From: an uncultured Faecalimonas sp. | GTDB lineage: Bacteria; Bacillota; Clostridia; Lachnospirales; Lachnospiraceae | DNA: 53,949 nucleotides | Reading direction: 5' to 3' | Assembly: GCA_964385995.1 (NCBI GenBank) | Contig: CAYLRF010000004.1 | Coordinates: 1-53,949, forward strand | Part shown: piece by piece, positions 1 to 53,949 of the stretch | Layout of the letters: every line of letters begins with the position of its first letter | Position numbering within the stretch: position 1 is the stretch's first letter | Notes under the pieces: model-generated | What the model was told of the DNA's origin: nothing | What the model saw: the letters and a program-made list of their open reading frames with translations, nothing else | The model's database searches: none | Program-made: the position numbers and the translations under genes

Positions 1-1616
1 ACCACGCTCTCGCCGCAGTATATCTGACGCAATTTCGGCTTTTCGATCTTGCCCGTCGGGTTGCGCGGGATCTTGGCGAATATGATCTTTTTCGGGCGTT
101 TATATCTGGGAAGCTTAAGGCAGAACCTTTCGATATCCTCCTCCGAGCAGTCATATCCTTCCTTTATCTCTATGACCGCGGCCGCGATCTCGCCCAAGCG
201 TTTGTCGGGAAGCCCGATCACCGCCACGTCTTTTACTGCCTCGTATTCCCTGATAAAATCCTCGATCTGCACGGGGTAGAGATTTTCACCGCCGCTTATT
301 ATGACGTCTTTTTTCCGATCAACGAGATAGATGAAGCCGTCCTCATCCTCTCTTGCCATGTCCCCGGTATAAAGCCAGCCTTCGCCGTCCAAAACCTCGG
401 CCGTCGCTTTCGGGTCCCTGTAATAACATGTCATGACGCCCGGGCCTTTTACCGCAAGCTCTCCCACTTCTCCCCGCTTTACGGGATGTCTCTTCTCATC
501 GACGATCTTTGTCTGCCATCCGTAACCCGCTTTCCCGATCGCACCGACCTTGTCGATATTTTCCACGCCGAGATGCACGCAGCCCGGGCCTATCGACTCG
601 CTTAAGCCGTAATTCGTGTCGTACTCATGATTCGGGAAATATTTCTTCCAGCGCCTTATAAGACTCGGCGGCACGGGCTGAGCTCCGATATGCATGAGGC
701 GCCACTGACCAAGCTCATAGTCGGAAAGCTTCACGTCACCTCGATCCAGCGCGTCCAGTATATCCTGGGCCCACGGGACGAGAAGCCATACTATGGTGCA
801 TCCTTCCCTCGATACGGTGCGAAGTATCACGTCGGGTTTGGTCCCTTTAAGAAGTACCGCCTTCCCGCCCTCCAGGAAGCTCCCGAACCAGTGCATCTTG
901 GCTCCCGTGTGATATAGAGGAGGTATGCAAAGGAAGATGTCGTCCTTCGTGGTGCCGTGATGCTTCTGCTCCACCTTGCAGGAATGCATGAGACTTCTGT
1001 GCTTATGCAATATGGCTTTCGGAAATCCCGTCGTGCCGGAGGAGAAATAGATGGCCGCGTCATCGTCGTCCGTAAGCTTTATCTTCGGCGACTCGCTCGG
1101 ACAGTTCACCGTCTGTGAAAAATAATCCTCGGCGTAGGACGGGGGATTTTGCCCCACGTAAAAAAGTAATACCCTCTCCATGATATCGTCCGCGATTTCC
1201 TCCACCCTTCCTATAAACTCCGGGCCGAACACGAGCACATCGGCCTCCGCGAGTTCGACGCAGTATTTGATTTCATCCGCCGAATAGCGGAAATTAAGTG
1301 GCACGGCTAAGGCGCCCGTCTTTAAAGCTCCGAAATATATGGGCAGCCACTCAAGGCTGTTCATGAGAAGTATCGCCACCTTATCGCCTTTTTTGACGCC
1401 GCATTTTAAGAGGAGATTCGCGAAACGGTTCGACTTCTCGTTAAACACGTTCCACGTAATCTCCCTCCTGTAATACGACGGCGAATTGGGCTCTATAAGA
1501 TCGTAATCCTTCCATGTGCGCCTTACTGTATCCTTAACCTCGGGATTTACTTCCACAAGACATATATCGTCACCGTACAGCTTGCAATTTCGCTCAAGAA
1601 TCTCCGTTACAGGCAT
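1..1616 (-). CDS. AMP-dependent acyl-CoA synthetase/ligase (3' end runs off the window)
   Basis: Own minus-strand translation from ATG 1616-1614 (GGAGG 9 nt upstream): MPVTEILERNCKLYGDD... AMP-binding motifs present: IYFSSGTTGFPKAI, YTGD, DRKKDVIISGGENLYP, PRNPTGKI. The frame is open to position 1. It is absent from the ORF track because there is no stop in the window. Confidence 0.85.
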   Translation of the reverse strand, partial: MPVTEILERNCKLYGDDICLVEVNPEVKDTVRRTWKDYDLIEPNSPSYYRREITWNVFNEKSNRFANLLLKCGVKKGDKVAILLMNSLEWLPIYFGALKTGALAVPLNFRYSADEIKYCVELAEADVLVFGPEFIGRVEEIADDIMERVLLFYVGQNPPSYAEDYFSQTVNCPSESPKIKLTDDDDAAIYFSSGTTGFPKAILHKHRSLMHSCKVEQKHHGTTKDDIFLCIPPLYHTGAKMHWFGSFLEGGKAVLLKGTKPDVILRTVSREGCTIVWLLVPWAQDILDALDRGDVKLSDYELGQWRLMHIGAQPVPPSLIRRWKKYFPNHEYDTNYGLSESIGPGCVHLGVENIDKVGAIGKAGYGWQTKIVDEKRHPVKRGEVGELAVKGPGVMTCYYRDPKATAEVLDGEGWLYTGDMAREDEDGFIYLVDRKKDVIISGGENLYPVQIEDFIREYEAVKDVAVIGLPDKRLGEIAAAVIEIKEGYDCSEEDIERFCLKLPRYKRPKKIIFAKIPRNPTGKIEKPKLRQIYCGESV

Positions 1617-1653
1617 GTTAATCATCCTCCCCGATGTCCGTTTCCGATCGGAC

Positions 1654-2634
1654 TCATTTATAAGATTTTTTCTTTTCGGCTTCCTTCTGCTCAAGAAAAT
1701 ATCCGAATATGTGAAGGCTAAGCTTCATGACATTATGCCGAAGAAGATTGTTTCTCACCTCGACATAATCTCCTTTAATCACCTTGCCCGCGAGTTTTTC
1801 GGTCTCCTCAAGGTCAAGTACGACGGGATCCTTTTGCTCTAGGGACTCATATCTTCGGGCCATCTTCTCATCTATAATCCCGTCGTTTGCGACCACGACG
1901 TCGATCTTTCGCTTTCCGAGACAGCGGTTTAAGAGCCGCACGTGATCGGAAACCTTAAAGCCGTCCGTCTCCCCCGGCTGAGTCATCATGTTGCTGACGT
2001 ACATGATACTGCCCTTACAGTCGTCTATCGCGCTTACTATCTCATCGCAGAGAAGATTCGGCATGATGCTCGTAAAAAGACTGCCCATGCTGAGTATGAT
2101 AAGATCCGCCTCTTTCAGCGCGTCCACGGCCTCTTTCGTGGGAACGGCGCTCTCTTTATAATAAACGCGCCTTATCTTCTGTCGGCTCGCGGTGATCTCA
2201 TGCTCTCCTTCTATGACGGTGCCGTCTTCCATCTCTCCCATAAGCACCACGTTGTCCTCGGTAAGCGGCACCACTCGGCCCTTCAGATTAAAAACCCGGC
2301 TGAGCGCCTCGATACCGTCCGAGAGATTCCCCGTGACGGCGCTTGACGCGGTAAGAAGGAGGTTCCCTATCGTATGTCCGTCCAGATCGCTGGTGGTGTG
2401 AAAACGATAGTTAAAAAGATCCATCACGAGCGGCTCCGTCTCGGAAAGCGCCGCGAGGACTCTTCTTATGTCTCCCACGGCGGGGATGTTAAATTCCTCC
2501 CTTAGGATACCCGTGCTTTTGCCGTCGTCACAGACAGAGACGATGGCCGTAAGCTCGATGGGAAATTCCTTAAGTCCGCGAAGCAGGGTCGCCGAGCCCG
2601 TTCCGCCTCCTAAGACGACTACCTTGCCTTCCAT
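1654..2634 (-). CDS. yvcK: YvcK-family gluconeogenesis factor (CofD-like, UPF0052)
   Basis: Track ORF 1654..2685. The sequence KVVVLGGGTGSATLLRGLK...SVCDDGKSTG is typical of YvcK/CofD-like proteins. I prefer the internal ATG at 2634, which has AAGGAG 8 nt upstream, over 2685. Confidence 0.8.
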   Translation of the reverse strand: MEGKVVVLGGGTGSATLLRGLKEFPIELTAIVSVCDDGKSTGILREEFNIPAVGDIRRVLAALSETEPLVMDLFNYRFHTTSDLDGHTIGNLLLTASSAVTGNLSDGIEALSRVFNLKGRVVPLTEDNVVLMGEMEDGTVIEGEHEITASRQKIRRVYYKESAVPTKEAVDALKEADLIILSMGSLFTSIMPNLLCDEIVSAIDDCKGSIMYVSNMMTQPGETDGFKVSDHVRLLNRCLGKRKIDVVVANDGIIDEKMARRYESLEQKDPVVLDLEETEKLAGKVIKGDYVEVRNNLLRHNVMKLSLHIFGYFLEQKEAEKKKSYK

Positions 2635-2721
2635 GTCGTCTGCTCCTTTTAGTATGTTTCTAAAGAAAAAGCCGCCGACCGCCATAATAGCGGACGGCAG
2701 GCTTTCGCTTTCGTTCCTGTC

Positions 2722-4113
2722 CTACTTATTGCCCTTTATATATTCGTCGATACCCTTCGCCGCGGCCTTCCCCGCCCCCATGGCGAGGATTACCGTCGCC
2801 GCGCCGGTCACCGCGTCTCCGCCGGCGTAAACCGCTTCTTTTGAGGTCTTTCCCGTTTCTTCCTCGGCGATGATACATTTTCTCTTATTTACGTCAAGGC
2901 CCTCGGTGGTGGATGAGATGAGCGGGTTCGGAGACGTGCCGAGCGCCATGATGACGGTGTCAAGTTCCATGTCAAATTCGGAGCCTTCTATCGGCTCGGG
3001 CCTTCTTCTTCCCGAGCTGTCAGGCTCTCCCAGACGCATCTTTATGCATTTCATGCCTTTTACCGCTCCGTTTTCATCCGCCATGATCTCGACGGGATTC
3101 GTGAGAAGATCAAAGATGATGCCTTCCTCTTTCGCGTGATGGACTTCCTCGGCCCTCGCGGGAAGCTCGCTCTCGCTGCGGCGGTATACGATATGCACGT
3201 CGGCGCCCAGACGAAGAGCCGTCCTCGCGGCGTCCATGGCCACATTTCCTCCGCCGACCACCGCCACCTTTTTGCCGGAAACGATGGGAGTGTCGTAATC
3301 ATCGTCATAGGCTTTCATGAGATTTGAGCGGGTAAGATACTCATTCGCGGAAAAGACTCCGTTCGCGTTCTCACCCGGTATGCCCATAAACTTCGGAAGC
3401 CCGGCGCCGGAGCCGATAAATACCGCCTCGTATCCCTCATCCTCGAGAAGCTCGTCTATCGTGACGGATTTTCCGACCACCACGTCGGTCTCGAATTTCA
3501 CGCCGAGATCCTTTACTTTCGCTATCTCCTTTGCCACCACCTTTTCTTTCGGAAGACGAAACTCGGGTATGCCGTACACCAGCACTCCCCCGGGTTCGTG
3601 CATGGCCTCAAATACCGTCACCAAATATCCCGCTCTCGCAAGTTCCCCCGCGCAGGTAAGTCCAGCGGGGCCGGAGCCTATAACAGCTACCCTGTGACCG
3701 TTTTTTTCTTTCGCGGCCTCAAGACCGATTGAATGGCTAAGCGCGTAATCGGCGGCGAATCTCTCAAGCTTACCTATGGACACGGGCTCGCCTTTTATTC
3801 CCCTTATGCACTGACCCTCGCACTGACTTTCCTGAGGGCAGACACGGCCGCAGACGGCGGGAAGCGACGATGACTTTCCTATCACTTTATATGCCCCTTC
3901 GGGATCGCCTTCTTTTATCTTTCCTATAAATCCCGGAATATCTATCGACACCGGACAGCCCGCGACGCACCGGGGATTTTTACAGTTAAGGCACCTCGCG
4001 GCCTCAGACGCCGCCTCATCGGCGTCATATCCGAAGCATACCTCGTCGAAATTTTTCGCCCTCACGGCGGGTTCCTGTTCCCTGACGGGGACTTTTTTTA
4101 ACATGTCGCTCAT
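2722..4113 (-). CDS. nfnB: NADPH-dependent glutamate synthase small-chain-like oxidoreductase (NfnB-type subunit)
   Basis: 463 aa. N-terminal double Cys clusters (CLNCKNPRCVAGCP, CGRVCPQESQCEGQC). Two dinucleotide folds (VAVIGSGPAGL, VAVVGGGNVAMD). Overlaps the upstream partner gene by 1 nt. Confidence 0.8.
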   Translation of the reverse strand: MSDMLKKVPVREQEPAVRAKNFDEVCFGYDADEAASEAARCLNCKNPRCVAGCPVSIDIPGFIGKIKEGDPEGAYKVIGKSSSLPAVCGRVCPQESQCEGQCIRGIKGEPVSIGKLERFAADYALSHSIGLEAAKEKNGHRVAVIGSGPAGLTCAGELARAGYLVTVFEAMHEPGGVLVYGIPEFRLPKEKVVAKEIAKVKDLGVKFETDVVVGKSVTIDELLEDEGYEAVFIGSGAGLPKFMGIPGENANGVFSANEYLTRSNLMKAYDDDYDTPIVSGKKVAVVGGGNVAMDAARTALRLGADVHIVYRRSESELPARAEEVHHAKEEGIIFDLLTNPVEIMADENGAVKGMKCIKMRLGEPDSSGRRRPEPIEGSEFDMELDTVIMALGTSPNPLISSTTEGLDVNKRKCIIAEEETGKTSKEAVYAGGDAVTGAATVILAMGAGKAAAKGIDEYIKGNK

Positions 4114-5000
4114 TATTTTTCACCTCCGCATACACCGCAGCCGCCGTTATGAGTATCGCCCTCACGAAGCTTAAGAAGGGCTCTTCCCTCTTCCGTGCGA
4201 TACATCTGCTGACGTTTCATCGCCTGATCAAAATCCACCGCCGCGCCGTCAAACTCGGGCCCGTCGACACAGGCGAACTTTACCTCTCCTCCCACGCTCA
4301 GTCTGCACGCTCCGCACATGCCTGTTCCGTCCACCATAATGGGGTTCATGCTGACTATCGTGGGGATACCGAGCTTCTTCGTAAGTAAAGATACGAATTT
4401 CATCATTATCATGGGGCCTATCGCGACGCAGACATCGTATTTTTCGCCTCCGTTTACCAGTTCCTCTATCATGGTCGTGACCATACCCGCGTGTCCGTAT
4501 GTCCCGTCATCCGTGCAGGGATAAAAATTCCCCGCGACGCTTCGCATTTCTTCTTCCAATATCATGAGGTCCTTCGTCTTTGACCCCACTATGACGTCGG
4601 AGGATATGCCTCTTTCGCGCAGCCATTTCACCTGCGGATAGACGGGCGCGGCGCCCACGCCTCCGCCTACGAAGAGATATTTTTTCTTTTTTAAATCTTC
4701 TGTATTCTCCCGGACGAATTTTGACGGTTGGCCCAAAGGCCCCACGACGTCCCTAAATGAGTCGCCCTCCTTTAATCTCGCCATCTTCTCCGTGGATGCC
4801 CCGACCGTCTGAAAGACTATCGAAACGGTTCCTTTCGCCGCGTCATAGTCGCAGACCGTAAGTGGGATCCTCTCGCCCCTGTCATCGATTCTCACGATGA
4901 GAAACTGTCCCGGCAGACAAGATCTCGCGACACGCGGCGCCTCGACATCCATGAGGTAGATCTTATCCGCCAACTTCTCCGCCTTCACTATCCTGTACAT
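4113..5000 (-). CDS. nfnA: Sulfide/dihydroorotate dehydrogenase-like FAD/NAD-binding protein (NfnA-type subunit)
   Basis: 295 aa, PyrK-like. Has a C-terminal 2Fe-2S motif (GTGMCGACR...FACVDGPEF). Paired with the GltD-like gene as in NfnAB. Confidence 0.8.
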   Translation of the reverse strand: MYRIVKAEKLADKIYLMDVEAPRVARSCLPGQFLIVRIDDRGERIPLTVCDYDAAKGTVSIVFQTVGASTEKMARLKEGDSFRDVVGPLGQPSKFVRENTEDLKKKKYLFVGGGVGAAPVYPQVKWLRERGISSDVIVGSKTKDLMILEEEMRSVAGNFYPCTDDGTYGHAGMVTTMIEELVNGGEKYDVCVAIGPMIMMKFVSLLTKKLGIPTIVSMNPIMVDGTGMCGACRLSVGGEVKFACVDGPEFDGAAVDFDQAMKRQQMYRTEEGRALLKLREGDTHNGGCGVCGGEK

Positions 5001-5062
5001 AAAGCTCTCCGTTCCGCCGCCTTAAATCACAGCGGCTTTTTTCAACTTCCGCCTGTAAAACT

Positions 5063-5926
5063 TTACCGACCGCCTGTTATACCCGCCTGCATTTTCGCTC
5101 CTTCCACGCAGTTTTTCATCAGCATCGCTATGGTCATAGGCCCCACTCCTCCCGGAACGGGGGTAATATAGCCCGCTTTTTTTGCCGCGCTTTCAAAATC
5201 CACGTCACCCGAGAGCCTGCCGTCTTCGCCCCTGTGTATGCCGACGTCGATGACGGCCGCGCCTTCCTTTACATAATCTCCCGTTATGAGCCCGCGTTTT
5301 CCCGCGGCCACCACCAGTATGTCCGCCCGCCTAGCGACTTCCTTAAGATTTACAGTGCGTGAATGCGCGACCGTGACGGTCCCGTTTTCCTTTAAAAGAA
5401 GCTGCGCCATCGGTTTTCCGACGATGTTGCTGCGGCCTATGACGACGCACTCTTTGCCCTCGATCGTTATGCCGCTTCGCTTAAGAAGACATATGACTCC
5501 CGCCGGCGTGCAGGGAAGATACACGGCCTTTCCGAGACTTAGGTTGCCCACGTTCACGGGATGAAAGCCGTCCACGTCCTTTAAGGGCGAAATGGCGTTT
5601 ATCACCGCATTCTCATCGATACCGGCAGGAAGCGGCAACTGCACCAATATGCCGGTCACTTCCCCGTCCTCATTTAATCTTTTAATCAGGCTTAAAAGCT
5701 CCTCTTCGGTCACAGTCTCGCCAAGCTCATATGAGAGCGACTTGATGCCTACGTATTCACACGCTCTTTTCTTATTTCTCACGTATACCGACGAGGCGGG
5801 ATCGCTTCCCACCTGTATCACGGCGAGCGCCGGTTTTACGCCGCATCCGGTAAGCTGCGCCGTCTCAAGTTTCAGCTCGTCTTTAATCAGCGATGAGATC
5901 GCCTTGCCGTCTATTATTTGCGCCAT
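5063..5926 (-). CDS. folD: Bifunctional methylenetetrahydrofolate dehydrogenase/cyclohydrolase
   Basis: 287 aa. MAQIIDGKAIS..., VQLPLP, GRSNIVGKP and TPVPGGVGPMT are classic FolD motifs. Confidence 0.95.
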   Translation of the reverse strand: MAQIIDGKAISSLIKDELKLETAQLTGCGVKPALAVIQVGSDPASSVYVRNKKRACEYVGIKSLSYELGETVTEEELLSLIKRLNEDGEVTGILVQLPLPAGIDENAVINAISPLKDVDGFHPVNVGNLSLGKAVYLPCTPAGVICLLKRSGITIEGKECVVIGRSNIVGKPMAQLLLKENGTVTVAHSRTVNLKEVARRADILVVAAGKRGLITGDYVKEGAAVIDVGIHRGEDGRLSGDVDFESAAKKAGYITPVPGGVGPMTIAMLMKNCVEGAKMQAGITGGR

Positions 5927-6059
5927 ATTTTTTAAGTCCTTTCATTTGCTGCCCTTTAAGCCGCAATACCGTCCTTTAGGCCGTCTTACCGTCTTAAAGG
6001 TTTTCGCTATATCGGGATCCTGCTTCGGTCTTATACTTCCTCTCCGATTATTTCCGGCT

Positions 6060-8624
6060 TTATGTCTGATCCCGCGCGAGATAATTCTCGAACTGCTCCA
6101 TGTTCATCAGTATGTTGCGCGGCTTCGTGCCTTCCTCCTCTCCCACGACTCCGGCGTCGCAGAGCTGATCCATGATCCTCGCGGCTCTGTTAAATCCTAT
6201 CTTAAAGATCCTTTGCAGCATCCCTATGGAGGCTTTGTCCTTCTCTATGATAAATTTCCCCGCGTCCGCGAAATACGGATCGACGTCGTTTCTTTCGTCA
6301 TTAGTATCCGGCGTATCCGCCGCGCCGGCCGACGTGATATGCCTCTCCACTTCATCATCATAAGCTTCGCCGTCGGTATGCTCCTTTAGAAAGTCCACTA
6401 CCGACTCCACTTCCTTATCGGACACATAGGAACCCTGCACCCTGACGGGTTTCGGATAGCCGGTGGGATAAAAGAGCATGTCGCCCTTACCTAAGAGTTT
6501 CTCGGCTCCGTTCATGTCTATGATGGTTCTGGAATCGACACCGCTTACCACGGAAAACGCGATACGGGAAGGCATGTTCGCCTTAATAAGACCTGTGATG
6601 ACATTCACCGAAGGCCTCTGCGTGGCTATCACAAGATGTATGCCGGCCGCCCTCGCCAGCTGTGCGAGCCTGCAGATGACATCCTCCACATCTTTCGGCG
6701 CGACCATCATAAGATCCGCGAGCTCATCCACTATTATGACGATCTGGGGCAATTTCTTCGGTTTTTCTTCATCGTCGGCGCCGGAAAGCGACTCCACCGC
6801 CTCGTTGTATCCCTTTATGTCCCGCACATTCATCTCGGCGAATTTCTGATAACGATCCGTCATCTCTGCGACCGCCCAATTTAAGGCGCCCGTGGCCTTT
6901 TTGGGATCCGTAACCACGGGTATGAGAAGGTGCGGTATGCCGTTATAGACTTTTAATTCCACTACTTTCGGATCGATCATTATAAAGCGAACCTCATCCG
7001 GAGTCGCCTTATAAAGGATACTTACGATGATGGTGTTTATGCAGACCGATTTGCCCGAACCTGTAGCGCCCGCTATAAGTAAATGCGGCATGGTGGCGAT
7101 ATCGGCCACAACCGGCTTTCCCGTTATGTCGCGGCCCACGGCGAAGGCTATCTTTGAGGACTGTCTCGTAAATTCCGGGGACTCCAGGATGTCGCGCAGC
7201 ATGACGGCCGAATTCTCGTCGTTTGGCACCTCTATGCCCACCGCCGCTTTGCCGGGTATCGGAGCCTCTATACGGATATCGGGCACCGCGAGATTTAACT
7301 TTATGTCATTGGCAAGCGCCACTATCCGGCTGACCTTTACGCCCTGCTCCGGCAAAAGCTCGTATCTGGTCACGGCGGGGCCGCGGCTGACGTCTGTCAC
7401 AGTGACATTGACATTAAAATTCATCAAAGTCTGCTGCAGCTTCATGGCTGTCCGGCGCAAATGCTCGCTCGAGTCGCCGCCGCCTTTGCTTCCCTTTCGA
7501 AGAAGTGACATGGGAGGATAATGATATTTCGCCTCATCTTTTCCCGTCGGTCTCGCGGCGGTTATGACGAGCTGCCCTGACTCCTCCTGGCTGGTCCGCA
7601 TTTCTTTCGCGGCGCCTTCCCTGCCTTTTGTTCCCGAGGCGGAGCGTTTATCAGCCATCTTAATCCCCGGTATCTCACAGGTCCCGTACCCGGCCTTATC
7701 GGACGATTCATACAACGCGTTTTTATGAAGACCGGCGCTTACGCCTGATACGTCCGATGTCCCGGAGGCGGCCGCGTCTCGAGCGTCATCCTCATCAAAG
7801 GGAAGCGGCTCTTTCGTGTCGGAGGCGTCTTTTTCCTTTTCCTTTGTTATCTCGGTATTGCGGGAGACGCCTGTGTAAGTCTTATCTTTTCTTCGTGTCT
7901 TTATCTTTCTTTCGCCGAGGGCGGCATTTTCATCCGCGTCCGGGTCCGTTTTGCCGCGGCCCGTATCCCCCCTCGTTTTACGCGCCGCGCCGGATGCGGG
8001 TTCTCCCCCATCTTCCTCATCGTCTCCACCGCGTCTTTTGGAATTATCCCTCACGGAGTCGCGGATCTTTCTTCCGCCGTTTTTTATACCGCCTATGAGA
8101 GACTTCTCGGTAATTATCACAAAGCATATGACGCAAACGGCAAGCACCACGATCCACGTGCCTACCTTCCCCACTGAGGGGCGAAGCATATTCACGAACA
8201 TACCGCCCAAAATCCCGCCGCCGTCACGGTGAAGTTTCGACATGCGAAAATAATCGCCAAGAGAAGTCCCCTTCTCATAATCTCCCGTAACTATCTGGAA
8301 AATCGTGCAGATCATAAGGCAGAAGACAAAGCAGGCCGCCGCTTTCACGTAAGCTATGTAATTGCCCTTATTTGAAACGAAAAAGGCGACCCCGATAAAT
8401 AAAAATATCGGCACGATGTAGGCGATGAAGCCGAACATGCCGAATAAAAAGTCTGAGCAGGCGTCCCCTATAAAGCCGCAGAGACCGAAGTTCGCGAACA
8501 TAAGAAAAAGACATACCGCGAGTGAAACAAGGATCGCTATCTCTCTTCCGATACGCGGCGACTTTTTACCCGTCTTATTTCGGGCGGCGCCCGCTGAAGT
8601 CTTTTTCTTTCGTCCGGACGCCAT
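6060..8624 (-). CDS. ftsK: DNA translocase FtsK/SpoIIIE
   Basis: N-terminal TM helices, a long charged linker, a Walker A motif (GATGSGKS) and a C-terminal gamma domain. Start chosen at ATG 8624 (AAGGGAG 6 nt upstream). The track start at 8663 lies inside a tandem repeat. Confidence 0.9.
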   Translation of the reverse strand: MASGRKKKTSAGAARNKTGKKSPRIGREIAILVSLAVCLFLMFANFGLCGFIGDACSDFLFGMFGFIAYIVPIFLFIGVAFFVSNKGNYIAYVKAAACFVFCLMICTIFQIVTGDYEKGTSLGDYFRMSKLHRDGGGILGGMFVNMLRPSVGKVGTWIVVLAVCVICFVIITEKSLIGGIKNGGRKIRDSVRDNSKRRGGDDEEDGGEPASGAARKTRGDTGRGKTDPDADENAALGERKIKTRRKDKTYTGVSRNTEITKEKEKDASDTKEPLPFDEDDARDAAASGTSDVSGVSAGLHKNALYESSDKAGYGTCEIPGIKMADKRSASGTKGREGAAKEMRTSQEESGQLVITAARPTGKDEAKYHYPPMSLLRKGSKGGGDSSEHLRRTAMKLQQTLMNFNVNVTVTDVSRGPAVTRYELLPEQGVKVSRIVALANDIKLNLAVPDIRIEAPIPGKAAVGIEVPNDENSAVMLRDILESPEFTRQSSKIAFAVGRDITGKPVVADIATMPHLLIAGATGSGKSVCINTIIVSILYKATPDEVRFIMIDPKVVELKVYNGIPHLLIPVVTDPKKATGALNWAVAEMTDRYQKFAEMNVRDIKGYNEAVESLSGADDEEKPKKLPQIVIIVDELADLMMVAPKDVEDVICRLAQLARAAGIHLVIATQRPSVNVITGLIKANMPSRIAFSVVSGVDSRTIIDMNGAEKLLGKGDMLFYPTGYPKPVRVQGSYVSDKEVESVVDFLKEHTDGEAYDDEVERHITSAGAADTPDTNDERNDVDPYFADAGKFIIEKDKASIGMLQRIFKIGFNRAARIMDQLCDAGVVGEEEGTKPRNILMNMEQFENYLARDQT

Positions 8625-8660
8625 CAGCGTCTCCCTTCTTTTTATGACGGCACGCGCCTT

Positions 8661-8769
8661 CATCCTTGCCCGGCCGCGAAAAATCAGCCCACGCTTTCAT
8701 CCTGCCCGGCCGCGAAAAATCAGCCCACGCTTTCATCCTGCCCGGCCGCGAACCATCAGCACGCGCTTT
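8661..8769 (-). repeat. Tandem repeat, 3 copies of a 36-37 bp unit
   Basis: Plus strand: CATCCTTGCCCGGCCGCGAAAAATCAGCCCACGCTTT (8661-8697), a near-identical 36-mer (8698-8733), and a diverged third copy (8734-8769). Confidence 0.9.
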
Positions 8770-8903
8770 CTTTTGTGGCACTCTGACGCTGAATCGGCGC
8801 GGAGCCGTTTATCACCGTCAACCCGACCCGGTGCACCCCTAAGGAGAACGCCGCCCGGGAGGAGTACCGCAACGGCTCGCCCGACTCGCATCCCCGCCGG
8901 GGT

Positions 8904-9635
8904 TTACTCATCCCAGTTATGATATACTTCCTGAACGTCATCGTCATCCTCAAGCATGTCAAGGGTCTTTCTGATGTTTTTGATATCAGCCTCGTCCGTA
9001 AGTGTCACGTATGTCTGCGGAAGCATGGTAACCTCGGCCTCGGCCATGGGTATACCCGCTTTCTCCAGAGCCTCGCGGACTTCGCCGAAAGTCTCGGGGG
9101 AGGTCAGGATCTCGAAGCTGTCTTCCTCCTCGTTAAAGTCCTCGGCCCCCGCCTCCAGCGCCGTCATCATAAGTTCGTCCCCGTCCGCCTCATATTCTTC
9201 CCTGTCGATGATGATCTGGCCCTTCTTATCGAACATGAAGGATACGCAGCCGGGCGTGCCCACATTGCCGTTTCCCTTGGCGAACGCGCTGCGGATATTC
9301 GAGGCGGTGCGGTTCTTGTTATCTGTCAGGGCGTCCACTATGATGGCGGTGCCTCCAGGTCCGTAGCCCTCATACGTGATATGCTCGTAATTCGCGGCAG
9401 AAGCGTCTCCCGCCGCCTTCTTAATGCTGCGATCGATATTGTCATTCGGCATGTTGTTCGCCTTCGCTTTCGCGATGGCGTCTCTTAAGCGGCTGTTGAC
9501 CGTGGGGTCGGGGCCGCCTCCCTCTTTTACGGCAACTGCCAGTTCTCGTCCGATCTTGGTAAATACCTTTCCCTTAACCGCGTCGTTTTTTTCTTTCTTG
9601 TGTTTGATGTTTGAAAATTTGGAATGTCCCGACAT
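8904..9635 (-). CDS. yebC: YebC/PmpR-family transcriptional regulator
   Basis: 243 aa. [27 protein letters not shown] is the canonical YebC N-terminus. Confidence 0.95.
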
Positions 9636-9642
9636 GACCTTG

Positions 9643-9680
9643 CCTTTCCCTCTTTCCCGGCCCGCGGCTTAATTTTAAGC
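9643..9680 (-). repeat. Degenerate copy of the hairpin + GGGAAAGAGG module (family 1)
   Basis: Coding-strand read: palindrome GCTTAAAATTAAGC, then CGCGGGCCGGGAAAGAGGGAAAGG, then 7 nt to the yebC ATG. Confidence 0.4.
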
Positions 9681-9730
9681 GCCAAGGGAATTTGTATTTC
9701 CCCCGTGTTTATGAAGCCTGAACCGTCTTT

Positions 9731-9759
9731 ATTTTATCACTTTCGGTGTCCTTTGTATA
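9731..9759 (-). promoter_or_regulatory. Candidate sigma-A promoter for yebC
   Basis: Coding-strand read: TATACA, 17-nt spacer, TAAAAT, with TG one nt upstream of the -10 (extended -10). Confidence 0.4.
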
Positions 9760-9776
9760 TGACGGGATACGCGCCG

Positions 9777-11366
9777 TCATCGTATCCGCCGCTCGTCTTT
9801 TCGCGGGAGGGACAGAGATTTGCCGTCACTTAAACCTTCCTTAAGCACGTCGGAAAGAGCGCTTACGATATCGCCCGCGAGGACGCCGTGCATACCCTTT
9901 TTCTTTGCCGCCTTCATCCCGGCAAGTCCGTGCACATATGCTCCCGCGCACGCCGCGTCAAAGGCCTCCTTGCCCTGTCCCGAGATCCCTGTTATTATCC
10001 CGGATAACACATCTCCCGCGCCGGCTTTCGCCATGGCTGCGTTTCCCGATGTGTTAAGATACGCGGCGCGCCCGGGACTTTTGATAAGTGTTCTCGCGTC
10101 CTTAAGGACACATGTCACATGATACTTTTCGGTAAATTCGCTGAGTATACCAAAACGCCCCGCTTTTACGGCGGAAACGTCGCGGCCCGTAAGACGGGAC
10201 ATTTCCTTCATGTGCGGCGTCAGGATAAGCGGAGCCTTCGCTTTTAGAAGAAGGTTGTTATCTTTCGCGATGAGGTTAAGCGCGTCGGCGTCGACGACAC
10301 ACGGAACACTGACAAAGCTTAGAACCGTCGTAAGTATTTTAAGCGCGGCATCATCCGTTCCCAGTCCGCAGCCCACGCAGACGGCATCGGCATTATTAAG
10401 CGCAAAAATCAATTTCTCCTCTTCGTCGGGAGCCGTAAAGGAGTCTTCATAGGTGCAGACGACGGCCTCGGGCACGGCACTCTGCAGGATTACGCGATTT
10501 GAATCGGCTGTATACACGCATACCTTTCCCGCGCCTGCCGCGTAAGCCGCACTCGCGCAAAGACAGGCCGCTCCCGCCATCCCGTATCTTCCCGCTACAA
10601 TAAGGACATTTCCGCAGTCACCCTTATTCGCGTCCGGCCGTCTCTTCGGATAAATCACGCTTAAATCACTCTCATCAAAACCGAAAGTGACGTGTCCGCA
10701 GGCCGCGGCTAAAACGTCATCCGTGATTCCGATGTCACAGGTTATGACTTCTCCCGCGTATAAAGCGCCGGGATACATCATCACTCCCCTCTTTACGTAT
10801 CCCATTGAAAGCGTGTAATCGGATGTAAACGCGCGCGACATGACTTCGCCCGTGGAATCTTTTACGCCGGTGGGCACATCAAGAGCGACCTTTACGCCTC
10901 CCCGGCTATTCGCTTCCTCGATCGCGCAAAGCATGTCGCCCTCGATCCCGCGATTTAAACCGATTCCTATAAGCGCGTCAACGATGACGTCGTAACGGCA
11001 GGCGTCGCTTCGCCCGTTATGCCGCATAAACGTGTCGATTCCGATAACGGGGATGTTATAGTGGCGGCAGATTTTAAGCTGAGATGAGTTTTCGGCGCTT
11101 CTTTTTTCGTCGTCGCCCGTAAGAAGGATCGTGACATCATATCCATTTACGAAAAGGATCCTGGAAAGCGCGAGTCCGTCGCCTCCGTTATTTCCCGTCC
11201 CGCACATGACGAGTATCCTCATGTCTCGGGTTAAGACGCGCTTTTTCAGAAATTCGTACGCCGAAAGCGCGGCGCGTTCCGTAAGAACAGAAGAATTTAC
11301 GCCGACAGTCTCAGTCATATAAAGATCGGCAAGATGCGCTTGGGCGCCCGTCGGAAAATACAGCAT
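9777..11366 (-). CDS. nnr: Bifunctional NAD(P)H-hydrate repair enzyme (epimerase/ADP-dependent dehydratase)
   Basis: 529 aa. YjeF-N motif GTGNNGGDG and a C-terminal kinase-like motif (GAGDVLSGI). Confidence 0.9.
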   Translation of the reverse strand: MLYFPTGAQAHLADLYMTETVGVNSSVLTERAALSAYEFLKKRVLTRDMRILVMCGTGNNGGDGLALSRILFVNGYDVTILLTGDDEKRSAENSSQLKICRHYNIPVIGIDTFMRHNGRSDACRYDVIVDALIGIGLNRGIEGDMLCAIEEANSRGGVKVALDVPTGVKDSTGEVMSRAFTSDYTLSMGYVKRGVMMYPGALYAGEVITCDIGITDDVLAAACGHVTFGFDESDLSVIYPKRRPDANKGDCGNVLIVAGRYGMAGAACLCASAAYAAGAGKVCVYTADSNRVILQSAVPEAVVCTYEDSFTAPDEEEKLIFALNNADAVCVGCGLGTDDAALKILTTVLSFVSVPCVVDADALNLIAKDNNLLLKAKAPLILTPHMKEMSRLTGRDVSAVKAGRFGILSEFTEKYHVTCVLKDARTLIKSPGRAAYLNTSGNAAMAKAGAGDVLSGIITGISGQGKEAFDAACAGAYVHGLAGMKAAKKKGMHGVLAGDIVSALSDVLKEGLSDGKSLSLPRKDERRIR

Positions 11367-11378
11367 AAGCTTATCCTT

Positions 11379-12041
11379 TCATCCGCGCGGATTTTCGTCT
11401 TTGTCTTCGGCGGCGTTTCGCCTCGCGAGCTTATAGGAAAGCCGCATGAGACTTTCGGAAAGATGGACGTTTTCGACTATTATGTCGGGCGGAAGCTTCA
11501 GATCGGTGTGAGCGAAATTCCAGATAGCCTTTATGCCGGTATCGGCCAACGTCGACGCCACGCCAGGCGCCTGAGTCTTCGGCACGGTAAGAACCGCGAT
11601 TTCGATGTTGTTCTCGGAAAGAAACGACTCCAGTTCGTCCATGGGACGTATGGGGACATTTCGCACCTTAACTCCTTTTAATTCGGGATTTACGTCAAAA
11701 AGCCCTTTTAGGATAAAACCGCGATTTTCAAAATTCGTATATTTCGCGAGAGCCTGACCTAAGTTTCCCGCGCCGATGATGACGAAACTGTGTTTGGCGT
11801 CAAGGCCCAGTATCTTACCTATCTGCGCGTAAAGGTGCTTTACGTTGTAACCGTATCCCTGCTGCCCGAATCCGCCGAAGTGGTTAAAATCTTGTCTTAT
11901 CTGTGAGGCTGTCACGTTCATCCTGCGGCTTAATTCTTTCGACGAAATGCGCTCCACATCGTGCGCCAGAAGGTCGCCGAGGTAGCGGTAATATCTGGGA
12001 AGTCTTGCTATGACGGCGGGTGATATCCTTTCTTTTTCCAT
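11379..12041 (-). CDS. rex: Redox-sensing transcriptional repressor Rex
   Basis: 220 aa. ISPAVIARLPRYYRYL and the Rossmann motif IIGAGNLGQAL. Confidence 0.95.
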   Translation of the reverse strand: MEKERISPAVIARLPRYYRYLGDLLAHDVERISSKELSRRMNVTASQIRQDFNHFGGFGQQGYGYNVKHLYAQIGKILGLDAKHSFVIIGAGNLGQALAKYTNFENRGFILKGLFDVNPELKGVKVRNVPIRPMDELESFLSENNIEIAVLTVPKTQAPGVASTLADTGIKAIWNFAHTDLKLPPDIIVENVHLSESLMRLSYKLARRNAAEDKDENPRG

Positions 12042-13439
12042 TTAAAAATCTCCGTTTTGCTTCATCTGCCGATCCGACGTGCGCCGCGCCGCCTCTTCCA
12101 TGCACTTTATGTATCCTCCGACGCACTCCTTCCTTGACGCGAAGCGAAGGACATACTCGCGCGGCCGGCTTAAACGCGGGGCGTCATCCTTCGCGGGCGA
12201 ATAAGTTTCCCGTGCGTGAGTCTCACCCTCGGTTGAGAAGATACGTGACTTTTCATATGCCATTTTTATCTCTCCAGCGAGAGCGGGCGCGTCCTCGGGA
12301 GGCACGCAGACACCGGCATGGGCCGCTTTCAAGATATCGGACAGCTCGCTTGTTTCATCAAACGAGGCGATAATCGGCGTATCGCAGGCCATGATCGGCC
12401 AAATCTTACTCGGCATACAGTTATCGGCGCTTCCCCTTTTGCATGTGACAAGCGCCGCGTCGGCCACGCTGTATACCTCGGCCACGCGTTCGTCGGGAAG
12501 AAGCCCGTGAGCGATGACATTCGCGGGCTTTTTATCCCGCAGATAATCTTTTACCGCTCCGAATCCGAAGCCTCCGCCGAAGATGACAAAGAGGATTTCT
12601 TCGACGTCCTCAAGTAATTTCGCGGCTTCAATCACTATCTCCGCGCCCTGTGCCGCTCCGAAATTCCCCGCGTAAAGGACGATAAACTTATCTCTCGGGA
12701 TATCAAACTCATCAAAAAGGCGATTCTTTTCCGGCGGAATCGGAAAGACGAGATCCGGATCCACCCAGTTTGATATGACAGCCGTCTTTTCCCGCGCGAC
12801 GCCTTTTCGGGCGATGTTTCGCTCCATGGAGCGGGAGATGGTGATGACTCGCTCGGAAAGTGAGTAAGTCTTATCCTCCACCGCTCTTCCGATCTTCCAG
12901 GTCACGCTCCCCTTTTTCGTAAGCCCCGTCGATACCAGAGAATCCGGGAAGACATCCTGCAAAGAGTAAATAAAGGGACACTTAATGCTCCTTGCGATAA
13001 GTCCCGCCACAAGTCCCTGTGTGGGCGGCGTGCTGGACGCGAACACCAGATCCGTATCTTTCATCCGGCGTCCGATGAGATACTCGCGGATGTTGCACCA
13101 AAGATATCTTATCGCCCTTGATAGGGATGACTTTTTCTCTTTCGGAGCCCAAAACCTGTGTACCGCGGCTCCGTATACTGTTTCGGGCGTTTTTTTCTCA
13201 CCGTCGGAGCGCGAGGCGTCACGGCGGGACGCGCGTGCGCCGTCATCCCCTGAGGTCGTCTTATTCTTAGCGCGTTTACGCTTCAGGCCGTCGCCGGCAA
13301 AGACCTCTCGTGACGGCTCGGGGCAGATTACGTCGACTTTATGTCCCCTTGCCGCAAGCTCCATGATCAGATCTCTTTCAAGATGCGTAAGCGCCGTAAG
13401 CTCGGGATAAAAATAAGCGTCCGCGAATAATATGTTCAT
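12042..13439 (-). CDS. Glycosyltransferase family 4 protein with charged insertion and C-terminal extension
   Basis: 465 aa. GT-B/GT4-like sequence (MNILFADAYFYPE..., NWVDPDLVF, FGGGFG...). Carries a low-complexity insert (KRKRAKNKTTSGDDGARASRRDASRSDGEKK). Confidence 0.75.
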   Translation of the reverse strand: MNILFADAYFYPELTALTHLERDLIMELAARGHKVDVICPEPSREVFAGDGLKRKRAKNKTTSGDDGARASRRDASRSDGEKKTPETVYGAAVHRFWAPKEKKSSLSRAIRYLWCNIREYLIGRRMKDTDLVFASSTPPTQGLVAGLIARSIKCPFIYSLQDVFPDSLVSTGLTKKGSVTWKIGRAVEDKTYSLSERVITISRSMERNIARKGVAREKTAVISNWVDPDLVFPIPPEKNRLFDEFDIPRDKFIVLYAGNFGAAQGAEIVIEAAKLLEDVEEILFVIFGGGFGFGAVKDYLRDKKPANVIAHGLLPDERVAEVYSVADAALVTCKRGSADNCMPSKIWPIMACDTPIIASFDETSELSDILKAAHAGVCVPPEDAPALAGEIKMAYEKSRIFSTEGETHARETYSPAKDDAPRLSRPREYVLRFASRKECVGGYIKCMEEAARRTSDRQMKQNGDF

Positions 13440-13453
13440 GTCTTAGGGATTTT

Positions 13454-16093
13454 TTAGTTTATCATAAGGCTTAGGGCCTTCTCAGCCTCGCTTAAGGCGG
13501 CCTTAATGCCTGAAGGGTTCTTCCCTCCCGCCTGAGCCATCGTGTCTCTTCCTCCGCCGCCTCCCCCGATTAGCGGAGCCAGTGTCTTTATCATCTTCGC
13601 GGAGTCGGCGCCGCGCTTTACGGCTTCGTCGGTAGCGGTGACTATGAGATTTACTTTATCATCTACTCTTGATGCGAGGACGGCGACGAGCGCTCCCTGC
13701 TTTTCCTTAAGCGTATCGGAAAGCTTACGAAGCGTGTTCATGTCAGCGTCATCCACCGACGCGGTGATAAGTTTTACGCCCTCTATGTCCACAGCGTTTT
13801 TAATCGAATCGGTAAGCGCATCCTTCGCGGCCGAGGAGCGAAGTGACTCGAGCTCGTTTTCGAGCTTTCTTATCTCCGTCGTCATATGCGCGACTTTTTC
13901 GGCGAGTTCCGACGGTCTTACCTTCGCGACGTCGGCCGCATCGAGGAGCATCTTCTCCGCGTTTTTGTAATACGTAAAGACTCCGTCGCCCGTTACCGCC
14001 TCTATGCGCCGCACTCCCGCCGCCACTCCCGATTCGGACAGGATCTTAAAGCAGATGATGTCGCCGGTATTTGACACATGAGTACCGCCGCAAAGCTCTT
14101 TGGAGCGATCCCCCATGGTGACCACGCGCACGCTTTCGCCGTATTTTTCGTCAAAAAGAGCCATGGCCCCCGATTTCTTCGCCGATTTCAAATCCGTAAC
14201 TTCGGTGGTTACCTCGATATGAGCGCGGATCCCGGCGTTTACGATTTTTTCGACCTGTTCCAGTTCGGCGCTGCTTACGGGCTCGAAATGCGAAAAATCA
14301 AATCGCAGCCTGTCGGCGGATACATATGAACCCTTCTGCTCGACATGCGTTCCGAGGACCTGTCTTAACGCGCCGTGCAGCAGGTGAGTCGCGCTGTGAT
14401 TGCGGCAGGTAGCGATCCGGTTTTCCTTATCGACCGCGAGGGTTATCCTGTCGCCTTTTTTTAACATTCCTTCCGTCACCACGCCCAGATGAGCGATCTT
14501 GCCGCCTAAGAGCCTTACGGTATCGCGTACGACAAACTCTCCCTCCTTCGCGGTTATAAGTCCCTTGTCGCCTTCCTGACCGCCCATTGTCGCGTAAAAC
14601 GGTGTCTCATCCGCGATTAAGGCCGCCTCCTCTCCCTCCGTCACGGCCTCCGCGAGATCGTCCCCGGCGGTTATGACGGATATCACCGAGTCACACGCGG
14701 TTACGTCATATCCTTTAAAGGTGCATGTCACATCGGCGCCGATTTTATCAAATACCGTGGCGTCGGCGCCCATGTAGTTCGTCGTCTTTCTCGCTTTTCT
14801 CGCGAGATCGCGCTGCTCGTCCATCTTCTTTTTAAATCCCGCCTCATCTACAGCGATATGATCCTCGGCCAATATCTCGCGGGTGAGATCAAGCGGAAAT
14901 CCGTATGTGTCATAAAGACGAAAAGCGTCATCGCCGCTCACCTTCGCGGCGCCTGTTTCTTTCGTCCGTTCCTGAAGATCCAAGAGAAGGCGCAGGCCCT
15001 GATCTATCGTTCGATCGAATTTCGCCTCTTCCTTAGAGAGCACATGGAGGATAAAGTCCTTTTTTTCTTCCAGTTCGGGATATCCGTCCTTTGAAAGCTC
15101 TATCACGGTTTCGGCAAGCTTTGAGAGACTTCCGCTTTTTATGCCGAGAAGCGCGGCGTGCCTCGCGGCCCTTCTTATAAGCCGCCTTAGGACATATCCT
15201 CTCGCCTCGTTAGAAGGCATGATTCCGTCAGATATCATAAATGTGGCGGATCGCATATGATCCGTTATGAGGCGGATGGAGACATCTTTTTTCGCGTCCG
15301 TCCCGTATGTGACACGCGCCGATTCGCACACCCTGTCCCTTAAGGCGCGGACGGTATCTATGTCAAAGATGGAATCGACGTCCTGCACGATCATCGCGAG
15401 CCTTTCAAGGCCCATGCCCGTGTCGATGTTTTTTTGCTTAAGCTCGGTATATCCGCCCTTTCCGTCGCCGTTAAACTGCGAGAATACGTTGTTCCAGACT
15501 TCCACGTATCGATCGCAGTCACAGCCGACCGTGCATCCCGGCCTTGCGCAGCCGTATTTTTCTCCGCGGTCATAATAGATCTCGGAGCAGGGACCGCAGG
15601 GACCTTCCCCGTGCTCCCAGAAATTATCCTCTTTCCCGAATTTAAAAATCCTTTCCGCGTCAATCCCTATCTCTTTATTCCATATCTCAAAGGCCTCGTC
15701 GTCCTCTTCGTAAACGGAAGGATAAAGTCGATCCGCATCAAGGCCCACGACCCGGGTCAAAAATTCCCACGACCACTCTATGGCCTCATGTTTAAAATAA
15801 TCACCGAAGGAGAAATTTCCCAGCATCTCGAAAAACGTACCGTGACGTGAGGTCTTTCCGACGTTTTCTATATCACCCGTGCGTATGCACTTCTGACAGG
15901 TGGCGACCCTCCTTCGGGGCGGAATCTCCGCGCCCGTAAAATACGGTTTTAACGGAGCCATGCCGGAATTTATGAGAAGCAGACTTTTATCGTTATGCGG
16001 CACAAGTGAAAAGCTTTTCATCACCAAATGCCCTTTTCCCTCGAAAAATTCCAGAAACATGCGCCGAAGCTCATTAACGCCGTACTGTTTCAT
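13454..16093 (-). CDS. alaS: Alanine--tRNA ligase
   Basis: 879 aa. WNNVFSQF, editing-domain motifs HSATHLLH and CGGTH, and a C-terminal DHHA1 GGGGG tract. Confidence 0.97.
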   Translation of the reverse strand: MKQYGVNELRRMFLEFFEGKGHLVMKSFSLVPHNDKSLLLINSGMAPLKPYFTGAEIPPRRRVATCQKCIRTGDIENVGKTSRHGTFFEMLGNFSFGDYFKHEAIEWSWEFLTRVVGLDADRLYPSVYEEDDEAFEIWNKEIGIDAERIFKFGKEDNFWEHGEGPCGPCSEIYYDRGEKYGCARPGCTVGCDCDRYVEVWNNVFSQFNGDGKGGYTELKQKNIDTGMGLERLAMIVQDVDSIFDIDTVRALRDRVCESARVTYGTDAKKDVSIRLITDHMRSATFMISDGIMPSNEARGYVLRRLIRRAARHAALLGIKSGSLSKLAETVIELSKDGYPELEEKKDFILHVLSKEEAKFDRTIDQGLRLLLDLQERTKETGAAKVSGDDAFRLYDTYGFPLDLTREILAEDHIAVDEAGFKKKMDEQRDLARKARKTTNYMGADATVFDKIGADVTCTFKGYDVTACDSVISVITAGDDLAEAVTEGEEAALIADETPFYATMGGQEGDKGLITAKEGEFVVRDTVRLLGGKIAHLGVVTEGMLKKGDRITLAVDKENRIATCRNHSATHLLHGALRQVLGTHVEQKGSYVSADRLRFDFSHFEPVSSAELEQVEKIVNAGIRAHIEVTTEVTDLKSAKKSGAMALFDEKYGESVRVVTMGDRSKELCGGTHVSNTGDIICFKILSESGVAAGVRRIEAVTGDGVFTYYKNAEKMLLDAADVAKVRPSELAEKVAHMTTEIRKLENELESLRSSAAKDALTDSIKNAVDIEGVKLITASVDDADMNTLRKLSDTLKEKQGALVAVLASRVDDKVNLIVTATDEAVKRGADSAKMIKTLAPLIGGGGGGRDTMAQAGGKNPSGIKAALSEAEKALSLMIN

Positions 16094-16177
16094 GCCAAAT
16101 AACCGCCTTCCTTAAAATGCAGCTTCTTTATCAAAAATCGCCCTGCTTTACAGTTTTCATCATTGAAACAGGCTTCT

Positions 16178-16324
16178 TTACGTCTCGGATTCCCCGCCGC
16201 TTTTAAGTTTGCCGTCATGTTTTTTGCGAAGAGCCCTGCCCAAAAATATACCGCCCGTTATGCCGCAGGCGACTATCGCCATCTTTATGAGCGCCTTAAT
16301 GACCTCGGCCGCGAATGCCCCCAT
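16178..16324 (-). CDS. Possible 48-aa single-pass membrane peptide (below the track's size cutoff)
   Basis: Own translation: MGAFAAEVIKALIKMAIVACGITGGIFLGRALRKKHDGKLKSGGESET. GAAAGGAA lies about 9 nt upstream of the ATG. Sits in the 255-nt metH-alaS spacer. Confidence 0.3.
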   Translation of the reverse strand: MGAFAAEVIKALIKMAIVACGITGGIFLGRALRKKHDGKLKSGGESET

Positions 16325-16348
16325 TTTACCCGTTCCTTTCCGTTTATT

Positions 16349-18883
16349 TTACTCCCCGAAGACCTCTCTCGCGTACTTTACCGACTGCGTGGCGTCTTTC
16401 GAGTAAAAATCCGCGCCTATCATCGCTGCGTACTCGCGCGTTAATACCGCTCCGCCCACCATCACCTTCACGTCTTCGCACTCGGCCTTAAGCTGTCTTA
16501 TCGTCTCTTTCATGCTCTCCACTGTCGTCGTCATGAGAGCGCTTAGGCCGACCAGCTTTATGCCTCCCGCTTTAGTCTCTCTTACGATGTCCTCCGGCGG
16601 CACGTCCTTTCCCATGTCGATGACGTCATAACCGTAGTTTTCCAGAAGTACCTTTACTATGTTTTTTCCTATGTCGTGTATGTCGCCTTTTACCGTGGCG
16701 AGAAGTATCTTTTCACCCTTAGCGCGGCTTACGCCGTCGGAAGTCATTTTCTCTTTTAACGCGCTAAACGCCGCCTTGGCCGCCTCCGCGCTCATAAGAA
16801 GCTGCGGGAGAAATATCCTGCCCGCCTCAAAGCCGTCTCCCACCTCGTCGAGCGCTGGGACGACGCAGGAATTTATGACATCCATGGGCCTTAACTTATC
16901 CGTAAGGAGAGACGCGATGGCGCCCGCTTCTTCCTTAAGGCCGTTTATTATCGCGGATTTTAATGCGGCAGATGCGCCCTCTTCTTCGCCTTCACTGTTT
17001 TCAGCCTCCGAAGGCGGCTTTTCTTTTGCCGAGGCGGGTTTTCCTTTTTTGTCCGATACGCGCACCGGCCCGTCTTTATCTCCCCCGCGCGGCCGGGGAC
17101 CTCCTTTGCCGCTCATTTCTCTCGTCGGCGCGGCTGATTTCTTATCCCCCGCGAAGCCTATGTAAGCCTTAAAATCCTTATCAAGCCCGCTTAGCGCCCT
17201 GAATGAACGGTATACTCCCATCATCTCGTCTGAAAGCGGATTTATGATAGCGGCCGAAAGACGCCTCTCAAGCGCCATGAGATAAAAGCTCGCGTTTAAA
17301 AGGCTCCGCGCGGGCAGTCCGAACGAGACATTTGAAACACCGAGCAGGGTGTTTACCCCGTAGCGCTCACGCACCATGCTCATGGCGTCCAGTGTGATTT
17401 TCGCACTGTCGGGATCCGCGCTCACCGCCATCGTGAGCGTATCAATTACTATGTCTTTCTTGGGGATACCGTAACGCGCGGCCTCCTCTATGATCTTTCC
17501 CGCCAGACGGCATCTGCCCTCCGCGGTATCCGGGATACCCTTTTCATCCAGTGTAAGCCCGACGACGACGCCTCCGTATTTCGCGACGGGAGGAAAGACA
17601 TTATCCATCGACTTTTGCGAGGCGTTCACGGAATTTACCATGGGCTTTCCGTTATAGGCGCGCATGGCGTCCTTTAGAGCCTCCGGATTTGATGTATCTA
17701 TCTGAAGCGGGAGACGTATCACGCTTTGTAAGCGGGTCACGGTTTCTTTAAGCACCGCGCGTTCATCTATCCCCGGAAGTCCGACGTTTACGTCCAGTAT
17801 GTGAGAGGCCGCCTCCTGCTCGACTATGCCCTCTTTTAAAACAGTATCATAGTCCCCGCCCAGAAGCGCCTGCTTTAAGCGGCTTTTTCCCGTAGGATTT
17901 ATCCTCTCTCCTATGATGACGGGATCGTCGCCGATAAATACGGCGCCCGCGTACGATGAGACCACGGTCTCGTCCGCGGGTTTAATCGGTTTTACTCTTA
18001 TGTGACGGCAGCTTTTGACCGCCGCGGCTATGTGCTCGGGCGTGGTGCCGCAGCATCCTCCCGCCAGATGGGCGCCGGCGTTTACGGTAGCCTTAAGATC
18101 CTTCGCGAAAAGCTCGGGCGATACGTCATAGACGGTCTCATCCCCCTGACGGACCGGAAGACCGGCGTTTGGCTTTACGATGACGGGAACGGAGGAATGT
18201 CTTACTATCTCCGGCAATATCCGAAGCACCTGCGCGGGGCCCATGCCGCAGTTTACGCCGAGAGCGTCGACCCTTAATCCTTCGAGCATAGCGACGGCCG
18301 ACGGGATATCTCCTCCCGTAAGCAGCCTTCCTTTCTCATCGAAAGTCACCGTGGCGAAAACGGGAAGATCGCAGGCTTCCTTCGCAGCGAGGACGGCCGC
18401 CTTCGCCTCGTAAAGATCTGTCATCGTCTCGATGTAAATAATATCCGCGCCTGCCTCTTTCCCGTACGTCACGGCCTCGAAAAAAGCGTCGTAGGCGTCC
18501 TCAAATGAAAGATCCCCCAGAGGCTTAAGAAGCTTTCCCGTAGGACCTATGTCAAGCGCGACAAGATATGACCCCTCTTTACGCGCCGCGTCTACGGCCG
18601 CGTCTTTTGCGAGCCTTACGCCCTGCCTTACCGTGTCACGAAGAAGATCTGCGCCGCCCGGCATTTTCACGCGGTTCGCGCCGAAAGTATTCGTAAGAAT
18701 TATATCGCTTCCCGCCGAAAGGTACGCCGCGTGGACTCTTTTTACGGCGTCCGGCCTTTTTATGTTCCAAAGCTCGGGAGCCTCTCCGCTTATAAGGCCT
18801 TCCCTTTGCAGCACGGTTCCCATAGCCCCGTCCAGAAATAATAATTCTTTACCGAGACGTTCCCGAAGCATCTGTCCCTTCAT
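16349..18883 (-). CDS. metH: Methionine synthase (Hcy-methyltransferase + pterin-binding + B12-binding domains, no activation domain)
   Basis: 844 aa. N-terminal S-methyltransferase domain (GGCCGTTPEHI), pterin-binding region, and the B12 motif GDIHDIGKNIV. The start could instead be the ATG four codons downstream. Confidence 0.9.
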   Translation of the reverse strand: MKGQMLRERLGKELLFLDGAMGTVLQREGLISGEAPELWNIKRPDAVKRVHAAYLSAGSDIILTNTFGANRVKMPGGADLLRDTVRQGVRLAKDAAVDAARKEGSYLVALDIGPTGKLLKPLGDLSFEDAYDAFFEAVTYGKEAGADIIYIETMTDLYEAKAAVLAAKEACDLPVFATVTFDEKGRLLTGGDIPSAVAMLEGLRVDALGVNCGMGPAQVLRILPEIVRHSSVPVIVKPNAGLPVRQGDETVYDVSPELFAKDLKATVNAGAHLAGGCCGTTPEHIAAAVKSCRHIRVKPIKPADETVVSSYAGAVFIGDDPVIIGERINPTGKSRLKQALLGGDYDTVLKEGIVEQEAASHILDVNVGLPGIDERAVLKETVTRLQSVIRLPLQIDTSNPEALKDAMRAYNGKPMVNSVNASQKSMDNVFPPVAKYGGVVVGLTLDEKGIPDTAEGRCRLAGKIIEEAARYGIPKKDIVIDTLTMAVSADPDSAKITLDAMSMVRERYGVNTLLGVSNVSFGLPARSLLNASFYLMALERRLSAAIINPLSDEMMGVYRSFRALSGLDKDFKAYIGFAGDKKSAAPTREMSGKGGPRPRGGDKDGPVRVSDKKGKPASAKEKPPSEAENSEGEEEGASAALKSAIINGLKEEAGAIASLLTDKLRPMDVINSCVVPALDEVGDGFEAGRIFLPQLLMSAEAAKAAFSALKEKMTSDGVSRAKGEKILLATVKGDIHDIGKNIVKVLLENYGYDVIDMGKDVPPEDIVRETKAGGIKLVGLSALMTTTVESMKETIRQLKAECEDVKVMVGGAVLTREYAAMIGADFYSKDATQSVKYAREVFGE

Positions 18884-18904
18884 AAATATGTCTTAATGCC
18901 TTTC

Positions 18905-18940
18905 ATCTTCCCTTTCCCGACGTATTTTTGCGCGTCGGAA
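18905..18940 (-). repeat. Partial family-1 module (hairpin B + purine tract)
   Basis: Coding-strand read: CCGACG-CGCAAAAATA-CGTCGG followed by GAAAGGGAAG. It lies in the spacer upstream of metH. Confidence 0.4.
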
Positions 18941-18962
18941 AGGCGGTTTATGAGTTTTCCCT

Positions 18963-19640
18963 TCAGACTTTATAAATCCCGATAAGCGCCGTCACGGATT
19001 TCGTGGGGGCCAGCATACATCCGTCCGTCACGGTAAGACCTATTTTTTTCGGCGCCTCGAGCATGTCCAGTATGTCTTTTTGGTGCGCCGCCTGAAAGTC
19101 TCCGTATCCGGGGCTGAATCTCGGCTTTAGGCAAAACCCGTCATCAAGCTCTTCTTTAATCCTCTCATTTACCTCGTCACAGTAATTTTCAAGATACGCA
19201 GCAGCGCAGGCGTTTACGCAGGCGGCGTTTGCCATATCCGTAACCGAGGCCCTCGCCATGAGGCGATCGATCGCGGCCCCGAGCGTCGCCGCGAAGATAA
19301 CGGTTTTTTCACAGCCCGAAAGATTCTTTGAAAGATCCGAGCTTTTTATATCCGCCTTTCCTATCCTCATCCCGAAAGACTCGTAACGCTCTATATCATA
19401 AACCGCGTGGAGGCTTTTCGGCTCTGCCTCCCGTACTATCGCGTAAAGCGCAGATTTAAGCAGTTCATATATCCTGGTATCCAGATTTGCGTTACCTGAG
19501 ATACCCATGTAACGCGCGGCCTCTTTTATCAGGGCGTCCTCGCGAAGCATCCCCACGGATACGCCTCCTTCTATGGTAAGTTGCCGCCGTGCCGAAACTC
19601 CTAAGGGCGCGGCAAACGGCTTTTTCTCCGGCTCTGTCAC
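18963..19640 (-). CDS. Stand-alone methionine synthase activation (AdoMet-binding) domain protein
   Basis: 225 aa. The C-terminal region (RFSPGYGDF...GLTVTDGCMLAPTKSVTALIGI) resembles the MetH reactivation domain. Located between metF and metH. Confidence 0.75.
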   Translation of the reverse strand: MTEPEKKPFAAPLGVSARRQLTIEGGVSVGMLREDALIKEAARYMGISGNANLDTRIYELLKSALYAIVREAEPKSLHAVYDIERYESFGMRIGKADIKSSDLSKNLSGCEKTVIFAATLGAAIDRLMARASVTDMANAACVNACAAAYLENYCDEVNERIKEELDDGFCLKPRFSPGYGDFQAAHQKDILDMLEAPKKIGLTVTDGCMLAPTKSVTALIGIYKV

Positions 19641-20503
19641 GCGATTAACTCGGAGATGTTTGAGAGTATCGCTTTTGCGACCTCGGGCTTATTCATCGAA
19701 TAAACGTGGATATTCGTGATCCCGTTCGCCAAAAGATCCACGATCTGATCCGTCGCGTAAGCGACTCCGGCCTGTGTCATCGCTTCCGGCCTGTCTTTGT
19801 AACGGTCGACTATGGCGAGAAATCTCTCGGGAAGAGGCGAGCCGGAAAGCGCGCATATGCGCTTTATCTGTTTGCCGTTCGTGACGGGCATGATCCCGGG
19901 AAGCACCGGAACCGTGATGCCCCTTTCACGTACGCGGTAAAGGAATTTATAAAATACCGCATTGTCAAAAAACATCTGCGTAGTCAGAAAGTCCGCTCCG
20001 CATTCGACTTTTTCCTTAAGGTGCGCTATGTCCTCATCCCTGCTTTTGCTTTCCGTATGGCCCTCCGGATAACAGGCCGCTCCCACGCAGAAGTCCCCGT
20101 ATTCTTTTATGTCCTTAATTAACTCACAGGCGTATTTGTAATGTCCCTCCGCCACGGATGACGCCCCTTCGGGCAAATCTCCCCTGAGAGCGAGGATATT
20201 ATCTATGCCGCTTTCCCTTATCCTTCCCAGCGTATCGCAAATGTCGCTTTTTCGCGTCGCGACGCAGGTAAGATGCGCTATGCCCGCGACGCCGATGTCA
20301 TTTTGTATATGAGATGCGATTTTTAACGTATTCTCGCGTGTGCCGCCGCCCGCTCCGTAAGTGACGCTCACAAATGACGGCCGAAGACGCGCGATTTTAT
20401 CAACCGCGCTTATTACGCTGTCATATGAGTCGTTCGTCTTTGGGGGAAATACCTCAAAAGACACATGTATCTTTCCGTCGGTTAATCTGTCTTTAATCTT
20501 CAT
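19637..20503 (-). CDS. metF: Methylenetetrahydrofolate reductase
   Basis: VSFEVFPPKT, VTYGAGG and a TIM-barrel MetF-like sequence. The ATG at 20503 (MKIKDRL) is preferred. The track start at 20527 is also possible. Confidence 0.88.
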   Translation of the reverse strand: MKIKDRLTDGKIHVSFEVFPPKTNDSYDSVISAVDKIARLRPSFVSVTYGAGGGTRENTLKIASHIQNDIGVAGIAHLTCVATRKSDICDTLGRIRESGIDNILALRGDLPEGASSVAEGHYKYACELIKDIKEYGDFCVGAACYPEGHTESKSRDEDIAHLKEKVECGADFLTTQMFFDNAVFYKFLYRVRERGITVPVLPGIMPVTNGKQIKRICALSGSPLPERFLAIVDRYKDRPEAMTQAGVAYATDQIVDLLANGITNIHVYSMNKPEVAKAILSNISELIA

Positions 20504-20575
20504 AAAACCACCGTGGCGAGCCTTCATGACCGCCGCCGCCCCTTTAAATATTCTCCGGGTCCGAAACCTTTTCTC

Positions 20576-22018
20576 CTACATCGTAAGATATAATTCCTCG
20601 TATCGCTTCGCCGATTTTTTCCATGAGAAATCCATGCTCATCGCCCGTTCGACGATTCTGTTCCATTCGCGTTTTTTATCGTAGTAGATATGCTCCGCGT
20701 ATCTTACGGTCGACATCATCTCATGCGCGTTGAAATTCGCGAAGCTGAATCCCGTGCCCGTCTTAAAATACTCGTTATACGGCTCCACGGTATCCTTTAA
20801 GCCGCCCGTCTCCCTGACGATGGGAAGAGTGCCGAATCTTAGGGCCATTATCTGACTTAAGCCGCAGGGTTCGAAAAGCGACGGCATAAGCAGCGCGTCA
20901 CACGAGCCGTATATCTTCTTTGACAGCGGGTCGGAATAACATATGTTCGCCGAGACCTTATCCGGATATTTCCCCGCGAAATACCTGAACATATCCTCAT
21001 ACTCATGATCGCCCGTTCCGAGTATGACGAAATTTATCCCGTCCGCGCACAGCTCGTCCATGACTCTCCCGATAAGATCAAGCCCCTTCTGAGCCGTAAG
21101 GCGCGATACAATGCCTATCATCATGACATGCGGATCGACGGGAAGACCAAGTTCCTCCTGAAGGGCAATTTTATTTTTTACCTTCTGACGGCGGAAATTA
21201 TCTATATGGTATCTCGCCTTGAGGTTTGGATCCGTCATGGGATTGTACTCATCGTAGTCTATGCCGTTTAAGATACCGACGAGACTGTTGTCTCTCGCCC
21301 TTAAAAGACCGTCCAATCCCTCGCCGTAGAAGGGATATTTGATCTCCCGGGCGTAGGTCTTGCTGACCGTGGTTATCTTATCGGCGTAGACGATCCCGCC
21401 TTTCAGTAGATTCGCGTCGCCGTAGGCCTCCAGCTTGTCGGACGTGAAATAATACCGCGAGAGTCCCGTTATATCCTGCACCCTGCTTTTCTCCCACGTC
21501 CCCTGAAATTTGAGGTTGTGGATCGTCATGACGGTCCTTATGTCTTTGTATCCGGCGTCGGAAAAGCGAATCTCATCGAGATAAACCGGTATAAGGGCGC
21601 TCTGCCAGTCATGACAGTGTATGATATCGGGCCGGTAACCCGCCTCGCGCAGAAAATATATCACCGCCTTGGAAAAAAAACCGAATCTTTCGATGTCCCA
21701 TAAGCCGTCGTCGGTATACGGGGAGGGACCGCCGAAATATTCCTCGTTGTCGACAAAATAATATGTGATCCCCGAAAGTTTCGTCTCAAGGATACCGACA
21801 TAACGGTTTTTGTAATTATAATCCATGTAAAATTTCGTGTCGAAGGAAAGCCTGTTTTTTAAAGAAGGGTTCATGCACGCGTATTTCGGGAGTATGACGC
21901 GCACGTCAAACTCCTTCCTGTTAAAATTTTCCGGAAGAGACCCCACCACGTCGGCAAGTCCCCCTGTCTTTATGAACGGAACGCATTCCGAAGCCGCGAA
22001 AAGTATTTTTTTCATCAC
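20576..22018 (-). CDS. glgA: Glycogen synthase
   Basis: 480 aa. MMKKILFAASECVPFIKTGGLADV is the GlgA signature. Confidence 0.95.
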   Translation of the reverse strand: MMKKILFAASECVPFIKTGGLADVVGSLPENFNRKEFDVRVILPKYACMNPSLKNRLSFDTKFYMDYNYKNRYVGILETKLSGITYYFVDNEEYFGGPSPYTDDGLWDIERFGFFSKAVIYFLREAGYRPDIIHCHDWQSALIPVYLDEIRFSDAGYKDIRTVMTIHNLKFQGTWEKSRVQDITGLSRYYFTSDKLEAYGDANLLKGGIVYADKITTVSKTYAREIKYPFYGEGLDGLLRARDNSLVGILNGIDYDEYNPMTDPNLKARYHIDNFRRQKVKNKIALQEELGLPVDPHVMMIGIVSRLTAQKGLDLIGRVMDELCADGINFVILGTGDHEYEDMFRYFAGKYPDKVSANICYSDPLSKKIYGSCDALLMPSLFEPCGLSQIMALRFGTLPIVRETGGLKDTVEPYNEYFKTGTGFSFANFNAHEMMSTVRYAEHIYYDKKREWNRIVERAMSMDFSWKKSAKRYEELYLTM

Positions 22019-22054
22019 AGTACCTGCCTTCCCGTAAACGCCCGCTTTCGCTCA

Positions 22055-22083
22055 ATTATAAACACAGTAAATATAAAGGTCAA
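22055..22083 (-). promoter_or_regulatory. Candidate sigma-A promoter for glgA
   Basis: Coding-strand read: TTGACC, 17-nt spacer, TATAAT. It lies about 35 nt upstream of the glgA ATG. Confidence 0.55.
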
Positions 22084-22122
22084 CACCGCCGGGGCGAAGG
22101 TATGTGTCGCCGCGAAGAGTCC

Positions 22123-22521
22123 TTATTTTGCGGTGGTATAAGTGATGGCCACGCTGTCGCCGTCCTTAACGATCTGAGTGTCGATGCCGTTCGCGCAGTA
22201 CTTTCCGTTTACCGAGAACGCCCAATACGCCCCGTCCTCATCGTAGATCGCCGACATGCCGTTTACCTCTTGTACCATCATGCCGTAGGCGCCTTCCTTT
22301 CCCGAAAAGGTAAGTCCCTCGGCGTCATCCATGGCCTCCTTTAAGTACTTCGCGTTTGTCTTCACCTTATACTCGGTGGATTCGCCATTGGAATCAATGA
22401 CAGTAATTGTGACGTTTTTTTTGCCTTCATCCGGCTTATCGGAAAATTTGACATATAAAATTCCGAAAATCACGAGAATCGCGGCAAGTACGCAGCTGAG
22501 CCATATAAATGTTTTTTTCAT
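22123..22521 (-). CDS. DUF4430-like secreted/membrane-anchored protein
   Basis: 132 aa. Signal-anchor helix, then WAFSVNGKYCANGIDTQIVKDGDSVAITY, typical of the DUF4430 (transcobalamin-like) fold. Confidence 0.7.
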   Translation of the reverse strand: MKKTFIWLSCVLAAILVIFGILYVKFSDKPDEGKKNVTITVIDSNGESTEYKVKTNAKYLKEAMDDAEGLTFSGKEGAYGMMVQEVNGMSAIYDEDGAYWAFSVNGKYCANGIDTQIVKDGDSVAITYTTAK

Positions 22522-22586
22522 GTTTTCCTCTTTCCCGACGCGCCCCGTCGCATTGTAAAGGCTGTTTTAAAGTTTACTTTTAAGCT
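22522..22586 (-). repeat. Family-1 module, single copy, abutting the DUF4430 start
   Basis: Coding-strand read: TTAAAAG-TAAA-CTTTAAA (imperfect hairpin A), linker CAGCCTTTACAAT, CGACG-GGGCG-CGTCG (hairpin B), then GGGAAAGAGGAAAAC-ATG. Confidence 0.6.
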
Positions 22587-22692
22587 TACCCACGCGCCCC
22601 GCCATGTTGCGTAAATCATTTGATAAAAAGCGGTAAATATCAGGCGGACTCCTTTTTTCTATCCCGTATCCCGGCGCAATCCACGCGTAAGT

Positions 22693-24138
22693 TTAGCGGG
22701 GCCGCTTCACCACGTCCACAGTGCCGATATCGTAATATAAAAGCGCTTTTATCACATCCCTGTCTATCATCTCTCCCGGCATGACGACGGGCACGGCCGG
22801 AGGACATGAGGCGACGGGAAGACGGCATATTCTTCCGATGGCGGACGCCGCCGGTATTACTTCCCCCTCGCTCACAAACGCCTCGCGAAAAGACATCACC
22901 CTCTTGGCGCGAAGGCCGGAGAACACCTCGGCGCCTTCATCCATATCTTTCTCATCATCACCTGGGAAGCAACCTGTATTATCGGACCTTTCGCGCTTTT
23001 TTCGGACCTTAAGCGCCGCATCCAACGCCGAAACCAGTTTTTTCATGTCATCTGCGGTATTTTCGGGCGTCATCATAAACACGGCGTAATCCCTGTCCGT
23101 ATGCTCACATTCGATCCCGAAAGAGTGAAGGATGTAAATAAGCTCTTCCTCCTGCATGTGATGCTTTATGACGAGCCTTAAGGGATCGCCATCTCGCACG
23201 TCCCACCCCATCCGCGATATCTGACTCACGTATTTTTCTTTCATTTTAAGAAAGCCTTCGAGGCGCCTTTCGCAGTCGCCGGCGAGGTATTTATTGCAAA
23301 GATCAAGCGAGGCGAGAATAAGGTACGACGGACTTGTGGAGCCGAAAATCTCCAAAGCACGTTTCGCGGATGAGCGCCATGTATAAGGGGCCTTCTTCGC
23401 GATGTGAAGATACGCTCCCCCCGTAAGCACGGGAAGGGTCTTGTGCGCCGAGTCGCAACATACGTCCGCGCCGAGATCAAGCGGATGAACCGGTGTGGTT
23501 AAAAAATGCAGATATGCGCCGTGCGCGTTATCCACGGCAAGAAACGCGCCGTAATCGTGACAGATATCCGCAATCTCCGATATGTCGGCCGTCTTACCGA
23601 GATAATCGGGACTTGTAAGATAAAGGGCCGCGACCTTAGAAGGCGCCCGGGCAAAAGCTTCCCTTACATCATCCGGAGAGGGAGTCTGACTTAAAAGACC
23701 TTTCGACCCGTCCTTCGGCACGATCCATATGACATCAAAGTCAAGCAGCATCGCGGCGTGCAAAAAAGCCTTATGAACGTTTCTCGCCGCGAGTATGACG
23801 GGGCGGGACGATTCGGTCAGCAGATACATCATGGCCTTTATACACTGACTTGAGCCTTCCGTCGAATAGAAAGTGGCGCCCGATCCGAAAAGACGCGAGG
23901 CGGTATTCTCACTTTCCGCTATGATCCCTTTAGCCTCATAGAGGCTGTCCGCGCCTTTTATCTCCGTGATGTCGTATTTTTCCGGGCCAAAGATCCTCTT
24001 TCCCTTATGCCCCGGCATATGAAAACGGGTGACACCGCTTTTTGCGTATTCGCGCACAAAATCGTATATCGGCGTTCGCACGGCTTTTACATCATCAGTC
24101 TTATAAGTGACATTCATCTCATTACGGGTACCTCTCAT
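22693..24138 (-). CDS. Orn/Lys/Arg decarboxylase-family PLP enzyme
   Basis: TRFHMPGHKGK and the PLP-lysine motif DSAHKTLPVLTGG. The ATG at 24138 is preferred (5 nt after the scfB stop, GAGG upstream). The track ORF starts with GTG at 24177. Confidence 0.8.
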   Translation of the reverse strand: MRGTRNEMNVTYKTDDVKAVRTPIYDFVREYAKSGVTRFHMPGHKGKRIFGPEKYDITEIKGADSLYEAKGIIAESENTASRLFGSGATFYSTEGSSQCIKAMMYLLTESSRPVILAARNVHKAFLHAAMLLDFDVIWIVPKDGSKGLLSQTPSPDDVREAFARAPSKVAALYLTSPDYLGKTADISEIADICHDYGAFLAVDNAHGAYLHFLTTPVHPLDLGADVCCDSAHKTLPVLTGGAYLHIAKKAPYTWRSSAKRALEIFGSTSPSYLILASLDLCNKYLAGDCERRLEGFLKMKEKYVSQISRMGWDVRDGDPLRLVIKHHMQEEELIYILHSFGIECEHTDRDYAVFMMTPENTADDMKKLVSALDAALKVRKKRERSDNTGCFPGDDEKDMDEGAEVFSGLRAKRVMSFREAFVSEGEVIPAASAIGRICRLPVASCPPAVPVVMPGEMIDRDVIKALLYYDIGTVDVVKRPR

Positions 24139-24143
24139 GACCC

Positions 24144-25541
24144 TTATGCCTCGGAGGCTTTTATCATTATGGCGCACTCGATCCGCTTCTTAAAAAGCTC
24201 GCAGCCCGCCTCATATACGCCTCTTACGTCACCCGTAGAGTGATAGGAATTCGCGGCGCATCCTCCGGAGCAATAAAATCTTGCCCAGCAATCGGCGCAT
24301 TCTTTCCTCGCGTACGCGTTGCAGCCCTTAAAAAGAGAGCGCACCGATTCGTTCGTGACGCCGGTATATATGTCTCCCAGTTTAAAATCCGGCTCTCCCG
24401 CGAACTGATGACAGGGATACAGTTCTCCCGTAGGCGTGACCGCCATATACTCAGTGCCCGATCCGCAGCCCGAGATTCGCTTATATACGCATGGACCTCC
24501 CTTTAAATCGATCATGTAGTGATAGAAGGTAAATCCCCTGCCTTCCTTTTTCCGCTTAATCATCTCCCGGGCAAGTATCTCATACTGCTCTTTAACAGTC
24601 TTTATGTCATCGGCTGTCAGCGCCGCGGGGTCATTTTGCGGCGCGACGACAGGCTCCATGCTAAGCCTCGTAAACCCCAGATCCGCCATGTGAAGCACGT
24701 CCTTTACAAAATCCGGATTCGCGTGCGTAAACGTGCCCCGTATGTAATAATCCTTGTCGCCTCTTTTTTTGACCAGATCCTGAAATTTCGGGACAATGAC
24801 ATCGTAGCTTCCGCGTCCAGCGTAGTCTTTTCTGTTCAGATCGTGGATCTCTTTTCGGCCGTCAAGACTTAAGACGACGTTTGACATCTCTTTATTTACG
24901 AAATCCGTCACCTCATCATCTATCAGCATTCCGTTTGTCGTAAGCGTAAAACGAAAATTCTTCCCGCACTCTTTTTCAAGACTCCTCGCGTAACTCACGA
25001 TCCTTTTTACGACGTCAAAGTTCATGAGAGGCTCTCCGCCGAAGAAATCCACCTCGAGATTTCTCCTCCCCTTGCTTGAGTCGATGAGAAAATCTATGGC
25101 CCGTTTTCCGACCTCAAAGCTCATAAGCTCTCTTTTTCCGTGATACCGGCCCTGACTTGCGAAACAGTAAGGACAGTTAAGGTTGCAAGTGTGAGCCACA
25201 TGAAGACAAAGCGCCTTAACCGTATCGCCCGATCTTTCCTTAAAAGTCCCCGCCATGGGTGCGAACGTGTCGGGTGAGAAAAGTTTGCCCGCTTTTTGCA
25301 GCTCTCTGACATCTTTAACGCACTTTCGGATCTCTTCCCGAAAATGTTCGCTGTCATCGTGATATTTGTCACAAAGAGGTCTTACGATTTTTTCGGTATC
25401 TTCTGCGCCGTGACATTTATCAAAACCAGATTCGCCGTAAAGTCTGATGACGTCATAGGCAAGATCGTCCGTGACATGCACCGAGCCCGAGCATGTGTCA
25501 AGGACTATGTTGTAGCCGATAAGTTTATATTGATGAACCAT
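24144..25541 (-). CDS. scfB: SCIFF radical-SAM/SPASM maturase
   Basis: 465 aa. Radical-SAM motif CNLNCPYC, C-terminal SPASM Cys clusters (CGSGTEY...YPCHQF...CADCWARFYCSGGCAANS). Sits immediately downstream of a SCIFF-type peptide gene. Confidence 0.9.
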   Translation of the reverse strand: MVHQYKLIGYNIVLDTCSGSVHVTDDLAYDVIRLYGESGFDKCHGAEDTEKIVRPLCDKYHDDSEHFREEIRKCVKDVRELQKAGKLFSPDTFAPMAGTFKERSGDTVKALCLHVAHTCNLNCPYCFASQGRYHGKRELMSFEVGKRAIDFLIDSSKGRRNLEVDFFGGEPLMNFDVVKRIVSYARSLEKECGKNFRFTLTTNGMLIDDEVTDFVNKEMSNVVLSLDGRKEIHDLNRKDYAGRGSYDVIVPKFQDLVKKRGDKDYYIRGTFTHANPDFVKDVLHMADLGFTRLSMEPVVAPQNDPAALTADDIKTVKEQYEILAREMIKRKKEGRGFTFYHYMIDLKGGPCVYKRISGCGSGTEYMAVTPTGELYPCHQFAGEPDFKLGDIYTGVTNESVRSLFKGCNAYARKECADCWARFYCSGGCAANSYHSTGDVRGVYEAGCELFKKRIECAIMIKASEA

Positions 25542-25564
25542 CCCGGGTCTCCCGCTTTAGCCTT

Positions 25565-25605
25565 AAACAAACGAAAACGCTGCCCCCGCTACGGAAGACA
25601 GCGTC
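25565..25605 (-). terminator. Stem-loop + U-rich tract between precursor and maturase genes (possible attenuator)
   Basis: Coding-strand read: ACGCTG-(16 nt)-CAGCGT followed by TTTCGTTTGTTT. It lies in the 92-nt scfA-scfB spacer. Confidence 0.4.
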
Positions 25606-25633
25606 AAATGTCCCTGCGTTTTTAAGTCGGCGC

Positions 25634-25777
25634 TTAATTTTTCTTCTCGCATGACTGATTCGCGACGCCGCAGCTGGTCTTACATGCCGACTGGCACGAT
25701 GTCTGACACTCGCCGCAGCCGCCCTCTTTCGCGCTCTCGCAAAGATCGCGCGTATCAAGCGTCTTTATTCTCTCCAT
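25634..25777 (-). CDS. scfA: SCIFF (six-cysteines-in-forty-five) ranthipeptide precursor
   Basis: 47 aa from ATG 25777 (GGAGGTG 7 nt upstream): MERIKTLDTRDLCESAKEGGCGECQTSCQSACKTSCGVANQSCEKKN. The core GGCGECQTSCQSACKTSC is the SCIFF signature. Confidence 0.9.
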   Translation of the reverse strand: MERIKTLDTRDLCESAKEGGCGECQTSCQSACKTSCGVANQSCEKKN

Positions 25778-25854
25778 AGGTTTCACCTCCCCGTTTAAAA
25801 TCCGGACGTATACACAGACGGCTCTTACCGCCCAAACACATCTCTTCACCGCCC

Positions 25855-25882
25855 ATTATAAAGGATTGACGAAAATATTCAA
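25855..25882 (-). promoter_or_regulatory. Candidate sigma-A promoter for scfA
   Basis: Coding-strand read: TTGAAT, 16-nt spacer, TATAAT. The -35 overlaps the recN stop codon. Confidence 0.45.
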
Positions 25883-27549
25883 CAGGATTTCGCGAGACGC
25901 TTCATCTCCTCGGCGTTTCCGATGACGGCGTCGGTTATCTTCGCGCCGCCTAAGATCCTCGCAAGCTCCATCACCTGCCCGTCTTCATCAAGGCGGGTAA
26001 TGACTGTGCGCGTCTTGCCGTCAGTTACTTTTTTTTCTATGAAAAAATGCGAATCGGCCATCGCCGCGATCTGCGCGAGGTGCGTGATACAGATAACCTG
26101 GCGGCTTTTTCCTATAAGCGCCATTTTCTCGGAGACCTTCTGGGCCGTTCTTCCGCTGATGCCGGCGTCAATCTCGTCGAAAATCAATGTGCCAACCTGA
26201 TCTTTATCGGCCATTACCGTCTTTATGGCAAGCATTATCCTTGAAAGCTCCCCGCCCGAAGCCACATCCTTAAGAGGCTTTAACGGCTCTCCGGGATTCA
26301 TGGATATCATAAATTCCGCCTCGTCCCTTCCGTTTGCCGTGTATTCTTCTTTCTCCCTGATTTCAATCTCAAAACGAACGTCAAGGAAGCTTAAATCCTG
26401 CAGATTGTCCCTTACGGCCCTCTCAAATTCCCGCGCGGCCTTACGGCGAAGCCCGGAAAGCTCCTCTGAGGCGCGGGCAAGAAGCCCACTTGCCTCATCC
26501 AGCCTTTTTCTTAAGGACGCGACATAAGCGTCGTAATCATTAAGCCGCGAAAGTCTCCCTTTTATCTCCTCGCCGTAAGAAAGTATGTCCTCGACTGTCG
26601 CGCCGTATTTTGACTTAAGACGATTTATCTCATTTAGCCTTGCCTCAACGCCGGAAAAAGTCTCGTCGGAAAATTCCAGCGTGGATGCGTAGTCGGATAA
26701 CTCTCTGTTAAAATCCCCCAGGAGGCTGTCAATTTCTCCCAGCTCATCGCAAAGAGGCTGCGCTTTCGGGTCGATACGCGCGGCGTCTTTAAGACACCTT
26801 AGGGCCCTGCTTAAAACGTCTCCCGCGCCATTGTCATCGGAACCCGTATATCCGTACGCCTCGTCGATGTCGTCGGTAATTCTCTTCGCGTTTACCATGC
26901 GGGTATATTGCTCTTCGTAGGATGCGTCTTCTCCTTCTTTAAGATCGGCGTTTTCGATCTCATTTAACTCAAATGTCAAAAGATCCGTCTCCTTTAAGCG
27001 CTGCTTTTCATCGAGAGTCGATTCGTCAAGTTCCTTTTTCGCGCTTTTGTACTCGGCGTAAAGAGAGGCGACTTTGTCTTTTATTATCTTTAGGTCATCA
27101 CCCGCGAAAGAGTCGAGGATAGCGAGCTGATTTTTTTCGTAAATAAGTGTTTGATGTTCATGCTGACCGTGGATGTCGATAAGTACCGAGGCAGTATCCC
27201 TAAGCACCGACACGGGTACGGTCTCGCCGTTTACCGCGCAGACGCTTCGCTTTCCGATTAGCTTTCGGGCGAGGATCATCGTCCCGTCCTCAGGTTCCCT
27301 TCCCATCTCGCGAAGGGCGCTCACCGTCGATGAGTCATCGACAAAGAAAACCAGTTCGACATACCCCGGCTCATTTTCATCCCTAAGCATGTCTAATGAG
27401 TATTTGCCGCCCAGAGCAAGGCCGACGGAGCCTAATATGACGGATTTTCCGGCTCCCGTCTCACCCGTAAGTATGTTAAGACCCTCCCCGAACTCAACCT
27501 TAATTTCCTCTATCAGGGCCAGATTTTTGACATACAGGCTGTGCAGCAT
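25879..27549 (-). CDS. recN: DNA repair protein RecN
   Basis: Walker A motif GETGAGKS, coiled-coil middle, C-terminal GGELSRIMLA. Start at ATG 27549 (GGAGG 7 nt upstream). The track start at 27594 is less likely. Confidence 0.93.
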   Translation of the reverse strand: MLHSLYVKNLALIEEIKVEFGEGLNILTGETGAGKSVILGSVGLALGGKYSLDMLRDENEPGYVELVFFVDDSSTVSALREMGREPEDGTMILARKLIGKRSVCAVNGETVPVSVLRDTASVLIDIHGQHEHQTLIYEKNQLAILDSFAGDDLKIIKDKVASLYAEYKSAKKELDESTLDEKQRLKETDLLTFELNEIENADLKEGEDASYEEQYTRMVNAKRITDDIDEAYGYTGSDDNGAGDVLSRALRCLKDAARIDPKAQPLCDELGEIDSLLGDFNRELSDYASTLEFSDETFSGVEARLNEINRLKSKYGATVEDILSYGEEIKGRLSRLNDYDAYVASLRKRLDEASGLLARASEELSGLRRKAAREFERAVRDNLQDLSFLDVRFEIEIREKEEYTANGRDEAEFMISMNPGEPLKPLKDVASGGELSRIMLAIKTVMADKDQVGTLIFDEIDAGISGRTAQKVSEKMALIGKSRQVICITHLAQIAAMADSHFFIEKKVTDGKTRTVITRLDEDGQVMELARILGGAKITDAVIGNAEEMKRLAKSC

Positions 27550-27621
27550 ATATAACCTCCGTATCGCCCGCGCAGTCTCATTAAAGAAACGCACATGGGT
27601 TCTTTATCATCGCCGCTTAAA

Positions 27622-28071
27622 TCACGATACGATTTCCTTAAGTTTCTTTAAAACGCTCTCCGTCCCGACCCCGGATCGGATCGCGCACATTATCGTGTCA
27701 TCGCCCGCTATGCAGCCTACTATCTCGTTCATGTCCATGTCGTCTATCGCGGCGGCCACGGCCATGGCCATGCCGGCGGCGGTCTTTATCACCAGTATCC
27801 CCGAAGCCTCATCGGCGGAAACGAAGCCGTCCTTTAAGATATGCGCGTACCTCGTGGCGGCGGTATCATCCGCAGCCTTTGGCGCGACGTATCTTTGACG
27901 TCCGTCACCCGCGGCTTCTTTTACGAGACCCAAGGCGCGTATATCTCTGGAGACGGTCGCCTGAGTCACCTTGTAACCCTCCTTATTCAGACGATCGGCC
28001 AGCTCTTCCTGCGTCTCAATCTCATATCTGCGGATAAGCTCCGCGATCTTTTCGTGTCTGCCGCTTTTCAT
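27622..28071 (-). CDS. argR: Arginine repressor
   Basis: 149 aa. Winged-helix motif TQATVSRDIRALGLVK and C-terminal GCIAGDDTIM. Confidence 0.93.
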   Translation of the reverse strand: MKSGRHEKIAELIRRYEIETQEELADRLNKEGYKVTQATVSRDIRALGLVKEAAGDGRQRYVAPKAADDTAATRYAHILKDGFVSADEASGILVIKTAAGMAMAVAAAIDDMDMNEIVGCIAGDDTIMCAIRSGVGTESVLKKLKEIVS

Positions 28072-28105
28072 ACCTGCCTCTTTCCCGATGTCATGAAATG
28101 TCTCA

Positions 28106-29008
28106 TCACAGCATTTTCCCGCGCAGCGTCTCCAAAAAACCGGTGTTCTTAAGTTTTATGAGTCTCGCGGTCTCTTTCGCGCGGCGTATAAATACACGAT
28201 CGCCCGTTTTTATCCTTATCACTTCATTTCCGTCAAACACAAGCGCGGCCGTGTCACAGGCGCCGTCTCTGGCGTATCCGAGTTCCAGTTCCACCGTATC
28301 GTCGCCGGAAAGCACTATGCTTCTCGCGCTTAGGGCATGTGAGCAGATGGGAGTTATGACCGTCATCGACGCCGTAGGCTCAAGAATCGGCCCGCCCGCG
28401 GATAAATTGTAAGCCGTGGATCCCGTCGGCGTGGAAATAATGATCCCGTCCGACTGATATGAACCCGCGGGATCGCCGTTTACATAAAGATTAAACCGCA
28501 TGAGACGAAGCCCGCCCTCTCGGGTAAGGACGATGTCGTTAAGCGCCAAATACGTGAGTTTTCCCGTCGTCACATCATCGACCTTTTCGACATACGGATT
28601 TTCTTTGACCGCGTTTTCGATTCCGGCGCCGTCGCTCTTATTTTCCCCGCCCGCGCGGCCCGCGGCGCCTCCCTTAAGCATCATCCTCTCCTCTATGAGG
28701 GGATGCCCGAAGATGACTTCGTCAAGCGCTCCCTCGATATCGCTTACGTCCACCTCGGCGAGATATCCCAAAGTGCCGAGATTAACCCCCAGGATCGGGA
28801 CATCTCTTTTACGCATTCTGCCGGCGGCGCGTATAAGAGTGCCGTCGCCTCCGAGCGTCAGCAAAAGATCAGCGTCATCGGGAAGATCTCCTGCGTCGTC
28901 AAGCAGCGCGCACCGTTTACCCTTGGACCTGATGTAATTTTCTACGCGCCGGGTCACCGCCAGATCCTTATCCTTGCTTTTATTCGTGATTATATAAAAA
29001 TTATCCAT
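28106..29008 (-). CDS. nadK: NAD kinase
   Basis: 300 aa. GGDGTLIRAAG, NDIVL and DGIIISTPTGSTAYNLSAGGPI. Contains a Gly/charged insertion. Confidence 0.93.
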   Translation of the reverse strand: MDNFYIITNKSKDKDLAVTRRVENYIRSKGKRCALLDDAGDLPDDADLLLTLGGDGTLIRAAGRMRKRDVPILGVNLGTLGYLAEVDVSDIEGALDEVIFGHPLIEERMMLKGGAAGRAGGENKSDGAGIENAVKENPYVEKVDDVTTGKLTYLALNDIVLTREGGLRLMRFNLYVNGDPAGSYQSDGIIISTPTGSTAYNLSAGGPILEPTASMTVITPICSHALSARSIVLSGDDTVELELGYARDGACDTAALVFDGNEVIRIKTGDRVFIRRAKETARLIKLKNTGFLETLRGKML

Positions 29009-29016
29009 GGCTTCGC

Positions 29017-29041
29017 CTCAAAAAATAAAGGACTTAAGGCC
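29017..29041 (-). terminator. Weak hairpin + T-run after tlyA
   Basis: Coding-strand read: AAGGCC-TTAA-GTCCTT followed by TATTTTTTG. The stem is short with one mismatch. Confidence 0.3.
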
Positions 29042-29074
29042 TTCAGAAGGTTTCGCGAAAAATCATGCGCACTG

Positions 29075-29932
29075 TCAGTGAAGTTTAGAAAAAGCCGTAC
29101 TTACGACTCCCGATACGTCAATACGTGATTTTCCGGGTATTTCCCGCCCCGCGGTCTCCCGGATTTCCCCCGCGGCCTCGACTTTTTTATTCTCTCCTCC
29201 TACAGGTTTTTTAAGCCTTAGAAGATACTCGATGTTCCCTTCAGGTCCTTTTATGGGAGAGTATGTGAGATCCGACGGATAAAATCCGATATTTTCGGCA
29301 AAATCAATGATTTTTTCTATGACCCGCGCATGGATGGCTCCGTCACGCACGACGCCCTTACTTCCCACTTCTTCCCTTCCGGCCTCGAACTGGGGTTTTA
29401 TGAGAACGACCGCTTGAGCGCCTTCCTTAAGGATATCGCGGATGGGCATAAGCGCAAGCGTAAGAGAAATAAACGACAGATCCGCCGTGGCAAAATCGAC
29501 GGGCTCGCCTATCATTTGAGGCGTCACATGGCGGATATTGGTCTTTTCCATGCAGACGACGCGTTCGTCCAAGCGAAGCGTCCATGAAAGCTGCCCTTTC
29601 CCAACGTCTATCGCGTAGACTTTTTTCGCGCCGCTTTTAAGCATACAGTCCGTAAATCCCCCCGTGGACGCCCCCGCGTCGGCGCAGATAAGACCGTTAA
29701 GGTCGATATCAAAACACTTCAGGGCTTTCTCCAGCTTCACTCCTCCCCTGCTCACGTAAGGGATCGCGTGACCTTTTACTTCTATCCTTACGTCATCCGC
29801 GAATTTTGAGCCCGGTTTATCCTCTTTTTGTCCGTTTACGTAGACTCTTCCTTCCCAGATATCGGCCCTTGCTCTCTGTCCGGATGAGGCAAGTCCCCTT
29901 TTTACCAAAAGCGCGTCCAGCCGCTCCTTCAT
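29075..29932 (-). CDS. tlyA: TlyA-family rRNA 2'-O-methyltransferase (hemolysin A-like)
   Basis: 285 aa. S4 domain, then VSRGGVKLEKAL and DAGASTGGFTDC. Has a charged C-terminal extension. Confidence 0.9.
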   Translation of the reverse strand: MKERLDALLVKRGLASSGQRARADIWEGRVYVNGQKEDKPGSKFADDVRIEVKGHAIPYVSRGGVKLEKALKCFDIDLNGLICADAGASTGGFTDCMLKSGAKKVYAIDVGKGQLSWTLRLDERVVCMEKTNIRHVTPQMIGEPVDFATADLSFISLTLALMPIRDILKEGAQAVVLIKPQFEAGREEVGSKGVVRDGAIHARVIEKIIDFAENIGFYPSDLTYSPIKGPEGNIEYLLRLKKPVGGENKKVEAAGEIRETAGREIPGKSRIDVSGVVSTAFSKLH

Positions 29933-29938
29933 GGCATG

Positions 29939-31810
29939 TTATTTCCTCAAACTTTCATACGCCTCTTTTGCCTTTTTCGCTATGCCCGCAGCGTCAAGGC
30001 CGAGCGCATGGCGAAGCGTTTTAATGTCGCCGTGAGTTACGTATTCATCGTCGATCGCGCATACGACAGTCACGACGTCAGGCTTTTTAACCGCCGCGTA
30101 TGAAAGTACCTTCTCGCCGAAGCCGCCTGATTTTATGCCTTCCTCCACCGTCACGACGAGCCTGTGGCAGAGCAATATTTTATCAATCGTCTCCGTGTCG
30201 ATGGGCTTTGCGAAACGGGCGTTTATAAGACTTACGCGAAAGCCCGCCTCCTTTAATATCTCCCTTGCCTTCGCCGCCTCGCACATCATATGCCCGAAGG
30301 AAAAAATGGCTATGTCTCCTTCCTCGTATATGACTTCGCTCTTTTTGAACACGATGGGAGTTCGAAATTCCTTCATGCCGTCGAAGGCCTCCCCTTTCGG
30401 ATATCGGATGGCGACAGGACTGTTTAAGTTCACGGCGAACCTTACCATGTCCGCGAGCTCCCACTTATTCTTCGGGGAGAGTACAGTCATATTCGGGATG
30501 TGGCTTAGGTAAGCGATGTCGAACGCGCCCTGATGCGTCTCCCCGTCGTTTCCGACAAGACCCGCTCTGTCCACGGCAAAGATGACGGGGAGATTTTGCA
30601 TACAGACATCGTGCAGGATCTGATCGTAGGCCCTTTGCAAAAACGACGAGTATACGGCGACCACGGGCTTTAATCCCGACGCCGCAAGTCCCGCCGCGAA
30701 AGTCACCGCGTGTCCCTCCGCTATGCCGACGTCAAAGAACCTCTCCGGAAATTTCTTTTGAAAATACGATAGTCCCGTGCCGTCTTTCATGGCGGCGGTG
30801 ACGGCCACGAGGCGGGGCTCATCCCTCGCTATCCTGCATATGATCTTGCCGAAGACGTCCGTATACGTATCCTTTGTCTTTACGGTAAGAGGCTTACCCG
30901 TCTGAATGTCAAAGGGCTCCACGGCGTGAAAAGCCGCCGGGTCCTTCTCGGCCGGCTCGTAACCTTTTCCCTTTTTCGTCATCACATGCACTATGACCGC
31001 GTGCTTTACTTTTTGCGCTTCCTTTAAGGTGCGCGTAAGTTTTTTGATGTCGTGTCCGTCCACGGGTCCCAGGTAAGTGATACCCATATCCTCGAAAAAC
31101 ATTCCCGGCAAAAAGAGCTGTTTTATGCTGTTTTTCGTCTTTCTGAGACCGGAGATGATATTTTCCCCGACTCCGGGGATTTTCTTTAAACTGTTCTCGG
31201 CGCCTTTTTTTAAGTCGTTGTACAGATACGATGTCCTTATGCTGTTAAAATAATTGGAAATACCTCCGACATTTTCGGAAATTGACATGTTGTTGTCATT
31301 AAGTATAATGACGAAATTTGAATTTAAGTGAGCGGCGTTATTAAGAGCCTCATATGTCATTCCGCCGGTAAAAGAGCCGTCTCCTATGACCGCGGCCACC
31401 CGGTAATTTTCACCCGTGATTTCCCCCGCTTTCACGAAGCCGATCCCCGCGGAGACGGAGGTACTGCTGTGACCGGTGTCAAATACATCCAGCGGGCTCT
31501 CCCTTCGTTTCGGAAATCCGCTCATACCGCCGTAAGTTCGAAGCGAGTCAAAACCGTCTTTTCTGCCCGTCAGGATCTTATGAGTATAAGACTGGTGCCC
31601 CACGTCCCAGATGATCTTATCCGCCGGAAACGTATAAGCCAGATGAATGGCCATCGTAAGTTCCACGACGCCCAGATTCGACGCCAGATGACCGCCTGTG
31701 CGGCTCACCTTCTCTATGATAAAAGCGCGTATCTCCTTTGCGAGCGCGTCAAGTTCATCCTCGCCGATATTTTTTATGTCGTTTACTTCGTTAATGCGAT
31801 CAAGTATCAT
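29939..31810 (-). CDS. dxs: 1-deoxy-D-xylulose-5-phosphate synthase
   Basis: GHSSTS and IGDGSFTGGMTYEALNNA. Start at ATG 31810 (AAGAGG 6-7 nt upstream). The longer track ORF would overlap ispA. Confidence 0.95.
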   Translation of the reverse strand: MILDRINEVNDIKNIGEDELDALAKEIRAFIIEKVSRTGGHLASNLGVVELTMAIHLAYTFPADKIIWDVGHQSYTHKILTGRKDGFDSLRTYGGMSGFPKRRESPLDVFDTGHSSTSVSAGIGFVKAGEITGENYRVAAVIGDGSFTGGMTYEALNNAAHLNSNFVIILNDNNMSISENVGGISNYFNSIRTSYLYNDLKKGAENSLKKIPGVGENIISGLRKTKNSIKQLFLPGMFFEDMGITYLGPVDGHDIKKLTRTLKEAQKVKHAVIVHVMTKKGKGYEPAEKDPAAFHAVEPFDIQTGKPLTVKTKDTYTDVFGKIICRIARDEPRLVAVTAAMKDGTGLSYFQKKFPERFFDVGIAEGHAVTFAAGLAASGLKPVVAVYSSFLQRAYDQILHDVCMQNLPVIFAVDRAGLVGNDGETHQGAFDIAYLSHIPNMTVLSPKNKWELADMVRFAVNLNSPVAIRYPKGEAFDGMKEFRTPIVFKKSEVIYEEGDIAIFSFGHMMCEAAKAREILKEAGFRVSLINARFAKPIDTETIDKILLCHRLVVTVEEGIKSGGFGEKVLSYAAVKKPDVVTVVCAIDDEYVTHGDIKTLRHALGLDAAGIAKKAKEAYESLRK

Positions 31811-31865
31811 CTGACGCCTCTTTTTAAGGTTTTCATCCCGCGGGATTAAAAAATACCGCGATGAA

Positions 31866-32771
31866 CTATCTGCTTCTGGTAACAAGGCTTTCTGTAAGCC
31901 ATTTTAAAAATCCGCATTCGCGTCCGAGACCGCTAAGCGTCTCCTTCGCCTCGTTCGTAAGCTGCGTCACATAATTTTCAGCCGCGTCCGCGCCGAATAA
32001 CGTGGCGTAGGTAGTCTTGCCGTTTTTCATGTCGCTGCCGGCGGGTTTGCCGAGCGTCTCAGTGCTTGCCGTAACGTCCAGGATGTCGTCTCTTATCTGG
32101 AAGGCGATCCCGATCTTTTCGGCAGCGGATTCGACCTTTCCCACATCTTCTCCCGAGGCGCCCGCGAGCACTGCGCCCGTCATCATGGAGGCCTCTATAA
32201 GAGCCGCTGTCTTATGTTCATGAATAAAATCCACCTGCGTCTTGGTAAGCTCTTGTCCGGTATTCATGACGTCCACGGCCTGTCCGCCTATCATGCCGTA
32301 AATGCCGGCCTTTCGGGAGATGATGTTTATCGCGGCGCCGATCTTTACCGCGTCGTCGGGATAAAGCGAAAAGGCGGATGACATCGTCTCGAAAGCGTAA
32401 TTTAAAAGCGCGTCGCCGGCTAAAATCCCGAGAGCCTCCCCGTATACGGCGTGAGTGGTAAGCTTTCCCCTGCGATACATGTCGTCATCCATAGCCGGCA
32501 GATCGTCGTGCACCAGCGAATATGTGTGTATCATCTCGACAGCGGCCATGAAAGGAAACACGATCTCACCTTTTCCGCCGAACATATCATAGACTTCTCC
32601 CATAAGCAGGGGGCGCAGCCTTTTACCGCCCGCCGTGACGGCATACCTCATGGCCTCTATGATACGCGCCTGCGAGCCTTTCGCCTCTGGAAGGTGATTT
32701 TCGATTATGATTTCAGCCTTCCGGGTCTTTTCCTCAAGCTGTTTTCGGTAGATTTCATCATCATTTCCCAT
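31866..32771 (-). CDS. ispA: Polyprenyl (farnesyl/geranylgeranyl) diphosphate synthase
   Basis: First Asp-rich motif HDDLPAMDDD and second FQIRDDILD. Start at ATG 32771 preferred. Confidence 0.9.
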   Translation of the reverse strand: MGNDDEIYRKQLEEKTRKAEIIIENHLPEAKGSQARIIEAMRYAVTAGGKRLRPLLMGEVYDMFGGKGEIVFPFMAAVEMIHTYSLVHDDLPAMDDDMYRRGKLTTHAVYGEALGILAGDALLNYAFETMSSAFSLYPDDAVKIGAAINIISRKAGIYGMIGGQAVDVMNTGQELTKTQVDFIHEHKTAALIEASMMTGAVLAGASGEDVGKVESAAEKIGIAFQIRDDILDVTASTETLGKPAGSDMKNGKTTYATLFGADAAENYVTQLTNEAKETLSGLGRECGFLKWLTESLVTRSR

Positions 32772-32872
32772 AGATTTTTTAACTCCGCCGCCTGTTTTAA
32801 GCCTGCCGGTTCGCCAAAACGCGCTATAAGACCTCAAGGATGCGTCTTAAACCGCCGCGCGTGATTCGCCTC

Positions 32873-33175
32873 TCACACAGATTCCCCGTCCGAGGTCTTT
32901 TCATCCGCAAGATCCGCCGCAAAAGAATCAGAGTCCAATATCTCGATCTGATTTTCGATCTTCTCGACCTTCCCGTCGCAGATCGTAACGAGCTTCATGC
33001 CCTTACGGTAGAGCGCGAATGACTCCTCCAGTGAGACGTCGCCGTTTTCCAGTTTGTCCGCCACATCGTCGAGCTCATTTAATAACTCTTCTATCGAAAG
33101 CTCATTCATCCGCTCATCCGCGTCCGGCGTTTCATCCCCGGACAGTTTATTTAATTTCTCTTTATCGGCCGTCAT
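32873..33175 (-). CDS. xseB: Exodeoxyribonuclease VII small subunit
   Basis: 100 aa. LSIEELLNELDDVADKLENGDVSLEESFALYRKGMKL matches the XseB helix-hairpin. Has an N-terminal acidic extension. Confidence 0.88.
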   Translation of the reverse strand: MTADKEKLNKLSGDETPDADERMNELSIEELLNELDDVADKLENGDVSLEESFALYRKGMKLVTICDGKVEKIENQIEILDSDSFAADLADEKTSDGESV

Positions 33176-33226
33176 ACTCTCCTCTTTTCCGACACGCCAT
33201 AGTATATTGTTGCTTCCCGCGTCATG
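33176..33226 (-). repeat. Family-1 variant: hairpin B with expanded loop + SD, abutting xseB
   Basis: Coding-strand read: ATGACGCG-(22 nt)-CGTGTC-GGAAAAGAGGAGAGT-ATG. The stem is 6 bp including one G.U pair. Confidence 0.5.
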
Positions 33227-33311
33227 ATGTTATCCCGGCAAAACCTTTGACCCTGAAAATGCCCTCATGCAGGTGAGATAACCGGCTCGCTTGACTTCCC
33301 CCGGCTTAACC

Positions 33312-34529
33312 TTAGCCCGCGGAAGCCGTCTTTATAACCTTCGCCAGAACCGCGCCGTCTGTCACGAAAATATTTATCTCATCATCCTTTTTCAAATCTT
33401 TTATGCTTTTTACGGTCTTTCCGTTCGCGTCCGTCACATACGAAAATCCCTGCTTTAACTTCGTATGCGGAGAAAGCGCCGCAAGCTGCCGGGCCGCATA
33501 CTCGAGGCGTCGGTTTGCATCACGAAGTTTGCGGTACATCTCGCCGTATACGCGGCTTTTTAAATCCGCGACTTTAATCTCAAGTAACTTCACCCTGAAT
33601 TTCGGGCTCAACCGTGAGATTTTAAGTCTCTGACGCTCCGATCTGTCACGGACGGCCTGTAAGATCCGCCTCATGCTTCTCTTCAGCGAATATTCGATCG
33701 CGCCGAGCTCGTCGGCGAAATCCCGATACTCAAATACCGTAAGCTCCGCGGCCGCCGACGGAGTGGGTGCCCTTTTATCCGCCACAAAATCAGCTATCGT
33801 GGTATCGGTCTCATGACCCACGGCCGAGATGACGGGAGTCTTGCATGAGAAAATCGCGCGCGCCACGATCTCCTCATTAAACGCCCACAGATCTTCCATG
33901 GAGCCGCCGCCCCTTCCGACTATGATCACGTCCACACCGTAATCATCCAGGACTTTTATTCCCCGCGCTATACTCCTCGCGGCCCCGTCTCCCTGCACGA
34001 GCGCGGGACAGAGAATAATCTTCACGAACGGGTTTCTGCGGCGCGAAATATTTATGATATCCTGTATGGCCGCCCCCGTAGCCGCGGTGACGACACCGAC
34101 GCGGGTAGCGTATTTCGGAACGGGCATTTTGTATTCATCCGAAAACATGCCCATTTCTTCAAGAGAAGCCTTTAAGCGCTCGAATCTCTCGTATAAAATT
34201 CCGGATCCGCCAAGCTTAATCTCATCGACGATGAGCTCATATTTCCCGCTTTTTTCGTAAACGCTTACGTCTCCTGTCGCGACTATTTGCTGTCCGTCCT
34301 TCAGTCTGAAATCAAGCCCCGCTCTCTTACCGCGAAACATGACGCACGCGATACTCCCGGACTCATCCTTAAGTGAGAAATAGACGTGCCCGGAAGTATG
34401 ATATTTACAGTTTGAGACTTCTCCCCCTACTTTAACGTGACTTAAATGGGGATCGCTTTCAAGAAGAACTCGGATATGGGAGTTGACCCATGAGACTGTG
34501 CGGATTTCGGAATTTGTTTCGTCATTCAT
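33312..34529 (-). CDS. xseA: Exodeoxyribonuclease VII large subunit
   Basis: OB-fold N-terminus, catalytic core (GRGGGSMEDLWAFN), coiled-coil tail. The ATG at 34529 forms an ATGA overlap with the nusB stop. The track start at 34541 is GTG. Confidence 0.93.
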   Translation of the reverse strand: MNDETNSEIRTVSWVNSHIRVLLESDPHLSHVKVGGEVSNCKYHTSGHVYFSLKDESGSIACVMFRGKRAGLDFRLKDGQQIVATGDVSVYEKSGKYELIVDEIKLGGSGILYERFERLKASLEEMGMFSDEYKMPVPKYATRVGVVTAATGAAIQDIINISRRRNPFVKIILCPALVQGDGAARSIARGIKVLDDYGVDVIIVGRGGGSMEDLWAFNEEIVARAIFSCKTPVISAVGHETDTTIADFVADKRAPTPSAAAELTVFEYRDFADELGAIEYSLKRSMRRILQAVRDRSERQRLKISRLSPKFRVKLLEIKVADLKSRVYGEMYRKLRDANRRLEYAARQLAALSPHTKLKQGFSYVTDANGKTVKSIKDLKKDDEINIFVTDGAVLAKVIKTASAG

Positions 34530-34954
34530 GGCATACAACACTCGGCCTTTGCTCTTAAGTCCTCCACCTTCGCGAGGACGCCGTTTACAAACGAGGGACT
34601 TTGTCCGCCGCTGTATTTTTTCGCGAGCTCCACGGCTTCGTTGATGGCCGCCTTATCAGGCACGCGCTCATCCCACATGATCTCATAGGTGGCAAGGCGC
34701 AGGATGGTAAGGTCAACGGTATTCATGCGCTCTGTTCTCCATCCCGTGGTGACGTCGTTTAAGATCTTATCTATCTCGCCGAGCCTCGCCGCTATCTCGC
34801 GATAATGTTCCCTGATAAATCGTGCGTCACCTTCATCCGCGTCTTCGGGAAGATCAAGCGGCATCTCTTCCTGACGCTTCATTTCTTCCTCGTTGTTAAA
34901 AATAACGCGGTAAAGGAGTTTAAAAACCTGCTCCCTGAGTGCGGATCTCGTCAT
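34526..34954 (-). CDS. nusB: Transcription antitermination factor NusB
   Basis: REQVFKLLYRV... and AINEAVELAKKY. Start at ATG 34954 with GGGAGG 5-6 nt upstream. Confidence 0.9.
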   Translation of the reverse strand: MTRSALREQVFKLLYRVIFNNEEEMKRQEEMPLDLPEDADEGDARFIREHYREIAARLGEIDKILNDVTTGWRTERMNTVDLTILRLATYEIMWDERVPDKAAINEAVELAKKYSGGQSPSFVNGVLAKVEDLRAKAECCMP

Positions 34955-35003
34955 ATCATCCTCCCTGCGACCGCGAAGTGCGCGCGGGCGCGGCTTTTCG
35001 GTC

Positions 35004-35032
35004 ATTATACTACACGCGGATATTTCACGCAA
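35004..35032 (-). promoter_or_regulatory. Candidate sigma-A promoter for nusB operon
   Basis: Coding-strand read: TTGCGT, 17-nt spacer, TATAAT. It lies about 50 nt upstream of the nusB ATG. Confidence 0.45.
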
Positions 35033-35202
35033 ACGACGTCAGAGACCGGTATGTGTCAAGTAATCGTCGGCACTTCTCTTGTTTCCGTTACAATGATGTC
35101 TGTGTGAAAAGTGATATCACTAAGCTTATGCTCTTGCCTTGACACCATCGCGTAAATTTCGATCCAGGTCTTGGGGCAATCTCATAAGTTTCGGTTCCCG
35201 CC

Positions 35203-36111
35203 TCAGTCCAATTTCCGAAATATCGGTTTTCGATCCTTAAAAACCGTATAATACGAAAAGCCGCACTCTTTAAGGGTCCCTGCCGCGACATCGAATTTGT
35301 ACGCCACATCGTTCGGCGTATGCGCGTCCGAACCGACCGTAACTATCTCACCGCCAAGTTGCCTGTAACGCTTTAAGATATCGGCGTGCGGATGAACATA
35401 CGAAAGCCCGTGGCTTAAGGAAGCCGTGTTTACTTCTATCCCCCTGCCGGTTTGGATAAGAGTTTTTAATATCGTATCGACAAGATCCCACGCGCCCGCG
35501 ATCGCGGCGGCCGACATATCCGACGTATCGCCAAAAATCGCGGCGGACGGCTTCATCTTTTCGGGATAAGGCGTATCGGCGCCGCGCCCCGTGTCCGCGG
35601 ACTGAAGGAGACTTTCCCTGCCGTAGCGTGCCACATAGTCGATATGCCCCAGCACGTCAAAATCGTCAAAGCTTCGCACACCCTTTAACATTTCCTCAAA
35701 GTAAAGTCCGTATGCCTCTTTAAGGCTCCTTTTTTCAAAGAGGTAGCCGTAATACGGATCCTCCCCCATTACCGTATGCACCGAGCCTATTATAAAATCA
35801 AAGGGATATTTCGCCGCGTATTCGCCTAAGGAAGCGTCAAATCGCGGCAAAAGTCCGATTTCAATGCCGATACCGATATCGATCCTCTCTTTATATTTTT
35901 CCCGCAGACGCGTAAGAGTGCGCACATAGGCGTCCGTGTCGGGCACAAACGGCAGATCGCCGTCATGCGTCACGTAATCCTTATCCATATGCTCCGTAAA
36001 ACAGATCTCGCGAAGATCGCGCCCGAGCGCGGCTTTTATGATCTTTTCCGGCTTCGCGTCGGAATCGGAGGAAAATTCACTGTGGATATGAAAGTCGGAA
36101 CGGATGGGCAT
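35203..36111 (-). CDS. hisK: Histidinol-phosphatase, PHP (HisJ/HisK) family
   Basis: 302 aa. N-terminal DFHIHSEFSSDS, later CFTEHMD and GSDAH, typical PHP-family metal ligands. Confidence 0.85.
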   Translation of the reverse strand: MPIRSDFHIHSEFSSDSDAKPEKIIKAALGRDLREICFTEHMDKDYVTHDGDLPFVPDTDAYVRTLTRLREKYKERIDIGIGIEIGLLPRFDASLGEYAAKYPFDFIIGSVHTVMGEDPYYGYLFEKRSLKEAYGLYFEEMLKGVRSFDDFDVLGHIDYVARYGRESLLQSADTGRGADTPYPEKMKPSAAIFGDTSDMSAAAIAGAWDLVDTILKTLIQTGRGIEVNTASLSHGLSYVHPHADILKRYRQLGGEIVTVGSDAHTPNDVAYKFDVAAGTLKECGFSYYTVFKDRKPIFRKLD

Positions 36112-36130
36112 CGGTCAGTCATCCTTAAAG

Positions 36131-36159
36131 AAAATGGCGGTGACAAACGTCCCCGCCAC
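36131..36159 (-). terminator. Rho-independent terminator after the TM2-domain gene
   Basis: Coding-strand read: TGGCGG-G-GAC-GTTT-GTC-A-CCGCCA followed by TTTT. Confidence 0.6.
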
Positions 36160-36216
36160 GTTGATAACAGCTGTACTCTATGATTTAATGATATCAGACA
36201 GAATAATCAAAAGCCG

Positions 36217-36612
36217 TCACTCTTTTAAAGGATTGCCATTCGCGTCCTCATTAATCTTGCCGCAGAGGATAAGAATACCCTCGATCAGCCCCCAGATAGA
36301 ACCGATACCGCAGCTTAAGAGAGTAAGAACGATCTGGATAACGGCCCTTCCCGTATAGCCGAGATAAAAATTGTGAATGCCGAGGCCGCCGAGGAAAATG
36401 CCGAGAAGCCCCGCCGCCAACTTCGATTTCTGAGTAGCGGGATCAAAAGACGGCGTGAGCGCGACCCCGCAGTTTAAGCAAACGGAGGCTCCTGGCTGAA
36501 CCTGCGCCCCGCAATTCGGACAATAGGACATGCCCGTTCCTTTGGCCGCTCCGCAGCTTACGCATACGGCAGCGTTGTCATTCATCTGGTTCCCACAGTT
36601 TCTACAATACAT
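36217..36612 (-). CDS. Zinc-ribbon + TM2-domain membrane protein
   Basis: 131 aa. Two CxxC...CxxC ribbons (YCRNCGN..CVSCG, YCPNCG..CLNCG), then a TM2-like hydrophobic hairpin (GLLGIFLGGLGIHNFYLGY). Confidence 0.75.
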   Translation of the reverse strand: MYCRNCGNQMNDNAAVCVSCGAAKGTGMSYCPNCGAQVQPGASVCLNCGVALTPSFDPATQKSKLAAGLLGIFLGGLGIHNFYLGYTGRAVIQIVLTLLSCGIGSIWGLIEGILILCGKINEDANGNPLKE

Positions 36613-36658
36613 CCTCTTAAAGTCTCCTCTCCTTAAATCACCTTACTCCTCTTAAACG

Positions 36659-36862
36659 TTACGCCGATACCTGAGCGCAAATCCTTTCAACCAACGAATC
36701 GGGATCAAGCCCGTGCACGAAAGCCGCCTCCTCGAGTGTCTCCGCCTGAGACGCCGGGCATCCGAGGCAGTGCATCCCGACCTCCATGAGTACGGGCGCC
36801 GTCTCCGGAGCACTCTCAAGAAGCTCTCCTATCGTAGTGTCCTTGGTGATATTTAAAGCCAT
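36659..36862 (-). CDS. DUF1858 / hybrid-cluster-protein-associated redox disulfide domain protein
   Basis: [16 protein letters not shown]...[18 protein letters not shown]. Start at ATG 36862 with GGAGG 8 nt upstream. Confidence 0.8.
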
Positions 36863-36948
36863 GAAAAACACCTCCTGTCGTGTTGATACGAAACATTGAA
36901 AATCGCGGTTTGTCCGCGGCGCCGCGCGCCCGGGAAAACCTTAGGGTG

Positions 36949-36978
36949 ATTATAATATTACACGGGCGTTTTTTTCAA
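36949..36978 (-). promoter_or_regulatory. Candidate sigma-A promoter for the DUF1858 gene
   Basis: Coding-strand read: TTGAAA, 18-nt spacer, TATAAT. Confidence 0.5.
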
Positions 36979-37082
36979 CTGTTTTTTTCGTTTCTCTATT
37001 TAAAGAGCCGCCGCGTTAATCGTCAAAGTAAGCGCACCCTCCGCTTACTCTGACCATGCTTGCATTTACCTTGACGATTGAC

Positions 37083-38399
37083 CTAAAGCGCCGCCGTCAC
37101 GAATATGTCGTAGATCGCCTTGATTGCGCGTTCAAAATCGCTGTTTTTGACGCCGATCACGATATTAAGCTCGCTTGACCCCTGATCTATCATTTTCACG
37201 TTCACGTGAGCGTGCGCGAGAGCGGAAAATACCCTGCCGGAGGTGCCGCGCTTTTCCCTCATTCCGCGGCCCACGACGGCGATAAGAGCGAGCTCCGTCT
37301 CAAGCTCCACGGCATCGGGATGAACCGCCTGATGTATGCCCGCTATCAGGGACTGCTCGTGCTTTTCAAGCTCCCGCTGATGGACAAAGACCGACATGGT
37401 GTCGATCCCGGAGGGCATATGCTCGATGGAAATCCCGTTCTCCTCAAACACCTGAAGAACCCTGCGGCAAAAGCCTATCTCGGAATTCATCATGGCTTTT
37501 TCTATCGTGACAGCCGCGAATCCCTGCTTTCCCGCTATCCCGGTGACAGTATATCTGGGCTTTCGGCACGTCGCCTCCACTATGAGCGTTCCCTCGTCTA
37601 ATGGCGCGTTGGTATTTAATATGTGGATGGGTATGCCTTCTTTCCTTATGGGGAATATGGCGTCCTCATGAAGGACCGAGGCTCCCATGTAGGACAGTTC
37701 GCGAAGCTCCTTATACGTTATGACATCTATCACCTCGGGATTTTCGACTATCCCGGGATCCGCTATGAGAAAGCCGGAGACGTCTGTCCAGTTTTCATAA
37801 ATGTCCGCCTTCGCGGCTCTGGCGACGATGGAACCCGTAAGGTCCGACCCCCCGCGTGAAAAAGTCTTTATTTTCCCGTCCGGCATGGAACCGTAAAACC
37901 CGGGGATGACGGCGTTTTTCGTTTCGGAAAGCCGCGCGGAAAGCACCTCGTTTGTCTTATCCGCGTCAAAGGCTCCCTTCTCATCGAAAAATATGACTTC
38001 TGCGGCGTCTATAAACAAAAACCCGGTATAAGCCGACATGATGATACCGTTAAGATACTCTCCTCTTGAAGCGGCGTAATCTTTTCCGAGACGGGGGATA
38101 TTCTCTCTTATCGTCCGAAATTCGCCGTCAAGCGAAAGGGAAAGCGAAAGGCCTTTGATGATGGCGTCGTATCTGGCCTTAATAGCCCCGAGAGGTTCCG
38201 ATATGTCCTTTCCTTCCGCCGCGAGATCGTAACACTCATACAGCATGTCCGTGACTTTCGCGTCGCCGTGAAATCTTCTTCCAGGCGCGGAGGGTACCAC
38301 GTATCTTCTCGTTTTATCCGCGTCTATGAGTTCCTTTGCCTTTTTAAACTGATTCGCGTCGGCAAGCGAGCTTCCGCCGAATTTTACCGTTTTTATCAT
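37083..38399 (-). CDS. lysC: Aspartate kinase
   Basis: 438 aa. MIKTVKFGGSSLADA, a kinase core and tandem C-terminal ACT domains. There is no obvious SD within 15 nt of the ATG. Confidence 0.92.
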   Translation of the reverse strand: MIKTVKFGGSSLADANQFKKAKELIDADKTRRYVVPSAPGRRFHGDAKVTDMLYECYDLAAEGKDISEPLGAIKARYDAIIKGLSLSLSLDGEFRTIRENIPRLGKDYAASRGEYLNGIIMSAYTGFLFIDAAEVIFFDEKGAFDADKTNEVLSARLSETKNAVIPGFYGSMPDGKIKTFSRGGSDLTGSIVARAAKADIYENWTDVSGFLIADPGIVENPEVIDVITYKELRELSYMGASVLHEDAIFPIRKEGIPIHILNTNAPLDEGTLIVEATCRKPRYTVTGIAGKQGFAAVTIEKAMMNSEIGFCRRVLQVFEENGISIEHMPSGIDTMSVFVHQRELEKHEQSLIAGIHQAVHPDAVELETELALIAVVGRGMREKRGTSGRVFSALAHAHVNVKMIDQGSSELNIVIGVKNSDFERAIKAIYDIFVTAAL

Positions 38400-38492
38400 A
38401 ATACTTATTTGCGGCGCCTTAAAACCGCTTACGCCCTCGCGGTATCGGCGCGTCTCCTCCTTTTTCGGGTTAGCGGTAATATTATATTAAAA

Positions 38493-38662
38493 AGTGATAT
38501 TACGAATGGTTCCGCGCTACGCGCTCCCGCAATCCTGCCCCTGATATTCGGATTCCGTGGGACCCCTTCCTCACTTCATCCTCCTATTTGTGCGGATAGA
38601 GAACACTTTTCCCACCGGCACGCGGGAATGCCGTGGGGCAAGGTTTCTGCCTTGATATCACT
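38493..38662. repeat. Family-2 intergenic element, copy A (MITE-like, about 170 bp)
   Basis: Ends AGTGATAT (38493-38500) and ATATCACT (38655-38662) are inverse complements. Roughly 65 nt resemble 53121-53188, including the identical 14-mer GCTCCCGCAATCCT. Confidence 0.6.
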
Positions 38663-38672
38663 AAATGATATG

Positions 38673-39440
38673 TTATTTATCGTTTCGGATACGCGAAGCC
38701 TCAAGAAGACTTATAAATCCGCCGCCGTCCGTGTCCGATAAAGCACCCGTTTCACCTTGCGGCGCGTTTAATTCCGCCGCAACACGCGCGTACATCTCAG
38801 TCCTGTGGTAAGAGACGCGCGAGACATTAAAATCCGCGCCCGCAAAATCGGCGAAGGCGCGCATGGCGTCGTCGGGCTTAAGATTCCCCGCGCTTCCCGC
38901 CGCAAGACGCATGAAAAGACCGTCATTTCTTTCTTTCACGTCATAAATAAGCCCCCGTATGTCGTCCTCGCGCTCATTATCGCCTTTTTTTCGTATAAGC
39001 GGGATATGATCCTCTTTGAGGAAGGCCGCGATAATCTCGGTCTTATCTTTATCAGACACTTCATAAGGCCAAAATCCGCCGTCGATACGGCATATGTAAT
39101 CCGCCGCGGCGAGGATGGCCATGCCGGATCGTTTACGTTCATCGGCTATGGGTACCGCCGCGACGATGTCTATGCCGGGGACGGAATTTTCATTCATTTT
39201 ACGAACCGCGTCGCCGCAGTCGATGTCGCGTGTAAGTCCGAGATCAAAGTACTCTCCGTCGCTTGTCTGACCAACGCTTAAGGGACTCGCAAACGACATG
39301 ATCATATGTGGCTGAAATCCTTCGGTAAAAGCCGACGGGATACCTGAGCGCATGATAAGCTTTTGAAAGAAACGCATGAGATCCAAATGCCCCACGAATT
39401 TCATGGCGTCGTATTTACGAAATTTCACCCTTATCTTCAT
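38673..39440 (-). CDS. Radical-SAM-linked protein (DUF2344 / TIGR03936-like)
   Basis: MKIRVKFRKYDAMKFVGHLDLMRFFQKL is typical of DUF2344. The ATG at 39440 forms an ATGA overlap with the upstream radical-SAM gene's stop. Confidence 0.8.
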   Translation of the reverse strand: MKIRVKFRKYDAMKFVGHLDLMRFFQKLIMRSGIPSAFTEGFQPHMIMSFASPLSVGQTSDGEYFDLGLTRDIDCGDAVRKMNENSVPGIDIVAAVPIADERKRSGMAILAAADYICRIDGGFWPYEVSDKDKTEIIAAFLKEDHIPLIRKKGDNEREDDIRGLIYDVKERNDGLFMRLAAGSAGNLKPDDAMRAFADFAGADFNVSRVSYHRTEMYARVAAELNAPQGETGALSDTDGGGFISLLEASRIRNDK

Positions 39441-41290
39441 AAGCAGACTCCGGCGCCGAACGAGGCCGCCCCGCATCCCGCGCAGGACTTTCTGCAGTCA
39501 GGCGTCACCTCGGCCTTTAAGGCTTTTCCCCACTCGGAACGAAGATATGACCTTTTTACCCCTATGTCGATGAAATCCCACGGGAAGATCTCATTTTCAC
39601 CACGCTGTCTTAAGTTATAAAAACCGATATCCGCGTCCGACTCGCGAAAAGCTTCCCTCCAGGGTTCAAACTTAAAATGATCTCCCCACGAGTCATAAAG
39701 GCACCCTTTTTCATAAGCCTTTAAGATTACTCGGCCTAATTTTCTGTCTCCTCTCGCGAGCGCGCCCTCTATTACCGATACTTTCGAGTCATGCCAGTTA
39801 TATTTGATACTTTTGCGATTCGGATCTTTTATAAATTCAGCGCTTACCGCGGCCGCGCTTTCCTCAAAATATGTCTCATCGCGCATGGCGGCCCACTGGA
39901 AAGGCGTAAACGGCTTCGGTATAAAAAACGCCGTGCTCACAGTCACCTGACATTTTGCGCGTCCTTTACCGCGATTGAGATCATAATAACCGGCGGCGAT
40001 TTTCCCGGAAAGCCGCGCTATATCCTTTACGTCTTCTTCAGTCTCCGTCGGAAGCCCTATCATAAAATAAAGTTTCACGCGCCTTAAGCCGCTTTTAAAA
40101 GCTCTTTTCGCTCCGCCAAGGATATCATCTTCCGTGATCCCCTTATTTATCACATCACGAAGTCTCTGTGAGCCCGCCTCGGGCGCGAAGGTGAGACTGC
40201 TTTTCGGAAGATCCGAAAGCTTAGCCGTGACCTCTTGCGTAAACGAATCCAGGCGAAGTGAGGGAAGAGAGACATTTACCCCTTTATCCGCGTAATTGTC
40301 GATGAGAAACGTAAGAAGCTCATTTAGCTTGGAGTAATCATCCGAACTTAAGGAGCTTAGGGAAATCTCATCCTGTCCGGTGGAGGCGAGGCTCTTCGCC
40401 GCGATTTCCTCCAACCTTTCAAGGCTTCTCTCTCTCATCGGGCGGTATATCATGCCCGCCTGACAAAACCTGCAGCCTCTTACACATCCCCTCGCGATCT
40501 CAAGCACCACCCGATCCTGCACGGCCTTTACGAACGGCACGATCGGCTTTACGGGATAAGGCGAGGCGTCAAGATCCGTAACCGTCTGCTTTCTTATCTT
40601 CGCGGGCGCGTGGGGATTATTCGGCTTAAACTCGCGGATCGTGCCGTCCGCGTTATATGTGACGTCATAAAAGGACGGAACGTAAATCCCGGGCACACCC
40701 GCGGCCGCCTCGAGAAACTCTCTTCGCGATTTGCCGCTCTTTTTACATTCCTTATACTTATCCATCAGCTCGAAGTAGGAACACTCTCCTTCCCCGATGT
40801 AAAAGAGATCAAAGAAATCCGAAAGAGGCTCGGGGTTGTAGGTACAGGGACCGCCGCCTATCACGATGGGGTCTTCTTCGCCCCTCTCGGACGCCATAAG
40901 GGGTATCTTCGACAGATCCAATATCTGAAGGATATTCGTGTAACACATCTCATACTGGATCGTGATTCCCAGAAAATCAAAATCCTTTACGGGATCCTGG
41001 GACTCCAGCGCGAAAAGCGGGATATCTCTCTCACGCATAATCCGATCAAGGTCGGTCCACGGCGAATAAACTCTCTCGCACCATATGTCGTCCCTTTGGT
41101 TTAACATGTCGTAAAGAAGCGAAATGCCGAGGTGCGACATGCCTATCTCGTATACGTCTGGAAAGGCGAAGGCGAACCGGATTTGAACGCGGCTTTTGTC
41201 TTTCATGACGCTGTTTACTTCGTTTCCGATATATCTGGCCGGCTTTTCCACGCCGAGAAGTATATCGTCGGAAAGCGCAAGTTTTCTCAA
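39437..41290 (-). CDS. B12-binding-domain radical SAM protein of unknown function (TIGR03960-like)
   Basis: 617 aa. Radical-SAM motif CVRGCRFC, with the N-terminus MRKLALSDDILLGVEKPARYIGNE typical of this family. Confidence 0.8.
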   Translation of the reverse strand: MRKLALSDDILLGVEKPARYIGNEVNSVMKDKSRVQIRFAFAFPDVYEIGMSHLGISLLYDMLNQRDDIWCERVYSPWTDLDRIMRERDIPLFALESQDPVKDFDFLGITIQYEMCYTNILQILDLSKIPLMASERGEEDPIVIGGGPCTYNPEPLSDFFDLFYIGEGECSYFELMDKYKECKKSGKSRREFLEAAAGVPGIYVPSFYDVTYNADGTIREFKPNNPHAPAKIRKQTVTDLDASPYPVKPIVPFVKAVQDRVVLEIARGCVRGCRFCQAGMIYRPMRERSLERLEEIAAKSLASTGQDEISLSSLSSDDYSKLNELLTFLIDNYADKGVNVSLPSLRLDSFTQEVTAKLSDLPKSSLTFAPEAGSQRLRDVINKGITEDDILGGAKRAFKSGLRRVKLYFMIGLPTETEEDVKDIARLSGKIAAGYYDLNRGKGRAKCQVTVSTAFFIPKPFTPFQWAAMRDETYFEESAAAVSAEFIKDPNRKSIKYNWHDSKVSVIEGALARGDRKLGRVILKAYEKGCLYDSWGDHFKFEPWREAFRESDADIGFYNLRQRGENEIFPWDFIDIGVKRSYLRSEWGKALKAEVTPDCRKSCAGCGAASFGAGVCL

Positions 41291-41308
41291 GACTTAAGTC
41301 TCCTGTTA

Positions 41309-42592
41309 CTAACGGTTCGCAAGTTCAGCCGTGACATCATCCCACGTGACGTGGCACTCAGCCATAAGGACCATGGCGTGATACAGCAAATCCGAAAGCT
41401 CGTATCTGACTTCCTCGGGATTTTGGTTCTTCGCGGCTATCACAAGCTCCGTGGCTTCCTCTCCGACTTTCTTTAAGATCTTATCTATGCCTTTGTCGAA
41501 CAGATAATTCGTGTAAGAACCTTCCTTCGGATGCTCTTTCCTGTCAAGGATAGTCGCGTATACGCTTTCAAAGACGCGAAGCGGATTGGTCTCGTCTAAG
41601 TCATCTCCCATGACGTTATTAAAAAAACAGCTTCTGCTTCCCGTATGGCAGGCCGGCCCCACCTGATCTACTTTGGCGAGCAGAGTGTCAAGATCACAGT
41701 CGGCCGTAAGGGATCTTACATACTGAAAATGTCCCGATGTCTCACCCTTTACCCAAAGCGTGTTCCGGCTTCGGCTGAAATACGTCATCTTCCCCGTCTT
41801 TACGGTTGCGTCAAAGGCCTCTTTATTCATGTAGGCGAGCATAAGCACCTCGCCGGTTCTGAAGTGCTGGGATATAACAGGGACAAGCCCGTCCCGGTTC
41901 GCGCAAAGATCGTCAAAATCAATCGCGCATGAAAATCCGCCGACGTCAAGCCCCAGGCTTTCGCAGCGTTCTTTAAAATCAGAGAAGGAAAATCCCGGAT
42001 CTTCGATATATTTGCCCGAAAGACCGGTAATCTTTTCCTGTTTTAAGATATTCATGATTACATTTTCATCTTCGGTATCCGTGATGATAACCGTGGGCTT
42101 ATCCGTGATGTCTGTCACGGACTGAACGCGAGGCTGCCCCGTGAAAATGATCTCGCTCGCGCTTTCGTTTATGGCCGCGGCGTTTTTGTAAAGACTGTCA
42201 AAATCATCGACGGACGCGGCGATTTTTTCTTTCCCGAAGCGAAGCGCCGCCTCTGAAATGAGTTTGGCGCCCTCTTTCGACGACATATCGATAACGGCCT
42301 TACGCGCTCCCGCGTAGAGGATTTTTTTTATGTCCTCCTGCCTGCGCACATGACCCCCCGCGTAGACAGGGACATGAACCCTGCGGCATATCTTTTTCAG
42401 CATGCCCGTATTTAAATCATGCTCTCTGTCATCGTCGGAAAGATCGATGACTATGAGAGCGTCCGCGCCGTTTCTGTCGTACGACGAGGCAAGATCCGAA
42501 GCGTCTTTGGAAAGGACCGTAAAGTCGTCAAACCACGCGGCGGCCTCTCCCGTCCGCAAAAAGACGGCGGGCATCAATCTTTTGCGGCTCAT
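41309..42592 (-). CDS. hisIE: Fusion: degenerate HisA/HisF-like barrel + phosphoribosyl-AMP cyclohydrolase / phosphoribosyl-ATP diphosphatase (HisIE)
   Basis: 427 aa. The C-terminal half contains HisI ([11 protein letters not shown]...DCDLDTLL...[12 protein letters not shown]) and HisE ([23 protein letters not shown]). The N-terminal ~215 aa resemble HisA/F ([25 protein letters not shown]). ATGA overlap with the hisB stop. Confidence 0.85.
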
Positions 42593-43185
42593 AATATAAG
42601 GCTTCCTTTCGTGGACCAGACGTCGTCAATGCGGCTCTCCCGCGACGCGGCAACATCAAGCGCCCTGCCGAAGGATTTAAATAACGCCTCCGCCATATGG
42701 TGGTTATTTATGCCGTCCTCAAGCTTTAAGTGCAGACACATCAATGCGTTATGGCTCACGGCGTAAAAGAAATCGCGTACCGTCTCCGTATCCATGCCGC
42801 CGAGCCTTTCCACGGTAAAATCGGCCTTATATGAAAGAAAGGGCCTTCCCGATAAGTCGATGGCGCACAGCGCGAGCGCCTCATCCATCGGAAGCAAAAA
42901 AGAGCCGTATCGCTTTATGCCTTTCCTGTCTCCGAGCGCCTCCTCCAGCGCCTTGCCCAAGGCGATACCCACGTCCTCCACCGTATGGTGGCAGTCGACG
43001 TCAAGGTCGCCTTTCGCGGTGACCGAAAGATCGAAAAGCCCGTGCTTCGCGAAGCTTTCCAGCATGTGATCGAAATACCCTATGCCGGTCTTTATGTCCG
43101 TTTTGCCGCTGCCGTCGAGATTTAACCTCACGGCGATGTCCGTTTCCTTCGTGGTTCTTTTTACCGAAGCGATCCTGTCATCCAT
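42589..43185 (-). CDS. hisB: Imidazoleglycerol-phosphate dehydratase
   Basis: 198 aa. RTTKETDI and [14 protein letters not shown] are IGPD motifs. Confidence 0.95.
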
Positions 43186-43357
43186 CTTTACCTCTTTCCC
43201 GACGTGTCTTTCACGTCATACAGGTAGTTCGAAAGATTTCAAACTTACCTCTTTCCCGACGTGTTCCTCACGTCATAAAGATAGTTCGAAAGATTTCGAA
43301 CTTACCTCTTTCCCGTCGTGTTCCTCACGTCATAAAGGCAGCTTAAAAAGTTTACTT
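43186..43357 (-). repeat. Family-1 module, 3 tandem copies (57-bp period) filling the hisD-hisB spacer
   Basis: Plus-strand units start at about 43187, 43244 and 43301 (CTTACCTCTTTCCCGACGTG...). Each carries two hairpins and a GGGAAAGAGG tract on the coding strand. Confidence 0.9.
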
Positions 43358-44653
43358 TCCTTCCTCCTCAAATCTTACCCTTACGGAATTCGCGTGCGCC
43401 TCTAAGTGCTCCGTATTCGCGAAAAGCATGATGTCGTCCGCCATTTGCCTAAGAGCCCCTTTCGAACATGAGATGACGCTTGATTTTTTCACGAACGAGT
43501 CCACGTTAAGCGCCGAGAAGAAACGAGCGGTACCTCCCGTCGGAAGCACATGACTCGGCCCCGCCATATAATCTCCCAAAGGCTCGCTGCTGTACTCTCC
43601 GATGAAGATGGCGCCTGCGTTTCTTATCCTCGTCATCACCTCAAAAGGATTTTTCGTCATGATTTCCAGATGTTCCGGCGCTATACCGTTCGCGAGATCT
43701 ATCGCGTCGTCCATGGAATCCGTGACGAAGATGCCCCCGCATCCGTCTATGGATTTTCTTATGATATCGCGCCTGGGGAGCGTATTTATGAGCTTTTCGA
43801 CTTCGTCACTGACCTTACGCGCCAGTGACTCGCTGACCGTTATGAGAATCGCGCTTGCCATCTCGTCATGTTCCGCCTGTGAGAGAAGATCCGCCGCCGC
43901 GAAGCGCGGATTCGCCGTCTCGTCGGCCAGCACCAACACCTCGCTGGGTCCCGCCACGGAGTCAATGTCAACCGCGCCGTAGACGGCCTTTTTCGCGAGA
44001 GCGACGTATATGTTCCCCGGGCCCGCTATCTTATCAACCGCGGGTATGCTTTCGGTGCCGTAAGCCATAGCGGCTATGGCCTGCGCCCCGCCCGCTTTGT
44101 AGATGACATCGACGCCGGATTCGCGCGCGGCGATAAGAGTATGGATATTTACCGAGCCGTCCGATAAAGGCGGCGTCGTCATAATTATCTCATCCACACC
44201 CGCAACCTTAGCCGGCAGGACATTCATAAGCACCGAGGAAGGGTATGATGCCTTGCCGCCCGGCACGTAGATGCCGACTCTCTTTAACGGCGTCACCTTT
44301 TGCCCGAGAATCATCCCGTCAGGCGTTGTCGAAAACCAGCTTTGCCTCTTCTGCTTCTCGTGATAGGAGATGATGTTTTCCTTCGCCTTTCTTATCACGG
44401 ATATCACCTTCGGGTCGGCTGCCTCGTAGGCTTTATCGATCTCATCCGCGGTCACGGCGATATTCGCTTCGGATATGTCCGCTCCGTCGAATTTCTTCGT
44501 AAGCGAAAAAAGGGCCTTATCACCCCCGCGTCTTACCTCCTCTATGACGGAGCGCACCGCGGGCTCATATTTTTCATAGCTGCCCGCTCTTACTTTAAGC
44601 AACTCGCGTATCTCGCTCTTTCCCGAATCCCGATCTGATTTTGTTATCCGCAT
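43352..44653 (-). CDS. hisD: Histidinol dehydrogenase
   Basis: SQAEHDE, GPSHVLPT and similar motifs. ATG 44653 (GGGGAAG upstream) is preferred over the GTG at 44686. Confidence 0.93.
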   Translation of the reverse strand: MRITKSDRDSGKSEIRELLKVRAGSYEKYEPAVRSVIEEVRRGGDKALFSLTKKFDGADISEANIAVTADEIDKAYEAADPKVISVIRKAKENIISYHEKQKRQSWFSTTPDGMILGQKVTPLKRVGIYVPGGKASYPSSVLMNVLPAKVAGVDEIIMTTPPLSDGSVNIHTLIAARESGVDVIYKAGGAQAIAAMAYGTESIPAVDKIAGPGNIYVALAKKAVYGAVDIDSVAGPSEVLVLADETANPRFAAADLLSQAEHDEMASAILITVSESLARKVSDEVEKLINTLPRRDIIRKSIDGCGGIFVTDSMDDAIDLANGIAPEHLEIMTKNPFEVMTRIRNAGAIFIGEYSSEPLGDYMAGPSHVLPTGGTARFFSALNVDSFVKKSSVISCSKGALRQMADDIMLFANTEHLEAHANSVRVRFEEEGK

Positions 44654-44780
44654 ATTTCTTCCCCGGCCCTCAAACTTATCCGACACTTTAAAATCACGTG
44701 TGATTTCAGCTCCTTCATCCTGACATCATCATTATGATTCTTCGGCTGACGAGACTTCCCGCGCGATCGCGGCTTCTCCT

Positions 44781-44876
44781 ATGACTTTCCTCTTTCATGG
44801 CTCGCTTTAGCGCGTTATGACCCGCTTTAGCGCGGCATCCGTCATCAATGGGGTTACGAAAGTTTACTTTCAAATC
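44781..44876 (-). repeat. Degenerate family-1 module after hisG
   Basis: Coding-strand read: GAAAG-TAAA-CTTTC (hairpin A) 8 nt after the hisG stop. Then ATGAC, a duplicated CGCGCTAAAGCG hairpin motif, and GAAAGAGGAAAG. Confidence 0.45.
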
Positions 44877-44882
44877 TTTAGC

Positions 44883-45530
44883 TTAAGGCTCGGCTCTTAC
44901 GATTCGGCTGAGCTTCGTGATTAGATCTTTTATCCGTTCGCTTTCGAGCCTTAAACTTACGGGATTTACTATCACGCGCGCGCTTAAAGGGCAAATCTCT
45001 TCCAAGACCTCGAGATTATTTTCCTTTAACGTGCCCCCCGTCTCCACGATGTCGACGATGACTTCGGATAAACCGACCAGAGGCGCGAGTTCCACGGAGC
45101 CGTGTAACTTTACGATCTCCACCGTCTGGTGCTTTTTATCGAAGAAATAGTTCTTTGCTATGTTCGGATATTTGGTGGCCACCCTGATATTTTCTTTTTT
45201 CTTAAGAAGTGCCGAGGCGTCTTTCGGACCGCAGACGCACATGCGGCATTTGCCGAAGCGAAGATCCAGCACCTCGTGTACTTTTCTGCCTTCCTCCATG
45301 ATGACGTCCTTACCGACTATGCCGATATCCGCCGCTCCGTATTCGACGTAAGTCGGCACGTCCGGACCCTTCGCGAGAAAAAACCTGAATCTCAGATCCT
45401 CGTTTGCGAATATAAGCTTTCGCGAATGATTATCGGCCGTCTGTGGAGACGTAAATCCTATTTTTCCGAGCAGCTCAACCGATTTTTCGGCGAGCCTTCC
45501 CTTCGCGAGAGCGAACGTAAGATATCTCAT
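44883..45530 (-). CDS. hisG: ATP phosphoribosyltransferase, short form
   Basis: 215 aa. MRYLTFALAKGRL... The short HisG form is the type that needs HisZ. Confidence 0.93.
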   Translation of the reverse strand: MRYLTFALAKGRLAEKSVELLGKIGFTSPQTADNHSRKLIFANEDLRFRFFLAKGPDVPTYVEYGAADIGIVGKDVIMEEGRKVHEVLDLRFGKCRMCVCGPKDASALLKKKENIRVATKYPNIAKNYFFDKKHQTVEIVKLHGSVELAPLVGLSEVIVDIVETGGTLKENNLEVLEEICPLSARVIVNPVSLRLESERIKDLITKLSRIVRAEP

Positions 45531-45553
45531 ATATGCCCCACCCCGTCATGCGA

Positions 45554-46849
45554 TTAGTTATCTTTTTTCTCTTTTTTCTCATCGACTGCCTGCGCGTCCG
45601 GCATTATCCTTTTTTTCATTGTTCTGGTTCTTCCGGTAAGAAGATTTACCATCTCGATCTCGCTGCCCGCCTTCAGGTACATCATGCTCGCGCATTGATT
45701 TTTTTTGGCGTGTGCGATGTAAAAGTCAAGCTCGGACGCGGGATTTTTTTTCATAAGGAGCGTAGGTTTCCTGTTTTTTCTGAAATCGCGGGCGACGAGA
45801 GCCGCTTCCTCGTGTCTTTCCCCGTCATAGAGAACGTATGTGCCTCTTAAACAGAGCGGTACGTTGATCTTCTGCCGCGATATGGCTTTCATAAGCTCGT
45901 CCGCCACGATGACAAAACCCACGGCCGGCAGATCGCGTCCGAATTTCGCGATAAGACTGTCATATCTTCCGCCCTTTACGACGGCGTCCCCTATACCGTA
46001 AGTATATCCGTGAAATATAACGCCGGTGTAATATCCGTAATCTCCGCTGATTCCGAGATCAAATGTCACGTATCTGCCGACGCCGTATCCCCTTAAAGCC
46101 TCGTACATCTCCTCGAGACGGCTCACCGCCTTAAGACAGCGGGGGCTTAAGGCTATCTTTTTCGCCTCTTTTAAGACTTCGACGCCGCCCGTAAGCTCGG
46201 GGAGTATCTGAAACGCGGTCTTGGCCGTCACCTTCACGCCGCACTCGTCCAAAAGCTCCTCCACTCCGAATGAATTGCGGTTTTTAATGAGACGGCGCAG
46301 ATATTCCTCATGTTCATCGTCAAGTCCAATCCCGCTTATAAGACCCTCGAAGAAGTCGACGTCTCCCACGTATATCTGAAAATCGTCAAGACCGGCTCCC
46401 CTAAGCGCGTCCGCGGCCATCGCGATCATCTCCGCGTCCGCCTCCGCGCTTCCCTCTCCGATAAGCTCGGCGCCTATATGCGTGGTCTCATGCAATTTCC
46501 CCTGATATCCAGACGGATTGGTAAAAGCGTTGCCGCGATAGCAGAGACGAAGCGGCATGTCGCTTTCGTCAAACACCGTGGCCGCGGCCCTCGCCACCGA
46601 CGGAGTGATATCCGGCCGTAAAACCAGAGTGTTCCCCTCTTTATCAAACAGCTTATACAGATCCTTTGACGGAGTCGAGCCTTTGTCCTTTCCGAAAACG
46701 TCGAAATACTCAAGCGACGGCGTCTGAATGTCGCGGTATCCGTAAAGACGCATCGCGCCGAGCAGCTTTTCTTCCGTGGCAAGCTTCGCGGCGCATTCCG
46801 TATTATATATGTCTCTCACGCCGTCCGGCGTGTGCTGATGACGACTCAT
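45554..46849 (-). CDS. hisZ: ATP phosphoribosyltransferase regulatory subunit (HisS paralogue)
   Basis: TPDGVRDIY...YGYRDIQTPSLEYFDVF...LRPDITPSVAR, without the HisS catalytic arginine motif. Start at ATG 46849. The track's upstream extension is a translated repeat. Confidence 0.85.
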   Translation of the reverse strand: MSRHQHTPDGVRDIYNTECAAKLATEEKLLGAMRLYGYRDIQTPSLEYFDVFGKDKGSTPSKDLYKLFDKEGNTLVLRPDITPSVARAAATVFDESDMPLRLCYRGNAFTNPSGYQGKLHETTHIGAELIGEGSAEADAEMIAMAADALRGAGLDDFQIYVGDVDFFEGLISGIGLDDEHEEYLRRLIKNRNSFGVEELLDECGVKVTAKTAFQILPELTGGVEVLKEAKKIALSPRCLKAVSRLEEMYEALRGYGVGRYVTFDLGISGDYGYYTGVIFHGYTYGIGDAVVKGGRYDSLIAKFGRDLPAVGFVIVADELMKAISRQKINVPLCLRGTYVLYDGERHEEAALVARDFRKNRKPTLLMKKNPASELDFYIAHAKKNQCASMMYLKAGSEIEMVNLLTGRTRTMKKRIMPDAQAVDEKKEKKDN

Positions 46850-46959
46850 ACTGTCAGCTATCCTCTTTTCCGACTTTTTCAAGTCATAAAGGCAGTTTTG
46901 GGAGCGGAGCTTCCAAACTTTCCTCTTTTCCGACTTGTTCTTCAAGTCATAAAGGTTCT
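46850..46959 (-). repeat. Family-1 module, 2 tandem copies (about 60-bp period) filling the recU-hisZ spacer
   Basis: Plus strand: CCTCTTTTCCGACTTTTTCAAGTCATAAAGG (46862-46892) and CCTCTTTTCCGACTTGTTCTTCAAGTCATAAAGG (46922-46955). Hairpin A (46896-46917) lies between them. Confidence 0.85.
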
Positions 46960-47493
46960 TCAGGATCTGGAATCAATATCTTTTTGAATAAAATCGAGGT
47001 AGGGCACGATGAACCCGCCCTCGAAACTCATAAAGAAATCACCGTCCAGCTCATCGCGTCTGAAACTGCTTCTTCCGCCATTTTCCCGACGCTCCCAGAA
47101 CCGTTTAATCTCGCAAAACTTCATATAGTATAATTCATCACGCGCCGTAAAGTAAAGCAGGAAAAAGGAAATGCCTCCCTGCCTCTCAAAGTCCTCCATG
47201 AACTTTACCTGATGAGGATGAACGTTCTGAAGCGGAAATGTATCCTCGTGACACTCCTTCGCGTCAAAGCAGACGGGAAGGCCCTGCACCGCTCCGATGT
47301 AATCGACGGTGCTTTTCTGACCGAAATACGCGAGAGTTATGTGCCTTTCACGCTTATCGATCTTCACGGGAGTAATCGGCGTTGGGATTTTCTGAATGAG
47401 CGCGAGGCCCGCCTCCCTGTAATGTTCGTTTGTCCTGTTTAAAAGCTCCTCGAAGGCGGAGCCTCTTAAGCCTCTTGAGTTCCATGTGGCCAT
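46960..47493 (-). CDS. recU: Holliday junction resolvase RecU
   Basis: 177 aa. GLRGSAFEELLN...STVDYIGAVQGLPVCFDAKEC is RecU-like. Confidence 0.88.
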   Translation of the reverse strand: MATWNSRGLRGSAFEELLNRTNEHYREAGLALIQKIPTPITPVKIDKRERHITLAYFGQKSTVDYIGAVQGLPVCFDAKECHEDTFPLQNVHPHQVKFMEDFERQGGISFFLLYFTARDELYYMKFCEIKRFWERRENGGRSSFRRDELDGDFFMSFEGGFIVPYLDFIQKDIDSRS

Positions 47494-47526
47494 CTTAAAT
47501 TTCGCCTCGTTTTACCGCCTTATCGC

Positions 47527-48594
47527 TTAAATGACGGTCTTTACGCGCTCTTTAAATATATCGGTGAGAATCCTCATGAAAAGATCTGGAAGCGGCGCGG
47601 TAAAACATCTGCCGCCCGCGGCCTCAAAAGGAGGCGAAAGCTCCGGGAATTTCGCTCGCCACGCGTGCAAAAACTGACTTTTAAGCCCGTATCGCTCCTT
47701 AAACGCGTCATTTACGGCCCCGTCGCCGTATTTATAATCTCCGACCACGGGATAACCCATGTGCGAAAGCTGCGCTCTTATCTGATGGGATCTGCCGGTT
47801 ACAAGCCGCGCCTTAAGCAGCGTATAACCCGCGTTTACAGGCGCGGCGTTTCCCGATATGTTTGTCTCGCTGTAAAGAAGCGGCTCAAATACAGTCTCTG
47901 CGGGAACGGCTCCGTCATTTTCCTCGTCATAAACCCGCACTCTGTTTGCGGCCTCATCCTTTAAGAGGTAGGTGCGCACATCGCGTCTGACTTTAAAATT
48001 CCCCGCCGCCAACACGAGGTAATATTTTTCAATCCTCCGCTCTCTTATGAGCCGTCCCGCTTCCCGCAGCGCGATAACGCTCTTGGCCGCGATTACGATA
48101 CCGCTCGTGTTTCTGTCAAGGCGGTTGCATACCGAGGGCTTAAAGCCTCTTATCCTGCCTCCCGTTATCTGCCCGGTGCTCAGCATATAGGATACGATCT
48201 CATCCGTCAGCGACTCTTCTCCTCCCGTCGCCGGCTGTGAAAGAAGACCCGCGGGTTTATTTACTATGATAAAGTTATCATCCTCATACAGGATGTCGGG
48301 CGCGGCGGGAGCTGATGCGACACCTTTTGACACGCGCGTCGCCGATAAACTCCCTGCCCGCTCACCTGAAAAATAGGACGAGAACTTCTCGAGCGTCTCA
48401 TCCGACGCGTAGATCTTTATGTCATCTCCCGTATCTAAACGCTCGTCGCCTTTGGCTCTCCTTCCGTTTAAGAGAATATTCCTCTTTCGAAGCATTTTGT
48501 ATGTGAAACTTTTTGGAGCCTTATCCAGGCATTTCATCATCATCTTATCGAGGCGCAGGCCCGCTTCCTCGAAAGTTACGATCAATTCTTTCAT
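47527..48594 (-). CDS. RluA-family pseudouridine synthase with N-terminal S4 domain
   Basis: 355 aa. Catalytic motif NRLDRNTSGIVIAAK and downstream GRSHQIRAQL. Confidence 0.88.
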   Translation of the reverse strand: MKELIVTFEEAGLRLDKMMMKCLDKAPKSFTYKMLRKRNILLNGRRAKGDERLDTGDDIKIYASDETLEKFSSYFSGERAGSLSATRVSKGVASAPAAPDILYEDDNFIIVNKPAGLLSQPATGGEESLTDEIVSYMLSTGQITGGRIRGFKPSVCNRLDRNTSGIVIAAKSVIALREAGRLIRERRIEKYYLVLAAGNFKVRRDVRTYLLKDEAANRVRVYDEENDGAVPAETVFEPLLYSETNISGNAAPVNAGYTLLKARLVTGRSHQIRAQLSHMGYPVVGDYKYGDGAVNDAFKERYGLKSQFLHAWRAKFPELSPPFEAAGGRCFTAPLPDLFMRILTDIFKERVKTVI

Positions 48595-48596
48595 GT

Positions 48597-49172
48597 TTAG
48601 AGAGAAATGTTTAAAATAACCGATTTTATCCGTTCTTCTTTTTCTTTATGATCCGAGGTGCGCATCATGGCTATGCTGTCAAGATCGATCACGCGCCCCG
48701 AAAAATCCTTGTAATCCTTAAATATCTTCACGGTCACATCCGTAAACTGATTCGCGTAAAGGATTTTCTTAATGTGCCGCTCTGCAAAATCCGTATTGAC
48801 CTTCGGATTTGAAGCGTAGCCGCAGACGGTATTATCGCTTATCACAATGCTGTCCACGCGCATGATCTGCTTCTCGCTCGTAAAGACAAGATCATACGCC
48901 ACAGTGACATGGGCCGAGATATTTTTGATCGCCTCCGCCATTTCCGGTTTAATCGAGCGGTGCGGCATAATCATTATGGTCTCAACCAGAGCCTTCGAAG
49001 CCGGCAGGCACCCGAGGATCGCCACGAGCGTAAGAAGATTAAGCTTGGTTCCCGTCGCGGCGATTCCGAGAAATATAAGAGCCATAACGACCCCGAACAT
49101 TAGCAGAGTCTTTATGACCGAGACGACTTTATGCTTTTTTATATAACCCGCGTCTCCCTTTTTAATCTTCAT
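48597..49172 (-). CDS. Uncharacterised membrane protein (two predicted TM helices)
   Basis: 191 aa from ATG 49172 (AAGAGGAG upstream). Hydrophobic segments VIKTLLMFGVVMALIFLGIAA and LLTLVAILGCLPA. I recognise no family. Confidence 0.6.
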   Translation of the reverse strand: MKIKKGDAGYIKKHKVVSVIKTLLMFGVVMALIFLGIAATGTKLNLLTLVAILGCLPASKALVETIMIMPHRSIKPEMAEAIKNISAHVTVAYDLVFTSEKQIMRVDSIVISDNTVCGYASNPKVNTDFAERHIKKILYANQFTDVTVKIFKDYKDFSGRVIDLDSIAMMRTSDHKEKEERIKSVILNISL

Positions 49173-49280
49173 AATCTCCTCTTTTCTGACGCGCTCCAGC
49201 GCGTCATCAAGGTAGTTTTGGAAGTTTACTTCCAAACTTTCCTCTTTCTTGACGCGCCCAGGCGCGTCATCAAGGTAATC
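49173..49280 (-). repeat. Family-1 module, 2 tandem copies (about 63-bp period)
   Basis: Coding-strand read: GACGCGC-CTGG-GCGCGTC and GACGCGC-TGGA-GCGCGTC, each followed by AGAAAGAGGA-type tracts. A perfect hairpin TTTGGAAG-TAAA-CTTCCAAA (49217-49236) lies between them. Confidence 0.85.
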
Positions 49281-49373
49281 TTCTTATACTCCGCGAAGAA
49301 GCGGCAAAATCACAACTTGTTCGGTAAATCGTCAGAAAGTCGGATCTTATTTTCCCCGACGTAAAGTCTGTTC

Positions 49374-50135
49374 TTACAAGACCTGCACGTATCCTTTCGC
49401 GATATCGTCATAATCACGTATGTAATAATCAGCGAGGCGCCTGATTTCATCCTTTCGCGGCGCGGAAAACTCATCCTCCACCGCGCAGACTTGCATGCCC
49501 GCGTTTTTCCCGGCCAGTATCCCCATGGGGACATCCTCAAACGCGAGGCACTTTTCGGGCGGGACATGAAGATCGCGCGCCACACTGAGATACACCGCGG
49601 GATCCGGCTTGCCGGCGTTTGCCTCGCAGGCCGTCCACATCGAGTCGACATATTCCGATACGCCGTTCGCCTTAAGCGCGGTCTGTGAAAGCTCTCTGTT
49701 TCCGCTGGTCGCGACCCCGATCTTTACGCCTCTTTTCTTAAGTCTTAATATAAAATCAAAGGCTCCGCTTTTTAGCGGCAACGAGGCGTAAAAATCATCC
49801 GCCATGTCAATCCACTCCCGCATAAGCTCATCCTCTGTCTGCTTTAACGCGGGAAAAAGTTCGAGAAAATAACGCGCCGTCTCCGGGAAACTCTTTCCTT
49901 CCATGCCCTCATAGAAGCCCTCGGGTTTTGTGAGCCGGTATTTTTCAAGAAAAATCTCGTCGATCTTAACCCATACTCCCATCGAATCCACCAGAGTCCC
50001 GTCGACGTCGAATATGACCGCAAAAATACCGTTAAGAAGAGTTTTCTCATCGACCGTTTTCGACGTGATATCGCCTATAGGCGCTTCGCGCGAGGTTTCA
50101 TTTAACGCCCTCTCTTGTAAAGTGTCCGTTTTCAT
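49374..50135 (-). CDS. HAD-superfamily hydrolase (beta-phosphoglucomutase-like subfamily IA)
   Basis: 253 aa. Motif I is FDVDGTLVDS. Also VATSG and a late ED motif. Confidence 0.8.
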   Translation of the reverse strand: MKTDTLQERALNETSREAPIGDITSKTVDEKTLLNGIFAVIFDVDGTLVDSMGVWVKIDEIFLEKYRLTKPEGFYEGMEGKSFPETARYFLELFPALKQTEDELMREWIDMADDFYASLPLKSGAFDFILRLKKRGVKIGVATSGNRELSQTALKANGVSEYVDSMWTACEANAGKPDPAVYLSVARDLHVPPEKCLAFEDVPMGILAGKNAGMQVCAVEDEFSAPRKDEIRRLADYYIRDYDDIAKGYVQVL

Positions 50136-50139
50136 CGTA

Positions 50140-51681
50140 TCAGCCGTTATCGCTCCATCTCCATCCGGGGTGATATTTATTCTTTAATACGCCCGAAAGA
50201 CTCTTGCCCCAGCCGAGGGCAAATCCGTCAACTGTGACAAGTCTCCACCCCTTCTTATCGTCGCTTTCGATATCGCTTATGTCCGTCGTCTCGCCCTTCA
50301 GATATCTGATGACACGCTCATCATCCGCCGCAAGACAAATCTCATCCTCATAATCTCCCTCGCGAAGACACATGGCAAGGGCTTGACTCGGCTCAAATCT
50401 GTCTTTTTTAAGGCTCCCCAGTAAAAGACCTTCCCTGAGGACGCGAACGCCTCCAAGAGACGGCAGGTCTTTCGGCGAAAGAAAAACCTGCTCGCCGCGA
50501 ACGGTTAAACGCGCGGGATCGCAGAAATCTTTTCGGGAAACACGTGAAAAAAAGTCATCCAAAGCTTCAAAAGAGAATGTGCCTTTCGGCGTAAGATCCC
50601 TTAGAGCGGCGTTCTTTCGCGCGGTATCCCTTCCCGCGGCTTTTTCCCGCGCGGTATCCCTTCCCGCGGCGCATTTCGCGGCACCGTAATCTTCGTTTCT
50701 GTCTGCCCCGGGCACGAGTGATCTTACCGTGTCGGCTTTTTTAAGCAGGGCGATAAAATGTCCCTCGCCACGCATTCTGTGCGGCCATATGCGCACCGCG
50801 TTTTTAAGTGATCTTAAGTTCTGGAAGTCGCACTTACAGTCACATAAAGAGCGACCGTCTCCTTCTCCCTTCATTTCAAAACCCCGTGCGAAGCCCTCAT
50901 AAGGCTTTACGGGTATCACGCTAAACTCCGGCATTTGCTCCATAAGACATGTTACGGCGCCCTCATCCTCGTCCGGATCGAAGGTGCAGGTTGAATAAAG
51001 CAGTGTTCCTCCCGGCTTTAACATCTTCGCCGCGGAAATCAAAATGCTTCTTTGAACCGGCACATAATACTCCGGCCCTTTTTTCTCCCACGCCTTTATC
51101 ATCTTCGGATCCTTGCGAAACATCCCCTCCCCGGAACAAGGAGCGTCAACAAGGATTTTGTCGAAATATTCCGGAAAAACCGAAACGAGACTTGAGGGAT
51201 CCGCGCAGGTTACGACGGCGTTTTTTATGCCCGCAGTCTCGATATTTTTAAGTAAGCCCTTCGCGCGTGAAGAGCTTATATCATTTGCGACAAGAAGTCC
51301 TTCCTCTCCGAGCACGCTTCCCACGGCCGTCGCCTTGCCGCCGGGAGCCGCGCAGATGTCAAGCACCTTATCGTAAGGCTGCGGGTTAAGACAGGCCGCG
51401 GGCGTCATGGCGCTCGGCTCCTGCAGGTAATACAGACCCGCGTAATAATAGGGGTGCTTTGCGGGCCGTACCTCATCCGCGTCGTAATAAAAGCCGTTTT
51501 TAATCCACGGTATCGGCTCAATCTTAAACGGGCATATTTCACGAAATCTTTCGACGGAGATCTTGGCTGTGTTCACCCGCAGCCCGGTGTGTCGCTTTTC
51601 GTCAAAAGACCGGATGAAATCATCAAACTCATCGCCCAAAAGCGGCTTCATCTTCGCGGTGAACTTCGGTGGAAGATACAT
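50140..51681 (-). CDS. rsmF: RsmB/RsmF-family 16S rRNA m5C methyltransferase
   Basis: 513 aa. DICAAPGGKAT, DAPCSGEGMFRK and LLYSTCT. Carries a low-complexity insertion with an internal duplication. Confidence 0.88.
   Translation of the reverse strand: MYLPPKFTAKMKPLLGDEFDDFIRSFDEKRHTGLRVNTAKISVERFREICPFKIEPIPWIKNGFYYDADEVRPAKHPYYYAGLYYLQEPSAMTPAACLNPQPYDKVLDICAAPGGKATAVGSVLGEEGLLVANDISSSRAKGLLKNIETAGIKNAVVTCADPSSLVSVFPEYFDKILVDAPCSGEGMFRKDPKMIKAWEKKGPEYYVPVQRSILISAAKMLKPGGTLLYSTCTFDPDEDEGAVTCLMEQMPEFSVIPVKPYEGFARGFEMKGEGDGRSLCDCKCDFQNLRSLKNAVRIWPHRMRGEGHFIALLKKADTVRSLVPGADRNEDYGAAKCAAGRDTAREKAAGRDTARKNAALRDLTPKGTFSFEALDDFFSRVSRKDFCDPARLTVRGEQVFLSPKDLPSLGGVRVLREGLLLGSLKKDRFEPSQALAMCLREGDYEDEICLAADDERVIRYLKGETTDISDIESDDKKGWRLVTVDGFALGWGKSLSGVLKNKYHPGWRWSDNG
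50618..50670 (-). repeat. In-frame 30-bp tandem duplication inside rsmF
   Basis: CGCGCGGTATCCCTTCCCGCGGC occurs at 50618-50640 and 50648-50670. It encodes AAGRDTAREK/AAGRDTARKN. Confidence 0.85.
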
Positions 51682-51744
51682 AAATCTCTCTGCCTTCGAT
51701 TTGCGGAAAATATGCGACTTATTATCGCGATGCCGGTTCTTATA

Positions 51745-51779
51745 GAAAAAAAGCGTAACCCTGTGAAGGAATTACGCCA
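51745..51779 (-). terminator. Rho-independent terminator
   Basis: Coding-strand read: GGCGTAA-(13 nt)-TTACGC followed by TTTTTTT. It lies 30 nt after the stop of the 51810 gene. Confidence 0.75.
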
Positions 51780-51809
51780 TATTATGTGAGGTTATTTAAA
51801 CGCCCTTTG

Positions 51810-52400
51810 TCATCTTGCCAGATTATCACCGAATTCGGCTTCCATGCCTCTGTCGGACTTATCGGGTATCTCAAGCTCGGCGCGGTTTGAGCGGATTATG
51901 TCGTAGCACTCCTGCAGGGAATTAACCAGGCTGTCATACTTGGACGTGTAACTGTCAAGCGTGTGACCGACGGCATTCTCGGCCTGCCCCAGCACGTCGT
52001 CGGCGTACTGAAGGGCTCCGATGCGGATGTCGTTGGCGTCGTTTGTGGCATTATCGAGTATGCTCTGCGCCTGCTCCGTGGCGGATGTCACTATATCATT
52101 CGCCTGAGCGTAAGCCTGCTGCATAATCTCATGCTCGCTCACCAGCTGATTCTTATAGGCCTCTGCCTGCTGAATCATGGCGTCCGCCTTAGCCTGAGCG
52201 TCCGCTATGATGGCGTCCTTGTTGGCGATAATCTTCTGGTAACGCTTTATCTCATCCGGCGTCTTCATGCGAAGCTCACGCAAAAGCTCGTCGATCTGAT
52301 CTTTATTCACAACGATCTTCGTCGTGGAAAGCGGCTGGAATTTGCAGCTGTCGATATAATCCTCAATCTCCTCAATAATCTGCTCAATACGGGTACTCAT
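51810..52400 (-). CDS. Coiled-coil protein of unknown function (ATP-synthase b/H-like low-complexity helix)
   Basis: 196 aa from ATG 52400 (AGAGGAG upstream): MSTRIEQIIEEIEDYIDSCKF... with long Ala/Gln-rich helices. The track's 13-codon extension is a translated repeat. Confidence 0.6.
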   Translation of the reverse strand: MSTRIEQIIEEIEDYIDSCKFQPLSTTKIVVNKDQIDELLRELRMKTPDEIKRYQKIIANKDAIIADAQAKADAMIQQAEAYKNQLVSEHEIMQQAYAQANDIVTSATEQAQSILDNATNDANDIRIGALQYADDVLGQAENAVGHTLDSYTSKYDSLVNSLQECYDIIRSNRAELEIPDKSDRGMEAEFGDNLAR

Positions 52401-52468
52401 TTTCTCCTCTTTTCTTTCCTGACGCGCCCTTCGCGTCATAAAAGCAGATTTGAAAGAAAACTCTCAAA
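52401..52468 (-). repeat. Family-1 module, single copy
   Basis: Coding-strand read: TTTGAGAG-TTTT-CTTTCAAA, linker TCTGCTTTTAT, GACGCG-AAGGG-CGCGTC, then AGGAAAGAAAAGAGGAGAAA-ATG. Confidence 0.8.
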
Positions 52469-52555
52469 TCCGCGCCTCCTTAATAAACTCCCCTTATTGA
52501 AATTTTAAATCTTTATTTCCCGCCGCAAATACGCCCGATACTCTCAGAACTTTAT

Positions 52556-52652
52556 CTTCACCGCGAGCTTTTCTTTAACCGACACAGGCCGCCGAGACCG
52601 CAATCGAAGCCGCCTCAGACTTTTCACTTCACCGCGAGCTTCTCTTTAACCG
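52556..52652 (-). repeat. 26-bp direct repeat: coaD 3' end duplicated 71 bp downstream
   Basis: CTTCACCGCGAGCTTTTCTTTAACCG (52556-52581) versus CTTCACCGCGAGCTTCTCTTTAACCG (52627-52652). The second is the last 8-9 codons of coaD. Confidence 0.85.
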
Positions 52653-53106
52653 CCCGCGACACGGCGTAAGGAACAAACGGAGAAATATCGCCGCCGGACT
52701 TTGCGATCTGCCTTACAAGCGACGAGCTGACATATGACATATCAGGGTCTGCCGCCAAAAAAATCGTCTCAAGACCCGGATACATCCTCCCGTTCGCGTG
52801 CGCCATCTGCGCCTCAAAATCAAAATCCGCCGCCTGACGCAACCCTCTTACGATAACCCGGCAGTTAGCAAGCCGCGCGAAATCGACCAAAAGCCCGTCA
52901 AAGGCGACGACCTTTACATTTTTAAGGCCGAAGGTTACTTTGTCTAGGATTATAACACGCTCGTCCGCCGAAAACAACGGAGTTTTATCACTGTTTTTAA
53001 GAACAGCGACGATAAGCTCATCCGCGAGAGCGGCGGCCCTCGCGATGATATCCATATGACCATTTGTCACGGGGTCAAAACTTCCGGGATAAATCAATCT
53101 CTTCAT
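52624..53106 (-). CDS. coaD: Phosphopantetheine adenylyltransferase
   Basis: 160 aa. YPGSFDPVTNGHMDII. Confidence 0.95.
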   Translation of the reverse strand: MKRLIYPGSFDPVTNGHMDIIARAAALADELIVAVLKNSDKTPLFSADERVIILDKVTFGLKNVKVVAFDGLLVDFARLANCRVIVRGLRQAADFDFEAQMAHANGRMYPGLETIFLAADPDMSYVSSSLVRQIAKSGGDISPFVPYAVSRAVKEKLAVK

Positions 53107-53121
53107 GACTTAAATCTCTTA

Positions 53122-53306
53122 CTGATATTACGGTTGTTTGGCGCAACAAGCTCCCGCAATCCTACCCTGATATCGTTTTATCCACGGACATGCGCGTATT
53201 TGCGTTGAAACTCGGAGCAATGAAGCGGCAGGCGATGCGTCTTATTCACGGACACGCGCGTATTTGCGTGCCTTCGGGGGATACAGGTTTGTCAGCGTAT
53301 TTATCA
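53122..53306. repeat. Family-2 intergenic element, copy B (about 185 bp) filling the rsmD-coaD spacer
   Basis: The left end CTGATATTACGG...GCTCCCGCAATCCTACCCTGATATCG parallels 38493-38560. Contains an internal ~30-bp direct repeat CACGGACAYGCGCGTATTTGCGT (about 53173 and 53247). The right end CGTATTTATCA overlaps the rsmD stop. Confidence 0.55.
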
Positions 53307-53858
53307 TGCCGATTTTTTAAGGAACACGTGTTTATTGTTCTTATATTTCTTCTCCCTGGTAACGGTATATCCGAGACCCGGCGCGTAGGAAAAATCGGTA
53401 TTAAGCGAACCTTCCACAATAAAGGTCGCGTCTTTTGCGGGGACGGATGATGACGCCAGATACTCTAACGCCCTCTTTTCAAGCTGTCTGTCATAGGGAG
53501 GATCCATGAAAATATAATCAAATGTAAATCTCCCCTCCATGAGCCTTAAAGCCTTCAGCGCGTCCGACCTGTACACACGCGCCCGACCGGTAAATCCCGC
53601 GGCGGCAAGATTTGCACGTATACATCTTACCGCGGCCGGCGACTCATCCGCAAAGACGGCAAACACGGCTCCCCGGCTAAGCGCCTCTATCCCTATGCCT
53701 CCGCTCCCGCTGAAAAGATCGAGAAACGCGGCCCCCTGCATGTCGCCTGATATGATGTTAAAAAGCGTCTCCTTTACGCGATCGGCGGTCGGCCTCGTAT
53801 TTAGCCCCGCCGGGGTATCAAGCCGTATCCTTCTCGCGCTGCCCGCTATAACTCTCAT
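53304..53858 (-). CDS. rsmD: 16S rRNA (guanine966-N2)-methyltransferase
   Basis: 184 aa. RPTADRVKETLFNI, LDLFSGSGGIGIEALSRGA, FMDPPY. Confidence 0.92.
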   Translation of the reverse strand: MRVIAGSARRIRLDTPAGLNTRPTADRVKETLFNIISGDMQGAAFLDLFSGSGGIGIEALSRGAVFAVFADESPAAVRCIRANLAAAGFTGRARVYRSDALKALRLMEGRFTFDYIFMDPPYDRQLEKRALEYLASSSVPAKDATFIVEGSLNTDFSYAPGLGYTVTREKKYKNNKHVFLKKSA

Positions 53859-53902
53859 GCGAAAAGTCCCTCTTTTGATAAAGTCTCCCGCGCCGTTATA
53901 CG

Positions 53903-53928
53903 AAAAAACCCTGCGCCCTGCGCGGGGG
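53903..53928 (-). terminator. Probable terminator of the upstream (off-window) gene
   Basis: Coding-strand read: CCC-C-GCG-CAGGG-CGC-A-GGG followed by TTTTTT. One C.A mismatch in the stem. Confidence 0.45.
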
Positions 53929-53949
53929 CACCGGATATAAGCCTGCCCC

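Follow-up and report, generated by a model that had tools for sequence, protein, structure and literature searches.

Three tandem twin-hairpin units in the hisD-hisB spacer of an uncultured Faecalimonas sp. belong to a Lachnospiraceae repeat family found directly upstream of start codons

The hisD-hisB spacer of the window, the whole 53,949-nt stretch of DNA that was analysed, contains three head-to-tail units of 57-58 nt (43186-43357, minus strand, by sequence reading), each with hairpin A, a pyrimidine linker, hairpin B and a GGGAAAGAGG tract, in this order. The 166 nt from the hisD stop codon TAA (43354-43352) to the hisB start codon ATG (43185-43183) consist entirely of these units, in agreement with the original prediction of three tandem modules carrying two hairpins and a Shine-Dalgarno (SD)-like sequence. 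We lean slightly towards reading the spacer as a tandem array of a small, non-autonomous, insertion-prone Lachnospiraceae repeat that bears a replacement SD. The features of the spacer are listed in the direction of transcription.

43352..44653, minus strand: hisD (NCBIfam TIGR00069; ORF 43352-44686, true ATG 44653).
43301..43360, minus strand: unit 1, next to hisD (covariance model (CM) match 43301-43364, 59.7 bits).
43360-43345, minus strand: hairpin A of unit 1, GGAAAG-TAAA-CTTTTT, with the hisD stop TAA (43354-43352) in the loop.
43344-43332, minus strand: linker of unit 1, AAGCTGCCTTTAT.
43331-43315, minus strand: hairpin B of unit 1, GACGTG-AGGAA-CACGAC, with one A.A mismatch.
43314-43301, minus strand: orphan SD tract of unit 1, GGGAAAGAGGTAAG, start codon absent.
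43244..43300, minus strand: unit 2, 57 nt (CM match and sequence reading), with the linker CTATCTTTAT.
43300-43285, minus strand: hairpin A of unit 2, TTCGAA-ATCT-TTCGAA, 8 bp when extended over 43302-43283.
43274-43258, minus strand: hairpin B of unit 2, GACGTG-AGGAA-CACGTC.
43257-43244, minus strand: orphan SD tract of unit 2, GGGAAAGAGGTAAG.
43186..43243, minus strand: unit 3, 58 nt (CM match and sequence reading), with the linker CTACCTGTAT.
43243-43228, minus strand: hairpin A of unit 3, TTTGAA-ATCT-TTCGAA, with one G.U pair.
43217-43201, minus strand: hairpin B of unit 3, GACGTG-AAAGA-CACGTC.
43200-43186, minus strand: tract of unit 3, GGGAAAGAGGTAAAG, the SD of hisB, with GAGG 5 nt from the ATG.
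42589..43185, minus strand: hisB, imidazoleglycerol-phosphate dehydratase (NCBIfam NF002111, E 2.6e-83).

The overlap of the first hairpin A with the hisD stop codon, the single stem mismatch in the copy adjacent to hisD and the use of the last purine tract as hisB SD had all been anticipated. The hairpin sequences given beforehand for both downstream units are those of unit 2, but unit 3 differs in the first arm of hairpin A and in the loop of hairpin B; likewise, the linker had been given as CTAYCTTTAT, but unit 3 has CTACCTGTAT and unit 1 has GCTGCCTTTAT. The two upstream tracts were said to have no start codon at a usable distance, which holds for tract 1; however, 5 nt past the GAGG of tract 2 and within hairpin A lies a TTG (43242-43240), which opens a frame of eight codons ending at TGA 43218-43216. 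The last codons of hisD (GAG GAG GAA GGA AAG TAA) are, by comparison with the C-terminal ends of hisD in L097 and L100, the displaced ancestral SD of hisB.

Tandem Repeats Finder reported a period of 57, 2.6 copies, 91% matches and a score of 253 at 43188-43338, and a repeat search found three in-register 57-nt copies with identities of 100, 89, and 72%; a 31-nt core had two matches with up to three mismatches allowed, against 0.00 expected. The full 172-nt stretch was found unchanged in one Logan assembly (L001, 99.96% identical to the window overall), and its last 165 nt were matched exactly in a second one (L002, 99.2% identical overall), the two coming from two other sequencing runs.

The CM found about 13 copies at nine gene junctions of the 54-kb window, all on the minus (coding) strand. 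The original prediction of recurrence at six or more spacers, co-oriented with the genes, was thus an understatement in number and correct in orientation. The 65-nt architecture and its consensus are repeated at eight junctions besides hisD-hisB. Copies, remnants and weak matches outside the hisD-hisB spacer are listed below.

44654..44882, minus strand: hisG-hisD gap, 229 nt, with decayed units (model matches of 16.6 and 30 bits).
44874-44855, minus strand: hairpin A of the hisG-hisD gap, followed by a linker ending in CCATTGATGAC and by a duplicated hairpin B, CCGCGCTAAAGCGG / CGCGCTAAAGCG.
44796-44785, minus strand: GAAAGAGGAAAG in the hisG-hisD gap, where further remnants include TGATGATGTCAGGATGAAGGAG, and GCCGGGGAAGAAAT ahead of the ATG.
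46858..46981, minus strand: recU-hisZ gap, two tandem units with a 60-nt period (CM 50.6 and 38.9 bits) and hairpin B stems GACTTG/CAAGTC and GACTT/AAGTC.
49174..49302, minus strand: two tandem units with a 63-nt period (CM 82.5 and 46.7 bits), preceding ATG 49172, the start of a 191-aa membrane protein; the downstream unit fits the family consensus best.
52407..52470, minus strand: single unit ahead of ATG 52400 of a 196-aa coiled-coil protein (CM 60.4 bits), folding into hairpin A TTTGAGAG-TTTT-CTTTCAAA and hairpin B GACGCG-AAGGG-CGCGTC.
22523..22586, minus strand: single unit ahead of ATG 22521 of a DUF4430 protein (Pfam), CM 55.1 bits, with a distorted hairpin B.
18905..18969, minus strand: variant unit upstream of metH (Pfam), CM 33.3 bits, in which CCTTTCCGACG...CGTCGGGAAAGG are predicted to form one long helix that buries the purine tract.
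33177..33254, minus strand: weak copy before xseB (ATG 33175), CM 19.5 bits, E 0.004; ATGAC...GTCGGAAAAGAGG is retained and hairpin B is longer.
28072..28108, minus strand: remnant before argR (ATG 28071), CM only 10 bits, reading TTCATGAC-ATCGGGAAAGAGG-CAGGT-ATG; the SD is retained and hairpin B is gone.
9645..9705, minus strand: possible decayed copy before a yebC-like gene (ATG 9635), CM 16.7 bits, E 0.02, weak, reading ...GCCGGGAAAGAGGGAAAGG...

Tandem periods in the his and neighbouring gaps are therefore not uniform (57, 60, and 63 nt), and the downstream genes in the window include hisB, hisZ, xseB, argR, metH and the yebC-like gene. Old copies, such as 28072-28108 and those of the hisG-hisD gap, retain the SD and have lost the hairpins. 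The starts of three ORFs of the window were placed inside copies, by which gene callers were misled.

These copies bear on a purely local origin of the array, in which replication slippage would have duplicated the hisB ribosome-binding region with no tie to sequences elsewhere. Neighbouring hisD-hisB units are more similar to each other than distant ones (72% identity between unit 1 and unit 3), and arrays are almost confined to the window organism, as slippage would predict; however, the same architecture stands at the eight other junctions and in other genera. As a full explanation, slippage is refuted and has next to no probability: it covers the length of the array but does not say where the unit came from.

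In GTDB genomes and metagenomes the same consensus, AGTTTGGAAGTAAACTTCCAAATCTACCTTGATGAC-stem/loop-GTCAGGAAAGAGGAAA-NN-ATG, was found in 47 combinations of locus and flank, upstream of 30 different genes, which are unrelated housekeeping genes. Other hosts include an isolate labelled Lacrimispora saccharolytica An817, with six loci, a Catenibacillus MAG, with at least 14 loci, and Fusicatenibacter. The unit has about 57-65 nt and consists of hairpin A, the linker CYRCCTTKAT, hairpin B and the purine SD tract RRRAAAGAGGAAA. In hairpin B, the base GAC...GTC is conserved and the top co-varies freely. Copies within a genome are more alike than copies from different genomes, and outside the window they are mostly single units. 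Other genomes show one copy per 8-kb locus, which suggests low mobility there. The options of a small mobile ribosome-binding-site (RBS) cassette or of a translation-initiation cassette, both put forward in the original prediction, fit this dispersal over unrelated genes and several genera, as well as the constant adjacency to an ATG and the empty orthologous sites in relatives described below.

Placement is strict on the right side of the element. GAGG lies exactly 5 nt from the ATG in 26 of 30 unique loci, a count obtained with search patterns that contained no ATG. The right flank is NN-ATG, while the left flank varies and shows the native SD plus 1-5 nt; GGAG or GAGG occurs within 20 nt upstream of the element in 21 of the 30 left flanks, and this SD most often ends 4 nt ahead of the element. 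The element lies between the old SD of the gene and its ATG, with the old SD stranded just upstream. The standard 3' tail of Firmicute 16S rRNA is CCUCCUUUCU, with which AGGAAAGAGG can pair at 9 of 10 positions in our own alignment.

Filled and empty sites were compared in relatives. In L097 the hisD-hisB gap spans 10 nt, in L100 it spans 3 nt, and in both the hisB SD lies within the hisD tail, where the hisD of the window has its SD-like codons; the hisG-hisD gap has 2-3 nt in relatives versus 229 nt in the window, and for the recU-hisZ gap the lengths are 14 nt (L097) and 136 nt (L100). No copies of the family were found in the his loci of L097 and L100 that were searched. This comparison is a deep one, because the nearest HisB homologue is only 74% identical. 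Two recent comparisons were available. At hslO, An817 shows a filled site, GAAGGAGCAGA, the element and the ATG, while L156 (GAAGGAGCAAGAGC followed by ATG; HslO protein 96% identical) and L166 (AAGGAGCAGATTT followed by ATG; 93% identical) are empty. The DUF2812 locus is the converse case, with the element in L156 and not in An817, although the comparison is not clean, as the site holds 21 unrelated nt. For dsdA, the nearest homologue is 78% identical.

Pairing is preserved in both hairpins. Changes on both sides were found in 6 of the 8 pairs of hairpin A and in 5 of the 8 pairs of hairpin B, 88% of the cells are paired against 31-47% with the partners slid, and the observed covariation score was matched by none of 500 shuffles. 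Fold z-scores range from -3.6 to -7.4 for single units, and that of the whole spacer is -5.2; for unit 3, both hairpins and a pairing of ACCU with AGGU are predicted (-19 kcal/mol, z -3.6). Absence of further copies and absence of covariation had been named in advance as outcomes against the cassette, and both further copies and compensatory changes were seen. In the folding model, the SD core is masked by the CCUU of the linker: according to energy prediction a CCUU:GAGG helix forms in nearly all copies, the columns concerned are nearly invariant, and the predicted unpaired probability of GAGG has a median of 0.23. A terminator scan flagged hairpin A plus the pyrimidine linker in two copies (52473-52444 and 43302-43283), in which the stems are AT-rich and the U runs short and interrupted.

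This architecture could also be a host-selected cis-regulatory RNA. The linker as anti-SD, hairpin B as a clamp and the SD would then together switch translation, for instance as a thermosensor or by binding a global RNA-binding protein; the host would maintain the switch ahead of many genes, and the repeats would be the signature of a regulon and not selfish DNA. Several observations agree with a switch: near-invariance between genera of the linker and of the foot of hairpin B, co-variation in the upper parts of the stems, an SD core that is mostly paired in prediction, a fixed spacing to the ATG and, in the 18905-18969 variant, a masking helix predicted to reach about 12 bp. However, no theme is common to the downstream genes, the same genes lack the element in close relatives, the likeness of copies within a genome is typical of amplification, the SD alone survives in decayed copies, units inside an array directly regulate nothing, and there is no Rfam family, so that we consider a switch unlikely. 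The fourU and ROSE thermometers appear similar in that their SD core is paired, at the base of a hairpin, by a short stretch of pyrimidines in a helix weak enough to melt, as the folding model predicts for the unit; they are, however, single-copy elements of heat-shock or virulence genes, whereas the Lachnospiraceae family precedes housekeeping genes and its predicted helix has 4 bp across a 2x5 internal loop. With two simple hairpins and unrelated downstream genes, the element does not have the features of a riboswitch or another ligand-sensing RNA.

A site acting in DNA with no role in RNA, either a palindromic operator (TTTGGAAG-N4-CTTCCAAA) for a regulator acting as a dimer or a hairpin that a recombinase or HUH enzyme would recognise in single-stranded form, appears very unlikely. 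In its favour, hairpin A is a perfect palindrome with conserved sequence in most genomes, flanks are exchanged across one copy in L152, and the counts of G.U versus A.C (28 versus 24 in hairpin A, 18 versus 8 in hairpin B) do not indicate the functional strand and thus do not favour RNA. Nevertheless, in L087 and in the his units of the window the sequence of hairpin A is replaced wholesale with its pairing preserved, and the strict coding-strand orientation with a built-in SD at a fixed spacing points to a role at the transcript level, with which a recombinase site can coexist.

The STAB-SD of Bacillus thuringiensis cry3A is an untranslated SD-like sequence complementary to the 16S 3' end, far from starts, which occurs as one site in one 5' leader and whose stabilising effect was experimentally shown. 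The internal tracts 43314-43301 and 43257-43244 may resemble it, but the repeat family and the twin hairpins are features of the Lachnospiraceae element that STAB-SD does not have, and the comparison is apt as an analogy only. An intercistronic processing or stabilising cassette would be built along these lines, with the hairpins as barriers to RNases or as their cleavage sites (RNase III, Y or J), orphan SD tracts holding 30S subunits like STAB-SD, and different half-lives of the hisD and hisB segments. The hairpins are indeed stable and conserved, the orphan tracts are long SD matches far from any start except for the TTG past tract 2, and the operon-internal location parallels REP and ERIC effects on mRNA segments (PMC3184786). 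We nonetheless regard this explanation as unlikely, since most copies outside the window, being single units, have no orphan tract of their own, some copies belong to the 5' leader ahead of a first gene (L156 is an example), and a stabiliser would not need the strict 5-nt link to the ATG.

Returning to the reading of an insertion-prone repeat with a replacement SD, the known kinds of element that come nearest to it are Neisseria REP2, Borrelia IR repeats and mycobacterial MIRUs. The earlier statement that no described element has this layout stands for Rfam 15, but not for kinds of element, since these three are published (PMC3184786, PMC12548453). In Neisseria REP2 and Borrelia IR repeats, a pair of stem-loops is combined with an RBS and an ATG right in front of genes, and a promoter is present as well (PMC3184786, Delihas 2011 review). 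Like REP2 and the Borrelia plasmid IR repeats, which are dispersed in a few dozen copies per genome without terminal inverted repeats, the Lachnospiraceae element shows two internal stem-loops followed by an RBS and an ATG immediately upstream of ORFs. Unlike them, it has no promoter-like site: a consensus scan found no sigma-70-like promoter in any copy between 42500 and 53000. Furthermore, REP2 marks a co-regulated gene set whereas the genes of the Lachnospiraceae element are unrelated, operon-internal tandem arrays are found in the latter and not in REP2, and the hosts belong to different phyla, the likeness considered here being one of layout.

MIRUs are, in the cited accounts, tandem, intercistronic, co-oriented and inserted at start codons, with little harm to expression (PMC3184786, PMC12548453; Supply et al. 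1997). On these accounts, the Lachnospiraceae element shares the units of 40-100 bp, often in tandem, in operon gaps and co-oriented with the genes, as well as filled and empty sites that differ among species. On the same accounts, MIRUs differ in having a small internal ORF, overlapping at its ends with the stop and start codons of the neighbouring genes, whose coupling to the downstream gene by an ATGA overlap keeps that gene expressed, where the Lachnospiraceae element brings an SD, and in 4-nt direct repeats at their ends, none of which are visible in the latter. A coupled mini-ORF of MIRU style was rejected: in the his units the ATG of TKATGAC gives only ATG-ACG-TGA, and elsewhere frame and length vary with stops in every frame. 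Each his unit has TGA, TAA and TGA stops that cover all three frames, and the family has no conserved reading frame, because its 64-nt and 65-nt versions are out of phase.

The REP/BIME and ERIC elements of enterobacteria and MITEs are likewise short, structured, multi-copy intergenic repeats, co-transcribed and able to change the stability or translation of flanking mRNA segments. REP units, unlike the Lachnospiraceae element, are GC-rich palindromes of 20-40 nt that begin with a conserved GTAG head, follow stop codons in alternating orientations and are associated with RAYT transposases; here, hairpin A is AT-rich, no GTAG was found, and the copies are co-oriented upstream of an ATG. Terminal inverted repeats and target-site duplications are features of MITEs only: the unit start AGTTTGGAAG and its end GAGGAAA are not complementary, and no matching direct repeat was found at the 30 loci or at the hslO filled/empty site. 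No transposase between the ends of hairpins A and B, and no enzyme or autonomous parent of the element, was found in the 8-20 kb loci examined. A twin-hairpin MITE of IS200/IS605 type was not supported, as the hairpins are dissimilar, the ends show no conserved tetranucleotide target and the ATG follows the element only after two variable bases; an enzyme of the HUH type that works in trans is conceivable. A target-site duplication of the SD was also rejected (the right SD is constant and the left one varies, with a loose likeness in L156 only), and so was a kink-turn or box C/D-like UGAUGA... motif, as every copy of the window has T in place of its key G and the GA needed on the 3' strand is missing.

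At gathering thresholds, the sole Rfam 15 match in the whole window was Clostridiales-1, elsewhere in the window; the his spacer gave only noise at E up to 10, and consensus copies in L035 and L095 gave nothing on the element at E up to 1. Viral contigs had four pattern matches, none of which fitted the model, blastn found no matches to the element in phages and plasmids, and the literature searched yielded no described SD-bearing repeat for Lachnospiraceae or Clostridia.

As a mechanism for the favoured reading, we propose that the family spreads into translation-initiation regions through insertion or copying, which would be tolerated because the element supplies a replacement SD. In the window lineage the family would have proliferated and duplicated locally, and the hisD-hisB, hisG-hisD and recU-hisZ junctions, formerly tight and probably coupled in translation, would thereby have become gaps of about 110 to 230 nt. 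Within the his mRNA, every unit would form its two hairpins and have its GAGG core paired by the linker CCUU, the stranded SD would be kept silent by the hairpin A directly after it, and hisB would be served by the last tract alone; owing to the two hairpins and the CCUU:GAGG pairing, initiation at hisB would not depend on termination at hisD, and a weak helix that masks the SD would gate it. The orphan SD tracts and hairpins inside the array may also slow mRNA decay.

The near-constant 5-nt spacing, with no copy off an ATG, is hard to explain by tolerance alone and may reflect a host function or a targeting mechanism. Selection for a function of the RNA, and not for the ability to spread, could account for the compensatory changes in the stems. 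Tentatively, and with rather low confidence, the family can be seen as a new type of mobile DNA that homes to initiation regions about 2 nt upstream of starts, a portable structure-gated RBS that rewires operon coupling. Homing might proceed by recombination in the A-rich stretch that separates SD and ATG, with the chromosome and a circular or tandem copy as partners. If so, the element would be an SD-carrying counterpart of MIRUs and could show how such elements find start codons; MIRUs and Neisseria REP2 pose the old question of how small repeats reach translation starts exactly.

If the favoured reading is true, a short repeat overwrites the RBS of housekeeping genes and breaks the stop-start coupling of an amino-acid operon while expression survives, and does so at about one in five gene junctions in the window, in one gut Lachnospiraceae lineage. 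An experimental handle is at hand, as the An817 host is cultured and close relatives carry filled and empty alleles, and the element is a natural modular, hairpin-insulated RBS part for Clostridia. The loop of hairpin B contains a CsrA-type GGA in some copies only. Finally, the element disrupts metagenome assemblies: one Logan contig (L003) breaks off inside the hisD-hisB array, and the flanks are swapped across a copy in L152.

The stretch 43357-43186 (minus strand) runs from the final codons of hisD (NCBIfam TIGR00069, E 1e-165) to the base preceding the ATG of hisB (NCBIfam NF002111, E 3e-83), with a gap of 166 nt between the hisD stop TAA (43354-43352) and the hisB ATG (43185-43183, minus strand). 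Tandem Repeats Finder detected in this spacer a period of 57 nt with 2.6 copies, 91% matches and a score of 253; the three in-register copies show 100, 89, and 72% identity, and a 31-nt core of the spacer gave two matches and none in shuffles. Reading of the spacer bears out the unit layout of the original prediction: hairpin A, pyrimidine linker, hairpin B and the purine Shine-Dalgarno (SD) tract GGGAAAGAGGTAAG. Unit 3, however, departs from the sequence given there, as its hairpin A reads TTTGAA instead of TTCGAA, with one G.U pair, its hairpin B loop is AAAGA and its linker is CTACCTGTAT. The claim that the upstream tracts have no start codon at a usable distance needs correcting for the second tract, which is followed 5 nt on by a TTG (43242-43240, minus strand); an 8-codon frame begins there, but this TTG falls within hairpin A. 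Assembly error does not account for the array, which contigs from other runs match exactly: one Logan contig over the full stretch and a second, 99.2% identical to the window overall, over the final 165 nt. A third Logan contig ends within the array.

The window was searched without filters with a covariance model based on 31 copies. About 13 copies were found at nine gene junctions, all of them on the coding strand, in agreement with the predicted co-oriented recurrence at other spacers. The junctions and remnants are as follows:

recU-hisZ junction, 46858-46981: two units, 60-nt period
hisG-hisD junction: decayed units occupying 229 nt
hisD-hisB junction, 43186-43360: three units, 57-nt period
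upstream of ORF 49172, 49174-49302: two units, 63-nt period
upstream of ORF 52400: one unit
upstream of the DUF4430 gene: one unit
upstream of metH: one variant unit
upstream of xseB: one weak copy
upstream of argR: remnant
upstream of the yebC-like gene: possible remnant

Unit length is a multiple of three in all three arrays, and the 63-nt array has an internal TTG in frame with the downstream ATG. Repeat copies lengthen ORF calls in frame: mechanical starts (minus strand) lie within or upstream of copies for hisZ (TTG 46945), the 191-aa gene (TTG 49235), the 196-aa gene (52439, the ATG of TTATGAC) and hisD (GTG 44686), and the real starts are at about 46850, 49172, 52400, and 44653, respectively. 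Furthermore, the SD of the variant unit is followed by an 8-codon ORF (18906-18880, minus strand), whose TGA overlaps the metH ATG as ATGA and which resembles a metH-coupled leader peptide.

Covariation was computed on a 42-sequence alignment, with partners slid by 1-3 columns and 500 shuffles as controls. Both-side changes were found in 6 of 8 pairs of hairpin A and 5 of 8 of hairpin B, paired cells reached 88% overall compared to 31-47% with slid partners, and none of the 500 shuffles attained the observed score; the compensatory stem changes that the original prediction proposed to look for are therefore present. Hairpin B stems are GACGTG/CACGTC, GACGCGC/GCGCGTC and GACTTG/CAAGTC in the window, and GACGCA/TGCGTC and GACATG/CATGTC outside it, while the his units and the copy labelled Faecalibacterium sp. 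CAG:74 differ in hairpin A sequence and keep its pairing. Folding predicted both hairpins in all units tested (z-scores -3.6 to -7.4), as well as a 4-bp outer helix between linker CCUU (ACCU in unit 3) and SD GAGG (AGGU), with a median unpaired probability of GAGG of 0.23 across 53 copies. This helix is an energy prediction, since the columns involved hardly vary. With the standard Firmicute 16S 3' tail, CCUCCUUUCU, as partner, pairing is possible at 9 of 10 positions of the purine tract AGGAAAGAGG.

For every copy that stands outside an array, a gene's start codon comes after the purine tract. The GAGG-ATG distance is exactly 5 nt in 26 of 30 unique loci, found with search patterns that did not include the ATG, and in 6 of the window's 9 terminal copies. 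Downstream genes confirmed in the window are hisB, hisZ, xseB, argR, metH and the yebC-like gene; outside it, N-terminal sequences look like those of a sugar-phosphate nucleotidyltransferase, a threonine synthase-like enzyme, D-serine dehydratase, Hsp33, ModB, TrkA, asparaginase, KhpB, MurC, a V-ATPase subunit and malic enzyme. These genes are mutually unrelated. Of 30 left flanks, 21 contain GGAG or GAGG in the 20 nt next to the repeat, and its end is most often 4 nt short of a conserved A|AGTTTGG; we interpret this motif as the stranded native SD of the gene. An mRNA processing or stabilising cassette would be compatible with the arrays but leaves single copies and the strict link to the ATG unexplained, and we consider it quite unlikely; pure local slippage, which accounts for array length only, is hardly credible, and a site acting at the DNA level seems very improbable.

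Relatives lack the repeat at the orthologous sites. Two relatives show the window's gene order recU-hisZ-hisG-hisD-hisB-hisIE, with HisB 72% identical, and no repeat copies were found in either locus; their hisD-hisB gaps are 10 and 3 nt (166 in the window) and their hisG-hisD gaps 2 and 3 nt (229 in the window). Their hisB SD lies inside the final hisD codons (...GAGGAGGAATAG-AAT-ATG), and the window's hisD ends with a like tract, GAGGAGGAAGGAAAGTAA, which has come to lie 170 nt away from the hisB ATG. A closer test of insertion than the his operon is hslO, which is filled in the cultured isolate labelled Lacrimispora saccharolytica An817 (GAAGGAGCAGA|AGTTTGG...GAGGAAAAC|ATGTGT) and reads GAAGGAGCAAGAGC|ATGTGT in Candidatus Fusicatenibacter merdavium (HslO 96% identical) and AAGGAGCAGATTT|ATGTGT in a 93%-identical relative. 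Conversely, it is the merdavium contig (L156) that carries a copy in front of a DUF2812 gene, and An817 shows 21 unrelated bases there. At this site (An817 locus L095, 7368-7540; L156, 15120-15330), An817 shows TTTTTCTGCGGGAGGTGGGTT between two similar SD-like tracts, which may mark a lost copy or represent the ancestral state. The methyltransferase-hslO gap of L156 (9935-10000), where the repeat is missing, contains a different 28-nt hairpin, GTAACCGTTCAGTTGACGGAACGGTTAC, which An817 lacks; hairpin insertions between cistrons seem to be frequent in this group. In metagenome contig L152 (695-759), the upstream flank of another locus, L042 (97% identity across 400 nt), is joined to hslO across a single copy, either by recombination between copies or as an assembly chimera at the repeat.

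The twin-hairpin SD units are thus a structured repeat family, located at start codons on the coding strand, which carries a strong SD at fixed spacing, and the native SD, as read above, is stranded upstream. The interpretation of the original prediction is partly supported, in its reading as a mobile RBS cassette, by the location at start codons and the empty orthologous sites. We lean, with some reserve, towards a repeat spread by insertion, with a replacement SD gated by the helix and arrays formed by local duplication. The unit would insert into the SD-ATG interval and survive there because it brings a replacement SD, and arrays would be built afterwards. On the his mRNA, the last tract would drive hisB initiation independently of hisD termination, damped by the predicted CCUU:GAGG helix; hairpin A, sited 4-7 nt after the stranded SD, would keep the latter unused, and internal tracts and hairpins may slow mRNA decay, by analogy with STAB-SD and REP hairpins. 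Decayed copies upstream of argR and in the hisG-hisD gap retain the SD only, which suggests that the SD, rather than the hairpins, is what the host requires. A host-selected translational switch or protein-binding module is favoured by the conserved sequence of the linker and hairpin B base, but unrelated downstream genes, empty orthologous sites and this decay pattern make it unlikely. Tolerance alone should leave neutral intergenic copies elsewhere; none was seen away from start codons, and this speaks for either some mechanism of targeting or a function linked with the start codon. Hairpin B sequences are common to copies within one genome and differ between genomes, a pattern typical of within-genome amplification. 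No terminal inverted repeats or target-site duplications were visible.

When 185,579 species genomes were scanned with an exact pattern, 93 matches emerged, about 35 with the full architecture; the remainder look like chance. All but one of these 35 are labelled Lachnospiraceae or unresolved Clostridia, the exception being the Faecalibacterium sp. CAG:74 copy. A Catenibacillus MAG has at least 14 loci and An817 six, and the repeat also occurs in Fusicatenibacter, Blautia faecigallinarum and MAGs from the gut of mouse and chicken; 39 further strong copies came from a scan of metagenomes. The family consensus is AGTTTGGAAGTAAACTTCCAAATCTACCTTGATGAC-(stem, loop, stem)-GTCAGGAAAGAGGAAA-NN-ATG. The viral contigs, phages and plasmids searched gave no match. 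The statement that no element with this layout has been described holds in that no Rfam family matches and our literature search found no paper describing it; akin kinds, however, exist. The closest are Neisseria REP2 and Borrelia IR repeats, which likewise place two stem-loops, an RBS and an ATG directly upstream of genes and have no terminal inverted repeats, but also carry a promoter (PMC3184786), whereas a consensus scan found none in the Lachnospiraceae repeat. MIRUs resemble the repeat in being tandem, intercistronic and co-oriented and in their reported insertion at start codons (PMC12548453, PMC3184786), but rely on a coupled internal ORF, which is ruled out in the his units because all frames contain stops, despite their multiple-of-three length. 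The defining features of REP/BIME and MITEs are not seen either. From these comparisons, it is classed as an SD-bearing, start-codon-associated structured repeat, member of no named family.

A distinct 36-nt tandem repeat in 3.2 copies (8655-8770, minus strand) ends at the ATG of an 867-aa gene (6060-8663), and each copy repeats GGCAGGATGAAAGCG, the start region of that gene, which makes it the window's second case of duplicated translation-start sequence. A Clostridiales-1 RNA (RF01699, 63 bits) lies at 38495-38660 (minus strand), upstream of an aspartate-kinase-like gene. The spacer 53106-53304 (minus strand) has ATCAGGG.AGGATTGCGGGAGC...GTAATATCA in common with it and gave no Rfam match even at E up to 1. 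Finally, the leader of the 160-aa gene 52624-53106 contains two 32-nt direct repeats (53174-53205 and 53238-53269), 91% alike and 64 nt apart, which could be paired operator-like sites.

What the first reader, a model, noticed from the sequence alone, without database searches (positions are those of the whole stretch)
46850..46959. Two family-1 modules between recU and hisZ show compensatory stem changes relative to other loci
The coding strand reads CCTTTATGACTTGAAGAACAAGTCGGAAAAGAGGAAAG, then hairpin A (TTTGGAAG-CTCCG-CTCCCAAA), then CCTTTATGACTTGAAAAAGTCGGAAAAGAGGATAGCTGACAGT-ATG.

Hairpin B here is GACTTG/CAAGTC. It is GACGTG/CACGTC at hisB, GACGCGC/GCGCGTC at 49.2 kb and GACGCG/CGCGTC at 52.4 kb. 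The inner stem positions therefore change in pairs while the flanks (ATGAC...GTC GGRAAAGAGG) stay fixed. That is the signature of selection on a folded RNA or ssDNA structure rather than on primary sequence.

Copies within one locus are more alike than copies between loci, which suggests local duplication. The ORF track reads through the repeat and gives a false 32-codon extension of hisZ.
Basis: seen in the sequence. Interest (0 to 1): 0.7.

Follow-up and report, generated by a model that had tools for sequence, protein, structure and literature searches.

The report
Mobile two-hairpin ribosome-binding-site repeat
The two modules between recU and hisZ are copies of a small repeated DNA element, apparently undescribed and found in Lachnospiraceae gut bacteria, that inserts between a gene's ribosome-binding site and its start codon and brings a replacement ribosome-binding site with it.

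Summary
Window 46850-46959 (minus strand) holds two head-to-tail units: [hairpin A] – CCTTTATGAC – [hairpin B] – GTCGGAAAAGAGG. The last AAGAGG is the only Shine-Dalgarno (SD) sequence in front of the hisZ ATG.

The window contains about 10 clear units plus degenerate ones. All lie on the coding strand, and every array ends 2-12 nt before a start codon.

The family is not private to this genome. Near-identical 62-68-nt units sit in front of at least 12 unrelated genes in Fusicatenibacter saccharivorans. This host is only distantly related (AlaRS 66% identical).

Three orthologous gene junctions are filled in one of F. saccharivorans and Candidatus F. merdavium and empty in the other. At two of them an outgroup is also empty, so the filled state is an insertion. 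The native SD remains just upstream of the insert.

Both hairpins keep pairing through double changes: 8 pairs against 3.5 in shuffles, 0 of 500 shuffles reaching the observed value. The window alone shows only 2 such pairs, which is weak. The G·U versus A·C strand test is inconclusive.

The closest analogues are mycobacterial MIRUs and Neisseria REP2. There is no Rfam match and no description in six searches of the held paper library. How the element moves, and whether it acts at the RNA level, are unknown.

The parts
46922..46955 (-). Unit a: X (CCTTTATGAC), hairpin B (GACTTG-AAGAA-CAAGTC, 46932-46948) and X' (GTCGGAAAAGAGG). It starts 4 nt after the recU stop codon (46960-46962) and has no recognisable hairpin A.
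   Evidence: aligned with the other units
46894..46919 (-). Hairpin A of unit b: AGTTTGGAAG-CTCCG-CTCCCAAAACT, with one A·C mismatch.
   Evidence: covariance-model hit 46855-46924, 40.7 bits, E = 4e-7
46862..46892 (-). Unit b: X, hairpin B (GACTT-GAAA-AAGTC, 46872-46885) and X'. The GAGG at 46862-46865 is the only SD-like sequence upstream of hisZ.
46847..46861 (-). 12-nt spacer ATAGCTGACAGT plus the true hisZ start codon ATG (46847-46849).
   Evidence: homologue Met1 aligns here
43191..43366 (-). Three-unit array (period 57) between hisD and hisB, with hairpin B GACGTG/CACGTC. The hisD stop codon TAA (43352-43354) lies in the loop of the leading hairpin A.
49178..49275 (-). Two-unit array (period 63) upstream of a 191-aa ORF, with hairpin B GACGCGC/GCGCGTC. 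Its second unit is about 85% identical to the Fusicatenibacter consensus.
   Evidence: (87.7 bits)
52406..52471 (-). Single unit upstream of a 196-aa ORF, with hairpin B GACGCG/CGCGTC. The native-like SD AAGGAGG lies immediately upstream of hairpin A.
   Evidence: (63.4 bits)
22527..22587 (-). Single unit upstream of a DUF4430 gene.
   Evidence: (68.8 bits)
18907..18943 (-). Unit without hairpin A, upstream of metH. X and X' form a near-perfect 11-bp stem (CCTTTCCGACG/CGTCGGGAAAGG). Its SD is followed by an 8-codon ORF whose TGA overlaps the metH ATG.
   Evidence: (21.4 bits, E = 0.03)
44789..44877 (-). Degenerate unit or units in the 229-nt hisG-hisD spacer: hairpin A with a TAAA loop, TTGATGAC, and an internal duplication.
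   Evidence: 23.3 bits, E = 0.011
33181..33229 (-). Possible degenerate unit upstream of xseB: CATGACGCG...CGTGTCGGAAAAGAGG followed by ATG. It has no CCTTT and a long loop.
   Evidence: not detected by the covariance model

Best explanation
The two modules belong to a family of small (about 57-68 nt) non-autonomous repeats carried by some Lachnospiraceae.

A unit, read on the coding strand, has these parts in order:
- hairpin A: AGTTTGGAAG-TAAA-CTTCCAAA(A/T)CT;
- X: an anti-SD-like segment, CCTTKATGAC;
- hairpin B: closing pairs GAC/GTC, with a variable inner stem and loop;
- X': GTCRGRAAAGAGG, whose AAGAGG is a Shine-Dalgarno (SD) sequence.

Shown: units are inserted a few nucleotides upstream of a start codon, downstream of the gene's original SD.

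Inferred: the insertion pushes the native SD about 65 nt away from the ATG, so the unit's own 3' SD must take over translation initiation. The gene therefore survives the insertion. Stop codons in the loop of hairpin A (UAA/UGA) and in X (UGA) end an upstream ORF that used to overlap the junction.

Arrays arise in two ways. One is local tandem duplication; this is inferred for the window, where units within an array share their hairpin B variant. The other is re-insertion behind an existing unit's SD, seen in Fusicatenibacter locus L034.

Both hairpins are kept by paired substitutions. It is open whether the hairpins are needed for mobility (DNA level) or act in the mRNA. Possible mRNA roles are partial masking of the SD by X, or protection of the downstream cistron by a hairpin plus SD-like site, as with STAB-SD. 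The mobilising enzyme is unknown.
For: 1. Position. All window arrays end 2-12 nt before an ATG, and the downstream genes are unrelated: hisZ, hisB, metH, a DUF4430 gene and two ORFs of unknown function.

2. Presence in a second host.
- A scan of metagenome contigs found about 37 true hits at 12 or more loci. The host is F. saccharivorans by protein identity.
- These units are near-identical to each other although their flanks are unrelated.
- The one orthologue shared by the two hosts' sequences, AlaRS, is 65.6% identical. The units are about 85% identical.

3. Filled versus empty orthologous sites.
- hslO: filled in F. saccharivorans (L045, L068); empty in Candidatus F. merdavium (L060, Hsp33 96% identical) and in an outgroup (L063).
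- DUF2812: the reverse, empty in F. saccharivorans and filled in Candidatus F. merdavium.
- scpA-scpB: TAATG overlap in Candidatus F. merdavium (L065) and a 23-nt overlap in the outgroup L067. In F. saccharivorans (L013) a unit is inserted and the new scpA stop codon lies in the loop of hairpin A.
- In the syntenic his operon of a relative with 62-63% identical HisZ, the spacers are 1-16 nt and contain no units.

4. Native SD. 12 of 16 distinct loci have GGAG, GAGG or AGGA within 14 nt upstream of the unit. The background rate is 11.5% (p = 6e-9).

5. Structure.
- 94.3% of cells are paired.
- 8 pairs show double changes against 3.5 in shuffles, with 0 of 500 shuffles reaching 8.
- Slid controls pair at 32-47%.
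- One young Fusicatenibacter copy carries an in-situ G-C to A-U double change in hairpin A (L057).

6. Folding. The minimum-free-energy fold of the sense RNA pairs CCUU of X with GAGG of the SD.
Against: - No transposase or autonomous copy was found in the sequence in hand, so mobility is inferred only from presence/absence patterns.
- The unit has no terminal inverted repeats. Any target-site duplication is at most an ambiguous 1-3 nt (GAA).
- The X:X' pairing that would mask the SD has no covariation. Its register differs between the window organism and Fusicatenibacter.
- G·U versus A·C is 24 versus 12 cells. By my hand count of independent changes among the Fusicatenibacter rows of A6 it is about 6 versus 5. 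RNA-level selection on the sense strand is therefore not shown.
- Every gene in the window is on one strand, which is also the G-rich strand. Within the window, orientation relative to transcription cannot be separated from orientation relative to replication.
- No close relative of the window organism exists in the databases (best HisZ hit 63%). Insertion at the recU-hisZ site itself is therefore inferred only from a distant relative.
Confidence: 0.7

Rival explanations
1. The unit is a conserved cis-regulatory RNA in the 5' leader or intercistronic region. In this reading, X (CCUUU) masks the SD until a signal opens the long hairpin: temperature, a protein or small RNA bound to hairpin A or B, or an upstream ribosome. 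The family is spread because it is useful, not because it is mobile.
For: - All copies are in the sense orientation directly at the ribosome-binding site.
- The minimum-free-energy folds pair CCUU(U) with GAGG/AAAGG. The 18.9-kb copy forms a near-perfect 11-bp SD-containing stem.
- Both hairpins covary.
- The sequence is conserved between hosts whose AlaRS is 66% identical.
- There are somewhat more G·U than A·C cells on the sense strand, 24 versus 12.
Against: - The downstream genes share no pathway.
- Copies at unrelated loci in one species are near-identical, while orthologous junctions in a sister species with 93-96% identical proteins lack them, and the pattern is reciprocal.
- Tandem arrays have internal SDs that are not followed by start codons.
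- The X:X' helix shows no covariation. It is broken in the Candidatus F. merdavium variant and by the G at column 40 in 20 of 30 rows.
- There is no Rfam match.
Confidence: 0.15
2. The units are REP-, REPIN- or IS200/IS605-type elements (PATE-like). Their hairpins would be recognised on single-stranded DNA by a tyrosine (HUH) transposase, inserted strand-specifically into the lagging-strand template 3' of a short target. The SD at the end would be incidental.
For: - Each unit has two hairpins.
- Orientation is uniform on the G-rich (leading) strand.
- Insertion lies 3' of a short purine motif with no clear target duplication.
- Hairpin B often reads GACG...CGTC, which recalls the CGTC-tagged REPs of PMC3733652.
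Against: - Hairpins A and B are unrelated in sequence. From my own knowledge, IS200/IS605 ends and REP pairs share one hairpin type.
- There is no unpaired GTAG or CGTC tag. The copies in the finding read AGTC.
- Arrays are head-to-tail, whereas REPs are mostly inverted dimers.
- REPs lie mainly downstream of ORFs (abstract of PMC3733652). These units lie at start codons.
- No solo hairpin ends and no split, transposase-bearing copy were found by the half-site scan of all fetched loci and the window.
Confidence: 0.1
3. The modules are only local duplications of the hisZ ribosome-binding region, with chance palindromes. There is no dispersed family and no function.
For: Units within an array are more alike than units between arrays. 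Array periods are regular at 57, 60 and 63 nt.
Against: - The same unit occurs at 8 or more window loci and at 12 or more loci of another genus, with covariance-model E-values down to 1e-21.
- The motif count is 11 against 0.32 expected.
Confidence: 0.02

Closest known systems
Mycobacterial interspersed repetitive units (MIRUs)
   Same: MIRUs are short, repetitive and apparently mobile. They insert at start codons in a way thought to keep the downstream gene translated (PMC12548453). From my own knowledge of Supply et al. 1997, they are 40-100 bp, often tandem, lie in intercistronic spacers of operons and share the orientation of the flanking genes.
   Different: MIRUs are thought to keep translation going through an internal ORF coupled to the gene with a -4 overlap. 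Here there is no conserved ORF: frames are closed in the 43-kb units, and the open frame differs between hosts (my reading). The unit carries its own SD instead. The host phylum and the sequence are different, and there are two covarying hairpins.
Neisseria REP2 repeats and Borrelia plasmid IR sequences
   Same: These are dispersed repeats without terminal inverted repeats. They have two internal stem-loops and a ribosome-binding site, and lie immediately upstream of ORFs (Delihas review, PMC3184786).
   Different: REP2 and the Borrelia IR sequences also carry a promoter and the ATG, and they form 5' UTRs of regulated genes. No promoter-like site falls in the window units. Most of the present units are intercistronic, they form tandem arrays, and the ATG appears to belong to the gene. 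There is no evidence of shared ancestry.
REP/BIME and GTAG- or CGTC-tagged palindromic repeats (RAYT-associated)
   Same: These are small hairpin-forming intergenic repeats, often inside operons. Stem variation keeps the pairing. Hairpin B often ends in CGTC.
   Different: Tagged REPs have an unpaired tetranucleotide tag. They occur mostly as inverted dimers and lie mainly downstream of ORFs (PMC3733652). The present units form head-to-tail arrays at start codons and contain two different hairpins plus an SD.
Streptococcus pneumoniae BOX elements (from my own knowledge)
   Same: BOX elements are modular intergenic repeats in a Firmicute. One module is repeated a variable number of times in tandem, the RNA is predicted to fold stably, and they are often found in 5' regions of genes.
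   Different: From my own knowledge, BOX elements have an A-B(n)-C module order and are not tied to the spacer between SD and ATG. They do not supply the SD. No sequence similarity was tested.
STAB-SD mRNA stabiliser of Bacillus thuringiensis cryIIIA (from my own knowledge)
   Same: It is an SD-like sequence in an untranslated region, not followed by a start codon. It could bind 30S subunits and protect downstream mRNA in Firmicutes. The internal SDs of the arrays look like this.
   Different: STAB-SD is a single, non-repeated leader element. No stabilising role has been tested here.

Membership tests
REP / GTAG- or CGTC-tagged palindromes (RAYT-mobilised) | A 20-40-bp palindrome with an unpaired GTAG or CGTC tag at one end | tested here: not met
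   There is no GTAG. CGTC, where present, lies inside the hairpin B stem, and the recU-hisZ copies read AGTC. Definition taken from PMC3733652.
REP / GTAG- or CGTC-tagged palindromes (RAYT-mobilised) | Units mostly in inverted (head-to-head or tail-to-tail) pairs, located downstream of ORFs | tested here: not met
   All arrays are head-to-tail and end at start codons.
REP / GTAG- or CGTC-tagged palindromes (RAYT-mobilised) | A RAYT (Y1 transposase) gene in the genome | not testable with these tools
   Only about 63 kb of the window organism is available. No transposase appears among the Pfam calls for L001, L009 and L060-L069.
MIRU | 40-100-bp units, often tandem, in intercistronic spacers, co-oriented with the genes and inserted at start codons | tested here: met
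MIRU | An internal ORF whose stop overlaps the downstream start (-4 coupling) | tested here: not met
   There is no conserved frame. ATG-ACN-TGA mini-ORFs occur at 43 and 46.9 kb. One -4 overlap occurs at 49.2 kb and one in L034. Other frames are closed (my reading).
MIRU | Sequence homology to the mycobacterial units | not tested
   No MIRU sequence was compared. The host phylum is different.
Neisseria REP2 / Borrelia IR | Two internal stem-loops, no terminal inverted repeats, and an RBS at the 3' end immediately upstream of an ORF | tested here: met
   Family features taken from PMC3184786.
Neisseria REP2 / Borrelia IR | A promoter inside the repeat | tested here: not met
   No sigma-70-like site falls inside any window unit. 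Most units follow an upstream stop codon within 4-26 nt, so they are operon-internal.
Classical MITE | Terminal inverted repeats and a target-site duplication | tested here: not met
   The unit ends (AGTTTGG... and ...AAAGAGGAA) are not inverted repeats. Only an ambiguous 1-3-nt GAA/A repeat is seen at the junctions.
IS200/IS605-derived PATE | Similar subterminal hairpins at both ends, bound by one TnpA | tested here: not met
   Hairpins A and B share no sequence.
IS200/IS605-derived PATE | Oriented insertion 3' of a short target, without duplication | tested here: inconclusive
   Units always lie 3' of an SD-like motif. However, the distance varies and selection could produce the same pattern.
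Any Rfam 15 RNA family | A covariance-model match | tested here: not met
   There is no match at E <= 5 over window 43.1-53.3 kb, and none at E <= 10 on a Fusicatenibacter unit.
SD-masking RNA switch or thermometer (ROSE/fourU-like) | The SD paired with an upstream pyrimidine tract, with the pairing conserved | tested here: inconclusive
   The pairing is predicted in minimum-free-energy folds. Helix 2 is only 85% paired, shows no convincing covariation, and its register differs between hosts.

The most novel reading that the evidence does not exclude
The element finds ribosome-binding sites by nucleic-acid pairing. In this reading, its internal anti-SD segment X (CCUUKAU, resembling the 3' end of 16S rRNA) guides insertion next to SD sequences. 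This would make it a new kind of target-guided mobile element. In parallel or instead, the host may have taken over the units as modular, insulated RBS cassettes: a hairpin plus an SD, with STAB-SD-like protection and X-mediated masking, that set translation and stability of individual cistrons within operons.
Probability: 0.15. Interest if true: 0.85.

Novelty: new variant of a known kind. Interest (0 to 1): 0.6.

Why it matters
- It would be a clear case in Firmicutes of a selfish repeat that lands in the few nucleotides between the SD and the start codon and avoids harm by bringing its own SD. This resembles MIRU and REP2 but uses a different solution.
- One host, F. saccharivorans, is (from my own knowledge) a very common human gut bacterium. 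Dozens to hundreds of its genes may be translated from element-borne ribosome-binding sites.
- The units cause practical errors. They produce false N-terminal extensions in gene calls (hisZ; P0123). They break assemblies: contigs L001 and L009 both end inside the 49.2-kb array. They may also produce chimeric contigs (L056).
- Because a unit is a compact hairpin-SD cassette that works in front of unrelated genes, it could serve as a natural insulated RBS part.
- Reciprocal presence and absence between sister species offers strain-typing markers, as MIRU-VNTR does.

Tried and rejected
- Exact consensus scan (CCTTTATGACN{6,24}GTCGGRAAAGAGG). It found one chance-like hit inside a coding region among the species-representative genomes, and nothing in the metagenome contigs. 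Only the degenerate pattern found the Fusicatenibacter copies.
- About 13 of the 50 metagenome hits are chance matches inside coding sequence. They have no hairpin A and no ATG.
- Rfam at gathering thresholds and at permissive E-values gave nothing for the units.
- The viral contigs scan and the plasmid blastn search found nothing.
- Coding hypothesis. I checked the ATG in X, the TTG in hairpin A and the array periods, which are all multiples of 3. No frame is conserved, so I rejected it (my reading).
- Intrinsic-terminator reading. Hairpin A followed by CTTTAT is flagged by the simple scan. The stem is AT-rich, the U-tract is interrupted, and essential downstream genes would be cut off, so I rejected it.
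- Translational coupling by an upstream ribosome melting X. The stop codon lies 4-19 nt from X at some loci but 95-150 nt away at others, so this is not general.
- CsrA-like GGA-loop sites. The loops are not conserved.
- Search for split or autonomous copies, meaning hairpin A without hairpin B nearby or the reverse. Only palindromic echoes of known units were found.
- Strand test by G·U versus A·C. It was inconclusive.
- No close relative of the window organism exists. The best HisZ hit is 63% identical, and the only closer sequences are strains from runs SRR14209493-96 with the same two units. The number of units at orthologous recU-hisZ spacers could therefore be read only in a distant relative, which has 0 units in a 12-nt spacer.
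- Look-up of the protein encoded at window 1654-2685 found no record.

Full report
**What is at the site**

All ORFs of 150 aa or more that fill the window lie on the minus strand, which is also the G-rich strand. Read on that strand, the recU-hisZ spacer is as follows:
- the recU stop codon TGA (46960-46962), then AGAA;
- unit a, CCTTTATGAC-TTG-AAGAA-CAA-GTCGGAAAAGAGG (46922-46955), then AAAG;
- hairpin A, TTTGGAAG-CTCCG-CTCCCAAA, which has one A·C mismatch (46894-46919);
- unit b, CCTTTATGAC-TT-GAAA-AA-GTCGGAAAAGAGG (46862-46892);
- ATAGCTGACAGT, then the hisZ ATG (46847-46849).

The only slip is that hairpin B of the second unit is a 5-bp GACTT/AAGTC stem.

The 463-aa ORF that runs through the repeat is an artefact. 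Met1 of a 416-aa HisZ homologue aligns to residue 33 of that ORF.

**Is it more than chance?**

GTCGGRAAAGAGG with up to 1 mismatch occurs 11 times, always on the minus strand, against 0.32 expected. Reading all intergenic regions shows the same module at these places:
- 43.2-43.4 kb: three units, period 57, between hisD and hisB;
- 49.2 kb: two units, period 63;
- 52.4 kb, 22.5 kb and 18.9 kb: single units;
- 44.8, 33.2 and 28.1 kb: degenerate forms.

Each unit has the order [hairpin A] – X (CCTTKATGAC) – [hairpin B] – X' (GTCRGRAAAGAGG).

Every array ends 2-12 nt before the start codon of the next gene, so the AAGAGG of the last X' is that gene's Shine-Dalgarno (SD) sequence. The downstream genes are unrelated: hisZ, hisB, metH, a DUF4430 gene and two ORFs of unknown function.

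Within-array identity is 82-90%. Between arrays it is 45-82%.

**Relatives of the window organism**

The contig comes from an uncultured bacterium seen in runs SRR14209493-96. Those strains carry the same two units, with only one extra loop A and one GTCGG to GTCAG change.

The nearest other HisZ proteins are only 62-63% identical and belong to Lachnospiraceae. One such relative has the identical gene order, pseudouridine synthase-recU-hisZ-hisG-hisD-hisB-hisFIE. Its spacers are 12, 16, 1 and 16 nt and contain no units. The long spacers in the window are therefore lineage-specific expansions.

**The family exists elsewhere**

The exact consensus found nothing useful. A degenerate pattern then retrieved 50 metagenome loci.

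About 37 of these carry a nearly invariant unit: aAGTTTGGAAGTAAACTTCCAAATCTA-CCTTGATGAC-GCA-GCAAG-TGC-GTCAGGAAAGAGG-AAAAC-ATG.

These units lie upstream of at least 12 different genes (functions are my reading of the translations, not Pfam-tested). The genes include modB-like and moaC-like genes, thiE, hslO, a CBS-domain gene, scpB, an asparaginase gene, a GH3 glycosidase gene, an ABC ATPase gene and a dsdA-like gene.

Protein identities place the host as Fusicatenibacter saccharivorans. NCBI labels these proteins 'Lacrimispora saccharolytica'; the equation with F. saccharivorans is from my own knowledge. The sister species Candidatus F. merdavium has 93-96% identical proteins.

The window organism is distant from this host. 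The one shared orthologue in hand, AlaRS, is 65.6% identical. Yet the 49.2-kb unit is about 85% identical to the Fusicatenibacter consensus.

No Rfam family matches either form. The viral and plasmid collections have no copies.

**Evidence for insertion**

Three orthologous junctions can be compared.

1. hslO.
- Candidatus F. merdavium (L060) reads ...GAAGGAGCAAGAGC-ATGTGTAAAGAT.
- F. saccharivorans (L045, L068) reads ...GAAGGAGCAGA-[unit]-AAAAC-ATGTGTAAAGAT.
- An outgroup Fusicatenibacter (L063) is also empty.

2. DUF2812, in the same 20-kb syntenic block. The pattern is reversed: empty in F. saccharivorans (GGGAGGTGGGTTT-ATG) and filled in Candidatus F. merdavium (ACGGAGGTGA-[variant unit]-ATG).

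3. scpA-scpB.
- In Candidatus F. merdavium the genes overlap (…GAGGATGAGTTAGAATAATGG).
- In the outgroup L067 they overlap by 23 nt.
- In F. saccharivorans a unit lies between GAGGATGAGATAGA and ATAATGG. ScpA now ends in a UGA inside the loop of hairpin A, so the C-terminus changes from …DELE* to …DEIEVRK*.

Because the outgroups are empty, the filled state is derived. Because the pattern is reciprocal, the family has been active in both sister lineages.

Across 16 distinct loci, 12 have a core SD tetramer within 14 nt upstream of the unit, against an 11.5% background (p = 6e-9). The unit therefore sits between the native SD and the ATG.

Since that SD is then about 65 nt from the start codon, the unit's own SD must drive initiation of genes such as scpB, hslO, hisB and hisZ. 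This step is an inference.

In the window, the hisD stop codon TAA (43352-43354) likewise lies in the loop of the leading hairpin A.

**Structure**

A covariance model (R1) gave 32 hits, 30 of them distinct, in a structural alignment. On that alignment:
- 94.3% of cells are standard pairs, against 32-47% when partners are slid;
- 8 pairs have changes on both sides, against 3.5 in shuffles, with 0 of 500 shuffles reaching 8.

In hairpin B, three inner positions each show two Watson-Crick types: G-C/U-A, C-G/U-A and A-U/G-C. Hairpin A shows G-C/A-U at two positions. One of these is a double change in a single young Fusicatenibacter copy (L057).

On the window's 10 units alone the signal is modest: 2 pairs with double changes against 1.0 expected, with 86 of 500 shuffles reaching 2, and a covariation score exceeded in 2 of 500 shuffles.

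The outer X:X' helix, which would pair CCUU(U) with the SD, is predicted in minimum-free-energy folds. It is nearly perfect in the 18.9-kb copy. However, it shows no covariation, and its register differs between hosts.

The strand test is inconclusive. There are 24 G·U against 12 A·C cells on the sense strand. By my hand count of independent changes among the Fusicatenibacter rows of A6, the ratio is about 6 to 5.

**Arrays**

In the window, units of one array share their hairpin B variant, which points to local duplication or conversion.

In Fusicatenibacter locus L034, an old diverged unit is followed by a consensus unit. This fits re-insertion behind an existing unit's SD. Both routes give head-to-tail arrays.

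**Comparison with known systems**

- MIRUs 'insert themselves at start codons' and are thought to stay harmless through a coupled internal ORF (PMC12548453). The present units have no conserved ORF and carry an SD instead.
- Neisseria REP2 and Borrelia IR repeats have two stem-loops plus an RBS directly upstream of ORFs, but they also carry a promoter and the ATG (PMC3184786). No promoter-like site falls in the window units.
- GTAG- and CGTC-tagged REPs differ in tag, pairing orientation and position (PMC3733652).
- IS200/IS605-type ends would be two similar hairpins. Hairpins A and B are unrelated.
- Six searches of the held paper library found no description of this family.

**Verdict**

The finding is real. 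It is best read as a member array of an apparently undescribed family of mobile, RBS-bearing two-hairpin repeats in Lachnospiraceae.

Three points are shown:
- the anatomy of the unit;
- its cross-genus distribution;
- insertion between the SD and the ATG.

Two points are inferred:
- the unit's SD takes over translation initiation;
- the hairpins are under constraint.

Three points remain unknown:
- what mobilises the element;
- whether the hairpins act in DNA or in RNA;
- any regulatory effect on the downstream genes.

Noticed in passing
window 38495-38660 (-) and 53107-53303: There is an Rfam Clostridiales-1 RNA (RF01699, 63.4 bits) at 38.5 kb. The 53.1-53.3 kb spacer carries a sequence resembling its 3' part (GGGTAGGATTGCGGGAGC...CGTAATATCA). 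It also has two direct repeats of about 31 nt (CGCAAATACGCGCRTGTCCGTGRATAA).
   Followed up: no
window 8655-8770: A 36-nt tandem repeat, 3.2 copies at 92% match (consensus CGCTTTCATCCTGCCCGGCCGCGAAAAATCAGCCCA on the + strand), lies at the 5' end of the 867-aa ORF 6060-8663 and in the spacer upstream of it.
   Followed up: no
window about 25.64-25.78 kb (-), upstream of ORF 24144-25541: A 46-codon cysteine-rich ORF (MERIKTLDTRDLCESAKEGGCGECQTSCQSACKTSCGVANQSCEKKN) lies just upstream of a 465-aa ORF. From memory it resembles a SCIFF-type six-cysteine peptide with its radical-SAM maturase. This was not tested.
   Followed up: no
window 18883-18906 (-): The SD of the 18.9-kb unit is followed by an 8-codon ORF (ATGAAAGGCATTAAGACATATTTATGA). 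Its TGA overlaps the metH ATG in an ATGA arrangement, which suggests a coupled leader ORF.
   Followed up: partly
window 43352-43354; L013 (scpA end): The loop of hairpin A (UAAA or UGAA) supplies the stop codon of the upstream gene. This is seen for hisD in the window and for scpA in F. saccharivorans. X also contains a UGA, so two of the three reading frames are closed inside every consensus unit.
   Followed up: partly
L001 and L009 ends (= window about 49.2 kb); L056: Two Logan contigs of the same organism end inside the 49.2-kb array. Contig L056 (1.1x coverage) joins the left flank of the CBS-gene locus to hslO through a unit. The repeats therefore break assemblies, or create chimeras, or the loci have recombined.
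   Followed up: partly
window arrays at 43.2, 46.9 and 49.2 kb: The array periods (57, 57, 60 and 63 nt) are all multiples of 3, although no reading frame is conserved through the units. This may be chance (about 1 in 27 for three arrays).
   Followed up: partly
L009 641-666 (upstream of the Orn/DAP decarboxylase gene, beyond the right end of the window): There is a further degenerate unit (…AAAACAGCC…ACGTCGGGAATGAGG-CAGGC-ATG) in the 9 kb that extend the window. The family therefore continues outside the window at a similar density.
   Followed up: no
L060 9932-10000: The 'empty' hslO junction of Candidatus F. merdavium carries a different, perfect 10-bp hairpin (GTAACCGTTC-AGTTGACG-GAACGGTTAC) upstream of the native SD. 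It may be another small insert or a terminator.
   Followed up: no
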